64,000 bases of DNA from the NCBI RefSeq assembly GCF_000027125.1, contig NC_017626.1; one strand, given 5' to 3'. Of the stretch, positions 1-64,000 are shown one piece after another. The position numbers were made by a program, and so were the translations under genes. Origin of the DNA: Escherichia coli 042. Its GTDB lineage: Bacteria > Pseudomonadota > Gammaproteobacteria > Enterobacterales > Enterobacteriaceae. Within the stretch, counting starts at the first letter, position 1. Each line of letters begins with the position of its first letter. A model generated the notes under the pieces. That model ran no database searches, was not told the DNA's origin, and worked only from the letters and a program-made list of their open reading frames with translations.

Positions 1-637
1 CCGCCAGGGCGGACTGATAACTTTTTATCCGGTAATGCCATCCTTGATCACTGTGGAGCAGCGGTTTCTCCCCTTCAGCAAGGCTTTCCAGCCCCTTATT
101 TAACATCCGCTTCACCAGCTCCTCTGTAGGCCTGCAGGCCGTTTCCCACGCCACGATTTCCCCGTTAAACAAATCAAGTATCGGGGACAGGTACAGTTTT
201 TGTCCGCCAGCCCTGAATTCGGTGATATCTGTCACCCATTTCTCACAGGGAGCTTCCGCTTTGAACTGCCGCTGAAGGATATTTTCTGCAGCGAGTCCCA
301 TATTTCCCCGGTAAGACCGGTATTTCTTCAGGCGCACAGGAGACTTCAGGCCGAGCTGTTGCATCAGTTTTCGCACTGTTTTGCCACTGAACTTAAGACC
401 TCTTTTCTGAAGCTCACAATGGATCCGCCGGTACCCATAACATCCCCGGTGTTCATGGAAGATGGAGGCTATGAGCTGTTTCACATCAGCATACTTGTCC
501 TTAGCCTTCTGCAGTGACAGCTGGTAGTACAGCGTGCTTCTGGCCAGCCCTGCAGCCTTTAACAGGTCAGACTGGCAGTGTCCGCACCTCAGGCTCCGGA
601 TGACTTTCGTTTTTTCTCCAGCTCCTGGCGCTTTTTT
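1..637 (-). CDS. IS3-family transposase OrfB (DDE integrase domain), 5' portion only; expressed by -1 frameshift from OrfA; 3' end outside window
   Basis: Manual -1 frame translation downstream of the slippery site is open to the window edge and shows an rve-type catalytic core. Confidence 0.7.
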
Positions 638-1110
638 TCCAGGAGATGCTCCTGCATGGCTTTCAGATATGCATTTTCTGCGCGAAGATAACGCAGCTCA
701 TTCTTCATCTCTTCCGGCGTCATGTTTGCCTCGTTTTCATGGGTATCATCAGAACGGGTCATGCTTTTCTCCTTCCTGCGCCTGATAAAGGCCTCATTAC
801 CAGATTTGCGGTAGCCTTTTATCCAGTTTTTAACCGTGTTGTGGCTGGGAATGTTAAACCGGGCAGCTACCCGGGGTAGAGACTCAGAATGCCCGAGAGC
901 ATAAAGAACCACGCAAAGTTTATCTTCAGGAGAATAGCTACGCTTGTGTCTGCAATCCAGTGCCCGAGGACCGTGAAGAAGAAAAAGATTAATCCAGTGT
1001 GAGAGGCTGGTGTGAGAAAGTTGAAAGAGTTTTGCCGTAGAAATGATGCCTGCATGACCAGCCAGGTAATGATTTACAGCGGCAAGTTTTACTTCAAATG
1101 AATGTTTCAT
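589..1110 (-). CDS. IS3-family transposase OrfA (HTH DNA-binding); ATG at 1108-1110 (track begins at an upstream GTG)
   Basis: 173 aa with HTH N-terminus and C-terminal leucine-zipper-like charged region; resembles IS150 OrfA as recalled. Confidence 0.8.
   Translation of the reverse strand: MKHSFEVKLAAVNHYLAGHAGIISTAKLFQLSHTSLSHWINLFLLHGPRALDCRHKRSYSPEDKLCVVLYALGHSESLPRVAARFNIPSHNTVKNWIKGYRKSGNEAFIRRRKEKSMTRSDDTHENEANMTPEEMKNELRYLRAENAYLKAMQEHLLEKKRQELEKKRKSSGA
631..638 (-). other. Programmed -1 ribosomal frameshift site (A AAA AAG) of the IS3-family transposase
   Basis: Plus strand CTTTTTTT = AAAAAAAG on the coding strand, at the OrfA/OrfB overlap. Confidence 0.6.
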
Positions 1111-1186
1111 AAACTGCACCTTCAGATGTCAGATTATGTCCAACATTTGGGGTGCAGTTCATACGCCGCATCCGGCAATAAATGAC

Positions 1187-1417
1187 TCAACGTTGTCCCG
1201 CTTCTGGTTTGCGCGATTTTTGCCAGTAAAAATGCTCGCGCAAACCTTCCGCCGACTCTTCCGCCACAGCACGCAATTCATCGCTGTCCGCTTCATGACG
1301 CAGTTGATGATCCACATTCTTTACCCACATAAATTCATGTCCTTTGTGCCCTGCCATGAGTTGTCCTGAGAACAGCGCACACGTTAATAAGACAACCGAT
1401 AACGCCTTCGTAAACAT
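1187..1417 (-). CDS. yncJ: DUF2554-family small secreted protein YncJ
   Basis: 76 aa ORF, N-terminal signal peptide (MFTKALSVVLLTCALFSGQLMA), ATG start; matches YncJ as recalled. Confidence 0.85.
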   Translation of the reverse strand: MFTKALSVVLLTCALFSGQLMAGHKGHEFMWVKNVDHQLRHEADSDELRAVAEESAEGLREHFYWQKSRKPEAGQR

Positions 1418-1638
1418 CCCGCCACCTTTTTCTCACCTTTTGCCGCTATGATGCCGATCGTTTCTTGAGGTTATTATTCAGTTTTGCAAATTAGCGCAAA
1501 GAAATTCTGGAATCTTCCTTCCTGATTTTGCATTGCATTCTGCCGTTGCGGCGATTAAGTGCTATTTTCGAGAAAATTACACACGGAGGTAAACAATAAT
1601 GTTTACTTTGTTGATATACTCAGCGGCAGGGAGGCGAT

Positions 1639-1815
1639 GTGAAACAAAGCGAGTTCAGACGTTGGCTCGAATCTCAGGGCGTCAATGTAGCAAATGGCAG
1701 CAACCATTTAAAACTCAGGTTTCACGGGAGGCGCAGTGTCATGCCGCGTCACCCCAGCGAAGAGATTAAAGAACCATTACGTAAAGCCATTCTGAAACAA
1801 CTCGGTTTGAGTTAA
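1639..1815 (+). CDS. hicA: HicA mRNA interferase toxin (GTG start)
   Basis: 58-codon ORF not in the track (below size cut-off): VKQSEFRRWLESQGVNVANGSNHLKLRFHGRRSVMPRHPSEEIKEPLRKAILKQLGLS; immediately upstream of hicB. Confidence 0.85.
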   Translation: MKQSEFRRWLESQGVNVANGSNHLKLRFHGRRSVMPRHPSEEIKEPLRKAILKQLGLS

Positions 1816-1839
1816 TCGCCAATTAAAAAGGTTAATGAC

Positions 1840-2277
<438 letters not shown>

Positions 2278-2355
2278 TAACAGTTAATGAAAAGTTGTCA
2301 TTTTTAACAACTGATATAGACTGCCGAATCACCTGCACATAATAACGATTCGATA

Positions 2356-3762
2356 ATGAAAAAATACCAGCAGCTTGCAGAACAATTACGCGAGCAGATT
2401 GCGTCGGGTATCTGGCAACCCGGAGATCGTTTGCCTTCGTTGCGTGACCAGGTGGCGCTTTCTGGCATGAGCTTTATGACTGTCAGCCATGCCTATCAGT
2501 TGCTCGAAAGTCAGGGATATATTATCGCGCGACCGCAGTCGGGTTATTACGTTGCGCCACAGGCAATAAAAATGCCGAAAGCGCCAGTCATTCCAGTCAC
2601 ACGAGATGAAGCAGTCGATATCAACACCTATATTTTTGATATGTTGCAGGCCAGTCGTGATCCGTCGGTAGTTCCGTTTGCCTCGGCCTTTCCCGACCCG
2701 CGACTTTTCCCCCTCCAACAACTAAACCGCTCGCTGGCGCAGGTAAGCAAAACCGCCACGGCGATGAGCGTGATTGAAAACTTACCGCCAGGAAACGCAG
2801 AACTGCGTCAGGCTATTGCTCGTCGCTATGCCTTACAGGGCATCACTATTTCTCCTGATGAAATTGTCATTACCGCCGGGGCGTTAGAGGCATTAAACCT
2901 CAGTTTACAAGCGGTAACGGAACCAGGCGATTGGGTGATAGTAGAGAATCCTTGTTTCTACGGCGCGTTGCAGGCGCTGGAGCGGTTACGGCTGAAGGCG
3001 TTATCGGTGGCGACGGATGTTAAAGAAGGGATCGATCTTCAGGCGCTGGAACTGGCGTTGCAGGAGTATCCGGTGAAAGCGTGCTGGCTGATGACTAATA
3101 GCCAGAATCCACTCGGATTTACCTTAACGCCGCAAAAAAAAGCACAACTGGTGGCGTTGCTCAATCAGTACAACGTAACGCTGATTGAAGATGACGTGTA
3201 CAGCGAACTTTATTTTGGACGGGAAAAACCGCTGCCTGCGAAAGCGTGGGATCGCCACGATGGTGTTTTGCATTGCTCTTCGTTTTCGAAATGTCTGGTG
3301 CCTGGTTTTCGTATTGGTTGGGTCGCCGCCGGAAAACATGCACGTAAAATTCAACGATTGCAGTTGATGAGTACGCTTTCCACCAGCTCACCGATGCAGC
3401 TTGCGCTGGTGGATTACCTTTCCACGCGCCGATACGACGCCCATCTTCGTCGCCTGCGTCGCCAGCTTGCGGAACGTAAACAACGTGCCTGGCAGGCACT
3501 GCTGCGTTATCTGCCTGCGGAAGTGAAAATTCATCATAATGACAGCGGTTATTTTCTCTGGCTGGAACTCCCCGCGCCGTTAGATGCGGGCGAATTAAGC
3601 CTGGCGGCACTGACGCATCATATCAGTATTGCGCCGGGTAAAATGTTTTCTACCGGTGAAAACTGGTCACGTTTTTTTCGTTTTAATACCGCGTGGCAGT
3701 GGGGAGAACGTGAAGAACAGGCGGTAAAACAATTAGGCAAATTTATTCAAGAACGGCTGTAA
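2356..3762 (+). CDS. ydcR: MocR/GntR-family transcriptional regulator fused to a PLP aminotransferase-like domain
   Basis: 468 aa; N-terminal GntR HTH, C-terminal fold-type I aminotransferase domain. Confidence 0.9.
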   Translation: MKKYQQLAEQLREQIASGIWQPGDRLPSLRDQVALSGMSFMTVSHAYQLLESQGYIIARPQSGYYVAPQAIKMPKAPVIPVTRDEAVDINTYIFDMLQASRDPSVVPFASAFPDPRLFPLQQLNRSLAQVSKTATAMSVIENLPPGNAELRQAIARRYALQGITISPDEIVITAGALEALNLSLQAVTEPGDWVIVENPCFYGALQALERLRLKALSVATDVKEGIDLQALELALQEYPVKACWLMTNSQNPLGFTLTPQKKAQLVALLNQYNVTLIEDDVYSELYFGREKPLPAKAWDRHDGVLHCSSFSKCLVPGFRIGWVAAGKHARKIQRLQLMSTLSTSSPMQLALVDYLSTRRYDAHLRRLRRQLAERKQRAWQALLRYLPAEVKIHHNDSGYFLWLELPAPLDAGELSLAALTHHISIAPGKMFSTGENWSRFFRFNTAWQWGEREEQAVKQLGKFIQERL

Positions 3763-4006
3763 TAGCGTTTAATTAAATTCCTCTCAGGTTGGGTAATATG
3801 AATTTCGAATAGCAGTCATATTTCCTAACTCCTTGTCTATACTCCAGAAGATAACCTTACAGACGGCATAATGCGCGGTAGCTCACAACCTGATTAAATT
3901 TTCTCAGGGGCGAAGGTGTGCCTGCAAGCCGCCGTCTATGGTTAAACAAGGAGATATTTTTACGGCACGGCGGCTGAACAATTAATTACGACAGGAGTAA
4001 GACCTT

Positions 4007-5152
4007 ATGAGCAAGACATTTGCCCGCAGCAGCCTGTGTGCGCTCACCATGACAATAATCACCGCTCATGCCGCCGAACCGCCTACCAATTTAGATAAAC
4101 CGGAAGGGCGACTGGATATTATCGCCTGGCCGGGATACATCGAACGCGGACAAACTGATAAACAATACGACTGGGTAACGCAATTCGAAAAAGAGACAGG
4201 CTGCGCGGTGAATGTGAAAACCGCCGCGACTTCCGATGAAATGGTCAGTCTGATGACCAAAGGGGGTTACGATCTGGTTACAGCATCCGGCGATGCCTCG
4301 CTGCGCCTGATTATGGGCAAACGCGTGCAGCCGATTAATACCGCATTGATTCCCAACTGGAAAACGCTCGATCCGCGCGTGGTTAAAGGCGACTGGTTTA
4401 ACGTTAGTGGCAAAGTTTATGGCACACCCTACCAATGGGGGCCGAACCTGTTGATGTACAACACTAAAACCTTCCCGACGCCGCCGGATAGCTGGCAAGT
4501 GGTCTTTGTTGAGCAGAATCTGCCGGACGGCAAGAGCAATAAAGGCCGCGTACAGGCCTATGATGGCCCTATCTACATTGCGGACGCTGCGTTGTTCGTT
4601 AAAGCCACTCAGCCGCAGTTGGGCATCAGCGATCCGTATCAACTCACCGAAGAACAGTACCAGGCGGTGCTGAAAGTGCTGCGCGATCAACACAGTTTGA
4701 TCCATCGCTACTGGCATGACACGACCGTGCAAATGAGCGATTTCAAAAACGAGGGTGTGGTTGCTTCCAGTGCCTGGCCCTATCAGGCCAACGCCCTGAA
4801 AGCCGAAGGCCAGCCTGTCGCTACCGTTTTCCCGAAAGAGGGCGTTACCGGTTGGGCTGACACCACCATGCTACATAGCGAAGCGAAACATCCGGTTTGC
4901 GCCTACAAATGGATGAACTGGTCATTAACGCCAAAAGTGCAGGGCGATGTGGCGGCCTGGTTTGGCTCGTTACCAGTAGTGCCGGAAGGGTGTAAAGCCA
5001 GTCCGTTATTAGGCGAGAAAGGTTGTGAAACAAACGGTTTTAACTATTTCGATAAAATCGCCTTCTGGAAAACGCCTATAGCAGAAGGGGGCAAGTTTTT
5101 TCCCTACAGTCGCTGGACGCAGGATTACATTGCCATTATGGGCGGTCGCTAA
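4007..5152 (+). CDS. ydcS: Periplasmic polyamine-binding protein of ABC transporter (PotD/PotF family)
   Basis: 381 aa with signal peptide; first gene of ydcSTUV-patD cluster. Confidence 0.9.
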   Translation: MSKTFARSSLCALTMTIITAHAAEPPTNLDKPEGRLDIIAWPGYIERGQTDKQYDWVTQFEKETGCAVNVKTAATSDEMVSLMTKGGYDLVTASGDASLRLIMGKRVQPINTALIPNWKTLDPRVVKGDWFNVSGKVYGTPYQWGPNLLMYNTKTFPTPPDSWQVVFVEQNLPDGKSNKGRVQAYDGPIYIADAALFVKATQPQLGISDPYQLTEEQYQAVLKVLRDQHSLIHRYWHDTTVQMSDFKNEGVVASSAWPYQANALKAEGQPVATVFPKEGVTGWADTTMLHSEAKHPVCAYKWMNWSLTPKVQGDVAAWFGSLPVVPEGCKASPLLGEKGCETNGFNYFDKIAFWKTPIAEGGKFFPYSRWTQDYIAIMGGR

Positions 5153-5169
5153 CTTCGCTGGGGTGTTTT

Positions 5170-6183
5170 ATGACGTACGCAGTGGAGTTTGACAACGTCT
5201 CGCGGTTGTACGGTGACGTGCGCGCAGTAGATGGCGTCAGTATTGCGATAAAAGATGGTGAATTCTTCTCTATGCTGGGGCCGTCCGGCTCCGGCAAAAC
5301 CACCTGCCTGCGCCTGATTGCTGGCTTCGAACAGCTTTCCGGCGGGGCTATCTCTATCTTTGGTAAACCCGCCAGCAATCTGCCACCGTGGGAGCGGGAC
5401 GTGAATACCGTCTTTCAGGACTACGCGCTATTTCCGCATATGTCGATTCTTGACAACGTGGCCTATGGGCTGATGGTCAAAGGCGTGAATAAAAAGCAGC
5501 GGCATGCGATGGCGCAAGAGGCGCTGGAGAAAGTGGCGTTGGGGTTTGTACAGCAACGTAAACCGTCACAACTTTCTGGTGGTCAGCGCCAACGGGTTGC
5601 TATTGCCAGAGCACTGGTGAATGAACCGCGCGTATTGCTGTTGGATGAACCGCTCGGCGCGCTGGATCTCAAATTGCGTGAGCAGATGCAACTTGAGCTG
5701 AAAAAGCTGCAACAGTCTCTCGGTATCACTTTTATCTTCGTTACCCACGATCAGGGCGAAGCGTTATCGATGTCCGATCGTGTTGCGGTTTTCAATAATG
5801 GACGCATTGAGCAGGTCGATTCCCCGCGTGACCTCTATATGCGCCCGCGCACGCCGTTTGTTGCCGGATTCGTCGGGACATCGAATGTTTTTGATGCACT
5901 GATGGCAGACAAACTTTGTGGCATGACGGGAAGCTTCGCCCTGCGACCGGAACATATCCGCTTCAACATCCCCGGCGAAGTGCAGGCCAATGGCACGATC
6001 CAGGCGGTGCAATATCAGGGCGCAGCGACTCGTTTTGAACTGAGACTGAACGGTGGTGAAAAACTGCTGGTGAGTCAGGCCAATATGACAGGCGAAGAAC
6101 TGCCTGCCACGCTCACGCCCGGACAACAAGTGATGGTTTCCTGGTCGCGTGATGTGATGGTGCCGCTGGTTGAGGAGAGGTGA
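5170..6183 (+). CDS. ydcT: ABC transporter ATP-binding protein (PotA-like)
   Basis: 337 aa; Walker A GPSGSGKTT, ABC signature LSGGQRQR, Walker B LLLDEP. Confidence 0.9.
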   Translation: MTYAVEFDNVSRLYGDVRAVDGVSIAIKDGEFFSMLGPSGSGKTTCLRLIAGFEQLSGGAISIFGKPASNLPPWERDVNTVFQDYALFPHMSILDNVAYGLMVKGVNKKQRHAMAQEALEKVALGFVQQRKPSQLSGGQRQRVAIARALVNEPRVLLLDEPLGALDLKLREQMQLELKKLQQSLGITFIFVTHDQGEALSMSDRVAVFNNGRIEQVDSPRDLYMRPRTPFVAGFVGTSNVFDALMADKLCGMTGSFALRPEHIRFNIPGEVQANGTIQAVQYQGAATRFELRLNGGEKLLVSQANMTGEELPATLTPGQQVMVSWSRDVMVPLVEER

Positions 6184-7125
6184 ATGGCGATGAACGTATT
6201 GCAATCACCTTCACGTCCAGGAGTTGGAAAGATATCCGGCTTTTTCTGGCGAAAACCAGGACTGGGGCTGTTTTTGTTGCTGCTTGGCCCGCTAATGTGG
6301 TTTGGCATTGTCTATTTCGGCTCGCTGCTAACGCTGTTATGGCAGGGCTTTTATACTTTTGACGATTTCACCATGTCGGTAACGCCGGAACTGACGCTGG
6401 CGAATATCCGTGCGCTGTTTAATCCGGCGAATTACGACATCATTCTCCGCACGCTGATTATGGCTGTGGCAGTCACTATCGCCAGCGCCATTCTGGCTTT
6501 TCCAATGGCGTGGTATATGGCGCGCTATACCAGCGGGAAAATGAAAGCGTTTTTTTATATCGCGGTAATGTTGCCGATGTGGGCGAGCTACATTGTTAAA
6601 GCCTATGCCTGGACGTTATTGCTGGCGAAAGATGGTGTGGCGCAGTGGTTTTTACAACATCTGGGGCTGGAACCACTGCTGACAGCGTTCCTTACATTAC
6701 CAGCGGTGGGCGGTAACACGCTGTCAACTTCCGGGCTGGGGCGCTTTCTGGTGTTTCTCTATATCTGGCTGCCGTTCATGATCCTGCCCGTGCAGGCGGC
6801 GCTTGAGCGTTTGCCGCCGTCATTGTTGCAGGCGTCGGCTGATCTTGGCGCACGTCCACGGCAAACCTTTCGCTATGTGGTACTGCCGCTGGCAATCCCG
6901 GGTATTGCCGCTGGCTCTATCTTTACCTTTTCACTCACACTGGGCGATTTTATCGTCCCGCAGCTGGTTGGCCCTCCAGGATATTTTATCGGCAATATGG
7001 TTTATTCCCAGCAGGGAGCGATTGGCAATATGCCGATGGCGGCGGCATTCACCCTGGTGCCGATTGTTCTCATCGCACTGTACCTGGCGTTCGTGAAACG
7101 TCTGGGAGCGTTCGATGCACTCTGA
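6184..7125 (+). CDS. ydcU: ABC transporter permease (PotB-like)
   Basis: 313 aa multi-pass membrane protein; start abuts ydcT stop. Confidence 0.9.
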
Positions 7126-7909
7126 ACGCGCACCGTTTTTCCTCAAACTGGCGGCCTGGGGCGGCGTGGTTTTCCTACATTTTCCCATTCTGATTATCGC
7201 CGCCTATGCGTTTAACACTGAAGATGCGGCGTTTAGTTTTCCACCGCAAGGCCTGACGCTGCGCTGGTTTAGCGTGGCAGCACAGCGCAGTGATATTCTT
7301 GAGGCTGTGACACTGTCACTTAAAGTGGCGGTGCTGGCGACATTAATTGCGCTGGTGTTAGGGACGCTGGCCGCTGCCGCGCTGTGGCGACGAGACTTTT
7401 TCGGCAAAAACGCCATTTCGCTGTTACTGCTGCTGCCCATTGCGCTGCCGGGTATTGTCACTGGTCTGGCGCTATTAACCGCCTTTAAAACCATCGATCT
7501 GGAGCCGGGATTTTTCACCATCGTGGTCGGTCATGCGACTTTTTGCGTAGTGGTGGTGTTTAACAATGTCATCGCCCGTTTTCGCCGCACCTCGTGCAGT
7601 CTGGTTGAGGCGTCAATGGATCTTGGGGCCAATGGCTGGCAAACCTTCCGCTACGTAGTGTTGCCGAATCTCAGTTCGGCGCTACTGGCAGGAGGAATGC
7701 TGGCGTTTGCCTTGTCGTTCGATGAAATCATCGTGACGACCTTTACGGCAGGTCATGAACGAACGTTACCGTTGTGGTTGCTCAATCAGCTTGGGCGACC
7801 GCGTGATGTACCGGTAACCAACGTGGTGGCACTGCTGGTTATGTTGGTAACAACCTTGCCGATCCTGGGAGCCTGGTGGCTAACCCGCGAAGGCGACAAT
7901 GGTCAATAA
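7115..7909 (+). CDS. ydcV: ABC transporter permease (PotC-like)
   Basis: 264 aa membrane protein, overlaps ydcU by 11 nt. Confidence 0.9.
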
Positions 7910-7930
7910 CCACTGATACAGGAATATGCT

Positions 7931-9355
7931 ATGCAACATAAGTTACTGATTAACGGAGAACTGGTTAGCGGCGAAGGGGAGAAACAGCCTGTCTATAATC
8001 CGGCAACGGGGGAAGTTTTACTGGAGATTGCCGAGGCATCTGCAGAGCAGGTCGATGCCGCTGTTCGTGCAGCAGATGCAGCATTTGCCGAATGGGGGCA
8101 AACCACGCCGAAAGCGCGTGCGGAATGCCTGCTGAAACTGGCGGATGTAATCGAAGAAAATGGTCAAGTTTTTGCCGAACTGGAGTCCCGTAACTGTGGC
8201 AAACCGCTGCATAGTGCGTTCAATGATGAAATTCCGGCGATTGTCGATGTCTTTCGCTTTTTCGCCGGAGCAGCTCGCTGCCTGAATGGTCTGGCGGCAG
8301 GTGAATATCTTGAAGGTCATACTTCGATGATCCGTCGCGATCCGTTGGGGGTCGTGGCTTCGATCGCACCGTGGAATTATCCGCTGATGATGGCTGCGTG
8401 GAAACTGGCTCCGGCGCTGGCGGCAGGGAATTGCGTAGTGCTCAAACCATCAGAAATTACCCCGCTGACAGCGTTGAAGTTGGCAGAGCTGGCGAAAGAT
8501 ATCTTCCCAGCTGGCGTGATTAACGTGCTGTTTGGCAGAGGCAAAACGGTGGGCGATCCGCTGACCGGACATCCCAAAGTACGGATGGTGTCACTGACGG
8601 GCTCTATCGCCACTGGGGAACACATCATCAGCCATACCGCGCCGTCCATAAAGCTTACTCATATGGAACTTGGAGGCAAAGCGCCAGTGATAGTTTTTGA
8701 TGATGCGGATATTGAAGCGGTGGTCGAAGGTGTACGTACTTTTGGCTATTACAATGCCGGACAGGATTGTACTGCGGCTTGTCGGATCTACGCGCAAAAA
8801 GGTATTTACGATACGCTGGTGGAAAAACTCGGTGCTGCAGTGGCAACGTTAAAATCTGGTGCGCCGGATGACGAGTCTACGGAGCTTGGACCTTTAAGCT
8901 CACTGGCGCATCTCGATCGCGTCAGCAAAGCAGTAGAAGAGGCGAAAGCGACAGGGCACATCAAAGTGATCACTGGCGGTGAAAAGCGCAAGGGTAATGG
9001 CTATTACTATGCGCCGACGCTACTGGCTGGCGCATTACAGGACGATGCCATCGTGCAAAAAGAGGTATTTGGTCCGGTAGTGAGTGTTACGCTCTTTGAC
9101 AATGAAGAACAGGTGGTAAACTGGGCAAATGACAGCCAGTACGGACTTGCATCCTCGGTATGGACGAAAGATGTGGGCAGGGCGCATCGCGTCAGCGCAC
9201 GGCTACAATATGGTTGTACCTGGGTCAATACCCATTTCATGCTGGTAAGTGAAATGCCGCACGGTGGGCAGAAACTTTCTGGTTACGGCAAGGATATGTC
9301 ACTTTATGGGCTGGAGGATTACACCGTCGTCCGCCACGTCATGGTTAAACATTAA
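7931..9355 (+). CDS. patD: Gamma-aminobutyraldehyde dehydrogenase (aldehyde dehydrogenase family)
   Basis: 474 aa; ALDH family features (ELGGK, catalytic Cys region GQDCTAA). Confidence 0.9.
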
Positions 9356-9577
9356 GTTAAATGTTAGTGGCTGTTATAGGGCGGCCACTATCGTTTTAGG
9401 TTCTGAGTGTAATGGTGATTAAGTATCAGAATGATTACATTAATAACTAGCGGAAAAATTAGGCAGTTATTATGATCTAAATGTATGTTGGTGATTTTTC
9501 ATCCTGTCATAGTTGATTCGCATAAGGCTTTAGAGTATCGTTATTAACCTAATAATTTATAAGTAGAAGTATTAACA

Positions 9578-10387
9578 ATGAAAGTTCAATTGTATAAATT
9601 CACGGAAGATAAAAATAAAACCCTTACCTTCAGGTGGACGAAAAAACACTTTGAGTTTTGTATGGATAATAAAATCTTTTTAAATCATAAGGGGAAGAAG
9701 TCGTATAAAGAAAGAAATTTATTTCTTTTCTCAAAAGGTGACAAGATAACAATTGAAGATAATGTTATTGCTGAAGAATATTCAACAATGCCTGTAAAAA
9801 ATTTCTCCAGTGTCGGCGCTTTTTCATTCCCGACCTGTCATTTTACAGGGAATATACATATAGGTCGATTTTGTAGTATTGCATCAAATGTAAAAATAAT
9901 GGGTGGAAATCATCCTTTGAATCGTTTTACTACTCACATGATGACTTATAACGGTGAATTTGATAAGTTTGCTAAGAGTGAGTTTGAACGTAGCTGGACA
10001 TTGAAACCATTCATTACCAAACCTGAAAATCCGATTATAGGAAATGATGTCTGGATAGGAAATGATGTTGTACTGAAAGGTGGCATCGCAATAGGTGATG
10101 GTGCTGTTATTGCTGCCAATTCCGTTGTTACCAAAGATGTGCCCCCATATGCCATAGTTGCAGGAGTTCCTGCAAAAATAATCAGATTTAGATTTGATTC
10201 AAATGTTATTGATGAATTGTTGAGAATAAAGTGGTGGAATTATAATTACTCAGATCTTCCGGATAATAACAAATGTGATGATATAAATTATTTTGTTGAA
10301 GAGATGAATCGATTGATATCAAATGGAAATATTCAAGAGATGGACTATAAAAAATTCAATCTTTCTGAGATATTTAGAGACCTATAA
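9578..10387 (+). CDS. Hexapeptide-repeat (left-handed beta-helix) acetyltransferase, XAT-like (Vat/CatB-type)
   Basis: 269 aa; C-terminal IGNDVWIGNDVVL…IGDGAVIAANSVVTKDVPPYAIVAGVPAKIIRFRFD…LLRIKWWN resembles streptogramin/chloramphenicol acetyltransferases as recalled; AT-rich insert absent from the K-12 patD–yncL spacer as I recall it. Confidence 0.6.
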   Translation: MKVQLYKFTEDKNKTLTFRWTKKHFEFCMDNKIFLNHKGKKSYKERNLFLFSKGDKITIEDNVIAEEYSTMPVKNFSSVGAFSFPTCHFTGNIHIGRFCSIASNVKIMGGNHPLNRFTTHMMTYNGEFDKFAKSEFERSWTLKPFITKPENPIIGNDVWIGNDVVLKGGIAIGDGAVIAANSVVTKDVPPYAIVAGVPAKIIRFRFDSNVIDELLRIKWWNYNYSDLPDNNKCDDINYFVEEMNRLISNGNIQEMDYKKFNLSEIFRDL

Positions 10388-10788
10388 TTATCTGTTCTGC
10401 ATGATAAATGGGCAAGATAACCAGTTCGGGGTTTGCAATTTCAATGGGACAGCGTCATCAAGGAGGTTGCAATCATCCTGCCATGCATATACTTTACGCC
10501 ATCTTTTTATATTTACTTTATTCCCTGAAAGTATAAAGCATTTATAGACTCCCGCGCGTCTAAAGTATTGATGATAGAAAAATGTGAAAACAAGGTTCCC
10601 TTTGAATCAGTAAGCTGTCTGTATAGACGACAGGAGGGGGATGTTTTCTACTTATTTCAATGTAGATGTCAGGAAAAAGAAGTAAATATTAAGGATAATG
10701 TTGTAAACCTGGAGAGTATGAGATGATCTTGCGTACTGTCAGAGCACTGATTTCTCTGACAGTACGTGCTGCGTGCAAAATCACTACA

Positions 10789-10884
10789 TCAAATAAACCA
10801 GCCAAATCTCATAGAGATAAGAGTAAACAAACCAACAGCAGCAAAGACATTTATCAGTACTACAGTTCTACTGGAAACATTCAT
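10789..10884 (-). CDS. yncL: Small membrane protein YncL (31 aa)
   Basis: Manual translation MNVSSRTVVLINVFAAVGLFTLISMRFGWFI; the plus-strand track ORF 10723-10920 is antisense to it. Confidence 0.8.
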   Translation of the reverse strand: MNVSSRTVVLINVFAAVGLFTLISMRFGWFI

Positions 10885-11078
10885 TTTTGCCACCTTTTAT
10901 CATTGCCCCTATGTGTATAGTACGGGTTAAGAAAATCCGCAATAATACTCATTCTGAAGATGGATAAGGGCAAGTTGCTGTTTGATGATTTTTTCTCAAA
11001 CTGGTGAAAAAACTTGATGCACGTCAAAAAATGACGCATATTTGCGCGCGTTTTATTCATCTGGCTGGACGCCCGTAC

Positions 11079-11252
11079 ATGTCTCTCTATCAACACATGC
11101 TTGTTTTTTATGCGGTTATGGCAGCAATCGCATTTCTTATCACCTGGTTTCTTTCTCACGATAAGAAACGCATCCGTTTCTTAAGCGCCTTTCTGGTGGG
11201 GGCAACATGGCCGATGAGTTTCCCGGTGGCGCTGTTGTTTTCACTGTTTTAA
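11079..11252 (+). CDS. ortT: Orphan membrane toxin OrtT (YdcX), 57 aa
   Basis: MSLYQHMLVFYAVMAAIAFLITWFLSHDKKRIRFLSAFLVGATWPMSFPVALLFSLF; track ORF begins at an upstream ATG. Confidence 0.8.
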   Translation: MSLYQHMLVFYAVMAAIAFLITWFLSHDKKRIRFLSAFLVGATWPMSFPVALLFSLF

Positions 11253-11337
11253 ATCTTACTCACTGGCTTGACGGCACCACACAGACTTATATCATTTGGA
11301 TGAATCGATAAATTTCACAAGTGGCTAAGGAGAAAGT

Positions 11338-11571
11338 ATGTCGCATCTGGATGAAGTCATCGCGCGCGTGGATGCCGCGATTGAAGAGAGCGTCATTGCC
11401 CATATGAACGAATTATTAATCGCCCTGAGCGATGACGCGGAGTTAAGTCGGGAAGATCGCTATACCCAGCAGCAGCGTTTGCGCACCGCTATTGCTCATC
11501 ATGGTCGCAAGCATAAAGAAGATATGGAAGCGCGCCACGAACAGTTAACCAAAGGCGGTACCATCCTCTGA
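11338..11571 (+). CDS. ydcY: Uncharacterised protein YdcY
   Basis: 77 aa ORF, conserved position between ortT and ydcZ. Confidence 0.8.
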   Translation: MSHLDEVIARVDAAIEESVIAHMNELLIALSDDAELSREDRYTQQQRLRTAIAHHGRKHKEDMEARHEQLTKGGTIL

Positions 11572-12021
11572 TTAAAATGAGCGTCTGGCCACCAGCCAGG
11601 CGCCAACCACAAGTAAAATTGCGCCACAAATTGGGCCGATCAACGCCCGAAGTGGTACGCCATGGCTGCGGAAGATATCCAGCACCAGACCGCCAATCAG
11701 CTGGCTGGCGACCAGTACTGCAATAGTTGTTGCCGCTCCCACATTCTGATATCCGCTGATACTGGCGAAGACAAAAAACGATCCAAGCAAGCCAGGTATA
11801 AGTGTCCACCAGCGCACGCTGGACACCAGTTCACCAAACCCCTCCATACCTTGTTTAAACCACAAAATAGAAACGAACAGCACAATTCCTACCAAAGAGT
11901 TCAGCAACATGGCGATGAGAATGGTAGAGGAGCTCTGGGTGATGCGCACCATCAGCGTGTTTTGCACCACCAGACCAATTCCGGCGGCAATCAAAAAAGC
12001 AAGGGTAAGCGACTGATTCAT
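11572..12021 (-). CDS. ydcZ: Inner membrane protein YdcZ (DMT-like)
   Basis: 149 aa, four predicted TM helices. Confidence 0.85.
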   Translation of the reverse strand: MNQSLTLAFLIAAGIGLVVQNTLMVRITQSSSTILIAMLLNSLVGIVLFVSILWFKQGMEGFGELVSSVRWWTLIPGLLGSFFVFASISGYQNVGAATTIAVLVASQLIGGLVLDIFRSHGVPLRALIGPICGAILLVVGAWLVARRSF

Positions 12022-12536
12022 CCAATCGCGTCCGGTTCAGTGCGCTCGTCGAGTTGCAACTGCATAAATGTCAGATCCAGCCAGCGCCCAAATTTAGTGC
12101 CTACCTGCGGCATTTGCGCGGTGACGACAAATCCCAGCGACTGGTGGAGATGCAGCGAAGCCTGATTTTGCGATTCGATCCCCGCGACCATGACATGCTT
12201 CCCGCAATCCCGCGCTTCATCAATCAATCGGCTTAACAATTTACGCCCCAGACCTTTGCCCTGATGATCGGGATGGACATAAACCGAATGTTCCACGGTA
12301 TGGCGAAAACCATCGAAACTACGCCAGTCGCCAAACGAGGCATATCCTGTAACGACGCCATCTTCTTCACTCACCAGCACCGGATAACCTGCTATGGTCC
12401 GCGCTTCAAACCAGGCAATGCGGTTATCTGCATCCACCGTTTGGTCATTCCAGATAGCCGCCGTATACAACACGGCGTGGTTATAAATTTCCGCAATGGC
12501 AGCACAGTCGGCTTTGCGGGCAAAACGGATGGACAT
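12018..12536 (-). CDS. mnaT: GNAT-family L-amino acid N-acyltransferase
   Basis: 172 aa GNAT fold (acetyl-CoA motif QGKGLGRKLL); overlaps ydcZ start by 4 nt. Confidence 0.85.
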   Translation of the reverse strand: MSIRFARKADCAAIAEIYNHAVLYTAAIWNDQTVDADNRIAWFEARTIAGYPVLVSEEDGVVTGYASFGDWRSFDGFRHTVEHSVYVHPDHQGKGLGRKLLSRLIDEARDCGKHVMVAGIESQNQASLHLHQSLGFVVTAQMPQVGTKFGRWLDLTFMQLQLDERTEPDAIG

Positions 12537-12716
12537 GTCTGGCCTCGATTAAATAATGATGATGACGTTATCAATACTATCGAAAACAGCCCGAAGCAAC
12601 GGATTCCTCGATGAAATTATTGCGTGTTGCAGAGGGGATGTGACGGCTGCAAACAAAACCAATCCCGTGAGCCTGCTACTATTGATCGATTCATGCCAAA
12701 AGCACAGGAGAGCATT

Positions 12717-13754
12717 ATGGGGCAACAAAAACAGCGTAATCGACGTTGGGTTCTGGCCTCGCGTCCGCATGGCGCGCCGGTTCCGGAGAATTTCCGTCTT
12801 GAAGAAGATGATATCGCCACACCGGGTGAGGGACAGGTGTTACTGCGCACAGTTTATTTGTCACTGGACCCGTATATGCGTGGACGTATGAGCGATGAGC
12901 CATCTTATTCACCGCCGGTTGATATTGGCGGCGTGATGGTCGGCGGCACGGTGAGCCGTGTCGTGGAGTCGAATCATCCTGATTATCAGCCTGGCGACTG
13001 GGTGCTGGGCTACAGTGGATGGCAGGACTATGACATATCCAGTGGTGATGATCTGGTGAAACTTGGCGATCATCCGCAAAATCCATCGTGGTCGCTGGGT
13101 GTGCTGGGGATGCCAGGCTTTACCGCTTATATGGGGCTGCTGGATATCGGTCAGCCCAAAGAGGGCGAAACGCTGGTGGTAGCTGCGGCGACAGGACCAG
13201 TGGGGGCGACGGTGGGTCAAATCGGCAAACTTAAAGGTTGCAGGGTGGTGGGGATAGCCGGTGGCGCGGAAAAATGCCGCCATGCTACCGAGGTGTTAGG
13301 CTTTGATGTTTGTCTTGACCATCACGCGGATGATTTTGCCGAACAACTGGCGAAAGCGTGCCCAAAAGGCGTTGATATCTATTATGAAAACGTGGGCGGT
13401 AAAGTATTTGATGCGGTGCTACCGTTACTTAATACATCTGCGCGCATTCCCGTCTGCGGCTTAGTGAGCAGCTATAACGCTACAGAGCTACCACCCGGCC
13501 CGGATCGTTTACCTCTGCTGATGGCTACGGTGCTGAAAAAACGTATTCGCTTGCAAGGATTTATTATCGCTCAGGATTATGGTCACCGCATCCATGAGTT
13601 TCAGAAGGAGATGGGGCAATGGGTGAAAGAGGATAAAATCCACTACCGCGAAGAAATTACTGACGGTTTAGAGAATGCGCCACAGACATTTATCGGCCTG
13701 CTGAAGGGTAAAAACTTCGGCAAAGTGGTGATCCGCGTGGCGGGTGATGATTAA
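12717..13754 (+). CDS. curA: NADPH-dependent curcumin/dihydrocurcumin reductase (MDR superfamily)
   Basis: 345 aa from ATG at 12717 (track begins at an upstream ATG); Rossmann motif AAATGPVGATVGQ. Confidence 0.85.
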   Translation: MGQQKQRNRRWVLASRPHGAPVPENFRLEEDDIATPGEGQVLLRTVYLSLDPYMRGRMSDEPSYSPPVDIGGVMVGGTVSRVVESNHPDYQPGDWVLGYSGWQDYDISSGDDLVKLGDHPQNPSWSLGVLGMPGFTAYMGLLDIGQPKEGETLVVAAATGPVGATVGQIGKLKGCRVVGIAGGAEKCRHATEVLGFDVCLDHHADDFAEQLAKACPKGVDIYYENVGGKVFDAVLPLLNTSARIPVCGLVSSYNATELPPGPDRLPLLMATVLKKRIRLQGFIIAQDYGHRIHEFQKEMGQWVKEDKIHYREEITDGLENAPQTFIGLLKGKNFGKVVIRVAGDD

Positions 13755-13951
13755 AGATACGACGGCGGCGTAAGCCGCCATAAAAATCCAGGCAAAAAGC
13801 TTATTTTCAGCTTTAATTAACTAACCACGTCATTGTTCTGCTGCTAATAACAACAAAGGTGAGTGGTTTATGATTATTCACTTTAATACCCCAGGTGAAC
13901 TCCTTCTGCCATGCAGGCAGGGTTGGACAGAAAACACGCGAAGGAATTAAA

Positions 13952-14617
13952 ATGCCTGGAACGGAAAAAATGAAACATGTCAGTTTGACTCTGCAGGTTG
14001 AGAATGACCTGAAACATCAGCTTAGTATTGGCGCACTAAAACCTGGCGCACGCCTGATTACTAAAAATCTGGCGGAGCAATTAGGTATGAGTATTACACC
14101 TGTGCGTGAAGCATTATTACGTCTGGTTTCGGTGAATGCGCTTTCTGTCGCACCAGCGCAAGCATTTACAGTTCCGGAAGTGGGGAAACGTCAATTAGAC
14201 GAAATCAATCGGATCCGCTACGAGCTGGAATTAATGGCAGTTACTCTGGCTGTTGAAAACCTCACCCCGCAAGACCTGGCGGAACTCGAGGAATTGCTCG
14301 AGAAATTACAGCAGGCGCAAGAAAAGGGCGACATGGAACAAATCATTAATGCGAACAGGCTATTTCGCTTAGCGATTTATCATCGTTCAAATATGCCCAT
14401 CCTGTGTGAGATGATTGAGCAACTGTGGGTCAGGATGGGACCTGGTTTACATTATCTCTATGAAGCGATTAATCCAGCGGAATTACGGGAGCGTATAGAA
14501 AACTATCGTCTATTACTCGCCGCGTTAAAAGCAAAAGACAAAGAGGGATGCAGACATTGTCTTGCTGAAATTATGCAACAAAATATTGCTATTTTATACC
14601 AGCAATACAATCGTTAA
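13952..14617 (+). CDS. mcbR: GntR/FadR-family transcriptional regulator
   Basis: 221 aa from internal ATG; N-terminal GntR HTH. Confidence 0.85.
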   Translation: MPGTEKMKHVSLTLQVENDLKHQLSIGALKPGARLITKNLAEQLGMSITPVREALLRLVSVNALSVAPAQAFTVPEVGKRQLDEINRIRYELELMAVTLAVENLTPQDLAELEELLEKLQQAQEKGDMEQIINANRLFRLAIYHRSNMPILCEMIEQLWVRMGPGLHYLYEAINPAELRERIENYRLLLAALKAKDKEGCRHCLAEIMQQNIAILYQQYNR

Positions 14618-14620
14618 AGT

Positions 14621-14643
14621 AAATGCCCGGCAAATACCGGGCA
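14621..14643. terminator. Hairpin between convergent mcbR and yncD
   Basis: GCCCGG-CAAATA-CCGGGC stem-loop; T-rich flank on the yncD strand. Confidence 0.5.
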
Positions 14644-14652
14644 TCAAGGTAA

Positions 14653-16755
14653 TTACTCAAATCGCCATGCAATATTCATGCCGACACCATAATTTCGCCC
14701 GGGCGCAGGTTCGTAATATCGCCCGTTTGACTCATTGACAATGACAGAACCAACGTATTCTTTATCGAATAAATTATCGACACGACCAAATAAATCCACA
14801 GTTAAATTGTGGTAATTGTATTTATACCCGGTGAATAAGCCGACGAGAGTATAAGACGGCGCTTTGGCCGTATTTTCATCATCTGCCATAATATCGCCCA
14901 TATAACGCGCTTCCGTACCTGCATACCAGCCATCCTCCGGTACATAACCTATCGACGCAAAGCCCATATTACGGGCGATCCCTGGCATCCGATTACCGTT
15001 ACAATCCTGTTCATTGCAAACATTGCTGCGATAGGTCGCATCGAGCCAGGTCCAGGACGCTTTTACACGAAAATCTCCCGCGAAACGTTGATCCCATGCC
15101 AGCTCAGCGCCTTGACGACGGGTCTTTCCGGCATTTTTGTAAGTCGTACGCCCACCGCTACTGCTATCGACAACAATTTCATCATCGGTGTCGGTCTGGA
15201 ACAATGCGAGACTAAGCAGCCCATCACCAATACGCGTTTTACTGCCGATCTCAATTGTATCGTTGGTGGATGGTTTTAAACCAAAGTTCATACCGCTTTG
15301 ACCGTCAGCACGATAAGACAGCTCATTAATCGTCGGCGTTTCAAAACCTCGCCCGGCTGCCAGATAGATATTCCAGGCATCGGTCATTGCATATTTTAAC
15401 GAACCGGCAGGTAGCCATTTGTGATAACTGGCATCACCGCTGTCATCGCCGTTACCCGGAGTAACGTAATGGTCGTTGGAATCAAACCATACGGAGCTGT
15501 AGCGCACGCCAGCATCCAGCGACAGTTTTTCGCTCAGCTGCCACTGTGTCTGCAAATAGGGATCGACGTTCCACATCAGATTGCGTTCGTCACGGCGCAA
15601 CTCACCTTTTTGCCCGTATTCCGGCACGCCGCTATTCAGGCGGAAGTTATTGTAGCCTTTGCGATTTTCACTCATGTTTTCGTAGTTCAGGCCGGTAGTG
15701 AACGTGAGCGGAACGCCCAGCTCGCCACGGTGTGTCCAGCGGCTGTCTATCCCCTGATAATGGCGTTGCAGAGTAATCACGCCGCCCGCATGCGACGGGT
15801 TAAGTTGTGGTGCCATCGGGATTGACTGGTACTGGGTCGTTTCTCGCTCCCCGGCATACATCATCACACTCATATCATCTTGTGCGCTCAGGCTACGTTC
15901 ATAGCGCAACCCAGCCTGAGTTTGCTTGATGGTTTTTCGCGTGTCGTACTGTTCAGCGCGTGGCGCTTGTTGCGGATTCGCCTTCCATTCTGCTTCGGTT
16001 AGCCCACCTGGGTCATCTGCTTTGATATCCACACTATTGAAAATCAGGCTTAATTTGCTGGCGTCATCAATGCGTACGCCCAGTTTGGCATTGGCTAAAT
16101 TTTTCTGTGCGCCACTATGATCACGATAGCCGTGGGTCGTAAAGCGCGTGGTTGAGACGGTGTAATCGACATCGCCAGGCTGAGTGCCGTCGCCCATTGC
16201 GCCTGTTGCTTTCAGCCCATAGCGCCAGCTGCCAAAACTGCCGTAGTAACTACTGGCTTCAATGGTTGGTGGCTGTTGTCCGGTCTGGGTGATGACATTC
16301 ATTACACCGCCAGACGCGTTGCCATACAGAGCAGAGAAGGGGCCGCGCAGCACTTCCACATTTTGTACACTGCTTAAATCGATGTTGGATGTTTGCCCTT
16401 GTCCGTCGGGCATGGTGGCGGGAATACCGTCCACATACAGGCGAATACCGCGAATTCCGTAAGTGGAGCGGGAGCCAAATCCGCGAATCGACAGCTGTAA
16501 ATCTTGCGCATAGTTCTGCCGGTTTTGTACCTGCAAACCAGGCACGCTGGTCAGTGATTCGGACAAGTTAATGCGCGGTGTTGCCAGGCGCATCTCCTCG
16601 CCATCCACCACGCTCACGGCTGCTGGGGTATCCAGTTCTGAAACCACCTGCGGCGTGGCACTGACAATCATGGTCTGTTCATCAGCGGCAAAAACAACAG
16701 GGGAAAGGACAAGCAGTGCGGGCAAAACGGTCTGTCGGACGGAAAAAATCTTCAT
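14653..16755 (-). CDS. yncD: TonB-dependent outer-membrane receptor
   Basis: 700 aa from ATG at 16755 with signal peptide; ends in RFE; track ORF is N-terminally over-extended. Confidence 0.9.
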   Translation of the reverse strand: MKIFSVRQTVLPALLVLSPVVFAADEQTMIVSATPQVVSELDTPAAVSVVDGEEMRLATPRINLSESLTSVPGLQVQNRQNYAQDLQLSIRGFGSRSTYGIRGIRLYVDGIPATMPDGQGQTSNIDLSSVQNVEVLRGPFSALYGNASGGVMNVITQTGQQPPTIEASSYYGSFGSWRYGLKATGAMGDGTQPGDVDYTVSTTRFTTHGYRDHSGAQKNLANAKLGVRIDDASKLSLIFNSVDIKADDPGGLTEAEWKANPQQAPRAEQYDTRKTIKQTQAGLRYERSLSAQDDMSVMMYAGERETTQYQSIPMAPQLNPSHAGGVITLQRHYQGIDSRWTHRGELGVPLTFTTGLNYENMSENRKGYNNFRLNSGVPEYGQKGELRRDERNLMWNVDPYLQTQWQLSEKLSLDAGVRYSSVWFDSNDHYVTPGNGDDSGDASYHKWLPAGSLKYAMTDAWNIYLAAGRGFETPTINELSYRADGQSGMNFGLKPSTNDTIEIGSKTRIGDGLLSLALFQTDTDDEIVVDSSSGGRTTYKNAGKTRRQGAELAWDQRFAGDFRVKASWTWLDATYRSNVCNEQDCNGNRMPGIARNMGFASIGYVPEDGWYAGTEARYMGDIMADDENTAKAPSYTLVGLFTGYKYNYHNLTVDLFGRVDNLFDKEYVGSVIVNESNGRYYEPAPGRNYGVGMNIAWRFE

Positions 16756-16996
16756 GAAAAAAGCCAGGTTAAGAATGGGAAAACGCCGCCATGGTAATAA
16801 AATTGTAAATATATGGAAAACGAAACGGCACGATACGTTAAGTAATTGAGAAAATTGTAGTCGTAACGGCAAGAAATGCTCCACATTTGAGAAAATAATG
16901 ATTACCATTCCCATTTATAACAAGAGCGTAACGATGATTACGCTTAGCGAAGCATTGTGAAGCAGCAAAAATATCGGTTCATCAAAGGGAGTCGTC

Positions 16997-18058
16997 ATGC
17001 ATTTACGTCATCTGTTTTCATCGCGCCTGCGTGGTTCATTACTGTTAGGTTCATTGCTTGTTGCTTCATCATTCAGCACGCAGGCTGCAGAAGAAATGCT
17101 GCGTAAAGCGGTAGGTAAAGGTGCCTACGAAATGGCTTATAGCCAGCAGGAGAACGCGCTGTGGCTCGCCACTTCGCAAAGCCGCAAACTGGATAAAGGC
17201 GGCGTGGTTTATCGTCTTGATCCGGTTACTCTGGAAGTGACGCAGGCGATCCATAACGATCTCAAGCCGTTTGGTGCCACCATCAATAACACGACTCAGA
17301 CGTTGTGGTTTGGTAACACTGTAAACAGCGCGGTCACGGCGATAGATGCCAAAACGGGCGAAGTGAAAGGCCGTCTGGTGCTGGATGATCGTAAGCGCAC
17401 GGAAGAGGTGCGCCCGCTGCAACCGCGTGAGCTGGTAGCTGATGATGCCACGAACACCGTTTACATCAGTGGTATTGGTAAAGAGAGCGTGATTTGGGTC
17501 GTTGATGGCGAGAATATCAAACTGAAAACCGCCATCCAGAACACCGGTAAAATGAGTACCGGTCTGGCGCTGGATAGCAAAGGCAAACGTCTTTACACCA
17601 CTAACGCTGACGGCGAATTGATTACCATCGACACCGCCGACAATAAAATCCTCAGCCGTAAAAAGCTGCTGGATGACGGCAAAGAGCACTTCTTTATCAA
17701 CATTAGCCTTGATACCGCCAGGCAGCGTGCATTTATCACCGATTCTAAAGCCGCAGAAGTGTTAGTGGTCGATACCCGTAATGGCAATATTCTGGCGAAG
17801 GTTGCGGCACCGGAATCACTGGCTGTGCTGTTTAACCCGGCGCGTAATGAAGCCTACGTAACGCATCGTCAGGCAGGTAAAGTCAGTGTGATTGACGCGA
17901 AAAGCTATAAAGTGGTGAAAACGTTCGATACGCCGACTCATCCGAACAGCCTGGCGCTGTCTGCCGATGGCAAAACGCTGTATGTCAGTGTGAAACAAAA
18001 ATCCACTAAACAGCAGGAAGCTACCCAGCCGGACGATGTGATTCGTATTGCGCTGTAA
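16997..18058 (+). CDS. yncE: Beta-propeller protein YncE (secreted)
   Basis: 353 aa with signal peptide and repeated propeller blades. Confidence 0.9.
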   Translation: MHLRHLFSSRLRGSLLLGSLLVASSFSTQAAEEMLRKAVGKGAYEMAYSQQENALWLATSQSRKLDKGGVVYRLDPVTLEVTQAIHNDLKPFGATINNTTQTLWFGNTVNSAVTAIDAKTGEVKGRLVLDDRKRTEEVRPLQPRELVADDATNTVYISGIGKESVIWVVDGENIKLKTAIQNTGKMSTGLALDSKGKRLYTTNADGELITIDTADNKILSRKKLLDDGKEHFFINISLDTARQRAFITDSKAAEVLVVDTRNGNILAKVAAPESLAVLFNPARNEAYVTHRQAGKVSVIDAKSYKVVKTFDTPTHPNSLALSADGKTLYVSVKQKSTKQQEATQPDDVIRIAL

Positions 18059-18141
18059 TAGATATGGCGAGGGTGAAAACGGAGAGACTTGCCTGACTTT
18101 TATCACGCCGTATCCGGTACCTTCGTCAGTAATTTGAATTT

Positions 18142-18160
18142 GCCCGGCACGTAGCCGGGC
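18142..18160. terminator. Hairpin between convergent yncE and ansP
   Basis: GCCCGGC-ACGTA-GCCGGGC followed by AATTTTG. Confidence 0.5.
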
Positions 18161-18170
18161 AATTTTGCAA

Positions 18171-19670
18171 TTAACTCGCCGTTTCAGGCTTAAACACAAT
18201 TTCCTGTTGTTCTTCATCTTCCTCGACGACTGGCGCAGTGCTGTGAATTTCAGCAACGCGTTTGCGCACACCAAACCAGCCTATAACCAGCAGAATACCG
18301 ATAATCGGCAGCGCCGCGATGGTATAAGTCCCGTTCGGGTAATCGAACGCCATCAGCACGAGGACGCTCAGCAAAAACAGTAATGTCAGCCAGGAAGTGA
18401 AGGGCGCGCCAGGCAGTTTAAAACTCACATCCGCGGCTTTGCCTTCTTTAATCGCTTTACGCAGGCGCATCTGGCACACGATGATAAACGCCCATGAGGC
18501 GATGATTCCCAGCGACGCGAAGTTCAACACAATCTCAAATACGCGCGACGGCACCAGATAGTTGAGGAATACGCCGACGACATACACAACCAGTGTCGCC
18601 AGAATCCCGGCATACGGCACATGCTGACGACTCATTTTCGCCATAAAACTCGGTGCGGAACCGCCCATCGCCATTGAGCGCAGAATACGTCCGGTGCAGT
18701 ACAGACCTGAGTTCAGGCTGGAGAGGGCAGCGGTCAGCACCACAATGTTCATAATGCTGCCGATATATGGCACACCCAGTTTAGAGAAAAACGTCACGAA
18801 CGGACTTTGCCCCGCCTGATATGCGCTCCACGGCAATAACATAACCAGCAACACCACGGAGCCGACGTAAAACAGGCCAATACGCCAAATCACACTGTTA
18901 ATCGCTTTAGGCACCATGGTCTGCGGATCTTTACATTCTCCGGCAGCTGTACCCACCATTTCAATGGAGGCAAAAGCAAACACTACGCCCTGAATCAACA
19001 CCAGCGCAGGCAGCAAACCGTGGGGGAAGAAGCCGCCATTATCGGTAATTAAATGAAAACCAGTGGTGTTGCCATCCAGCGGCTGACCACTACCGAGGAA
19101 CACTGTACCCACGACCAAAAAGGTCACAATGGCGAGCACTTTAATAAGCGCAAACCAGAACTCCATCTCGGCAAACCATTTCACACCGATCATATTCATG
19201 GTGCCAACGATGGTCAGCGCAGCGAGCGCAAAGACCCACTGCGGCACGCCGCCAAACGCACCCCAGTAATGCATATACAGAGCGACGGCGGTAATATCGA
19301 CAATCCCCGTCATCGCCCAGTTGATGAAGTACATCCAGCCTGCAACGTAAGCGGCTTTCTCTCCTAAAAACTCACGGGCATAAGAGACAAAACTGCCACT
19401 GGAAGGGCGGTGTAGCACCAGCTCACCCAATGCACGCAGAATAAAAAATGAAAACAGGCCGCAGATTAAATAGACCAGTGCCAGTGCTGGCCCCGCCATT
19501 TGCAGTCGGGCTCCCGCGCCTAAAAACAAACCCGTACCAATCGCGCCGCCAATGGCGATCATCTGTACCTGGCGATTGCCCATCGCTTTGTGATACCCCT
19601 CTTCGTGGGCATTAAGCCAGCGGCGTTTCGCGGCGTGCTGATCTGAAGTGTCGGTGTCGTGTTTACTCAT
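18171..19670 (-). CDS. ansP: L-asparagine permease (APC family)
   Basis: 499 aa from ATG at 19670; 12-TM amino-acid permease. Confidence 0.9.
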   Translation of the reverse strand: MSKHDTDTSDQHAAKRRWLNAHEEGYHKAMGNRQVQMIAIGGAIGTGLFLGAGARLQMAGPALALVYLICGLFSFFILRALGELVLHRPSSGSFVSYAREFLGEKAAYVAGWMYFINWAMTGIVDITAVALYMHYWGAFGGVPQWVFALAALTIVGTMNMIGVKWFAEMEFWFALIKVLAIVTFLVVGTVFLGSGQPLDGNTTGFHLITDNGGFFPHGLLPALVLIQGVVFAFASIEMVGTAAGECKDPQTMVPKAINSVIWRIGLFYVGSVVLLVMLLPWSAYQAGQSPFVTFFSKLGVPYIGSIMNIVVLTAALSSLNSGLYCTGRILRSMAMGGSAPSFMAKMSRQHVPYAGILATLVVYVVGVFLNYLVPSRVFEIVLNFASLGIIASWAFIIVCQMRLRKAIKEGKAADVSFKLPGAPFTSWLTLLFLLSVLVLMAFDYPNGTYTIAALPIIGILLVIGWFGVRKRVAEIHSTAPVVEEDEEQQEIVFKPETAS

Positions 19671-19936
19671 TGCTCTCCCTGATTGCTTTAATGAAAAAGT
19701 CATATAAGTTGCCATGAACAATGTTTATTCATCCTGGCGATGATAGTTATCACCATTATTCTTTATGGGTATAAAACTATCGGCGCAGCATCCTACCCGT
19801 TATCGATAAACGATGCAAAACATCCCCTTACAATCCTGAAGGGGAATAATACAACTGACGAAAAAATGACAAATCCTTTTGCTGGTTAACCTGTGTACTG
19901 TCCTACACTTAATCTTTAAAAGATTGTGAGGGGCAT

Positions 19937-20554
19937 ATGATTAAGGTGTATGGCGTACCCGGATGGGGCTCTACAATCAGTGAGCTGATGCTAACACTGG
20001 CTGATATTCCTTATCAGTTCGTTGATGTCAGTGGTTTTGACCACGAGGGAACCTCACGCGAGTTATTGAAAACCCTGAACCCGTTGTGTCAGATTCCGAC
20101 ACTGGCGCTGGAAAATGACGAGATTATGACGGAGACAGCGGCGATTGCATTGATGGTTCTCGATCGTCGCCCGGACCTTGCGCCACCGGTTGGGCGCGCC
20201 GAACGTCAGCAGTTTCAACGGCTATTGGTCTGGCTGGTTGCTAATGTCTATCCAACATTCACTTTCGCCGATTACCCTGAGCGTTGGGCTCCTGACGCAC
20301 CCGAACAGTTAAAGAATAATGTTATTGAATATCGTAAATCGCTTTATATCTGGCTGAATTCACAATTGACCGCTGAACCTTATGCCTTTGGCGAGCAACT
20401 AACGCTGGTGGACTGTTATCTCTGCACCATGCGCACATGGGGGCCGGGGCATGAATGGTTTCACGATAATGCGCAGAATATCAGCGCGATCGCTGAAGCT
20501 GTATGTCAGTTACCGAAATTACAAGAAGTATTAAAAAGGAATGTCATTATTTAA
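19937..20554 (+). CDS. yncG: Glutathione S-transferase-like protein
   Basis: 205 aa with GST N- and C-terminal domain pattern. Confidence 0.85.
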   Translation: MIKVYGVPGWGSTISELMLTLADIPYQFVDVSGFDHEGTSRELLKTLNPLCQIPTLALENDEIMTETAAIALMVLDRRPDLAPPVGRAERQQFQRLLVWLVANVYPTFTFADYPERWAPDAPEQLKNNVIEYRKSLYIWLNSQLTAEPYAFGEQLTLVDCYLCTMRTWGPGHEWFHDNAQNISAIAEAVCQLPKLQEVLKRNVII

Positions 20555-21093
20555 CAATAATGCCGGAGGTTAATGTTAATGAATCACTGGCGTAATTAAC
20601 TGGATATCCATTTGTTTGCTATGAATAGTAATTAAAGTTGGTACAACTATTTATATGATTGATGTAATTTCGTTTTTTATATGAAATATCAATTTAATAT
20701 AATCCGAAAATAAAACATCTTTTCGCATGTAGAGAAACATGTCGATATGATAGTGCAGTGCAGATCATGTCATCAGGGTAGGGCGGTAGCGTATTTAATC
20801 AGGGAAAGATTACGCAACGCTGCTTTTTTGTATTGAACGATTCGCATTTTATGTTTAAAAATTGCGATATTCCTTATTTCCTGAAGCTGTTTTTATTGCT
20901 TATACATGATCAAATACTCCTTACATAATTAAGGAGAACAAAATGGAACTTAATACACGCCAACAATTTGTATTACTTAAATAGACCAGTGAAGGTACGC
21001 ATCAGAACATCCGGTGAAGTGATTAATATTTCGTTGAATATTTCTCCCGATTTTTGAAACCTGCTGCTGTAGAAATTCTGAACAGGAGGAATT

Positions 21094-21378
21094 ATGCCTT
21101 TAGCAGCCAAACTCACCGACAAAGGCACCCAGCACGACGGTTATTACGAGACCGTCATCACCGCCGGGTCATCCACCGTCTTTATCGATGGTCTTCCCGC
21201 AGCCCGTCAGGGAGATCCGCTGACGCCGCATGCTAAACCGAAGCATCCCCCTCATCCCCGTAAAATCGCCAGAGGTTCTTCAACCGTCTTTATTGACGGC
21301 CTGCCCGCCGCCAGAAGCGGTGATGCTGTTGACTGCGGCGGCGTGGTTATTGGTGGCGGTACGGTAAATATAGGCTGA
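21094..21378 (+). CDS. PAAR-repeat protein (T6SS spike-tip)
   Basis: 94 aa; duplicated SSTVFIDGLPAAR(Q/S)GD motif typical of PAAR; strong AGGAGG RBS; 18 nt upstream of vgrG. Confidence 0.75.
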   Translation: MPLAAKLTDKGTQHDGYYETVITAGSSTVFIDGLPAARQGDPLTPHAKPKHPPHPRKIARGSSTVFIDGLPAARSGDAVDCGGVVIGGGTVNIG

Positions 21379-21396
21379 TATGTCTGAGAGGTATTT

Positions 21397-23802
21397 ATGT
21401 CCTTAAAAGGTCTTCGCTTTACGCTGGAGGTTGACGGCCAGGAGCCGGACACCTTTGCAGTGGTGAATTTCAGGTTAATCCAGAACCAGTCATATCCGTT
21501 TGTGATGAGTGTGGATGTTGCCAGCGACTCTTTTATGCAGACGGCGGAGATGCTGCTGGAGAAGAAGGCGACACTGACCATCTGGCAGGGCGCAGTGGCG
21601 CAGCGTTATGTCACCGGCGTGGTGGCGGGTTTTGGCATGCAGGAGAATAACGGCTGGCAGATGCGTTATCACCTGCGTATTGAGCCGCCGTTATGGCGGT
21701 GCGGGCTGCGGCAGAACTTTCGTATCTTCCAGCAGCAGGATATCCGGACGATATCGGCCACGTTACTGAACGAGAACGGCGTCACGGAGTGGACGCCGCT
21801 GTTTTATGAGGACCATCCGGCGCGGGAGTTCTGTGTCCAGTACGGGGAGTCGGACCTGGCGTTTCTGTCCCGGCTGTGGGCGGAGGAGGGTCTTTTCTTC
21901 TTTGAGCGGTTTGCGGCGGACAGTCCGGAGCAGAAGCTGACGCTGTGCGACGATGTGGCGGGGCTGTCACAGGCGGGGGAGTTTCCGTTTAACCCGGACA
22001 CATCGGCAGGTGCGGAGACGGAGTGTGTCAGTATGTTCCGTTATGAGGCGCATGTCCGCCCGTCATCGGTGCAGAGCCAGGATTACACCTTTAAGGTGCC
22101 GGACTGGCCGGGGATGTATGAGCAGCAGGGTGAGAACCTGAACGGACAGCTGGAGCAGTATGAGATATTTGATTATCCGGGAAGGTACAAGGATGAACAG
22201 CACGGCAAGGATTTCACGCTGTACCAGATGGAGAGCCTGCGCAGTGATGCGGAAAAGGCCACAGGGCAGAGTAATTCGCCGAAGCTGTGGCCGGGAACGC
22301 GGTTTATGCTGACGGGGCATCCGCAGAAGATGCTGAACCGTGAATGGCAGGTGGTACAGAGCATACTGTCAGGAAACCAGCCGCAGGCGCTGCACGGCAG
22401 CCAGGGAAAGGGAACCACGCTGGGCAATCAGTTAGAGGTGATACCGGCGGACCGGACGTGGCGTCCACGGCTGCAAAACAAACCGAAGGTGGACGGGCCA
22501 CAGAGCGCCATCGTCACCGGTCCTGCGGGAGAGGAAATCTTCTGCGATGAACATGGACGGGTACGGGTGAAGTTCCACTGGGACCGTTATCACGGGATGA
22601 CGGAGGCGAGTTCATGCTGGGTGCGGGTATCGCAGGCGTGGGCGGGGCCGGGGTTCGGTAACCTGGCGATACCACGGGTGGGTCAGGAGGTGATAGTGGA
22701 CTTCCTGAACGGCGACCCGGACCAGCCGATAATCATGGGGCGGACGTACCATGAGGACAACCGTTCGCCGGGCGACCTGCCGGGAACGAAGACGCAGATG
22801 ACCATCCGGTCAAAAACCTATAAAGGAAGCGGATTTAACGAGCTGCGGTTTGAAGACGCCACCAGTAATGAGCAGGTGTATATCCATGCCCAGAAGAACA
22901 TGGATACGGAGGTGCTCAACGACCGGACAACGGATGTGAAACATGACCATACGGAAACCATCGGGAACGACCAGAAGATAACGGTGGTGAAGGGGCAGAC
23001 GGTTCAGGTCGGGACCAGAAAAGAAGGGGGCCACGACCAGAGTATCACGGTGGCGAACGACCGGTGCATCACGGTACGTAATGACCAGACGCTGCAGGTG
23101 ACGAATGACCGGACGGTGAGCGTGAGTAATGATGACGGCCTGTACGTCAGAAATGACCGTAAAGTGACGGTGGAAGGGAAGCAGGAGCATAAGACGACGG
23201 GGAACCATATCAGTCTGGTGGAGGGAAAGCACAGCCTGGTGGTGAAGGGGGACCTGGCGAGGAAGGTGAGTGGCGCGCTGGGGATAAAGGTGGACGGGGA
23301 TATCGTGCTGGAGAGCAGCAGCCGGATAAGCCTGAAGGTGAGTGGCTCGTTTGTGGTCATCCATTCAGGGGGCGTGGACATCGTCGGGCCGAAAATCAAT
23401 CTCAATAGCGGCGGTAGTCCGGGGACGCCGGTGCCGGCGCTGCAACCGGCGGTGCTGAAGACACTGGGGGATGAGAAGAGTGGTGATGGCAGTGATTCCG
23501 GAGAAGAAAATGAAGACTCTGGAGGGAACTGCGTGACCGGAAGTGGTGGTGATGATCGAGGTGACGATGAGGATGAACCTGAAAAATATACTCTCCAGTT
23601 CCATTTTACAGACGATGACGGGATACCGTATTCAGAAACCCGCTACATTGCCTTCTTTGAGGATGGCACGCAGACCCGCGGAGAAACGGATGAAGAGGGG
23701 TATACAGAGCGTTTTTTTGTATCTAGCAAACATGAAATTAAAGTGAAGTTGTTATTTGCGAATGATGATTTTCTCTCAATGGAAGGACACTATGGACGAT
23801 AA
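21397..23802 (+). CDS. vgrG: Type VI secretion spike protein VgrG with acidic linker and C-terminal extension domain
   Basis: 801 aa; N-terminus MSLKGLRFTLEVDGQEPDTFAVVNFRL…IWQG…RIFQ matches VgrG gp27/gp5 core; C-terminal repeat-rich beta-helix; Gly/Asp/Glu-rich linker then ~70 aa terminal domain. Confidence 0.85.
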   Translation: MSLKGLRFTLEVDGQEPDTFAVVNFRLIQNQSYPFVMSVDVASDSFMQTAEMLLEKKATLTIWQGAVAQRYVTGVVAGFGMQENNGWQMRYHLRIEPPLWRCGLRQNFRIFQQQDIRTISATLLNENGVTEWTPLFYEDHPAREFCVQYGESDLAFLSRLWAEEGLFFFERFAADSPEQKLTLCDDVAGLSQAGEFPFNPDTSAGAETECVSMFRYEAHVRPSSVQSQDYTFKVPDWPGMYEQQGENLNGQLEQYEIFDYPGRYKDEQHGKDFTLYQMESLRSDAEKATGQSNSPKLWPGTRFMLTGHPQKMLNREWQVVQSILSGNQPQALHGSQGKGTTLGNQLEVIPADRTWRPRLQNKPKVDGPQSAIVTGPAGEEIFCDEHGRVRVKFHWDRYHGMTEASSCWVRVSQAWAGPGFGNLAIPRVGQEVIVDFLNGDPDQPIIMGRTYHEDNRSPGDLPGTKTQMTIRSKTYKGSGFNELRFEDATSNEQVYIHAQKNMDTEVLNDRTTDVKHDHTETIGNDQKITVVKGQTVQVGTRKEGGHDQSITVANDRCITVRNDQTLQVTNDRTVSVSNDDGLYVRNDRKVTVEGKQEHKTTGNHISLVEGKHSLVVKGDLARKVSGALGIKVDGDIVLESSSRISLKVSGSFVVIHSGGVDIVGPKINLNSGGSPGTPVPALQPAVLKTLGDEKSGDGSDSGEENEDSGGNCVTGSGGDDRGDDEDEPEKYTLQFHFTDDDGIPYSETRYIAFFEDGTQTRGETDEEGYTERFFVSSKHEIKVKLLFANDDFLSMEGHYGR

Positions 23803-24583
23803 TAATCAAACTTCTGGACAACCAAAGCCAGAGCCAGAAGAATGTGTGAAAGAGCAAAAAATAACTGATCATTTTAAAATAATGATTGATAAGGCTCGTA
23901 AGGCACAAAAGTTGGTTTTGATAAAAAGAGCAGATGATCTTTTGAGATGGGGAGCACAGGAGGAATATGATTTCAGTAAGATCTTTGGTGTTAAAGGAAA
24001 TAAGGAGGTTAATATAAGAAAATATGGACATAATACAGGTAGGCGCATGAATGCTAGATTTCTTATGATGGATGGTGTGAGAAGATTAATGATTATAGCT
24101 AATGATTTAACAATGAGCAGTTTTATAAATTATACAGGTTGTAATGAATTTGCAGCATTCGTCAGCCCAAGTAAGGATATGCCCTATATAATTAACATAG
24201 GCGCAAAATTTGAGTATAGAGATGGCAAAAAAAATCCAGTAACGGGAAAGGATTCTCATGTTGCTACTTTATGTCATGAAATGTCTCATATTCAGTGGTA
24301 TTATGGGGATAATAAAAAAGGTGGTATGTGGTCACAGGATTATACAACTACTGATAAATATTCAACGTGCAAAGAGGATGAAGTTTCATATGACGAACAT
24401 ATCCGTATTGCAACTAAACTGATCTCTAAACAAAAAGATCAAATATTCGAGAATGCATATAACATAGAAAGATATTTTGAAATAAGATTAATTGAAAGTG
24501 AGATAGACTCGATTAATGATGAAATATTAAGCAATTCAGTTAAGAAAAAAATAGCGGAATTAGAAAAAGCACTTCTCCATTAA
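23792..24583 (+). CDS. Candidate T6SS cargo effector with HExxH zinc-metallopeptidase-like motif
   Basis: 264 aa from ATG at 23792, overlapping the vgrG stop by 11 nt; GGAAGGA RBS; HEMSH at 24275-24289; ~30% GC by eye; no family recognised. Confidence 0.5.
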   Translation: MDDNNQTSGQPKPEPEECVKEQKITDHFKIMIDKARKAQKLVLIKRADDLLRWGAQEEYDFSKIFGVKGNKEVNIRKYGHNTGRRMNARFLMMDGVRRLMIIANDLTMSSFINYTGCNEFAAFVSPSKDMPYIINIGAKFEYRDGKKNPVTGKDSHVATLCHEMSHIQWYYGDNKKGGMWSQDYTTTDKYSTCKEDEVSYDEHIRIATKLISKQKDQIFENAYNIERYFEIRLIESEIDSINDEILSNSVKKKIAELEKALLH

Positions 24584-24606
24584 CTAATAAGTCGAGAAAT
24601 ATATTA

Positions 24607-25428
24607 ATGCTGCAAGCTATAAAAAAAATCATAATAATGACAATCGTAAATATTATATTTTTCTATTCCTTTCAATCGACTGCGGATGAAATGGTTTTAA
24701 TAAAAAAATACGGGTTTGGGCTTGAGAGAGATATCAAAGGAAGGCCATTAATTTATCCTATCGAAAATTATGATGAGTGTAAGAAAAAATGCAATCATAT
24801 GAATTATATAGCGGATGTCAATGCTCAATTAGCTATGAGTAAAAAAAATAACAGGATTTTTGCTAACATAACCTTTACTAACAATAGCTCTACCACGTAT
24901 TTTTTTTCTAAATATTACCTACCTATGAAAGTAAAAGATGGAAAAGGAGATGAATATGATGCGATATGCAAAAAACCATTCAGAATCAACTCTGGGAATA
25001 TCACGTTGGACTACTTAGGTGGTTCATGTCCTTTTGAAATTAATACGAATCCTGAACGGTGGAATACTATTAAACCAGGTCGTAGTTTTTTGTTGAGTAT
25101 AACCTTAAATGATATGTATGCCTTTATACCAGGAGATAATTATTATTTTATAAAATCATCTGGCTATAAATTTGTTAATGACAAGTGGTTTACACTCAAA
25201 TCAATCAATAATATTTTTCTTTATTTTTTAAATTTAAAAATTAATTGTGCTGATGATTTTTTTGATATTAATAATTTTACTACATGTGATAATTTGTTAT
25301 TAGATGAAAAAAAACACTTTTTTATTAATCAGTTATGGGCAATTGAGGATGAAAAAAATTCTATTTACGTCACCCCTGATGAAATTTCTATAAGTATAGA
25401 CGGCGATAACTTAAAGTTGCCATATTAG
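24607..25428 (+). CDS. Candidate cognate immunity protein (periplasmic, signal-peptide-bearing)
   Basis: 273 aa, AT-rich; N-terminal hydrophobic segment IIIMTIVNIIFFYSFQSTA; several Cys; directly downstream of the effector candidate. Confidence 0.45.
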   Translation: MLQAIKKIIIMTIVNIIFFYSFQSTADEMVLIKKYGFGLERDIKGRPLIYPIENYDECKKKCNHMNYIADVNAQLAMSKKNNRIFANITFTNNSSTTYFFSKYYLPMKVKDGKGDEYDAICKKPFRINSGNITLDYLGGSCPFEINTNPERWNTIKPGRSFLLSITLNDMYAFIPGDNYYFIKSSGYKFVNDKWFTLKSINNIFLYFLNLKINCADDFFDINNFTTCDNLLLDEKKHFFINQLWAIEDEKNSIYVTPDEISISIDGDNLKLPY

Positions 25429-25447
25429 GAATCTGTGAAAGAACAAG

Positions 25448-25936
25448 GTGCGCCGCTTTTTTGTACTAAATAATTCGCATTTTAGTCACGGCAGAGAAGA
25501 AATCCATCTTCATATTGTTTGCGATGTCCCTGATGAACTTATTGATTTCACGTTTGAATGGAAAGGTCAGAAGAAATTATGCGTGGCAGTCTCCTTTTGG
25601 TCAATAATAGCAGAACAAAAGAAAGAGCCAGAAATGACGGTCAGATATTATATCAGTTCTGCTGATTTAACCGCAAAAAAGTTCGCCACAGCGATACGAA
25701 ATCACTGGCACGTGGAGAATAAGCTGCACTGGCGTCTGGACGTGGTAATGAACGAAGACGACTGCAAAATAAGAAGAGGAAACGCCGCAGAATTATTTTC
25801 AGGGATACGGCACATCGCTATTAATATTTTAACGAATGATAAGGTATTCAAGGCAGGGTTAAGACGCAAGATGCGAAAAGCAGCTATGGACAGAGACTAC
25901 CTCGCGTCAGTCCTTGCGGGGAGCGGGCTTTCGTAA
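25448..25936 (+). pseudogene. ISAs1-family (H-repeat-associated) transposase, C-terminal fragment
   Basis: C-terminal ~140 aa resemble H-repeat-associated proteins ([30 protein letters not shown]…); N-terminal two-thirds absent. Confidence 0.7.
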
Positions 25937-26044
25937 TCTTGCCCTGGCGATCGAATAGCGCAGATGACGGTGCTCTAAATTTGAATCTAATAAGCCGGTG
26001 TTATTTTTCATCCACTATTAAAATCTTGACACAACGAGGCAACA

Positions 26045-26605
26045 ATGAAAAAAAGCAAAAAAATTAAAACAATGAACCATCAAAATAATAGCGGGATACA
26101 AAATCAACCAGACTATCACATCGAAATAGAAAGAAAAAATATGGTAAGATTGCTTGATGAACGTATTGATAAAGTTTACGGTTCATTGCTAGGACCAATG
26201 AAAAAGAAAAATATAGATAAAATACGTCATTTTACACTTGATGTAATGGTGTTTATTCTTGACACGAACCCTCGTGTTTGTAATAAATTATCCAGGGAAA
26301 TAATATCTTTAGCGCAAAATACCTTCATTGAAAAAAACGTTAATTTTTCAACTTTTAATAATGAACAGCATAGAATAAGGGAGTATATGAATGAAGGTGG
26401 TGGAATACGATGGTTTACATGGGATAACCCCGAGATATCTTTTGTTCGTGCATCTTTTGGCCTTTTTGTCAAAATGGAAACAAAAGGTGATCATGAACAT
26501 ACACTAAGTGACACATTTCTTCAGATTGTTGAGTGTGTTAATTTAAATATAGGACTTATTGCAAAAGATGAACTGGTAAAAATCATCAATAAACACTTTA
26601 TGTAA
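26045..26605 (+). CDS. Hypothetical protein (AT-rich accessory ORF, no recognisable domain)
   Basis: 186 aa ORF with GAGG RBS; low GC; no TM segments. Confidence 0.4.
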   Translation: MKKSKKIKTMNHQNNSGIQNQPDYHIEIERKNMVRLLDERIDKVYGSLLGPMKKKNIDKIRHFTLDVMVFILDTNPRVCNKLSREIISLAQNTFIEKNVNFSTFNNEQHRIREYMNEGGGIRWFTWDNPEISFVRASFGLFVKMETKGDHEHTLSDTFLQIVECVNLNIGLIAKDELVKIINKHFM

Positions 26606-26964
26606 AAATATACTTCTGTATGAAGTTATAATAATACAGTGAAAATCATCAAATTATTAATTAATGATGCTCTTTGTTATTATTTACTTTTTACAATTGA
26701 ATCAGGGGTTTTATTTTCTGTAGTAAAGTTGTATTTTTGCTAAAGGTGATAAAGTACAGGTGTTTATATTAAATTAGAACTCCCCTTAATTATCATAAAT
26801 ACAAAGAGGTGAAAACATGCGGGGGTGTTTTCGTTAAATAATACCATGGTGAATTAATAACATGCTATCAGTGATATACATATTTTCTCTAACAAAGTTT
26901 TAGTAAAATTACGCGTAGTAAGAAGATTCCGCCAAAGATTCCATATAATAATATTAAGGTTGTT

Positions 26965-27600
26965 ATGAATAAAGGTAATAGATTACAACAGTTAGAAGAT
27001 GCGTGTCGTGATATTATTAAAATTAACATGTGGTATGAACTCCCCGATTATGTATTTTTTTCAATATCTGACACCATCGATGGGACGAGTGATGAATTCG
27101 CAATAAATGTGTATAAAAATATCGATAAAAGTCTTCTTGAAATATTATTGCATCCATCTGTTTTACTGTCAGTTGTTGAGTCCTTACAAAGTAATACTAT
27201 AGCTGAGTATATCGTGAAATTGTCTGAAATAGAGATGAATTATGACGACTTGCTAATATCGGATGTTAAATCATGTCTTTTTATCAACTATGGATTCAAT
27301 AACAGTGAATCGGTTGCGCTATTTAATAAGATTTACCGCGAATTAAAAGATATTGTAAAATCATCAAGAGTACATATAGATCATGAGAAAGATATTTTTG
27401 ATGGCCTTAATCAAATCTTGGCTTTTTCCGATAATAATAAACATGAGTATTTTTTATATATAAAGGCATATTGGCTCAGTTTATACTTTTGTGAAATTTC
27501 ACAGAACGTGAGAGAAAGAGATAAGTTGTCATTTTATTATAATGAATTTTCTGTCCGATTTCCTAATGTTGTCCTATATCCGTCATGCTACAAATTGTAA
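26965..27600 (+). CDS. Hypothetical protein (AT-rich accessory ORF, no recognisable domain)
   Basis: 211 aa ORF with AAGG RBS; low GC. Confidence 0.4.
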   Translation: MNKGNRLQQLEDACRDIIKINMWYELPDYVFFSISDTIDGTSDEFAINVYKNIDKSLLEILLHPSVLLSVVESLQSNTIAEYIVKLSEIEMNYDDLLISDVKSCLFINYGFNNSESVALFNKIYRELKDIVKSSRVHIDHEKDIFDGLNQILAFSDNNKHEYFLYIKAYWLSLYFCEISQNVRERDKLSFYYNEFSVRFPNVVLYPSCYKL

Positions 27601-27725
27601 GGCTTGGCACCTGAAATTCATTGTTAATTCGAGACGCTTGATTGTCCACTATATCAAAACAGTCATACCTCGGAATTTTCTCGCATTAGTCCATACGGTA
27701 TTCAATATTCGCAACTGTGCCCTGA

Positions 27726-27926
27726 AATAAAAAACTGCAAAACTGCTTTTTCTTGACCTGTCCCAATCACGCAAGACTACTTTTAGTAGAGACCTCCAGC
27801 TATGTCGATTTTAGTGCCGCCCGCGCATTTTATACAAAACAGGGCTTTATTAATGAAGCTATAATACGCAATTACTATGATGTTGGTGAGGATAAATTAA
27901 TCTTCACTAAAAATATGCAATCGTGA
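27726..27926 (+). pseudogene. GNAT acetyltransferase C-terminal remnant
   Basis: Manual translation …DFSAARAFYTKQGFINEAIIRNYYDVGEDKLIFTKNMQS*; in-frame stop just upstream, no plausible start. Confidence 0.35.
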
Positions 27927-27992
27927 GATAAAATATGCTTTTAACTCATATTGAAACATTGCTTAAGCAACTTGGTTGCTGCATATGATTCT

Positions 27993-28562
27993 TTAGCCCG
28001 CGGTGACTCGCTTGCCGCTGGTAACAAACGTGCCAGCACCTAAGTGATGTAGTGTATTGAGTTTATCATCATCAAACTGCCAGCGGCCTTCGACAAATAC
28101 CCGTGCGTCTGCCGCTGCTGATACCACCTCGCCAAACAGCGTGTCGTATTTTTCTTGCGCGGAAGTCGCAGGTAGCAAGCGGCACTCCATCCACGCCAGA
28201 CATTTTTCCTCGACCAGAGGCAAACCAAGTACCGGACCTTTCACTACTGGAATGCCGTAGCAATTAAATTTATCTTCTTCACGACCCGACACACTTCCCA
28301 CCGCCCACGTCCAGTTAGTTGCTGCAACGCCCGGGATAACGATGCCAAATTTACCGTTACGTTCAATCAACTCCCTGGTCCATGTCGATTTATCTACCAC
28401 GATCGCAACACGTGGCGGTTCAAACTCTACCGGCATCGACCAGGCCGCAGCCATCACATTACGTCGCTGTGATTTTTCATCAAAAGTTGTTATCAAAATA
28501 GTTGGGCCATGATTTAACAGACGGCTGGCATGGTGTAATTCGACAGGGATGAATCGGCTCAC
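27993..28562 (-). CDS. yddH: Flavin reductase-like protein
   Basis: 189 aa, flavin reductase-like fold; GTG start. Confidence 0.85.
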   Translation of the reverse strand: MSRFIPVELHHASRLLNHGPTILITTFDEKSQRRNVMAAAWSMPVEFEPPRVAIVVDKSTWTRELIERNGKFGIVIPGVAATNWTWAVGSVSGREEDKFNCYGIPVVKGPVLGLPLVEEKCLAWMECRLLPATSAQEKYDTLFGEVVSAAADARVFVEGRWQFDDDKLNTLHHLGAGTFVTSGKRVTAG

Positions 28563-28736
28563 GGTATCGCCTCGCTAAGAAGGGGGTTTTAAAAGCGTAG
28601 CTCGTAACGCTATAAGTAACGAAATTAACGGGATTGGCGATTTGCGAACGTGATGCATGTCCGCGATCGCACAAAATAGCCGGTGCGGCGTCTATTCCAG
28701 GTTATAAGTTGAGAAAACCACTAAGGGAAACGCCTG

Positions 28737-29582
28737 ATGACGCCCATTCTGAATCATTATTTTGCCCGTATTAACTGGTCGGGAGCTGCTGCGGTCAATA
28801 TTGATACGCTGCGTGCATTGCACCTGAAACACAATTGCACCATTCCATTCGAAAACCTCGACGTTTTGCTGCCAAGGGAAATACAGCTTGATGATCAATC
28901 GCTGGAAGAGAAACTGGTGACAGCCCGTCGTGGTGGTTACTGTTTTGAGCAGAATGGCGTGTTTGAGCGGGTGTTACGCGAGCTGGGGTTTAACGTTCGC
29001 AGCTTGTTAGGGCGCGTAGTGTTATCAAATCCGCCAGCATTACCGCCGCGCACCCATCGTTTGTTGTTGGTGGAACTGGAAGGGGAAAAATGGATTGCTG
29101 ATGTCGGTTTCGGTGGACAGACGCTAACCGCGCCGATTCGTTTAGTTCCCGATCTCGTGCAGATCACGCCACACGGAGAGTATCGGTTGTTACAGGAGGG
29201 TGATGATTGGGTGTTGCAGTTTAATCATCATCAGCACTGGCAGTCGATGTACCGTTTTGATCTCTGCGAGCAGCAACAAAGCGATTATGTAATGGGCAAT
29301 TTCTGGTCTGCGCACTGGCCGCAGTCGCATTTTCGCCATCATTTGCTGATGTGCCGCCATTTGCCGGACGGCGGCAAGCTGACACTGACCAATTTTCATT
29401 TTACCCATTATGAAAATGGGCACGCGGTGGAGCAGCGAAATCTACCAGATGTGGCGTCGTTATATGCCGTGATGCAGGAACAGTTTGGTCTGGGCGTAGA
29501 TGATGCGAAACATGGCTTTACTGTGGATGAGTTAGCGATGGTGATGGCGGCGTTTGATACGCACCCGGAGGCGGGAAAATAA
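28737..29582 (+). CDS. nhoA: Arylamine N-acetyltransferase (N-hydroxyarylamine O-acetyltransferase)
   Basis: 281 aa NAT family with catalytic Cys in RRGGYCFEQN. Confidence 0.9.
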   Translation: MTPILNHYFARINWSGAAAVNIDTLRALHLKHNCTIPFENLDVLLPREIQLDDQSLEEKLVTARRGGYCFEQNGVFERVLRELGFNVRSLLGRVVLSNPPALPPRTHRLLLVELEGEKWIADVGFGGQTLTAPIRLVPDLVQITPHGEYRLLQEGDDWVLQFNHHQHWQSMYRFDLCEQQQSDYVMGNFWSAHWPQSHFRHHLLMCRHLPDGGKLTLTNFHFTHYENGHAVEQRNLPDVASLYAVMQEQFGLGVDDAKHGFTVDELAMVMAAFDTHPEAGK

Positions 29583-29585
29583 TTT

Positions 29586-29660
29586 ATGTCAGGTTGCCGG
29601 ATGCGGCGTAAACGCCTTATCCGGCATACATAGACCTGATAAGCGAAGCGCATCAGGCAA
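29586..29660. repeat. REP (repetitive extragenic palindrome) units between nhoA and yddE
   Basis: GCCGGATGCGGCGTAAACGCCTTATCCGGC … GCGCATCAGGC palindromic units. Confidence 0.7.
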
Positions 29661-29665
29661 CGGTT

Positions 29666-30559
29666 TCAGAATTCAATTGCCCATTCGGCATGAAACAAAA
29701 TCACCGCTGTGCCAGAAATGGTGACTTTCTCCGGTTGGTTATTGCGAATTGTCACCGTCACTTCAATCACGCCGTCACGCCCCAATGCGCGCCCCTGATG
29801 GCCTTTAACATGCAACACGTTGCCATCGTGGGGCAATACGTTGTGATGTACCAACCATGCACCCATCGGGCCATTGGCATTGCCAGTCACCGGATCTTCC
29901 ACAATACCAATCGCAGGCGAGAACATGCGACCATCGGTTTCATTTTTGCCTGGGCGGATCTGGAACGGGAAGAAACCATTGCAGCCAATCTGTTTGCTGA
30001 TAGCGGTCAGCGCAGCAAGATCAGGCGAAAGGGCGTCGATATCCACTTCTGGTTTCAGTGGGATCATCACTTTTGAGTGTCCTGTGGTTGCCACCTGAAT
30101 TGGCAAGCCTGACAAAATATCGTCCTCAGTGAGATGAAGCGCGTTGATAATCGCTGCACGTGTTTCACCTTCCAGCGGTGGCTCAAAGCCCGGCGTACCT
30201 TGTTCCAGCGAAATACGATAATCATCGTTGTGATTTTCGATAGTCACGCGATGTTTTCCTGACAGTGACGTTTGCCAGACCGTGCAATTTCCTAAACCTA
30301 ACACCTTCGCACGTACATAGTGCGCAGCTACTGTCGCGTGACCACAAATCGGCACTTCAACTGTTGGCGTAAAGTAGCGGATGCGCACATCGCTGTCGTC
30401 GCTGTGCAGCAGAAAAGCAGTTTCCGAATGACCTAATTCGCGGGCGATAAGCTGCATTTGCGCTTCACTGAGATTATCGGCGGGGAAAACAACACCGGCA
30501 GAATTGCCGCGAAACGGTTGTGAGGTAAAAGCATCGACGTGGTACACCTGCGGTTTCAT
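29666..30559 (-). CDS. yddE: PhzF-family isomerase
   Basis: 297 aa PhzF/DapF-like fold. Confidence 0.9.
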   Translation of the reverse strand: MKPQVYHVDAFTSQPFRGNSAGVVFPADNLSEAQMQLIARELGHSETAFLLHSDDSDVRIRYFTPTVEVPICGHATVAAHYVRAKVLGLGNCTVWQTSLSGKHRVTIENHNDDYRISLEQGTPGFEPPLEGETRAAIINALHLTEDDILSGLPIQVATTGHSKVMIPLKPEVDIDALSPDLAALTAISKQIGCNGFFPFQIRPGKNETDGRMFSPAIGIVEDPVTGNANGPMGAWLVHHNVLPHDGNVLHVKGHQGRALGRDGVIEVTVTIRNNQPEKVTISGTAVILFHAEWAIEF

Positions 30560-30637
30560 TAACGTTCTCCTGTGGCTGGAGAACTATCATAGCCTGCAAG
30601 TGGCCGGAGAGCGAAGGGCTATCCGGCCAGGGTGAAA

Positions 30638-41832: not shown

Positions 41833-42933
41833 TTAGAACTGATAGGTAATGCCCGTTGCGACGATGTTATCGGTGCGAATATCTACGGCACGGGTAAAGT
41901 CGCTTTCATCAATCAGGTTGATTTTATAATCAACATAGGTCGACATATTTTTGTTGAAGAAATACGTCGCACCAACGTCGATATACTCAATCATGTCCTG
42001 GTCGCCGTAGCGGCCCAGATCTCTGCCTTTCGATTTCAGGTAAGCGAGTGATGGGCGCAAGCCGAAGTCGAATTGATATTGTGCCACTACTTCAAAACTT
42101 TGTGCTTTGTTAGAGATATAACCATCGCCATAGGTGGTCATGTTTAATGTTTCAGCGTAATTAGCTGCAAAGTAGATGTTGTTGGCATCATATTTTATAC
42201 CTGTAGCCCACAGTTCTGCATTCTTACCGGAGGCATTGAGAGGATTAGCAGCGGCTCTTTCCTGCGCATTTGTCCGATCGGATTTGGTATACACCGCACC
42301 GATACCAAAGCCATCATAAACATAAGTTGAGGAGATACCGAAACCGTCACCATTGGCACGCGTGTAGTCAGCACCATAAAGATGACCATTGTCAGTGCGT
42401 TCATTTTTGCCTTGATATTGCGCGGCAAAGTTCAGACCTTCAATTAAGCCGAAGAAATCGTAGTTGCGATAGGTTGCCACACCGGTAGTACGGTATGTCA
42501 TGAAGACATCTTTCTGACTCCAGGTATCGCCACCAAATTCTGGCAACATATCGGTCCATGAACCAATGTCATAGCCGACACCGTAGTTACGACCATAGTC
42601 CAGAGAGCCAAATTCACTAATTTTTAAACCTGCATAGGCCAGACGGGTCTTGTTACCGCGCGAGCCGTTGGCTTCATCGTTATAGCCTTTAAAATCATAT
42701 TCCCAGTGACCAAAACCAATCATTTGATCATTGATTTGCGTTTCTCCTTTAAAGCCGAGACGGGCATAAGTTTTATCACCATCGTCACGCTTATCATCAG
42801 TAAAATAACGTAGAGCGGTAACCTTGCCATAAAGGTCGAGTTTATTACCATCCTTGTTATAGACTTCGGCAGCGTGTGCTACGTTCGCAGCTAACAAACC
42901 AGTTACAACCACCGCAACTATTTTTAATTTCAT
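41833..42933 (-). CDS. General porin of the OmpC/OmpF family (intact; yddL-like)
   Basis: 366 aa with signal peptide …AANVAHA, ends in aromatic Y-Q-F, Gly/Tyr-rich beta-strand pattern. Confidence 0.8.
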
Positions 42934-43191
42934 TTAACAGAATCCTTTTAATTATCGTTAAACGTATTTTCTAAACGAATTTTAAACGGCGTCATTTATA
43001 AATGACATACTGTTTTTAAAATAGAATGGTGATTAAAAACAATGAGAAAAATAGATGAAATAATATTATTTATCGATATGTGATCGAAGTCGAAATGAAA
43101 TATAAGGTGAACTACTGGTATTTGAAATTTATTTTTTTATATTGTCGGAATTTATCTGATTAACTGCCGGGCCGTAGACCCGACAATTATT

Positions 43192-44073
43192 TTAGCCACG
43201 ACGTGTCGCCAGCCAGCAGAGCAGGGAACCGCCGCAGACCATTAGCGCGCCTTGCCAGAACGAGAACGACAGCGGGGCGCTGAGCAGCACGGCTGCAAGC
43301 GCTGAGGAAAGGACGGGCGTAAAATACGAACCTACCGCCATAATGGTGACGTTGCCATGTAATATACCGACGTTCCATGCAGCATAAGCAAATCCTAAGG
43401 TAAATGCCGCAGAGATGAGTTTAATCATGACTGGCGTGCTAAATACCATTTCTGGTTGTGGCGTGAGAAAATAGTAAACCCACAGACTTGCTCCCGTTAG
43501 CAGGACAAAAACGGTAATTCCGTTAAATCCGCGTGCGTATTTATTCGTTACTGTGCAGTAGGCTGCCCAGATAAACGCACCAATAAACGCCAGGAAATAA
43601 CTCAATGGGCTGGTGGTGATATTATTGATGATTTCATCATAATGTAACCCATTGTCACCACCTAACACCCAGCAGACGCCAACCAGGGCTAATAATAATC
43701 CTGGTACAATCAGCCAGTTGGTTTTCTGACCATTAAACAGAATGGCAAAGAGAATTGTCAGGCTGGGCCACAGATAGTTCACCATACCCACTTCAATCGC
43801 CTGATGACGGGTCGCCGCATATCCTAAGGAAAGCGCCAGACAGATTTCATAGCTGACGAATAACAGACACCCGGCGAGTAAATAGCCTTTCGGGATCTGC
43901 CGAATACGCGGAAATCCAACCGTGAAGATTAACAGCAGCCCGCTTAATGAATAGATAGCAGCTGCGCCGCCGACCGGGCCGAGCCCCTCACTGACACCGC
44001 GAATCAATCCTACCATCGTGCTCCACAGGACGATCGCTATTAGCCCTATGAGCGTTGCTTTTTGTCGTGTCAT
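43192..44073 (-). CDS. yddG: Aromatic amino acid exporter (DMT superfamily)
   Basis: 293 aa, 10-TM EamA-type. Confidence 0.9.
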   Translation of the reverse strand: MTRQKATLIGLIAIVLWSTMVGLIRGVSEGLGPVGGAAAIYSLSGLLLIFTVGFPRIRQIPKGYLLAGCLLFVSYEICLALSLGYAATRHQAIEVGMVNYLWPSLTILFAILFNGQKTNWLIVPGLLLALVGVCWVLGGDNGLHYDEIINNITTSPLSYFLAFIGAFIWAAYCTVTNKYARGFNGITVFVLLTGASLWVYYFLTPQPEMVFSTPVMIKLISAAFTLGFAYAAWNVGILHGNVTIMAVGSYFTPVLSSALAAVLLSAPLSFSFWQGALMVCGGSLLCWLATRRG

Positions 44074-44226
44074 GCTCGCTGTTTTGTCTCTCTTGCCGTT
44101 AAAAATTAAGCTGAATTTTATAGCATTTTTTTAACTGGCCTGTCAGGCAGTGGTGCGTTTTTCTACCGCTATTGAGGTAGGTCAATTTGCGCAGGCGGAT
44201 TATTTTGTGGCAAACACGTGTTCTTT

Positions 44227-44240
44227 TTGATTTCGCGCAA
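44227..44240 (+). promoter_or_regulatory. Possible FNR half-site region in fdnG promoter
   Basis: TTGAT-TTCG-CGCAA resembles TTGAT-N4-ATCAA, ~65 nt upstream of the fdnG ATG. Confidence 0.3.
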
Positions 44241-44304
44241 AAAGATTCAGAATTTTGCTGTTAGTTTCCTCGCGCAGTAATACCCCTGAAAAAAGAGGAA
44301 AGCA

Positions 44305-47300
44305 ATGGACGTCAGTCGCAGACAATTTTTTAAAATCTGCGCGGGCGGTATGGCTGGAACAACGGTAGCGGCATTGGGCTTTGCCCCGAAGCAAGCACTG
44401 GCTCAGGCGCGAAACTATAAATTATTACGCGCGAAAGAGATCCGTAACACCTGCACATACTGTTCCGTAGGTTGCGGGCTATTGATGTATAGCCTGGGTG
44501 ATGGCGCGAAAAACGCCAGAGAAGCGATTTATCACATTGAAGGTGACCCGGATCATCCGGTAAGCCGTGGTGCGCTGTGCCCGAAAGGGGCCGGTTTGCT
44601 GGATTACGTCAACAGCGAAAACCGTCTGCGCTACCCGGAATATCGTGCGCCAGGTTCTGACAAATGGCAGCGCATTAGCTGGGATGAAGCATTCTCCCGT
44701 ATTGCGAAGCTGATGAAAGCTGACCGTGACGCTAACTTTATTGAAAAGAACGAGCAGGGCGTAACGGTAAACCGTTGGCTTTCTACCGGTATGCTGTGTG
44801 CCTCCGGTGCCAGCAACGAAACCGGGATGCTGACTCAAAAATTTGCCCGCTCCCTCGGGATGCTGGCGGTAGACAACCAGGCGCGCGTCTGACACGGACC
44901 AACGGTAGCAAGTCTTGCTCCAACATTTGGTCGCGGTGCGATGACCAACCACTGGGTGGATATCAAAAACGCTAACGTCGTGATGGTGATGGGCGGTAAC
45001 GCTGCTGAAGCGCATCCCGTCGGTTTCCGCTGGGCGATGGAAGCGAAAAACAACAACGATGCAACCTTGATCGTTGTCGATCCCCGTTTTACGCGTACCG
45101 CTTCTGTGGCGGATATTTACGCACCTATTCGTTCCGGTACGGACATTACGTTCCTGTCTGGCGTTTTGCGCTACCTGATCGAAAACAACAAAATCAACGC
45201 CGAATACGTTAAGCATTACACCAACGCCAGCCTGCTGGTGCGTGATGATTTTGCTTTCGAAGATGGCCTGTTCAGCGGTTATGACGCTGAAAAACGCCAG
45301 TACGATAAATCGTCCTGGAACTATCAGTTCGATGAAAACGGCTATGCGAAACGCGATGAAACACTGACTCATCCGCGCTGTGTGTGGAACTTGCTGAAAG
45401 AGCACGTTTCCCGCTACACGCCGGACGTCGTTGAAAACATCTGCGGTACGCCAAAAGCAGACTTCCTGAAAGTGTGTGAAGTGCTGGCCTCCACCAGCGC
45501 GCCGGATCGCACAACCACCTTCCTGTACGCGCTGGGCTGGACGCAGCACACCGTGGGTGCGCAGAACATCCGCACCATGGCGATGATCCAATTGCTGCTC
45601 GGTAACATGGGTATGGCTGGTGGCGGCGTGAACGCATTGCGTGGTCACTCCAACATTCAGGGCCTGACCGACTTAGGTCTGCTCTCAACCAGCCTGCCGG
45701 GTTATCTGACGCTGCCGTCAGAAAAACAGGTTGATTTGCAGTCGTATCTGGAAGCGAATACGCCGAAAGCGACGCTGGCTGATCAGGTGAACTACTGGAG
45801 CAACTATCCGAAGTTCTTCGTTAGCCTGATGAAATCTTTCTACGGTGATGCTGCACAGAAAGAGAACAACTGGGGCTATGACTGGCTGCCGAAGTGGGAC
45901 CAGACCTACGACGTCATCAAGTATTTCAACATGATGGATGAAGGCAAAGTCACCGGTTATTTCTGCCAGGGCTTTAACCCGGTTGCGTCCTTCCCGGACA
46001 AAAACAAAGTGGTGAGCTGCCTGAGCAAGCTGAAGTACATGGTGGTTATCGATCCGCTGGTGACTGAAACCTCTACCTTCTGGCAGAACCACGGCGAGTC
46101 GAACGATGTCGATCCGGCGTCCATTCAGACTGAAGTATTCCGTCTGCCTTCGACCTGCTTTGCTGAAGAAGATGGTTCTATTGCTAACTCCGGTCGCTGG
46201 TTGCAGTGGCACTGGAAAGGTCAGGACGCGCCGGGCGAAGCGCGTAACGACGGCGAAATTCTGGCGGGTATCTACCATCATCTGCGCGAGCTGTACCAGG
46301 CCGAAGGTGGTAAAGGCGTAGAACCGCTGATGAAGATGAGCTGGAACTACAAGCAGCCGCACGAACCGCAATCTGACGAAGTAGCTAAAGAGAACAACGG
46401 CTACGCGCTGGAAGATCTCTATGATGCCAATGGCGTGCTGATTGCGAAGAAAGGTCAGTTGCTGAGTAGCTTTGCGCATCTGCGTGATGACGGTACAACC
46501 GCATCTTCTTGCTGGATCTACACCGGTAGCTGGACAGAGCAGGGCAACCAGATGGCTAACCGCGATAACTCCGACCCGTCCGGTCTGGGGAATACGCTGG
46601 GATGGGCCTGGGCGTGGCCGCTCAACCGTCGCGTACTCTACAACCGTGCTTCGGCGGATATCAACGGTAAACCGTGGGATCCGAAACGGATGCTGATCCA
46701 GTGGAACGGCAGCAAGTGGACGGGTAACGATATTCCGGACTTCGGCAATGCCGCGCCAGGTACACCAACCGGACCGTTTATCATGCAGCCGGAAGGGATG
46801 GGACGCCTGTTTGCCATCAACAAAATGGCGGAAGGTCCGTTCCCGGAACACTACGAGCCAATCGAAACGCCGCTGGGCACTAACCCGCTGCATCCGAACG
46901 TGGTGTCTAACCCGGTTGTTCGTCTGTATGAACAAGACGCGCTGCGGATGGGTAAAAAAGAGCAGTTCCCGTATGTGGGTACGACCTATCGTCTGACCGA
47001 GCACTTCCACACCTGGACCAAGCACGCGTTGCTCAACGCAATTGCTCAGCCGGAACAGTTTGTGGAAATCAGCGAAACGCTGGCGGCGGCGAAAGGCATT
47101 AATAATGGCGATCGTGTCACTGTCTCAAGCAAGCGTGGATTTATCCGCGCGGTGGCGGTGGTAACGCGCCGTCTGAAACCGCTGAATGTAAACGGTCAGC
47201 AGGTTGAAACGGTGGGTATTCCAATCCACTGGGGCTTTGAGGGTGTCGCGCGTAAAGGTTATATCGCTAACACTCTGACGCCGAATGTCGGTGATGCAAA

Positions 47301-47352
47301 CTCGCAAACGCCGGAATATAAAGCGTTCTTAGTCAACATCGAGAAGGCGTAA
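44305..47352 (+). CDS. fdnG: Formate dehydrogenase-N alpha subunit (selenoprotein; in-frame UGA = Sec at 44890-44892)
   Basis: Track ORFs 44305-44892 and 44941-47352 are in the same frame, split only by TGA; Tat signal RRQFFK; sequence around Sec …ARV-U-HGPTVASLAPTFGRGAMTN. Confidence 0.9.
44893..44935 (+). promoter_or_regulatory. SECIS stem-loop directing selenocysteine insertion in fdnG
   Basis: Immediately 3' of the in-frame UGA; …CGGTAGCAAGTCTTGCTCC… can form a hairpin. Confidence 0.6.
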
Positions 47353-47364
47353 GGGGGCGAACAG

Positions 47365-48249
47365 ATGGCTATGGAAACGCAGGACATTATCAAAAGGTCC
47401 GCAACTAACTCCATCACGCCGCCTTCTCAGGTGCGTGATTACAAAGCAGAAGTCGCGAAACTTATCGACGTTTCCACCTGTATCGGTTGTAAAGCCTGTC
47501 AGGTGGCGTGTTCGGAGTGGAACGACATCCGTGATGAAGTGGGGCACTGCATCGGGGTTTACGATAACCCCGCCGATCTGAGCGCCAAGTCCTGGACGGT
47601 GATGCGCTTTAGCGAAACCGAACAGAACGGCAAGCTGGAGTGGCTGATCCGTAAAGACGGCTGTATGCACTGTGAAGATCCGGGCTGCCTGAAGGCGTGC
47701 CCGTCTGCTGGTGCAATCATTCAGTACGCTAACGGGATTGTCGATTTCCAGTCGGAAAACTGCATCGGCTGTGGTTACTGCATTGCCGGGTGTCCGTTTA
47801 ATATTCCGCGCCTCAACAAAGAGGATAACCGGGTATATAAATGCACGCTCTGCGTCGATCGCGTCAGCGTCGGCCAGGAACCGGCTTGTGTGAAAACCTG
47901 TCCGACCGGGGCTATCCACTTCGGCACCAAGAAGGAGATGCTGGAGCTGGCGGAACAGCGCGTGGCGAAACTGAAAGCGCGTGGTTACGAACATGCTGGC
48001 GTCTACAACCCGGAAGGGGTCGGTGGTACGCACGTTATGTACGTGCTGCATCACGCCGATCAGCCGGAGCTGTATCACGGTCTGCCGAAAGATCCGAAGA
48101 TCGACACCTCGGTAAGCCTGTGGAAAGGCGCGCTGAAACCGCTGGCAGCGGCTGGCTTTATTGCCACTTTTGCCGGGTTGATTTTCCACTACATCGGTAT
48201 TGGCCCGAATAAGGAAGTGGACGATGACGAGGAGGATCATCATGAGTAA
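47365..48249 (+). CDS. fdnH: Formate dehydrogenase-N beta subunit (4Fe-4S)
   Basis: 294 aa with four CxxCxxCxxxCP clusters and C-terminal TM anchor. Confidence 0.9.
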
Positions 48250-48895
48250 GTCGAAAATGATTGTGCGCACCAAATTTATTGATCGCGCCTGTCACTGGAC
48301 CGTGGTGATTTGCTTCTTCCTGGTGGCGCTGTCCGGGATTTCGTTCTTCTTCCCGACGCTGCAATGGCTGACGCAAACCTTCGGTACGCCGCAGATGGGA
48401 CGCATTTTGCACCCGTTCTTCGGCATTGCGATTTTCGTCGCGCTGATGTTTATGTTTGTGCGTTTTGTGCATCACAACATCCCGGATAAGAAAGATATTC
48501 CGTGGCTGTTGAACATTGTCGAAGTATTAAAAGGCAATGAGCACAAAGTGGCGGATGTCGGTAAGTACAACGCCGGGCAAAAGATGATGTTCTGGTCGAT
48601 CATGAGCATGATTTTCGTGCTGCTGGTGACCGGGGTGATTATCTGGCGTCCGTACTTTGCGCAGTACTTCCCGATACAGGTTGTCCGTTATAGCCTGCTG
48701 ATCCACGCGGCTGCGGGTATCATCCTGATCCACGCCATCCTGATCCATATGTATATGGCATTCTGGGTGAAAGGATCGATTAAAGGGATGATCGAAGGAA
48801 AGGTGAGCCGTCGCTGGGCGAAGAAACACCATCCACGCTGGTATCGTGAAATCGAGAAGGCAGAAGCGAAAAAAGAGAGTGAAGAAGGGATATAA
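48242..48895 (+). CDS. fdnI: Formate dehydrogenase-N gamma subunit (cytochrome b556)
   Basis: 217 aa from ATG at 48242 overlapping the fdnH stop; 4 TM. Confidence 0.9.
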
Positions 48896-48949
48896 TCTCT
48901 TTTGAACTTTAAGCTGAAAATGGCGCTGTAAAAGGCGTCATTTTCATAT

Positions 48950-49080
48950 TGTAGACAACGTAGGCTTTGTTCATGCCGGATGCGGCGTGACGCCTTATCC
49001 GGCCTACAAACCCTTCAAATCCAATAGATTGCAGTGAACTTGTAGGCCTGATAAGCGTAGCGCATCAGGCAATGTTGCGT
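48950..49080. repeat. REP element cluster downstream of fdnI
   Basis: Inverted copies GCCGGATGCGGCGTGACGCCTTATCCGGCCTACAA … GTAGGCCTGATAAGCGTAGCGCATCAGGC. Confidence 0.7.
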
Positions 49081-49122
49081 TTGTCATCAGTTCTAAATGG
49101 CGCTTTATAAAGTGCCATTTTT

Positions 49123-49407
49123 TTATTGCGTAACCAGACGGCGTAATCGCGACACATCCACCGTTTTTTCAGCCTCTGCCAGACTCCAGGCGTTTTGCAG
49201 ATTCAGCCACATTTGCGGCGAACTGCCGATCACCACGGAAAGTTTAATTGCCATTTCTGGCGTCAAAGCTGCTTTTCCGGTCAGCAATCGGCTTGCCGTT
49301 GAGGGCGCAATTTCCATTGCTCTGGCAAACTCGCGCAGGCTGACATTAAGTTCGTCCAGTGATTCCTGAATAATGTCCCCCGGGCGGGGATGATTGGCCA
49401 TTTTCAT
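49123..49407 (-). CDS. yddM: HigA-like antitoxin (XRE-family HTH)
   Basis: 94 aa with HTH ([22 protein letters not shown]); immediately downstream of and 1-nt overlapping a RelE/HigB-like ORF. Confidence 0.8.
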
Positions 49408-49685
49408 CAGTGATAGTCCTCGTAATCCAGTATGTATGCATCGCCATTGACGAATTCAAATGTGATTCGCCAGTTGCCCGAGACAGATATCGCCCAAATT
49501 CCATCGCGATCGCCGCTTAACGGGTGTAGTCGGTAACCGGGCATATCGATATCAGCAAGACAGCTTGCCGCATCAATCACAGCAAGTCGATGGCGTAATC
49601 GTTTGACTTGCGTCGGTATAACGCCGGAGGTTTTGCCGAGAAGAAACAAGTCACGCAATCCCTTGTGTCTGAAATTCATTATCAT
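49407..49685 (-). CDS. HigB-like toxin (RelE/ParE superfamily mRNA interferase)
   Basis: 92 aa small basic protein upstream of the HTH antitoxin; toxin-first order typical of HigBA; ATGA start/stop overlap. Confidence 0.65.
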
Positions 49686-49870
49686 CTCTTCATCCTTGTT
49701 CCCTCGAAAGGAACACTATCACTATTGTTCCGTGCAGCGCAACAAATTTCGCTACGTTTTCGCGAATTGTGAGGGGAAAGATGGGGGAGGAAAAGAAGAA
49801 GAGTGAAATTGCGGAAAGCGTCTCGCAAAACAGGCTGCGACCCGAACATGGCAGTCGCAGCAAAGGCTTC

Positions 49871-50881
49871 TTAGCGGCGGAAATCAATCACCATACGGCC
49901 ACGGATTTTGCCTTCTTCCATCTCAGTAAAGATGGTGTTGATGTCCGCTAACGGACGCAGGGCGACTTTCGGCACCACTTTGCCTTCGGCGGCAAACTGG
50001 AAGGCTTCGGTGAGATCCTGGCGCGTGCCGACCAGCGAACCGACCACTTCAATACCATCCAGCACCAGCCGTGGGATATCCAGGCTCATAGACTCCGGCG
50101 GCAGACCGACTGCCACAACACGCCCGCCTGCACGAACGGCATCGACCGCAGAGTTAAACGCAGCTTTAGCTACCGCTGTCACCACCGCAGCGTGTGCACC
50201 ACCGGTTTTCTCCTGCACAATTTTGGCGGCGTCTTCGGTGCGTGAGTTAATCGCTAAATCTGCACCCATTTCGGTTGCCAGTTTCAACTGCTCATCATTG
50301 ACATCAATGGCGATCACTTTGGCGTTAAAGACATTCTTCGCGTATTGCAGGGCGAGGTTACCCAGACCGCCAAGACCGTAGATAGCAATCCACTGCCCTG
50401 GACGAATTTTTGACAGCTTAACGGCTTTGTAGGTGGTGACCCCCGCACAGGTAATGCTGCTGGCCGCCGCCGAGTCCAGACCATCTGGCACTTTTACCGC
50501 GTAATCGGCGACCACGATGCACTCTTCCGCCATCCCGCCATCAACGCTGTATCCGGCATTTTTAACTGAACGGCAGAGCGTTTCGTTACCACTGTTACAG
50601 TATTCGCAATGACCGCATCCTTCGTAAAACCACGCCACGCTGGCACGATCGCCTGGTTTTAATGAGGTGACACCTGGGCCAACTTCTGCCACCACACCGA
50701 TGCCTTCATGGCCCAGAATTACGCCGGTTTTGTCACCAAAATCGCCATTCTTAACATGAAGATCGGTGTGACATACACCACAACACTCCATTTTCAGCAG
50801 GGCTTCGCCATGTTTCAGTGAGCGCAGTGTTTTATCCGTAACGTCAACATGATGATCCTTCGTAACAACTGCAGCCTTCAT
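49871..50881 (-). CDS. adhP: Zn-dependent alcohol dehydrogenase, propanol-preferring
   Basis: 336 aa from ATG at 50881; MDR motifs GHEGIG and GLGGLG. Confidence 0.9.
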
Positions 50882-51014
50882 AGTTCCTCCTTTTCGGATG
50901 ATGTTCTGCATAGCAGGTGAGGCAAATGAGATTTATTCGCCACTACCCAGTATGGATGAGATCTGAAAAAGGGAGAGGGAAATTGCCCGGTAGCCTTCAC
51001 TACCGGGCGCAGGC

Positions 51015-52712
51015 TTAGATGGAGGTACGGCGGTAGTCGCGGTATTCGGCCTGCCAGAAATTATCATCAATGGCCTGTTGCAGAGCTTCGGCGGAGGTTT
51101 TCACCGCCACGCCTTGCTGCTGCGCCATTTTGCCAACCGCAAAGGCAATTGCGCGGGAGACTTTCTGAATATCTTTCAGTTCCGGTAGTACCAGACCTTC
51201 GCCGTTCAGGACCAGCGGCGAATACTGAGCAAGCGTTTCACTTGCCGACATCAGCATCTCATCGGTGATACGTGACGCGCCGGAAGCAATAACGCCCAGC
51301 CCGATGCCCGGGAAAATAAAGGCGTTGTTACACTGGGCGATAGGGTAGATTTTATCTTTCCATACCACTGGGTTAAACGGACTGCCAGTGGCGACCAGCG
51401 CGTTACCTTCAGTCCAGGCGATAATGTCCTGCGGTGTGGCTTCCACGCGTGAAGTCGGGTTAGACAGCGGCATCACGATCGGACGCGGACAGTGTTTATG
51501 CATCTCACGGATGATCTCTTCCGTAAACAGCCCGGTCTGTCCTGAGACGCCAATCAGAATATCTGGTTTTACATTACGCACCACATCCAGCAGTGACAGC
51601 ACATCGCTGTCGGTATCCCAGTCACTGAGGTTTTCGCGTTTCTGCACCAGTTTGGTCTGGAAAGGCAGCAGGTTCGGCATCTTGTCGGTCAGCAGGCCAA
51701 AGCGATCGACCATAAAGACTTTCTGCCGCGCCGCTTCCTCGCTTAATCCTTCGCGCTGGGTCTGGGCGATGATCATTTCGGCAATGCCGCATCCCGCTGA
51801 ACCTGCGCCAAGGAAGACGATTTTTTTCTCGCTCAGTTGACCACCCGCCGCGCGGCTGGCTGCGATCAGTGTGCCGACCGTTACCGCCGCGGTGCCCTGA
51901 ATGTCATCGTTAAAAGAACAAATTTCATTGCGATAGCGGTTAAGTAACGGCATCGCATTTTTTTGTGCGAAGTCTTCAAACTGCAACAGCACGTCCGGCC
52001 AGCGTTGTTTCACAGCCTGGATAAATTCATCAACGAATTCATAGTATTCGTCGTCAGTGATACGCGGATTACGCCAGCCCATATACAGCGGATCGTTAAG
52101 CAGCTGTTGGTTGTTCGTTCCGACATCCAGCACCACCGGAAGGGTATACGCCGGGCTGATGCCGCCACAAGCGGTATAGAGCGACAGTTTACCGATCGGA
52201 ATGCCCATCCCGCCGATGCCCTGGTCACCAAGCCCCAGAATACGTTCGCCGTCAGTCACCACAATCACTTTAATATTATGGTTCGGCACGTTTTGCAGAA
52301 TATCGTCCATATTGTGGCGGTTCTGGTAAGAGATAAACACGCCGCGTGAACGGCGGTAGATCTCAGAAAAACGCTCACAGGCTGCGCCGACGGTTGGGGT
52401 ATAAATAACAGGCATCATCTCATCAAGATGATTGTTTACCAGACGGTAGAAGAGGGTTTCGTTAGTGTCCTGGATGTTACGCAGGTAGATGTGTTTGTCG
52501 ATTTCGGTTTTGAATCCCTGATACTGGATCCATGCTCGTTCCGCTTGTTCTTCGATGGTTTCGACCACTTCCGGCAGTAACCCCAGCAGGTTGAAGTTAC
52601 GGCGTTCTTCCATGCTGAAGGCGCTGCCTTTATTCAACAACGGAAATTCCAGCAGTACAGGGCCAGCGTAAGGAATATAAAGCGAACGCTGTTTTTTTGT
52701 TTTTGGTTCCAT
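51015..52712 (-). CDS. maeA: NAD-dependent malic enzyme
   Basis: 565 aa from ATG at 52712 ([10 protein letters not shown]…); malic enzyme signature. Confidence 0.9.
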
Positions 52713-52868
52713 GTCACTCACTCTTTTTTGAATATCCATCCCTGGCACGCTTTTATCGTCTTTGCTTTACCGCCAGGGCGTCGGCCCCAAGTATAAAGCA
52801 GATAAAAACAAAAACACCATTGCGCAGGCAATGGTGTTTAATCGTCATTGAGGACTGATGGTTATGAA

Positions 52869-53006
52869 TTACTTTTCAGCGGGGCGTTTTCTGCCGGTTG
52901 GGTTATTTACCACGCTGGATTTGTCACCTTCGGTAACTATTTTGCGCTGGTTAGAAATTTTATGGTCCAGTCCAAGAATATGACGTGCCTGACGGTTCGA
53001 TTTCAT
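52869..53006 (-). CDS. sra: Stationary-phase ribosome-associated protein Sra (RpsV), 45 aa
   Basis: Manual translation [45 protein letters not shown]; not in track (below size cut-off). Confidence 0.85.
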
Positions 53007-53107
53007 TTTAACTCCTCAATCCTGTTGCTAGTTTTAAGGACAACATCGCCGTAGCGAAGAAACACGTGCTAAACCCCTAAATTAGGTTGCCGATCAAGCA
53101 TAGCACC

Positions 53108-53323
53108 TTAAAGCGTAGGGTGCTGGCCACTGACCACATAATTGATCGTTTGCTGGTAGATATCACTGAGGATGTCGTTATCAGAAGCTTCCACCCATTT
53201 GGTCAGCTCCATGAGAATGTCATCTTCAGTGACAACACCGTGCTCTGCCCGAAGGCCTTGCTCAATGGCATTAACCAGAGCGGGTTCTGCTGTTGAATTT
53301 TCTGCCTGATAATAAGTAAACAT
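53108..53323 (-). CDS. bdm: Biofilm-dependent modulation protein Bdm
   Basis: 71 aa from internal ATG (MFTYYQAENSTAEP…). Confidence 0.85.
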   Translation of the reverse strand: MFTYYQAENSTAEPALVNAIEQGLRAEHGVVTEDDILMELTKWVEASDNDILSDIYQQTINYVVSGQHPTL

Positions 53324-53667
53324 AGCGATTCTCCGTGTCTGTGTATTTTTGGTGTCTGCTACGGATCGCAGATATATAAAGCACATTCAGCATGGCAAAT
53401 ATTTGCCGCTTCGTTGTTAAGATTAGTCCTGGTTGATAATTTTTATATTATAACACCATGATATTCATAGGGATTGTAATTGGGGCGATCCGATTAATAT
53501 TGATACAATATCTTTTGGATTATATATTCCCCGTTATCTATTGTGGGAATTTAATTTAAGTACAGAGATAATGTTTTCGCCGGATTTTATTCGGAATATC
53601 CTGCTTATCCTCGTGCGGTTTCTCACGTAGTCTATAATTTCCTTTTTAAGCCCACAGGAGAGCAACA

Positions 53668-54099
53668 ATGACAATCCATAAGAAAGGTCAGGCACACTGG
53701 GAAGGCGATATCAAACGCGGGAAGGGAACTGTATCCACCGAGAGCGGCGTGCTGAACCAACAGCCGTATGGATTTAACACGCGTTTTGAAGGCGAAAAAG
53801 GAACCAACCCTGAAGAACTGATTGGCGCAGCGCATGCCGCATGTTTCTCAATGGCGCTTTCATTAATGCTGGGGGAAGCGGGATTCACGCCAACATCGAT
53901 TGATACCACCGCCGATGTGTCGCTGGATAAAGTGGATGCAGGTTTTGCGATTACTAAAATCGCACTGAAGAGCGAAGTTGCGGTGCCGGGTATTGATGCC
54001 TCTACTTTTGACGGCATTATCCAGAAAGCAAAAGCAGGATGCCCGGTTTCTCAGGTACTGAAAGCTGAAATTACGCTTGATTACCAGTTGAAATCGTAA
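53668..54099 (+). CDS. osmC: Osmotically inducible peroxiredoxin OsmC
   Basis: 143 aa OsmC/Ohr family with the two conserved Cys. Confidence 0.9.
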   Translation: MTIHKKGQAHWEGDIKRGKGTVSTESGVLNQQPYGFNTRFEGEKGTNPEELIGAAHAACFSMALSLMLGEAGFTPTSIDTTADVSLDKVDAGFAITKIALKSEVAVPGIDASTFDGIIQKAKAGCPVSQVLKAEITLDYQLKS

Positions 54100-54154
54100 A
54101 GCGTTGCCGGATGACGCGTCAGGCGCGTGATTGCCTGATGCGTTGTTAGCGTCT

Positions 54155-64000: not shown

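Follow-up and report, generated by a model that had tools for sequence, protein, structure and literature searches.

The feature between fdnI and yddM in Escherichia coli 042 is best read as the product of a mobile-element insertion, in which a BIME-1 most probably entered the fdnI/yddM terminator and duplicated it. The window that we analyzed is a 64-kb stretch (64,000 nucleotides) of this genome, and its positions 48700-49700 are E. coli sequence 100% identical to that of strain 118UI. On the plus strand, fdnI, which encodes the formate dehydrogenase-N gamma subunit and is the last gene of fdnGHI, occupies 48242-48895 according to the ORF list and the RefSeq annotation of identical or orthologous sequence; its start was set from the 654-bp length of K-12 fdnI, and its TAA stop codon lies at 48893-48895. 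The minus strand carries yddM (49123-49407), which encodes a HigA-family antitoxin or HTH regulator of 94 residues (ORF, Pfam HTH_3 at 7.6e-10, and RefSeq annotation), an intact ORF for a HigB-like toxin of the RelE/ParE family (49407-49685, 92 residues, Pfam PF05015 HigB-like_toxin at 64 bits) and, from the ORF list, adhP (49871-50911). The predicted RelE-fold toxin gene is upstream of the HTH antitoxin gene and overlaps its start by 1 nt, which is the arrangement of a type II HigB-HigA operon, and RefSeq labels the pair as a RelE/ParE toxin and a HigA-family antitoxin. An earlier sequence-only reading of this region, which spoke of a convergent toxin-antitoxin transcript, was right on this point for this strain on the basis of the PF05015 and HTH_3 matches. 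The toxin region is found in only ∼1,311 of 5,426 complete E. coli genomes (it is missing from ∼76%), and the toxin gene is absent from K-12. The stop codons of the two convergent genes are separated by a 227-bp spacer (48896-49122); in the K-12 RefSeq record, the fdnI-yddM spacer has no annotated repeat features. A promoter scan of 48700-49900 found none, and in an Rfam scan of the same interval no RNA family reached its gathering score, the only matches being the REP-derived naRNA4 and ES036 below threshold.

The central part of the spacer is one complete BIME-1 of 150 bp (48945-49094). Its left end, the A motif (CATATTGTAGACAACGTAGGCTTTGTTCA, 48945-48973, plus strand), matches the flank of the BIME-1 copies at yqjF-yqjG and fepA-entD and of over 20 others, the consensus at other loci being CAGATTGTTGACAAAGTGCGC. 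There follow a Y-type REP, or palindromic unit (48974-49007, plus strand), with five edits to the Y consensus, an internal palindrome, and the sub-threshold naRNA4 match; a 32-nt L spacer (49008-49039, no strand assigned) homologous to the L spacers of other BIME-1 copies; a Z1-type REP in inverted orientation (49040-49071, minus strand), with four edits to the Z1 consensus and inverted repeats shared with the Y unit; and the right end, or B motif (ATGTTGCGTTTGTCATCAGTTCT, 49072-49094, plus strand), which repeats the left end imperfectly in inverted orientation. The names A and B motif for these flanks reportedly go back to Gilson et al. in 1991, and the Y and Z1 consensus sequences used for matching are what we take to be the standard forms. 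The GTAG/CTAC tails of the Y and Z1 units face each other, so that one Y and one Z1 unit stand tail to tail, and the whole element pairs end to end (-51.9 kcal/mol). Within the L spacer, a degenerate IHF-like site (ATCCAATAGATTG) is predicted, with two mismatches to WATCAANNNNTTR as compared to one in the fepA-entD and yqjF copies. Both ends of the element read TC^T, each on its own strand.

This organization agrees with the published definition of BIME-1 (Ton-Hoang 2012 among others), in which a Y and a Z1 unit, one of each, enclose a long and frequently IHF-binding L linker, for a total of ∼140 bp. The length of 150 bp is close to that of most copies with both ends intact (150-153 bp), over 20 copies from Escherichia and Pseudocitrobacter have matching outer flanks, and the element is extragenic and is present or absent as a whole, being entirely missing from ∼44% of genomes. 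The right-flank pattern GGCANTNTTGCGTTTGNCATCAG retrieved BIME-1 copies from E. albertii, E. whittamii, other Escherichia, and Pseudocitrobacter; matches in three contigs assigned to Saccharibacteria, Rhodobacteraceae, and Alphaproteobacteria were set aside as chance pattern matches, and one in a Bacillus assembly as E. coli contamination. The K-12 copy is already catalogued as REP120 (1552072-1552168, "convergent, fdnI/yddM") in the supplement of a preprint (Harris et al. 2026). Only one other REP pair occurs elsewhere in the window. The "REP cluster" that the sequence-only reading had proposed downstream of fdnI was correct as to its two inverted REPs, and these belong to a single complete BIME-1 rather than to a loose cluster.

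The element is bracketed by two copies of a terminator palindrome. The fdnI-proximal copy, hairpin A (48915-48946, plus strand), was recognized as an inverted repeat and a direct repeat, by its fold, and by its core stem and tail; it begins 20 nt past the fdnI stop codon, outside the interval of the sequence-only reading, which starts at 48950. It folds with -18.1 kcal/mol (z = -5.4) on the plus strand and -11.5 kcal/mol on the minus strand, and its tail on the fdn strand, UUUUCAUAUU, has 7 U in 10 nt. The yddM-proximal copy, hairpin B with its T7 run (49095-49124, plus strand), comprises the stem-loop AAATGGCGCTTTA/TAAAGTGCCATTT at 49095-49120 and the run of T at 49118-49124, with folds of -14.8 kcal/mol (z = -4.4) on the plus strand and -10.2 kcal/mol on the minus strand. 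On the fdn strand it has an 11-pair stem, a 4-nt loop, and the tail TTTTTTTATT with 9 U in 10 nt, that is, the G+C-rich stem-loop followed by a U-tract of an intrinsic terminator, and it was the sole plus-strand terminator-like site called by the terminator scan in 48700-49900. The stem-loop with a T7 run that had been noticed from the letters was thus found as described, and it is conserved in K-12, CFT073, and E. albertii. Its supposed overlap with the last codons of yddM comes down to 2 nt: the T residues at 49123-49124 are complementary to the TA of the TAA stop codon, neither the stem nor the T run reaches any sense codon of yddM, and the stem is wholly intergenic. A repeat finder identified hairpins A and B as direct repeats of 34 nt that are 79% identical and lie 177 bp apart; the duplicated segment itself, now diverged, measures 27 nt (copy A, 48918-48944; copy B, 49095-49121, both on the plus strand).

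The two copies and the single hairpin of the empty allele (described below) were compared by the stability of the core stem and the U content of the 10-nt tail. This comparison was used in place of the simple terminator scan because the maximal stem of the scan swallows the first T residues; on the plus strand, the scan called neither hairpin A nor the perfect empty-allele hairpin, and we think that the failure to call hairpin A is an artefact of the maximal-stem rule, with the stem absorbing the first T residues, although this does not in itself speak for hairpin A. On the fdn strand, the core stems of the empty-allele hairpin, hairpin A, and hairpin B had energies of -11.7, -9.0, and -9.8 kcal/mol and tails with 9, 7, and 9 U in 10 nt, respectively. 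On the yddM strand, the corresponding values were -11.7, -2.4, and -6.3 kcal/mol with 6, 6, and 4 U in 10 nt, and hairpin B shows an A.C mismatch there and the tail UUUAGAACUG. A bidirectional terminator has a stable hairpin and a U-tract on the second strand as well, which is the case for the empty allele but not for hairpin B. All four stem substitutions retain a G.U pair on the fdn strand and give an A.C mismatch on the yddM strand; by a coin-flip expectation this strand bias has a p of about 0.06 and is only suggestive.

Spacer alleles were read directly in a search of 5,426 complete E. coli genomes, of which 3,024 have at least one hairpin-plus-BIME-1 unit between fdnI and yddM. The shares of the alleles were estimated from 60 evenly spaced rows of this search, of which about 10 were two-unit, 23 one-unit, and 26 empty. 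The empty allele (∼44%) occurs in ST131, O104:H4, O103, and O111, was also read in the sequences L002, L003, and L011, and has a spacer of 49-50 bp with one perfect hairpin, GAAAATGGCGCTTTAAGAAGCGCCATTTTTTT, and no REP. That hairpin consists of a perfect stem of 12-13 bp between an A-tract and a U-tract and is nearly equal in stability on the two strands (-17.3 and -16.2 kcal/mol). The one-unit allele (∼39%), with a spacer of 225-227 bp, is that of this window, CFT073, and O157:H7, and the two-unit allele (∼17%), as in K-12, has a spacer of 406 bp with three hairpins and two BIME-1 elements. REL606 has one unit from which hairpin A is gone by a 33-bp deletion, and some strains with the empty allele have IS200C inserted directly behind its T run. 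Recent recombination between hairpins A and B was rejected as the source of the empty allele, which differs at 3-4 of ∼30 positions from any chimera with A on the left and B on the right. The type strain of E. albertii has the one-unit allele, and the filled allele is therefore old or has been exchanged. Because E. albertii shares it, the empty state in E. coli could stem from polymorphism in the ancestor, from excision, or from replacement through recombination; the preferred model would have gain rather than loss as the polarity at fdnI-yddM. Bachellier et al. in 1997 are said to have described "excisions of a whole BIME-1".

The same architecture recurs at other loci. For 29 BIME-1 copies with both ends intact, from ∼22 distinct loci, the 45 nt to the left of the element was aligned with the 45 nt to its right, with 798 mismatched pairs as the control (null mean, 11.2; SD, 3.1). 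Fourteen of the 29 copies exceeded the 99th percentile of the control, and their flanking repeats are 16-30 nt in length, abut the ends of the element to the base, and correspond to a different local hairpin in each case. In some of the other copies the abutting repeats are short (6-7 nt), and the remainder, including fepA-entD, have no convincing flanking repeat, so that about half of the 29 lack a long one. At yqjF-yqjG of strain E200086, there are two BIME-1 copies, each flanked on both sides by a terminator hairpin specific to that locus (AACGAGGAGAAACGCTCCTCGTTT); K-12 has a single hairpin at this site, and because the locus is filled in only 89 genomes, the event there was a gain. At yfeX-pbp4b, the empty state has one hairpin, K-12 has one unit, and Escherichia sp. 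MOD1-EC7003 has at least two. At ymdF-rutG, ST131 has one hairpin, and two lineages carry the element at this hairpin in opposite orientations, the duplicated 22-24 bp being the same in both; the two inserts are identical at 131 of 152 positions when compared as reverse complements versus 108 of 152 in the forward direction. The comparison of empty and filled sites at these three loci thus gives in each case one hairpin converted to hairpin-BIME-hairpin, and at all loci that were read the duplicated segment is symmetric around the center of the palindrome. Tandem arrays of hairpin plus BIME-1 are present at K-12 fdnI-yddM, at yqjF-yqjG, and at a third locus (L039). At a zapB-side locus, the left flank differs in ordinary E. 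coli, and the population search there was uninformative.

These observations suggest the following series of events. The ancestral spacer would have been a single bidirectional intrinsic terminator, GAAAATGGCGCTTTAAGAAGCGCCATTTTTTT, of the kind still intact in ∼44% of E. coli. A 150-bp BIME-1, non-autonomous and quasi-palindromic in the order A motif, REP Y, L spacer, REP Z1, and B motif, would then have integrated into the terminator and duplicated the whole 27-bp palindrome, such that hairpins A and B came to bracket the element, and unequal exchange between hairpin copies may later have yielded the two-unit array of K-12. Integration could proceed if the structure of the hairpin guided cleavage to its foot symmetrically on both strands; the cuts would then be staggered by the full palindrome, and the length of the duplication would accordingly vary with the target. 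The mobilizing enzyme is probably TnpA_REP/RAYT, and TnpA_REP is known to cleave at C^T, the dinucleotide borne by both BIME-1 ends. Enzyme-made duplications of palindrome length are without demonstrated precedent, and this counts against the model: transposition of the IS200/IS605 type by HUH enzymes creates no target duplications (Ton-Hoang 2012; Nunvar 2010). As a wider proposal, BIME-1 may integrate preferentially at intrinsic-terminator palindromes and duplicate the whole palindrome; that this is both a real rule and one not previously described we advance tentatively, as a plausible rather than a probable generalization.

The hairpin pair could also have arisen independently of BIME mobility, through slippage or a local tandem duplication, with the REP element landing by the terminator first and the hairpin being copied later through unequal crossing-over or gene conversion. 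Tandem arrays of hairpin plus BIME clearly grow by exchange, as in K-12, yqjF-yqjG, and L039, and the divergence of the two hairpin copies at fdnI-yddM would fit an old, separate event. Against such an origin, one-unit alleles at many unrelated loci already possess both copies abutting the element exactly, the duplicated segment is centered on the palindrome at every locus read, and at ymdF-rutG what appear to be two independent insertions in opposite orientations duplicated the same 22-24 bp. The ymdF-rutG orientations are hard to explain other than as independent insertions, each duplicating the palindrome, and we regard a purely local duplication as highly improbable. A further view, compatible with an origin by insertion, is that BIME-1 is retained mainly for a function in the host, as a topological insulator bound by IHF or gyrase, a stabilizer of mRNA 3' ends, or a Rho-dependent attenuator, and that the duplicated hairpins are incidental. 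According to the literature, IHF binding is common among the L spacers of BIME-1, and REPs are bound by gyrase and Pol I, stabilize upstream mRNA, and attenuate transcription; the element has been kept from E. albertii to E. coli, and a region of in vitro Rho termination (1551823/45-1552131) overlaps REP120 (Harris et al. 2026, supplement). The site is nevertheless without the element in ∼44% of E. coli, and the predicted IHF-like site of this copy, with its two mismatches, is more degenerate than those of other copies. Retention mainly for such a function is possible but, in our view, somewhat unlikely.

The insertion with duplication, which we prefer, would have changed how transcripts end on both strands. 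The proximal hairpin of each gene would lose its original U-tract to element sequence, with the distal copy keeping its own. Some fdnGHI transcripts may then end at hairpin A and the others at the T7 run of hairpin B; transcripts of yddM or higB-yddM would meet weakened hairpins only, enter the BIME, and be ended by Rho within or beyond it, and the REP stem-loops could act as generic barriers to 3' exonucleases and as Rho-dependent attenuators. The fdnGHI operon is anaerobic and nitrate-induced, and its expression is not expected in LB or M63-glucose cultures. Curated K-12 Term-seq data for three conditions in LB and M63-glucose media (Adams et al. 2021, PMC7815308) include no 3' end within 1551900-1552499 on either strand. 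Because fdnGHI is not expected to be on in these media, they are no fair test of the fdn strand, and K-12 also lacks the toxin. The SMRT-Cappable-seq data have no entry for the fdnI/yddM genes or coordinates. The Term-seq study did report a bicyclomycin-sensitive, Rho-dependent minus-strand end at 1551885, antisense to fdnI, in K-12 (Adams et al. 2021, PMC7815308), and the K-12 Rho data, including the observation of this region in vitro as well, where it overlaps REP120, fit with leaky termination on the minus strand.

These considerations bear on the suggestion, made from the letters, that termination of fdnGHI is coupled to the stability of the toxin-antitoxin mRNA. In that reading the T7 hairpin is a shared device, such that termination of fdnGHI would determine where the convergent higB-yddM mRNA ends and thereby how stable it is, or vice versa. 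The hairpin does abut the yddM stop codon, the palindrome can be used on both strands, and in a filled spacer the two transcripts would share ∼200 nt of complementarity if each ended at its distal hairpin. Genome-wide, a REP between two convergent genes goes along with higher expression of each (Harris et al. 2026). Yet the overlap is just 2 nt of a stop codon, the yddM-strand version of the hairpin is weak (core of -6.3 kcal/mol, 4 U in 10 nt), no K-12 Term-seq 3' end falls at the hairpin in the LB and M63-glucose cultures, Rho ends minus-strand read-through within antisense fdnI, and terminal REPs have no global effect on mRNA half-life. The number of units varies among 0, 1, and 2, and the toxin is missing in ∼76% of genomes, which argues against a conserved coupled circuit; some 44% of E. 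coli do with a single 50-bp hairpin and no REP. Given the strand asymmetry of the hairpin, the 2-nt overlap, and the variable arrangement, the coupling is unsupported and somewhat disfavored, and we consider it very unlikely. The structural part of the same reading is mostly right: downstream of the inverted REPs, the fdn strand has a canonical intrinsic terminator that abuts the end of the convergent toxin-antitoxin operon.

Comparison to known systems places the element among the BIME-1 (RIP/RIB) class, with which it shares the tail-to-tail Y and Z1 units, the 32-nt L spacer with its predicted IHF-like site, the conserved flanks, the ∼150-bp length, the extragenic position at the 3' ends of convergent transcription units, and the presence or absence among isolates that has been reported for BIME-1. 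BIME-1 has been described as occurring in single copies (Ton-Hoang 2012), whereas tandem arrays of hairpin plus BIME-1 occur here and at two other loci. As far as bidirectional intrinsic terminators between convergent genes are represented through Harris et al. 2026 (citing Ju et al. 2019), the empty allele is a textbook case, but in the window the palindrome has been split into two diverged copies that both favor the fdn strand. The element resembles MITEs in its small size, its lack of coding sequence, its quasi-palindromic structure with imperfect inverted repeats at the ends, its direct target repeats, and its insertion polymorphism between strains; unlike them, it has a flanking repeat of 6-30 bp that has no fixed length and tracks the target palindrome, and BIME-1 has no known DDE transposase partner. 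A review likewise states that REPs lack MITE signatures (Delihas 2011). REPINs with RAYT/TnpA_REP and the IS200/IS605 "peel and paste" systems provide further parallels, namely a REP doublet as the presumed replicating unit and single-stranded hairpin DNA cut at C^T by an HUH Y1 enzyme. The TnpA_REP models differ in proposing integration into pre-existing REP/BIME targets rather than terminator hairpins and do not mention duplication, and IS200/IS605 transposition differs in lacking target duplication. Corneloup et al. 2021 and Ton-Hoang et al. 2012 treat the mechanism by which REP/BIME sequences disseminate as unsolved. Duplication of a terminator palindrome around BIME-1, reuse of a site, and tandem arrays went unmentioned in the more recent REP/BIME papers covered here, among them Nunvar 2010, Delihas 2011, Ton-Hoang 2012, and Corneloup et al. 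2021.

The feature originally flagged, a catalogued REP element (REP120 in K-12) beside a canonical terminator, is known and of little importance in itself, and the surrounding anatomy is more useful. At fdnI-yddM and three other loci, matched empty, one-unit, and multi-unit alleles show BIME-1 inside a duplicated terminator, and the palindrome-length target duplication, the reuse of a site in both orientations, and the TC^T ends on each strand offer clues to how REP/BIME elements spread. If integration at terminator palindromes is a real rule, the length of the duplication (6-30 bp) would be set by the structure of the target and not by the enzyme, the same hairpin could be hit repeatedly in either orientation, and the duplicated hairpins would seed tandem arrays of terminator plus BIME-1. 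If it is also undescribed, it would provide a mechanistic constraint on the spread of REP/BIME elements and explain their position at the 3' ends of transcription units. The insertion would also rewire those 3' ends, weakening the proximal terminators and lengthening the overlap of the convergent 3' UTRs, and for this reason the natural strains with zero, one, and two units form a ready series for studying the effects of REPs on termination and mRNA decay.

The fdnI-yddM spacer carries two terminator hairpins in the window, hairpin A on the fdnI side (48915-48946) and hairpin B on the yddM side (49095-49120, followed by a T run), with the 150-bp BIME-1 element between them, and variants of this arrangement were found in other strains. 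In E. coli B strains, represented by REL606, one BIME-1 unit is present and hairpin A is gone, removed by a 33-bp deletion with the junction GAACTTT|CATATTG, so that only the distal T7 hairpin remains for fdnGHI termination. In CFT073, the initial bases of the BIME-1 left end are substituted, which gives a perfect hairpin A with a run of seven T's directly after it (CATTTTTTTGTAGAC); the substitution may be secondary, restoring a strong fdnI-proximal terminator. The empty allele, which has a single hairpin and lacks BIME-1, is occupied in STO_Bone2 (L004, 497-1258) by IS200C, which separates the T run from ATTGCG precisely at their junction, the site corresponding to window ~49124/49125. The same arrangement was seen in 2 of 30 evenly spaced rows of the E. 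coli genome search. This terminator is thus a target of an IS200/IS605-family element as well.

BIME-1 copies at other sites were also compared. The ymdF-rutG spacers of two E. coli lineages (L044 and L023) have BIME-1 in opposite orientations at one terminator hairpin, with the same 22-24 bp duplicated in both; the two copies were inserted independently, and the hairpin is a hot spot. Escherichia sp. MOD1-EC7003 (L042, minus strand, ~1470-1730) contains a tandem BIME-1 array without an intervening hairpin: each junction fuses a unit's right flank directly to the tail of the left flank of its neighbour, and this fusion of flanks is another route to tandem copies. The sole further REP site in the 64-kb window (29593-29659) consists of a Y-like (+) and a Z1-like (-) REP, directly adjacent and without an L spacer. 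A 184-bp contig of a Bacillus coahuilensis assembly (NZ_ABFU01000103.1) matches the K-12 two-unit fdnI-yddM spacer across the B motif, the middle hairpin, and the beginning of the following unit, and is most likely E. coli contamination.

On the yddM side, published K-12 Term-seq data (Adams et al. 2021, PMC7815308) place a strong 3' end at 1552652 (window ~49377, minus strand), 31 nt inside the yddM ORF, where the hairpin CCCCGCCCGGGGG has its foot. The adhP 3' UTR could be processed to this end, or yddM could terminate prematurely here. Upstream of yddM, the gene for the HigB-like toxin (49407-49685, minus strand) occurs in only ~1,311 of the 5,426 E. coli genomes. Strain Z0117EC0013 has a frameshifted copy, and K-12 has none, which leaves its antitoxin-like yddM an orphan.

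Among the hairpin copies of the window (48915-48946 and 49095-49120), K-12, CFT073, and the E. albertii type strain, all four stem substitutions are transitions: the RNA of the fdn strand still pairs at these positions, as G.U, whereas the yddM-strand RNA has A.C mismatches there. This sequence pattern hints at selection acting on the fdn strand only.

Follow-up and report, generated by a model that had tools for sequence, protein, structure and literature searches.

The HigB-HigA toxin-antitoxin pair of plasmid Rts1 is the described system on which our reading of this locus leans. [quoted passage not shown] The Rts1 hig promoter carries two 21-bp operators over its -35 and -10 elements; both are bound by HigA, which on its own gives about 200-fold repression (PMC12266136). 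Among E. coli proteins named HigA, the helix-turn-helix is C-terminal in the K-12 protein and N-terminal in CFT073 HigA/YddM, and the crystal structure 2ICP is HigA of E. coli CFT073 (PMC6987408).

The pair studied here is itself already known: it has been annotated, catalogued, and compared across strains, and its antitoxin has been crystallized. Bustamante and Vidal (2020) listed the locus as TA20, "ParE-2/HigA-2," of adherent-invasive E. coli (AIEC) NRG857c, common to CFT073 and represented in K-12 and HS by the antitoxin only (PMC7232551). We checked the TA20 coordinates and found the same fdnI-yddM-toxin-adhP locus in NRG857c. The TADB 3.0 higBA entry for the pair, NRG857_RS07485/RS07480, is reproduced in a 2024 review, according to which such pairs "remain to be characterized" (PMC11205521), and our literature searches found no activity assay of this toxin. 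We also considered the CFT073 ΔhigBA mutant of Norton and Mulvey (2012) as a test of this locus and rejected it. Its knockout primers are absent from our window (the whole stretch of E. coli 042 DNA that was analyzed, 64 kb long) and the same authors described the CFT073 loci as syntenic with MG1655; thus, that knockout hit the ygjNM-type locus.

A preliminary description of the window proposed a HigB/HigA-type pair between fdnI and adhP. At the sequence level this reading was upheld by family matches of both the toxin and the antitoxin, and we consider it very probable that the pair is an intact chromosomal type II toxin-antitoxin operon of the Rts1 HigB-HigA kind.

Gene order and toxin family

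In the open reading frame list of the window, the pair occupies the minus strand between fdnI and adhP. The fdnH and fdnI genes are on the plus strand, with fdnI ending at 48895, and adhP runs on the minus strand from 49871, followed by maeA. The two genes and their junction are as follows.

49407 to 49685, minus strand: higB-like toxin gene, 92 amino acids, full length and intact in this window (open reading frame list; WP_000605676.1)
49123 to 49407, minus strand: yddM, the higA antitoxin gene, 94 amino acids, with an XRE-type helix-turn-helix (open reading frame list; WP_000781370.1)
49405 to 49409, minus strand: TGATG junction, in which the TGA stop of the toxin gene and the ATG start of yddM share one A (read from the sequence)

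The 92-amino-acid frame thus lies directly upstream of yddM, at the position claimed for it between fdnI and adhP. The one-nucleotide overlap described earlier is present, but the ATGA motif assigned to it is not, as positions 49405 to 49409 of the plus strand read CATCA, i.e., TGATG on the coding strand. The form of this junction suggests translational coupling of the toxin and yddM, and a GAGGA motif 8 nt ahead of the yddM start codon, which also codes for Glu89-Asp90 of the toxin, is a plausible ribosome-binding site. The toxin-first order, put forward as the hallmark of HigBA modules, was found both in the open reading frame list and in RefSeq annotation, with a toxin gene of 279 nt and the geometry of the Rts1-type higBA genes on an IncT plasmid.

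The RefSeq record of E. coli 118UI is 100% identical to the window over the 1001 bases compared, and its annotation gives the gene order fdnG-fdnH-fdnI/yddM/toxin/adhP/maeA. There, yddM is named "HigA family addiction module antitoxin" and the toxin "type II toxin-antitoxin system RelE/ParE family toxin." A point against our reading is that PGAP uses no more than the generic RelE/ParE name for this toxin and calls Rts1-type genes "endoribonuclease HigB."

Next, we compared the 92-amino-acid protein with RelE/HigB profiles, as the preliminary description had advised. It matched the Pfam family PF05015 (HigB-like_toxin) at 64.4 bits against a cutoff of 27 (E = 1.4e-17; positions 2 to 91 of the 91 in the model), and PF05015 was the sole Pfam family matched. 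PHROG 3066, "toxin of TA system," also matched (E = 6e-32). In a phmmer search of the PDB, Rts1 HigB chains (4MCT, 4MCX, 4W4G, and 4YPB) were retrieved at E values of about 1e-31 over toxin residues 1 to 92, with 4MCT_B at 8e-32, and BLASTP aligned the toxin with Rts1 HigB end to end at 57% identity with no gaps. At this level of ungapped identity to Rts1 HigB crystal structures, the predicted RelE-like microbial RNase fold of the toxin is not in doubt.

The same description had asked about conserved catalytic residues, and all of the residues critical in Rts1 HigB are retained. In the pairwise alignment, His54, Asn71, Arg73, Asp90, Tyr91, and His92 stand at the same positions in the toxin as in Rts1 HigB, and all six are invariant in 15 toxin orthologues from four genera. 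A difference that speaks against the reading is that two basic residues near the mRNA path in Rts1 HigB, Lys57 and Arg69, are both serine in this toxin. Judged from sequence, the predicted toxin belongs firmly to the Rts1-type HigB ribonuclease family.

The published "ParE-2" label raises the alternative of a ParE-type gyrase poison working alongside a HigA antitoxin. The label comes from an assignment to "ParE_toxin Superfamily (cl21503)" (PMC7232551), and a review by the same group discusses gyrase inhibition by ParE (PMC11205521). However, cl21503 is the whole RelE/ParE superfamily and not the ParE family. The toxin had no match to Pfam ParE_toxin at an E value of 0.1 or below, and its PDB matches were all HigB or GraT RNases, on which grounds we rejected membership in the ParE family. 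The C-terminal Asp-Tyr-His triplet of HigB is, moreover, intact in the toxin, and TADB 3.0 classes the pair as higBA. We regard a gyrase poison as extremely improbable here, and we read the published "ParE" label as a superfamily-level name that can be refined to Rts1-type HigB ribonuclease.

Antitoxin, putative operators, and proposed mechanism

YddM matched the NCBIfam HigA equivalog TIGR02607 at 93.7 bits against a cutoff of 47.7 (E = 4.5e-27), and an N-terminal Pfam HTH_3 domain was found at residues 14 to 65 (E = 7.6e-10). The protein is 100% identical to the "antitoxin HigA" of PDB entries 2ICP and 2ICT. Given the adjacency of the two genes, their likely coupling, and the co-conservation of both, we infer that YddM binds and neutralizes its cognate HigB.

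We then read the intergenic regions for regulatory elements. The features are listed in the direction of transcription.

49834 to 49861, minus strand: adhP terminator hairpin, GCTGCGAC...GTCGCAGC then CTGTTTTG, just after the adhP stop (inverted repeat scan)
49726 to 49744, minus strand: putative operator O1, TGTTGC-N7-GGAACA, overlapping the putative -35 (pattern scan and cross-genus conservation)
49742 to 49737, minus strand: putative -35, TTGCGC, whose TTGC is part of the left half-site of O1 (position and conservation)
49713 to 49721, minus strand: putative extended -10, TGaTAGTGT, 18 nt downstream of the putative -35 (cross-genus consensus TGnTAnnGT)
49697 to 49715, minus strand: putative operator O2, the perfect palindrome TGTTCC-N7-GGAACA, starting inside the -10 hexamer (pattern scan and conservation)
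49693 to 49696, minus strand: putative ribosome-binding site of the toxin gene, AGGA, 7 nt ahead of its start codon
49095 to 49120, no strand assigned: hairpin with an A-run on one side and a T-run on the other, immediately past the yddM stop (terminator scan; 11 pairs, with the T-run on the plus strand)

The first ATG of the toxin is the conserved start, and the orthologues and Rts1 HigB all open with M-I-x. The adhP terminator hairpin, which is kept in the K-12, O157, and RM9245 alleles, bounds the toxin-antitoxin transcription unit on its upstream side. At the other end, the hairpin after yddM is probably the terminator of the operon and also that of fdnI on the other strand; its role on the minus strand is deduced from the sequence.

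O1 and O2 are 29 nt apart. When the window was scanned for TGTTCC-N7-GGAACA with at most one mismatch, two sites were found, both at this promoter, where 0.18 would be expected. Across the Escherichia, Citrobacter, Buttiauxella, and Cedecea loci, the left half-site of O1 is the same throughout, and the right one shows no more than one base change. O2 is exact at 12 of 16 loci, and three of the remaining four read CGTTCC in the left half-site, a change of its first base only. In these four genera the 7-nt operator spacers and the sequence upstream of O1 vary freely, whereas the half-sites hardly change and keep nearly the same distance from each other. The apparent half-site pattern of O1 and O2 is a clear phylogenetic footprint, and it is consistent with binding of YddM at both sites and autorepression of the operon. 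A scan for simple consensus matches turned up no strong sigma-70 promoter at the locus, and therefore the promoter assignments rest on conservation and position.

By analogy with Rts1, these elements can be assembled into a mechanism. A weak extended -10 promoter would give a bicistronic mRNA with the toxin first. The RelE-fold toxin would enter the ribosomal A site and cleave mRNA at A-rich codons, with His54 acting as the general base, Arg73 steadying the transition state, and Tyr91 backed by Asp90 and His92. YddM/HigA would be made by coupling at TGATG, and its dimer would bind and neutralize the toxin. YddM would also repress the operon through the TGTT[G/C]C-N7-GGAACA operators over the -35 and -10. 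Toxicity, neutralization, the mode of cleavage, and DNA binding are thus all predicted from the analogy. Across E. coli as a species, this module is in decay, with the toxin deleted or frameshifted in most lineages and the antitoxin near-universal.

Distribution, loss, and selection

To place this copy among its relatives, we counted both genes in 5426 complete E. coli genomes. The yddM gene was found in 5412 of them (99.7%). Toxin DNA was present in 1330 and absent from about 75%, and one common frameshift was found in 545 of the 1330 carriers, so that roughly 785 genomes (about 14%), this window included, may have an intact toxin. The states of the toxin gene other than the intact one were as follows.

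Frameshift, ST131 strain EC958 (545 genomes): one G lost in codon 33, giving a 35-amino-acid truncation (annotated by PGAP as a frameshifted pseudogene)
Whole-frame deletion, K-12 MG1655: toxin open reading frame gone, with both putative operators and yddM retained
Partial deletion, O157:H7: deleted from the -10 region into the toxin, with the last 47 nt remaining and 100% identical to the window
In-frame deletion, bat isolate A3: 9 nt lost

The end points of the K-12 deletion are ambiguous, as GAGTAAAGACACTAATG upstream of yddM aligns with either the 5' end of the toxin gene or its last 17 nt. The toxin has thus been disabled or altered in at least four different ways in E. coli, and a decayed toxin was also found in three Citrobacter genomes. 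That the toxin can be dispensed with counts against our reading; since it is absent or frameshifted in most E. coli genomes, any benefit to the host must be weak or lineage dependent. The YddM protein, by contrast with its partner, is identical in the seven alleles compared, with or without the toxin; six yddM alleles had 5 to 8 nucleotide differences each, all synonymous.

In a cross-species scan with one genome per species, the pair adjoins fdnI in E. albertii, cryptic Escherichia, and more than 10 Citrobacter species. Identity among these fdnI-linked copies is 83 to 89% for the toxin and 87 to 93% for the antitoxin. Buttiauxella and Cedecea have more distant copies (62 to 64%), and neither fdnI nor adhP was seen in the 2.5-kb flanks retrieved there. 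Against Citrobacter, dN/dS was 0.04 to 0.11 for the toxin and 0.04 to 0.09 for the antitoxin, and against E. albertii the toxin gene had 11 synonymous and 0 nonsynonymous differences. The toxin gene is therefore not a chance open reading frame, because it has both the PF05015 match and full-length orthologues in other genera at these dN/dS values. Taken together, these results show that the module is old and vertically inherited at the fdnI site, that it is kept by selection where it persists, and that it has been lost repeatedly, toxin first.

A total of 536 plasmids carry relatives at less than 60% identity; plasmids of the IncT/Rts1 type from Providencia, Citrobacter, and Escherichia are among them. 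A few phages also carry relatives; in E. coli phage GER2, the toxin is 61% and the antitoxin 51% identical.

This distribution bears on a second alternative, in which the pair is a relic with an attenuated or nontoxic toxin and YddM has become a domesticated regulator or an anti-addiction factor against plasmid or phage HigB. The near-universal presence of yddM, its unchanged protein in every allele examined, and the at least four independent losses or disablements of the toxin in E. coli, together with the decay in Citrobacter, would all fit. So would the related HigB toxins on plasmids and on an E. coli phage, against which an orphan antitoxin might act, and the handling of YddM as a candidate K-12 transcription factor by Gao et al. 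(2018), whose main text only lists YddM (PMC6237786). Yet strong purifying selection acts on the toxin wherever it survives, and every catalytic residue is kept, which is unexpected for a dead gene, and the copy in this window is full length. Cross-neutralization is uncertain, as YddM has just 40% identity with Rts1 HigA and 51% with the GER2 antitoxin, and a regulator acting more widely finds no operator-like site in the 64-kb window outside its own promoter. We hold it unlikely that the pair is such a relic.

The fate of YddM where it stands alone is a separate matter. A near-universal and unchanged orphan YddM possibly has an anti-addiction or regulatory role. That the orphan has actually been domesticated, whether into a host regulator or into immunity against HigB brought in by Stx-type phages or plasmids like IncT/Rts1, seems doubtful to us, with perhaps a minor share of the probability. 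If it has, the intact pair here would represent the ancestral state of a module in transition.

A third alternative accepts that the pair works as HigBA and places its selected role in anti-phage abortive infection instead of addiction or stress response. Variation in presence and absence within a species, as seen for the toxin, is typical of defense genes. But the toxin matched no PADLOC model, and the antitoxin gave only weak matches, at the level of the helix-turn-helix, to candidate systems; the pair also sits at a stable core-genome site common to Citrobacter, which is not a defense island or mobile element. A selected role in abortive infection therefore appears quite unlikely. Assignment of the pair to a defense-system class was rejected, because no PADLOC model fits the toxin.

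As a discovery the locus matters little, being an ordinary intact copy of a known pair, and its value is the modest one of a curated case. What this analysis adds is the genome counts, the routes of inactivation, the synteny and dN/dS values, and the conserved putative operators flanking the putative extended -10. For K-12 yddM, a putative regulator, it makes the origin clear: the gene is what remains of a HigBA pair after loss of the toxin, and it comes with a predicted operator. It also lays out a natural decay series, from the intact pair through the frameshifted toxin (fixed in ST131-like genomes) and the partly deleted toxin to the fully deleted one. Such a series is suited to the study of how chromosomal toxin-antitoxin modules decay and why antitoxins outlive toxins.

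Comparison with known systems

Within E. coli, the NRG857c toxin at the same locus is 98.9% identical to that of the window, and the window toxin differs from the B2-phylogroup allele by Ser41 in place of Cys41 and by four synonymous changes in the gene. The K-12 HigB-HigA pair (YgjN-YgjM), encoded at the fadH-rlmG locus, resembles this one in name, in its toxin-first order, and in combining a RelE-superfamily toxin with a helix-turn-helix antitoxin. However, it lies at another locus and belongs to another subfamily, and its HigA has a C-terminal helix-turn-helix, unlike the N-terminal one of YddM. With the toxin as query, the PDB yielded no HigB chain of the K-12 type at an E value of 1 or below.

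GraT-GraA of Pseudomonas putida (PDB 6F8S), whose toxin came after Rts1 HigB in the PDB search, is of the same HigB-like/HigA family but much more distant, at E values of 3.8e-7 for the toxin and 1.8e-11 for the antitoxin. The disordered N terminus of GraT, to which the title of PMC6393540 ascribes a regulatory role, is not evident in the 92-amino-acid toxin.

The nearest comparison is that with Rts1, a Proteus vulgaris plasmid, whose HigB (PDB 4MCT/4MCX; ribosome complexes 4W4G/4YPB/4ZSN) is likewise 92 amino acids long and shares the 57% identity described above, and for which HigA-DNA complexes are available (PDB 6CHV/6CF1). The Rts1 pair is plasmid borne, whereas the pair here is chromosomal at a core-genome site. 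The antitoxins have diverged further than the toxins, with 94 amino acids here against 104 in Rts1 and about 40% identity. The half-sites, TGTTCC/GGAACA in the putative operators here and GTATTAC/GTAATAC in Rts1, are completely different. Cross-regulation with Rts1 is thus unlikely and regulation of the two pairs would be insulated, which fits the 40% identity of the antitoxins.

The design, on the other hand, is shared. Both antitoxins are of the TIGR02607 family with an N-terminal XRE helix-turn-helix. On an IncT plasmid of the Rts1 type (L006), higB occupies 701..979 and higA 979..1293, with the same 279-nt higB and the same one-base overlap. Two palindromes, GTATTAC-N7-GTAATAC, lie about 30 nt apart there around TTGCAC and TATAGT. 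Both systems thus have two palindromes of about 20 bp with 7-nt spacers, operators in Rts1 and putative operators here, placed 29 to 30 bp apart around the -35 and -10, and the putative O2 of the pair described here matches the position of O2 in Rts1.

Alleles of the region upstream of yddM

In the promoter region upstream of the antitoxin gene yddM, we compared the alleles of K-12 MG1655 and RM9245. The orientation of a 21-bp segment carrying the putative operator O1 is exactly reversed between them: it reads TTGTTGCGTAGGAAGGAACAA in K-12 and TTGTTCCTTCCTACGCAACAA, the exact reverse complement, in RM9245. This difference looks like a quasi-palindrome (template-switch) inversion in which the symmetry of the putative operator was retained. 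Farther upstream of the toxin promoter lies a tract made up only of pyrimidines.

Equivalent to window 49724-49744: inverted O1 segment, upstream of yddM, MG1655 versus RM9245 alleles
Window 49772-49806, minus strand: pyrimidine-only tract CTCTTCTTCTTTTCCTCCCCCATCTTTCCCCTC, upstream of the toxin promoter

Comparison across loci showed CT-rich sequence at the equivalent position in Citrobacter, and comparison of alleles showed that the K-12-type toxin-less allele is without the tract.

The O157:H7 TR01 allele (positions 958-1140 of its locus, equivalent to window 49407-49880) is a mosaic, in which the adhP terminator is followed by about 35 nt of window-like sequence, a K-12-like O1, a toxin remnant, and yddM. 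A deletion has removed the second putative operator, O2, along with the putative -10 region, and the final 47 nt of the toxin gene together with the entire yddM are 100% identical to the window at the nucleotide level.

The fdnI side of the locus and toxin decay in Citrobacter

The stretch between fdnI and yddM contains palindromic units.

Window 48900-49090: REP/BIME-like palindromic units, between fdnI and yddM

This fdnI-yddM stretch differs in length among E. coli genomes, which fall into coverage classes of 86%, 80%, and 58%. Strain C1 (hit H23) has an annotated tnpA gene of the IS200/IS605 family at its fdnI-yddM-adhP locus.

Three Citrobacter loci (L026, L027, and L037) carry a decayed toxin near position 2501, at the equivalent fdnI-adjacent locus. 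The toxin is truncated and a YddM match is absent in L026, the toxin is frameshifted in L027 (C. portucalensis), and an intact yddM sits beside a toxin remnant of 27 codons in L037. Toxin decay at the fdnI-adjacent locus arose independently in Citrobacter.

Plasmid records and a phage-borne pair

This chromosomal toxin was also found at 93 to 100% identity in three records of the plasmids collection (hits H83 to H85). Judging by its length of 4.9 Mb, one of these is evidently a chromosome that the collection wrongly files as a plasmid; the other two, of 385 kb and 252 kb, may represent pieces of chromosomes.

A higBA pair is present at positions 1501-2084 of the locus from Escherichia phage GER2, a temperate phage (Sepvirinae, Oslovirus) whose source is an E. 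coli O117:H7 strain, and it has antitermination genes and antirepressor genes on either side. Like the chromosomal pair, the phage pair has a 279-nt toxin gene and a 1-nt overlap, with identities between the two pairs of 61% for the toxin and 51% for the antitoxin.
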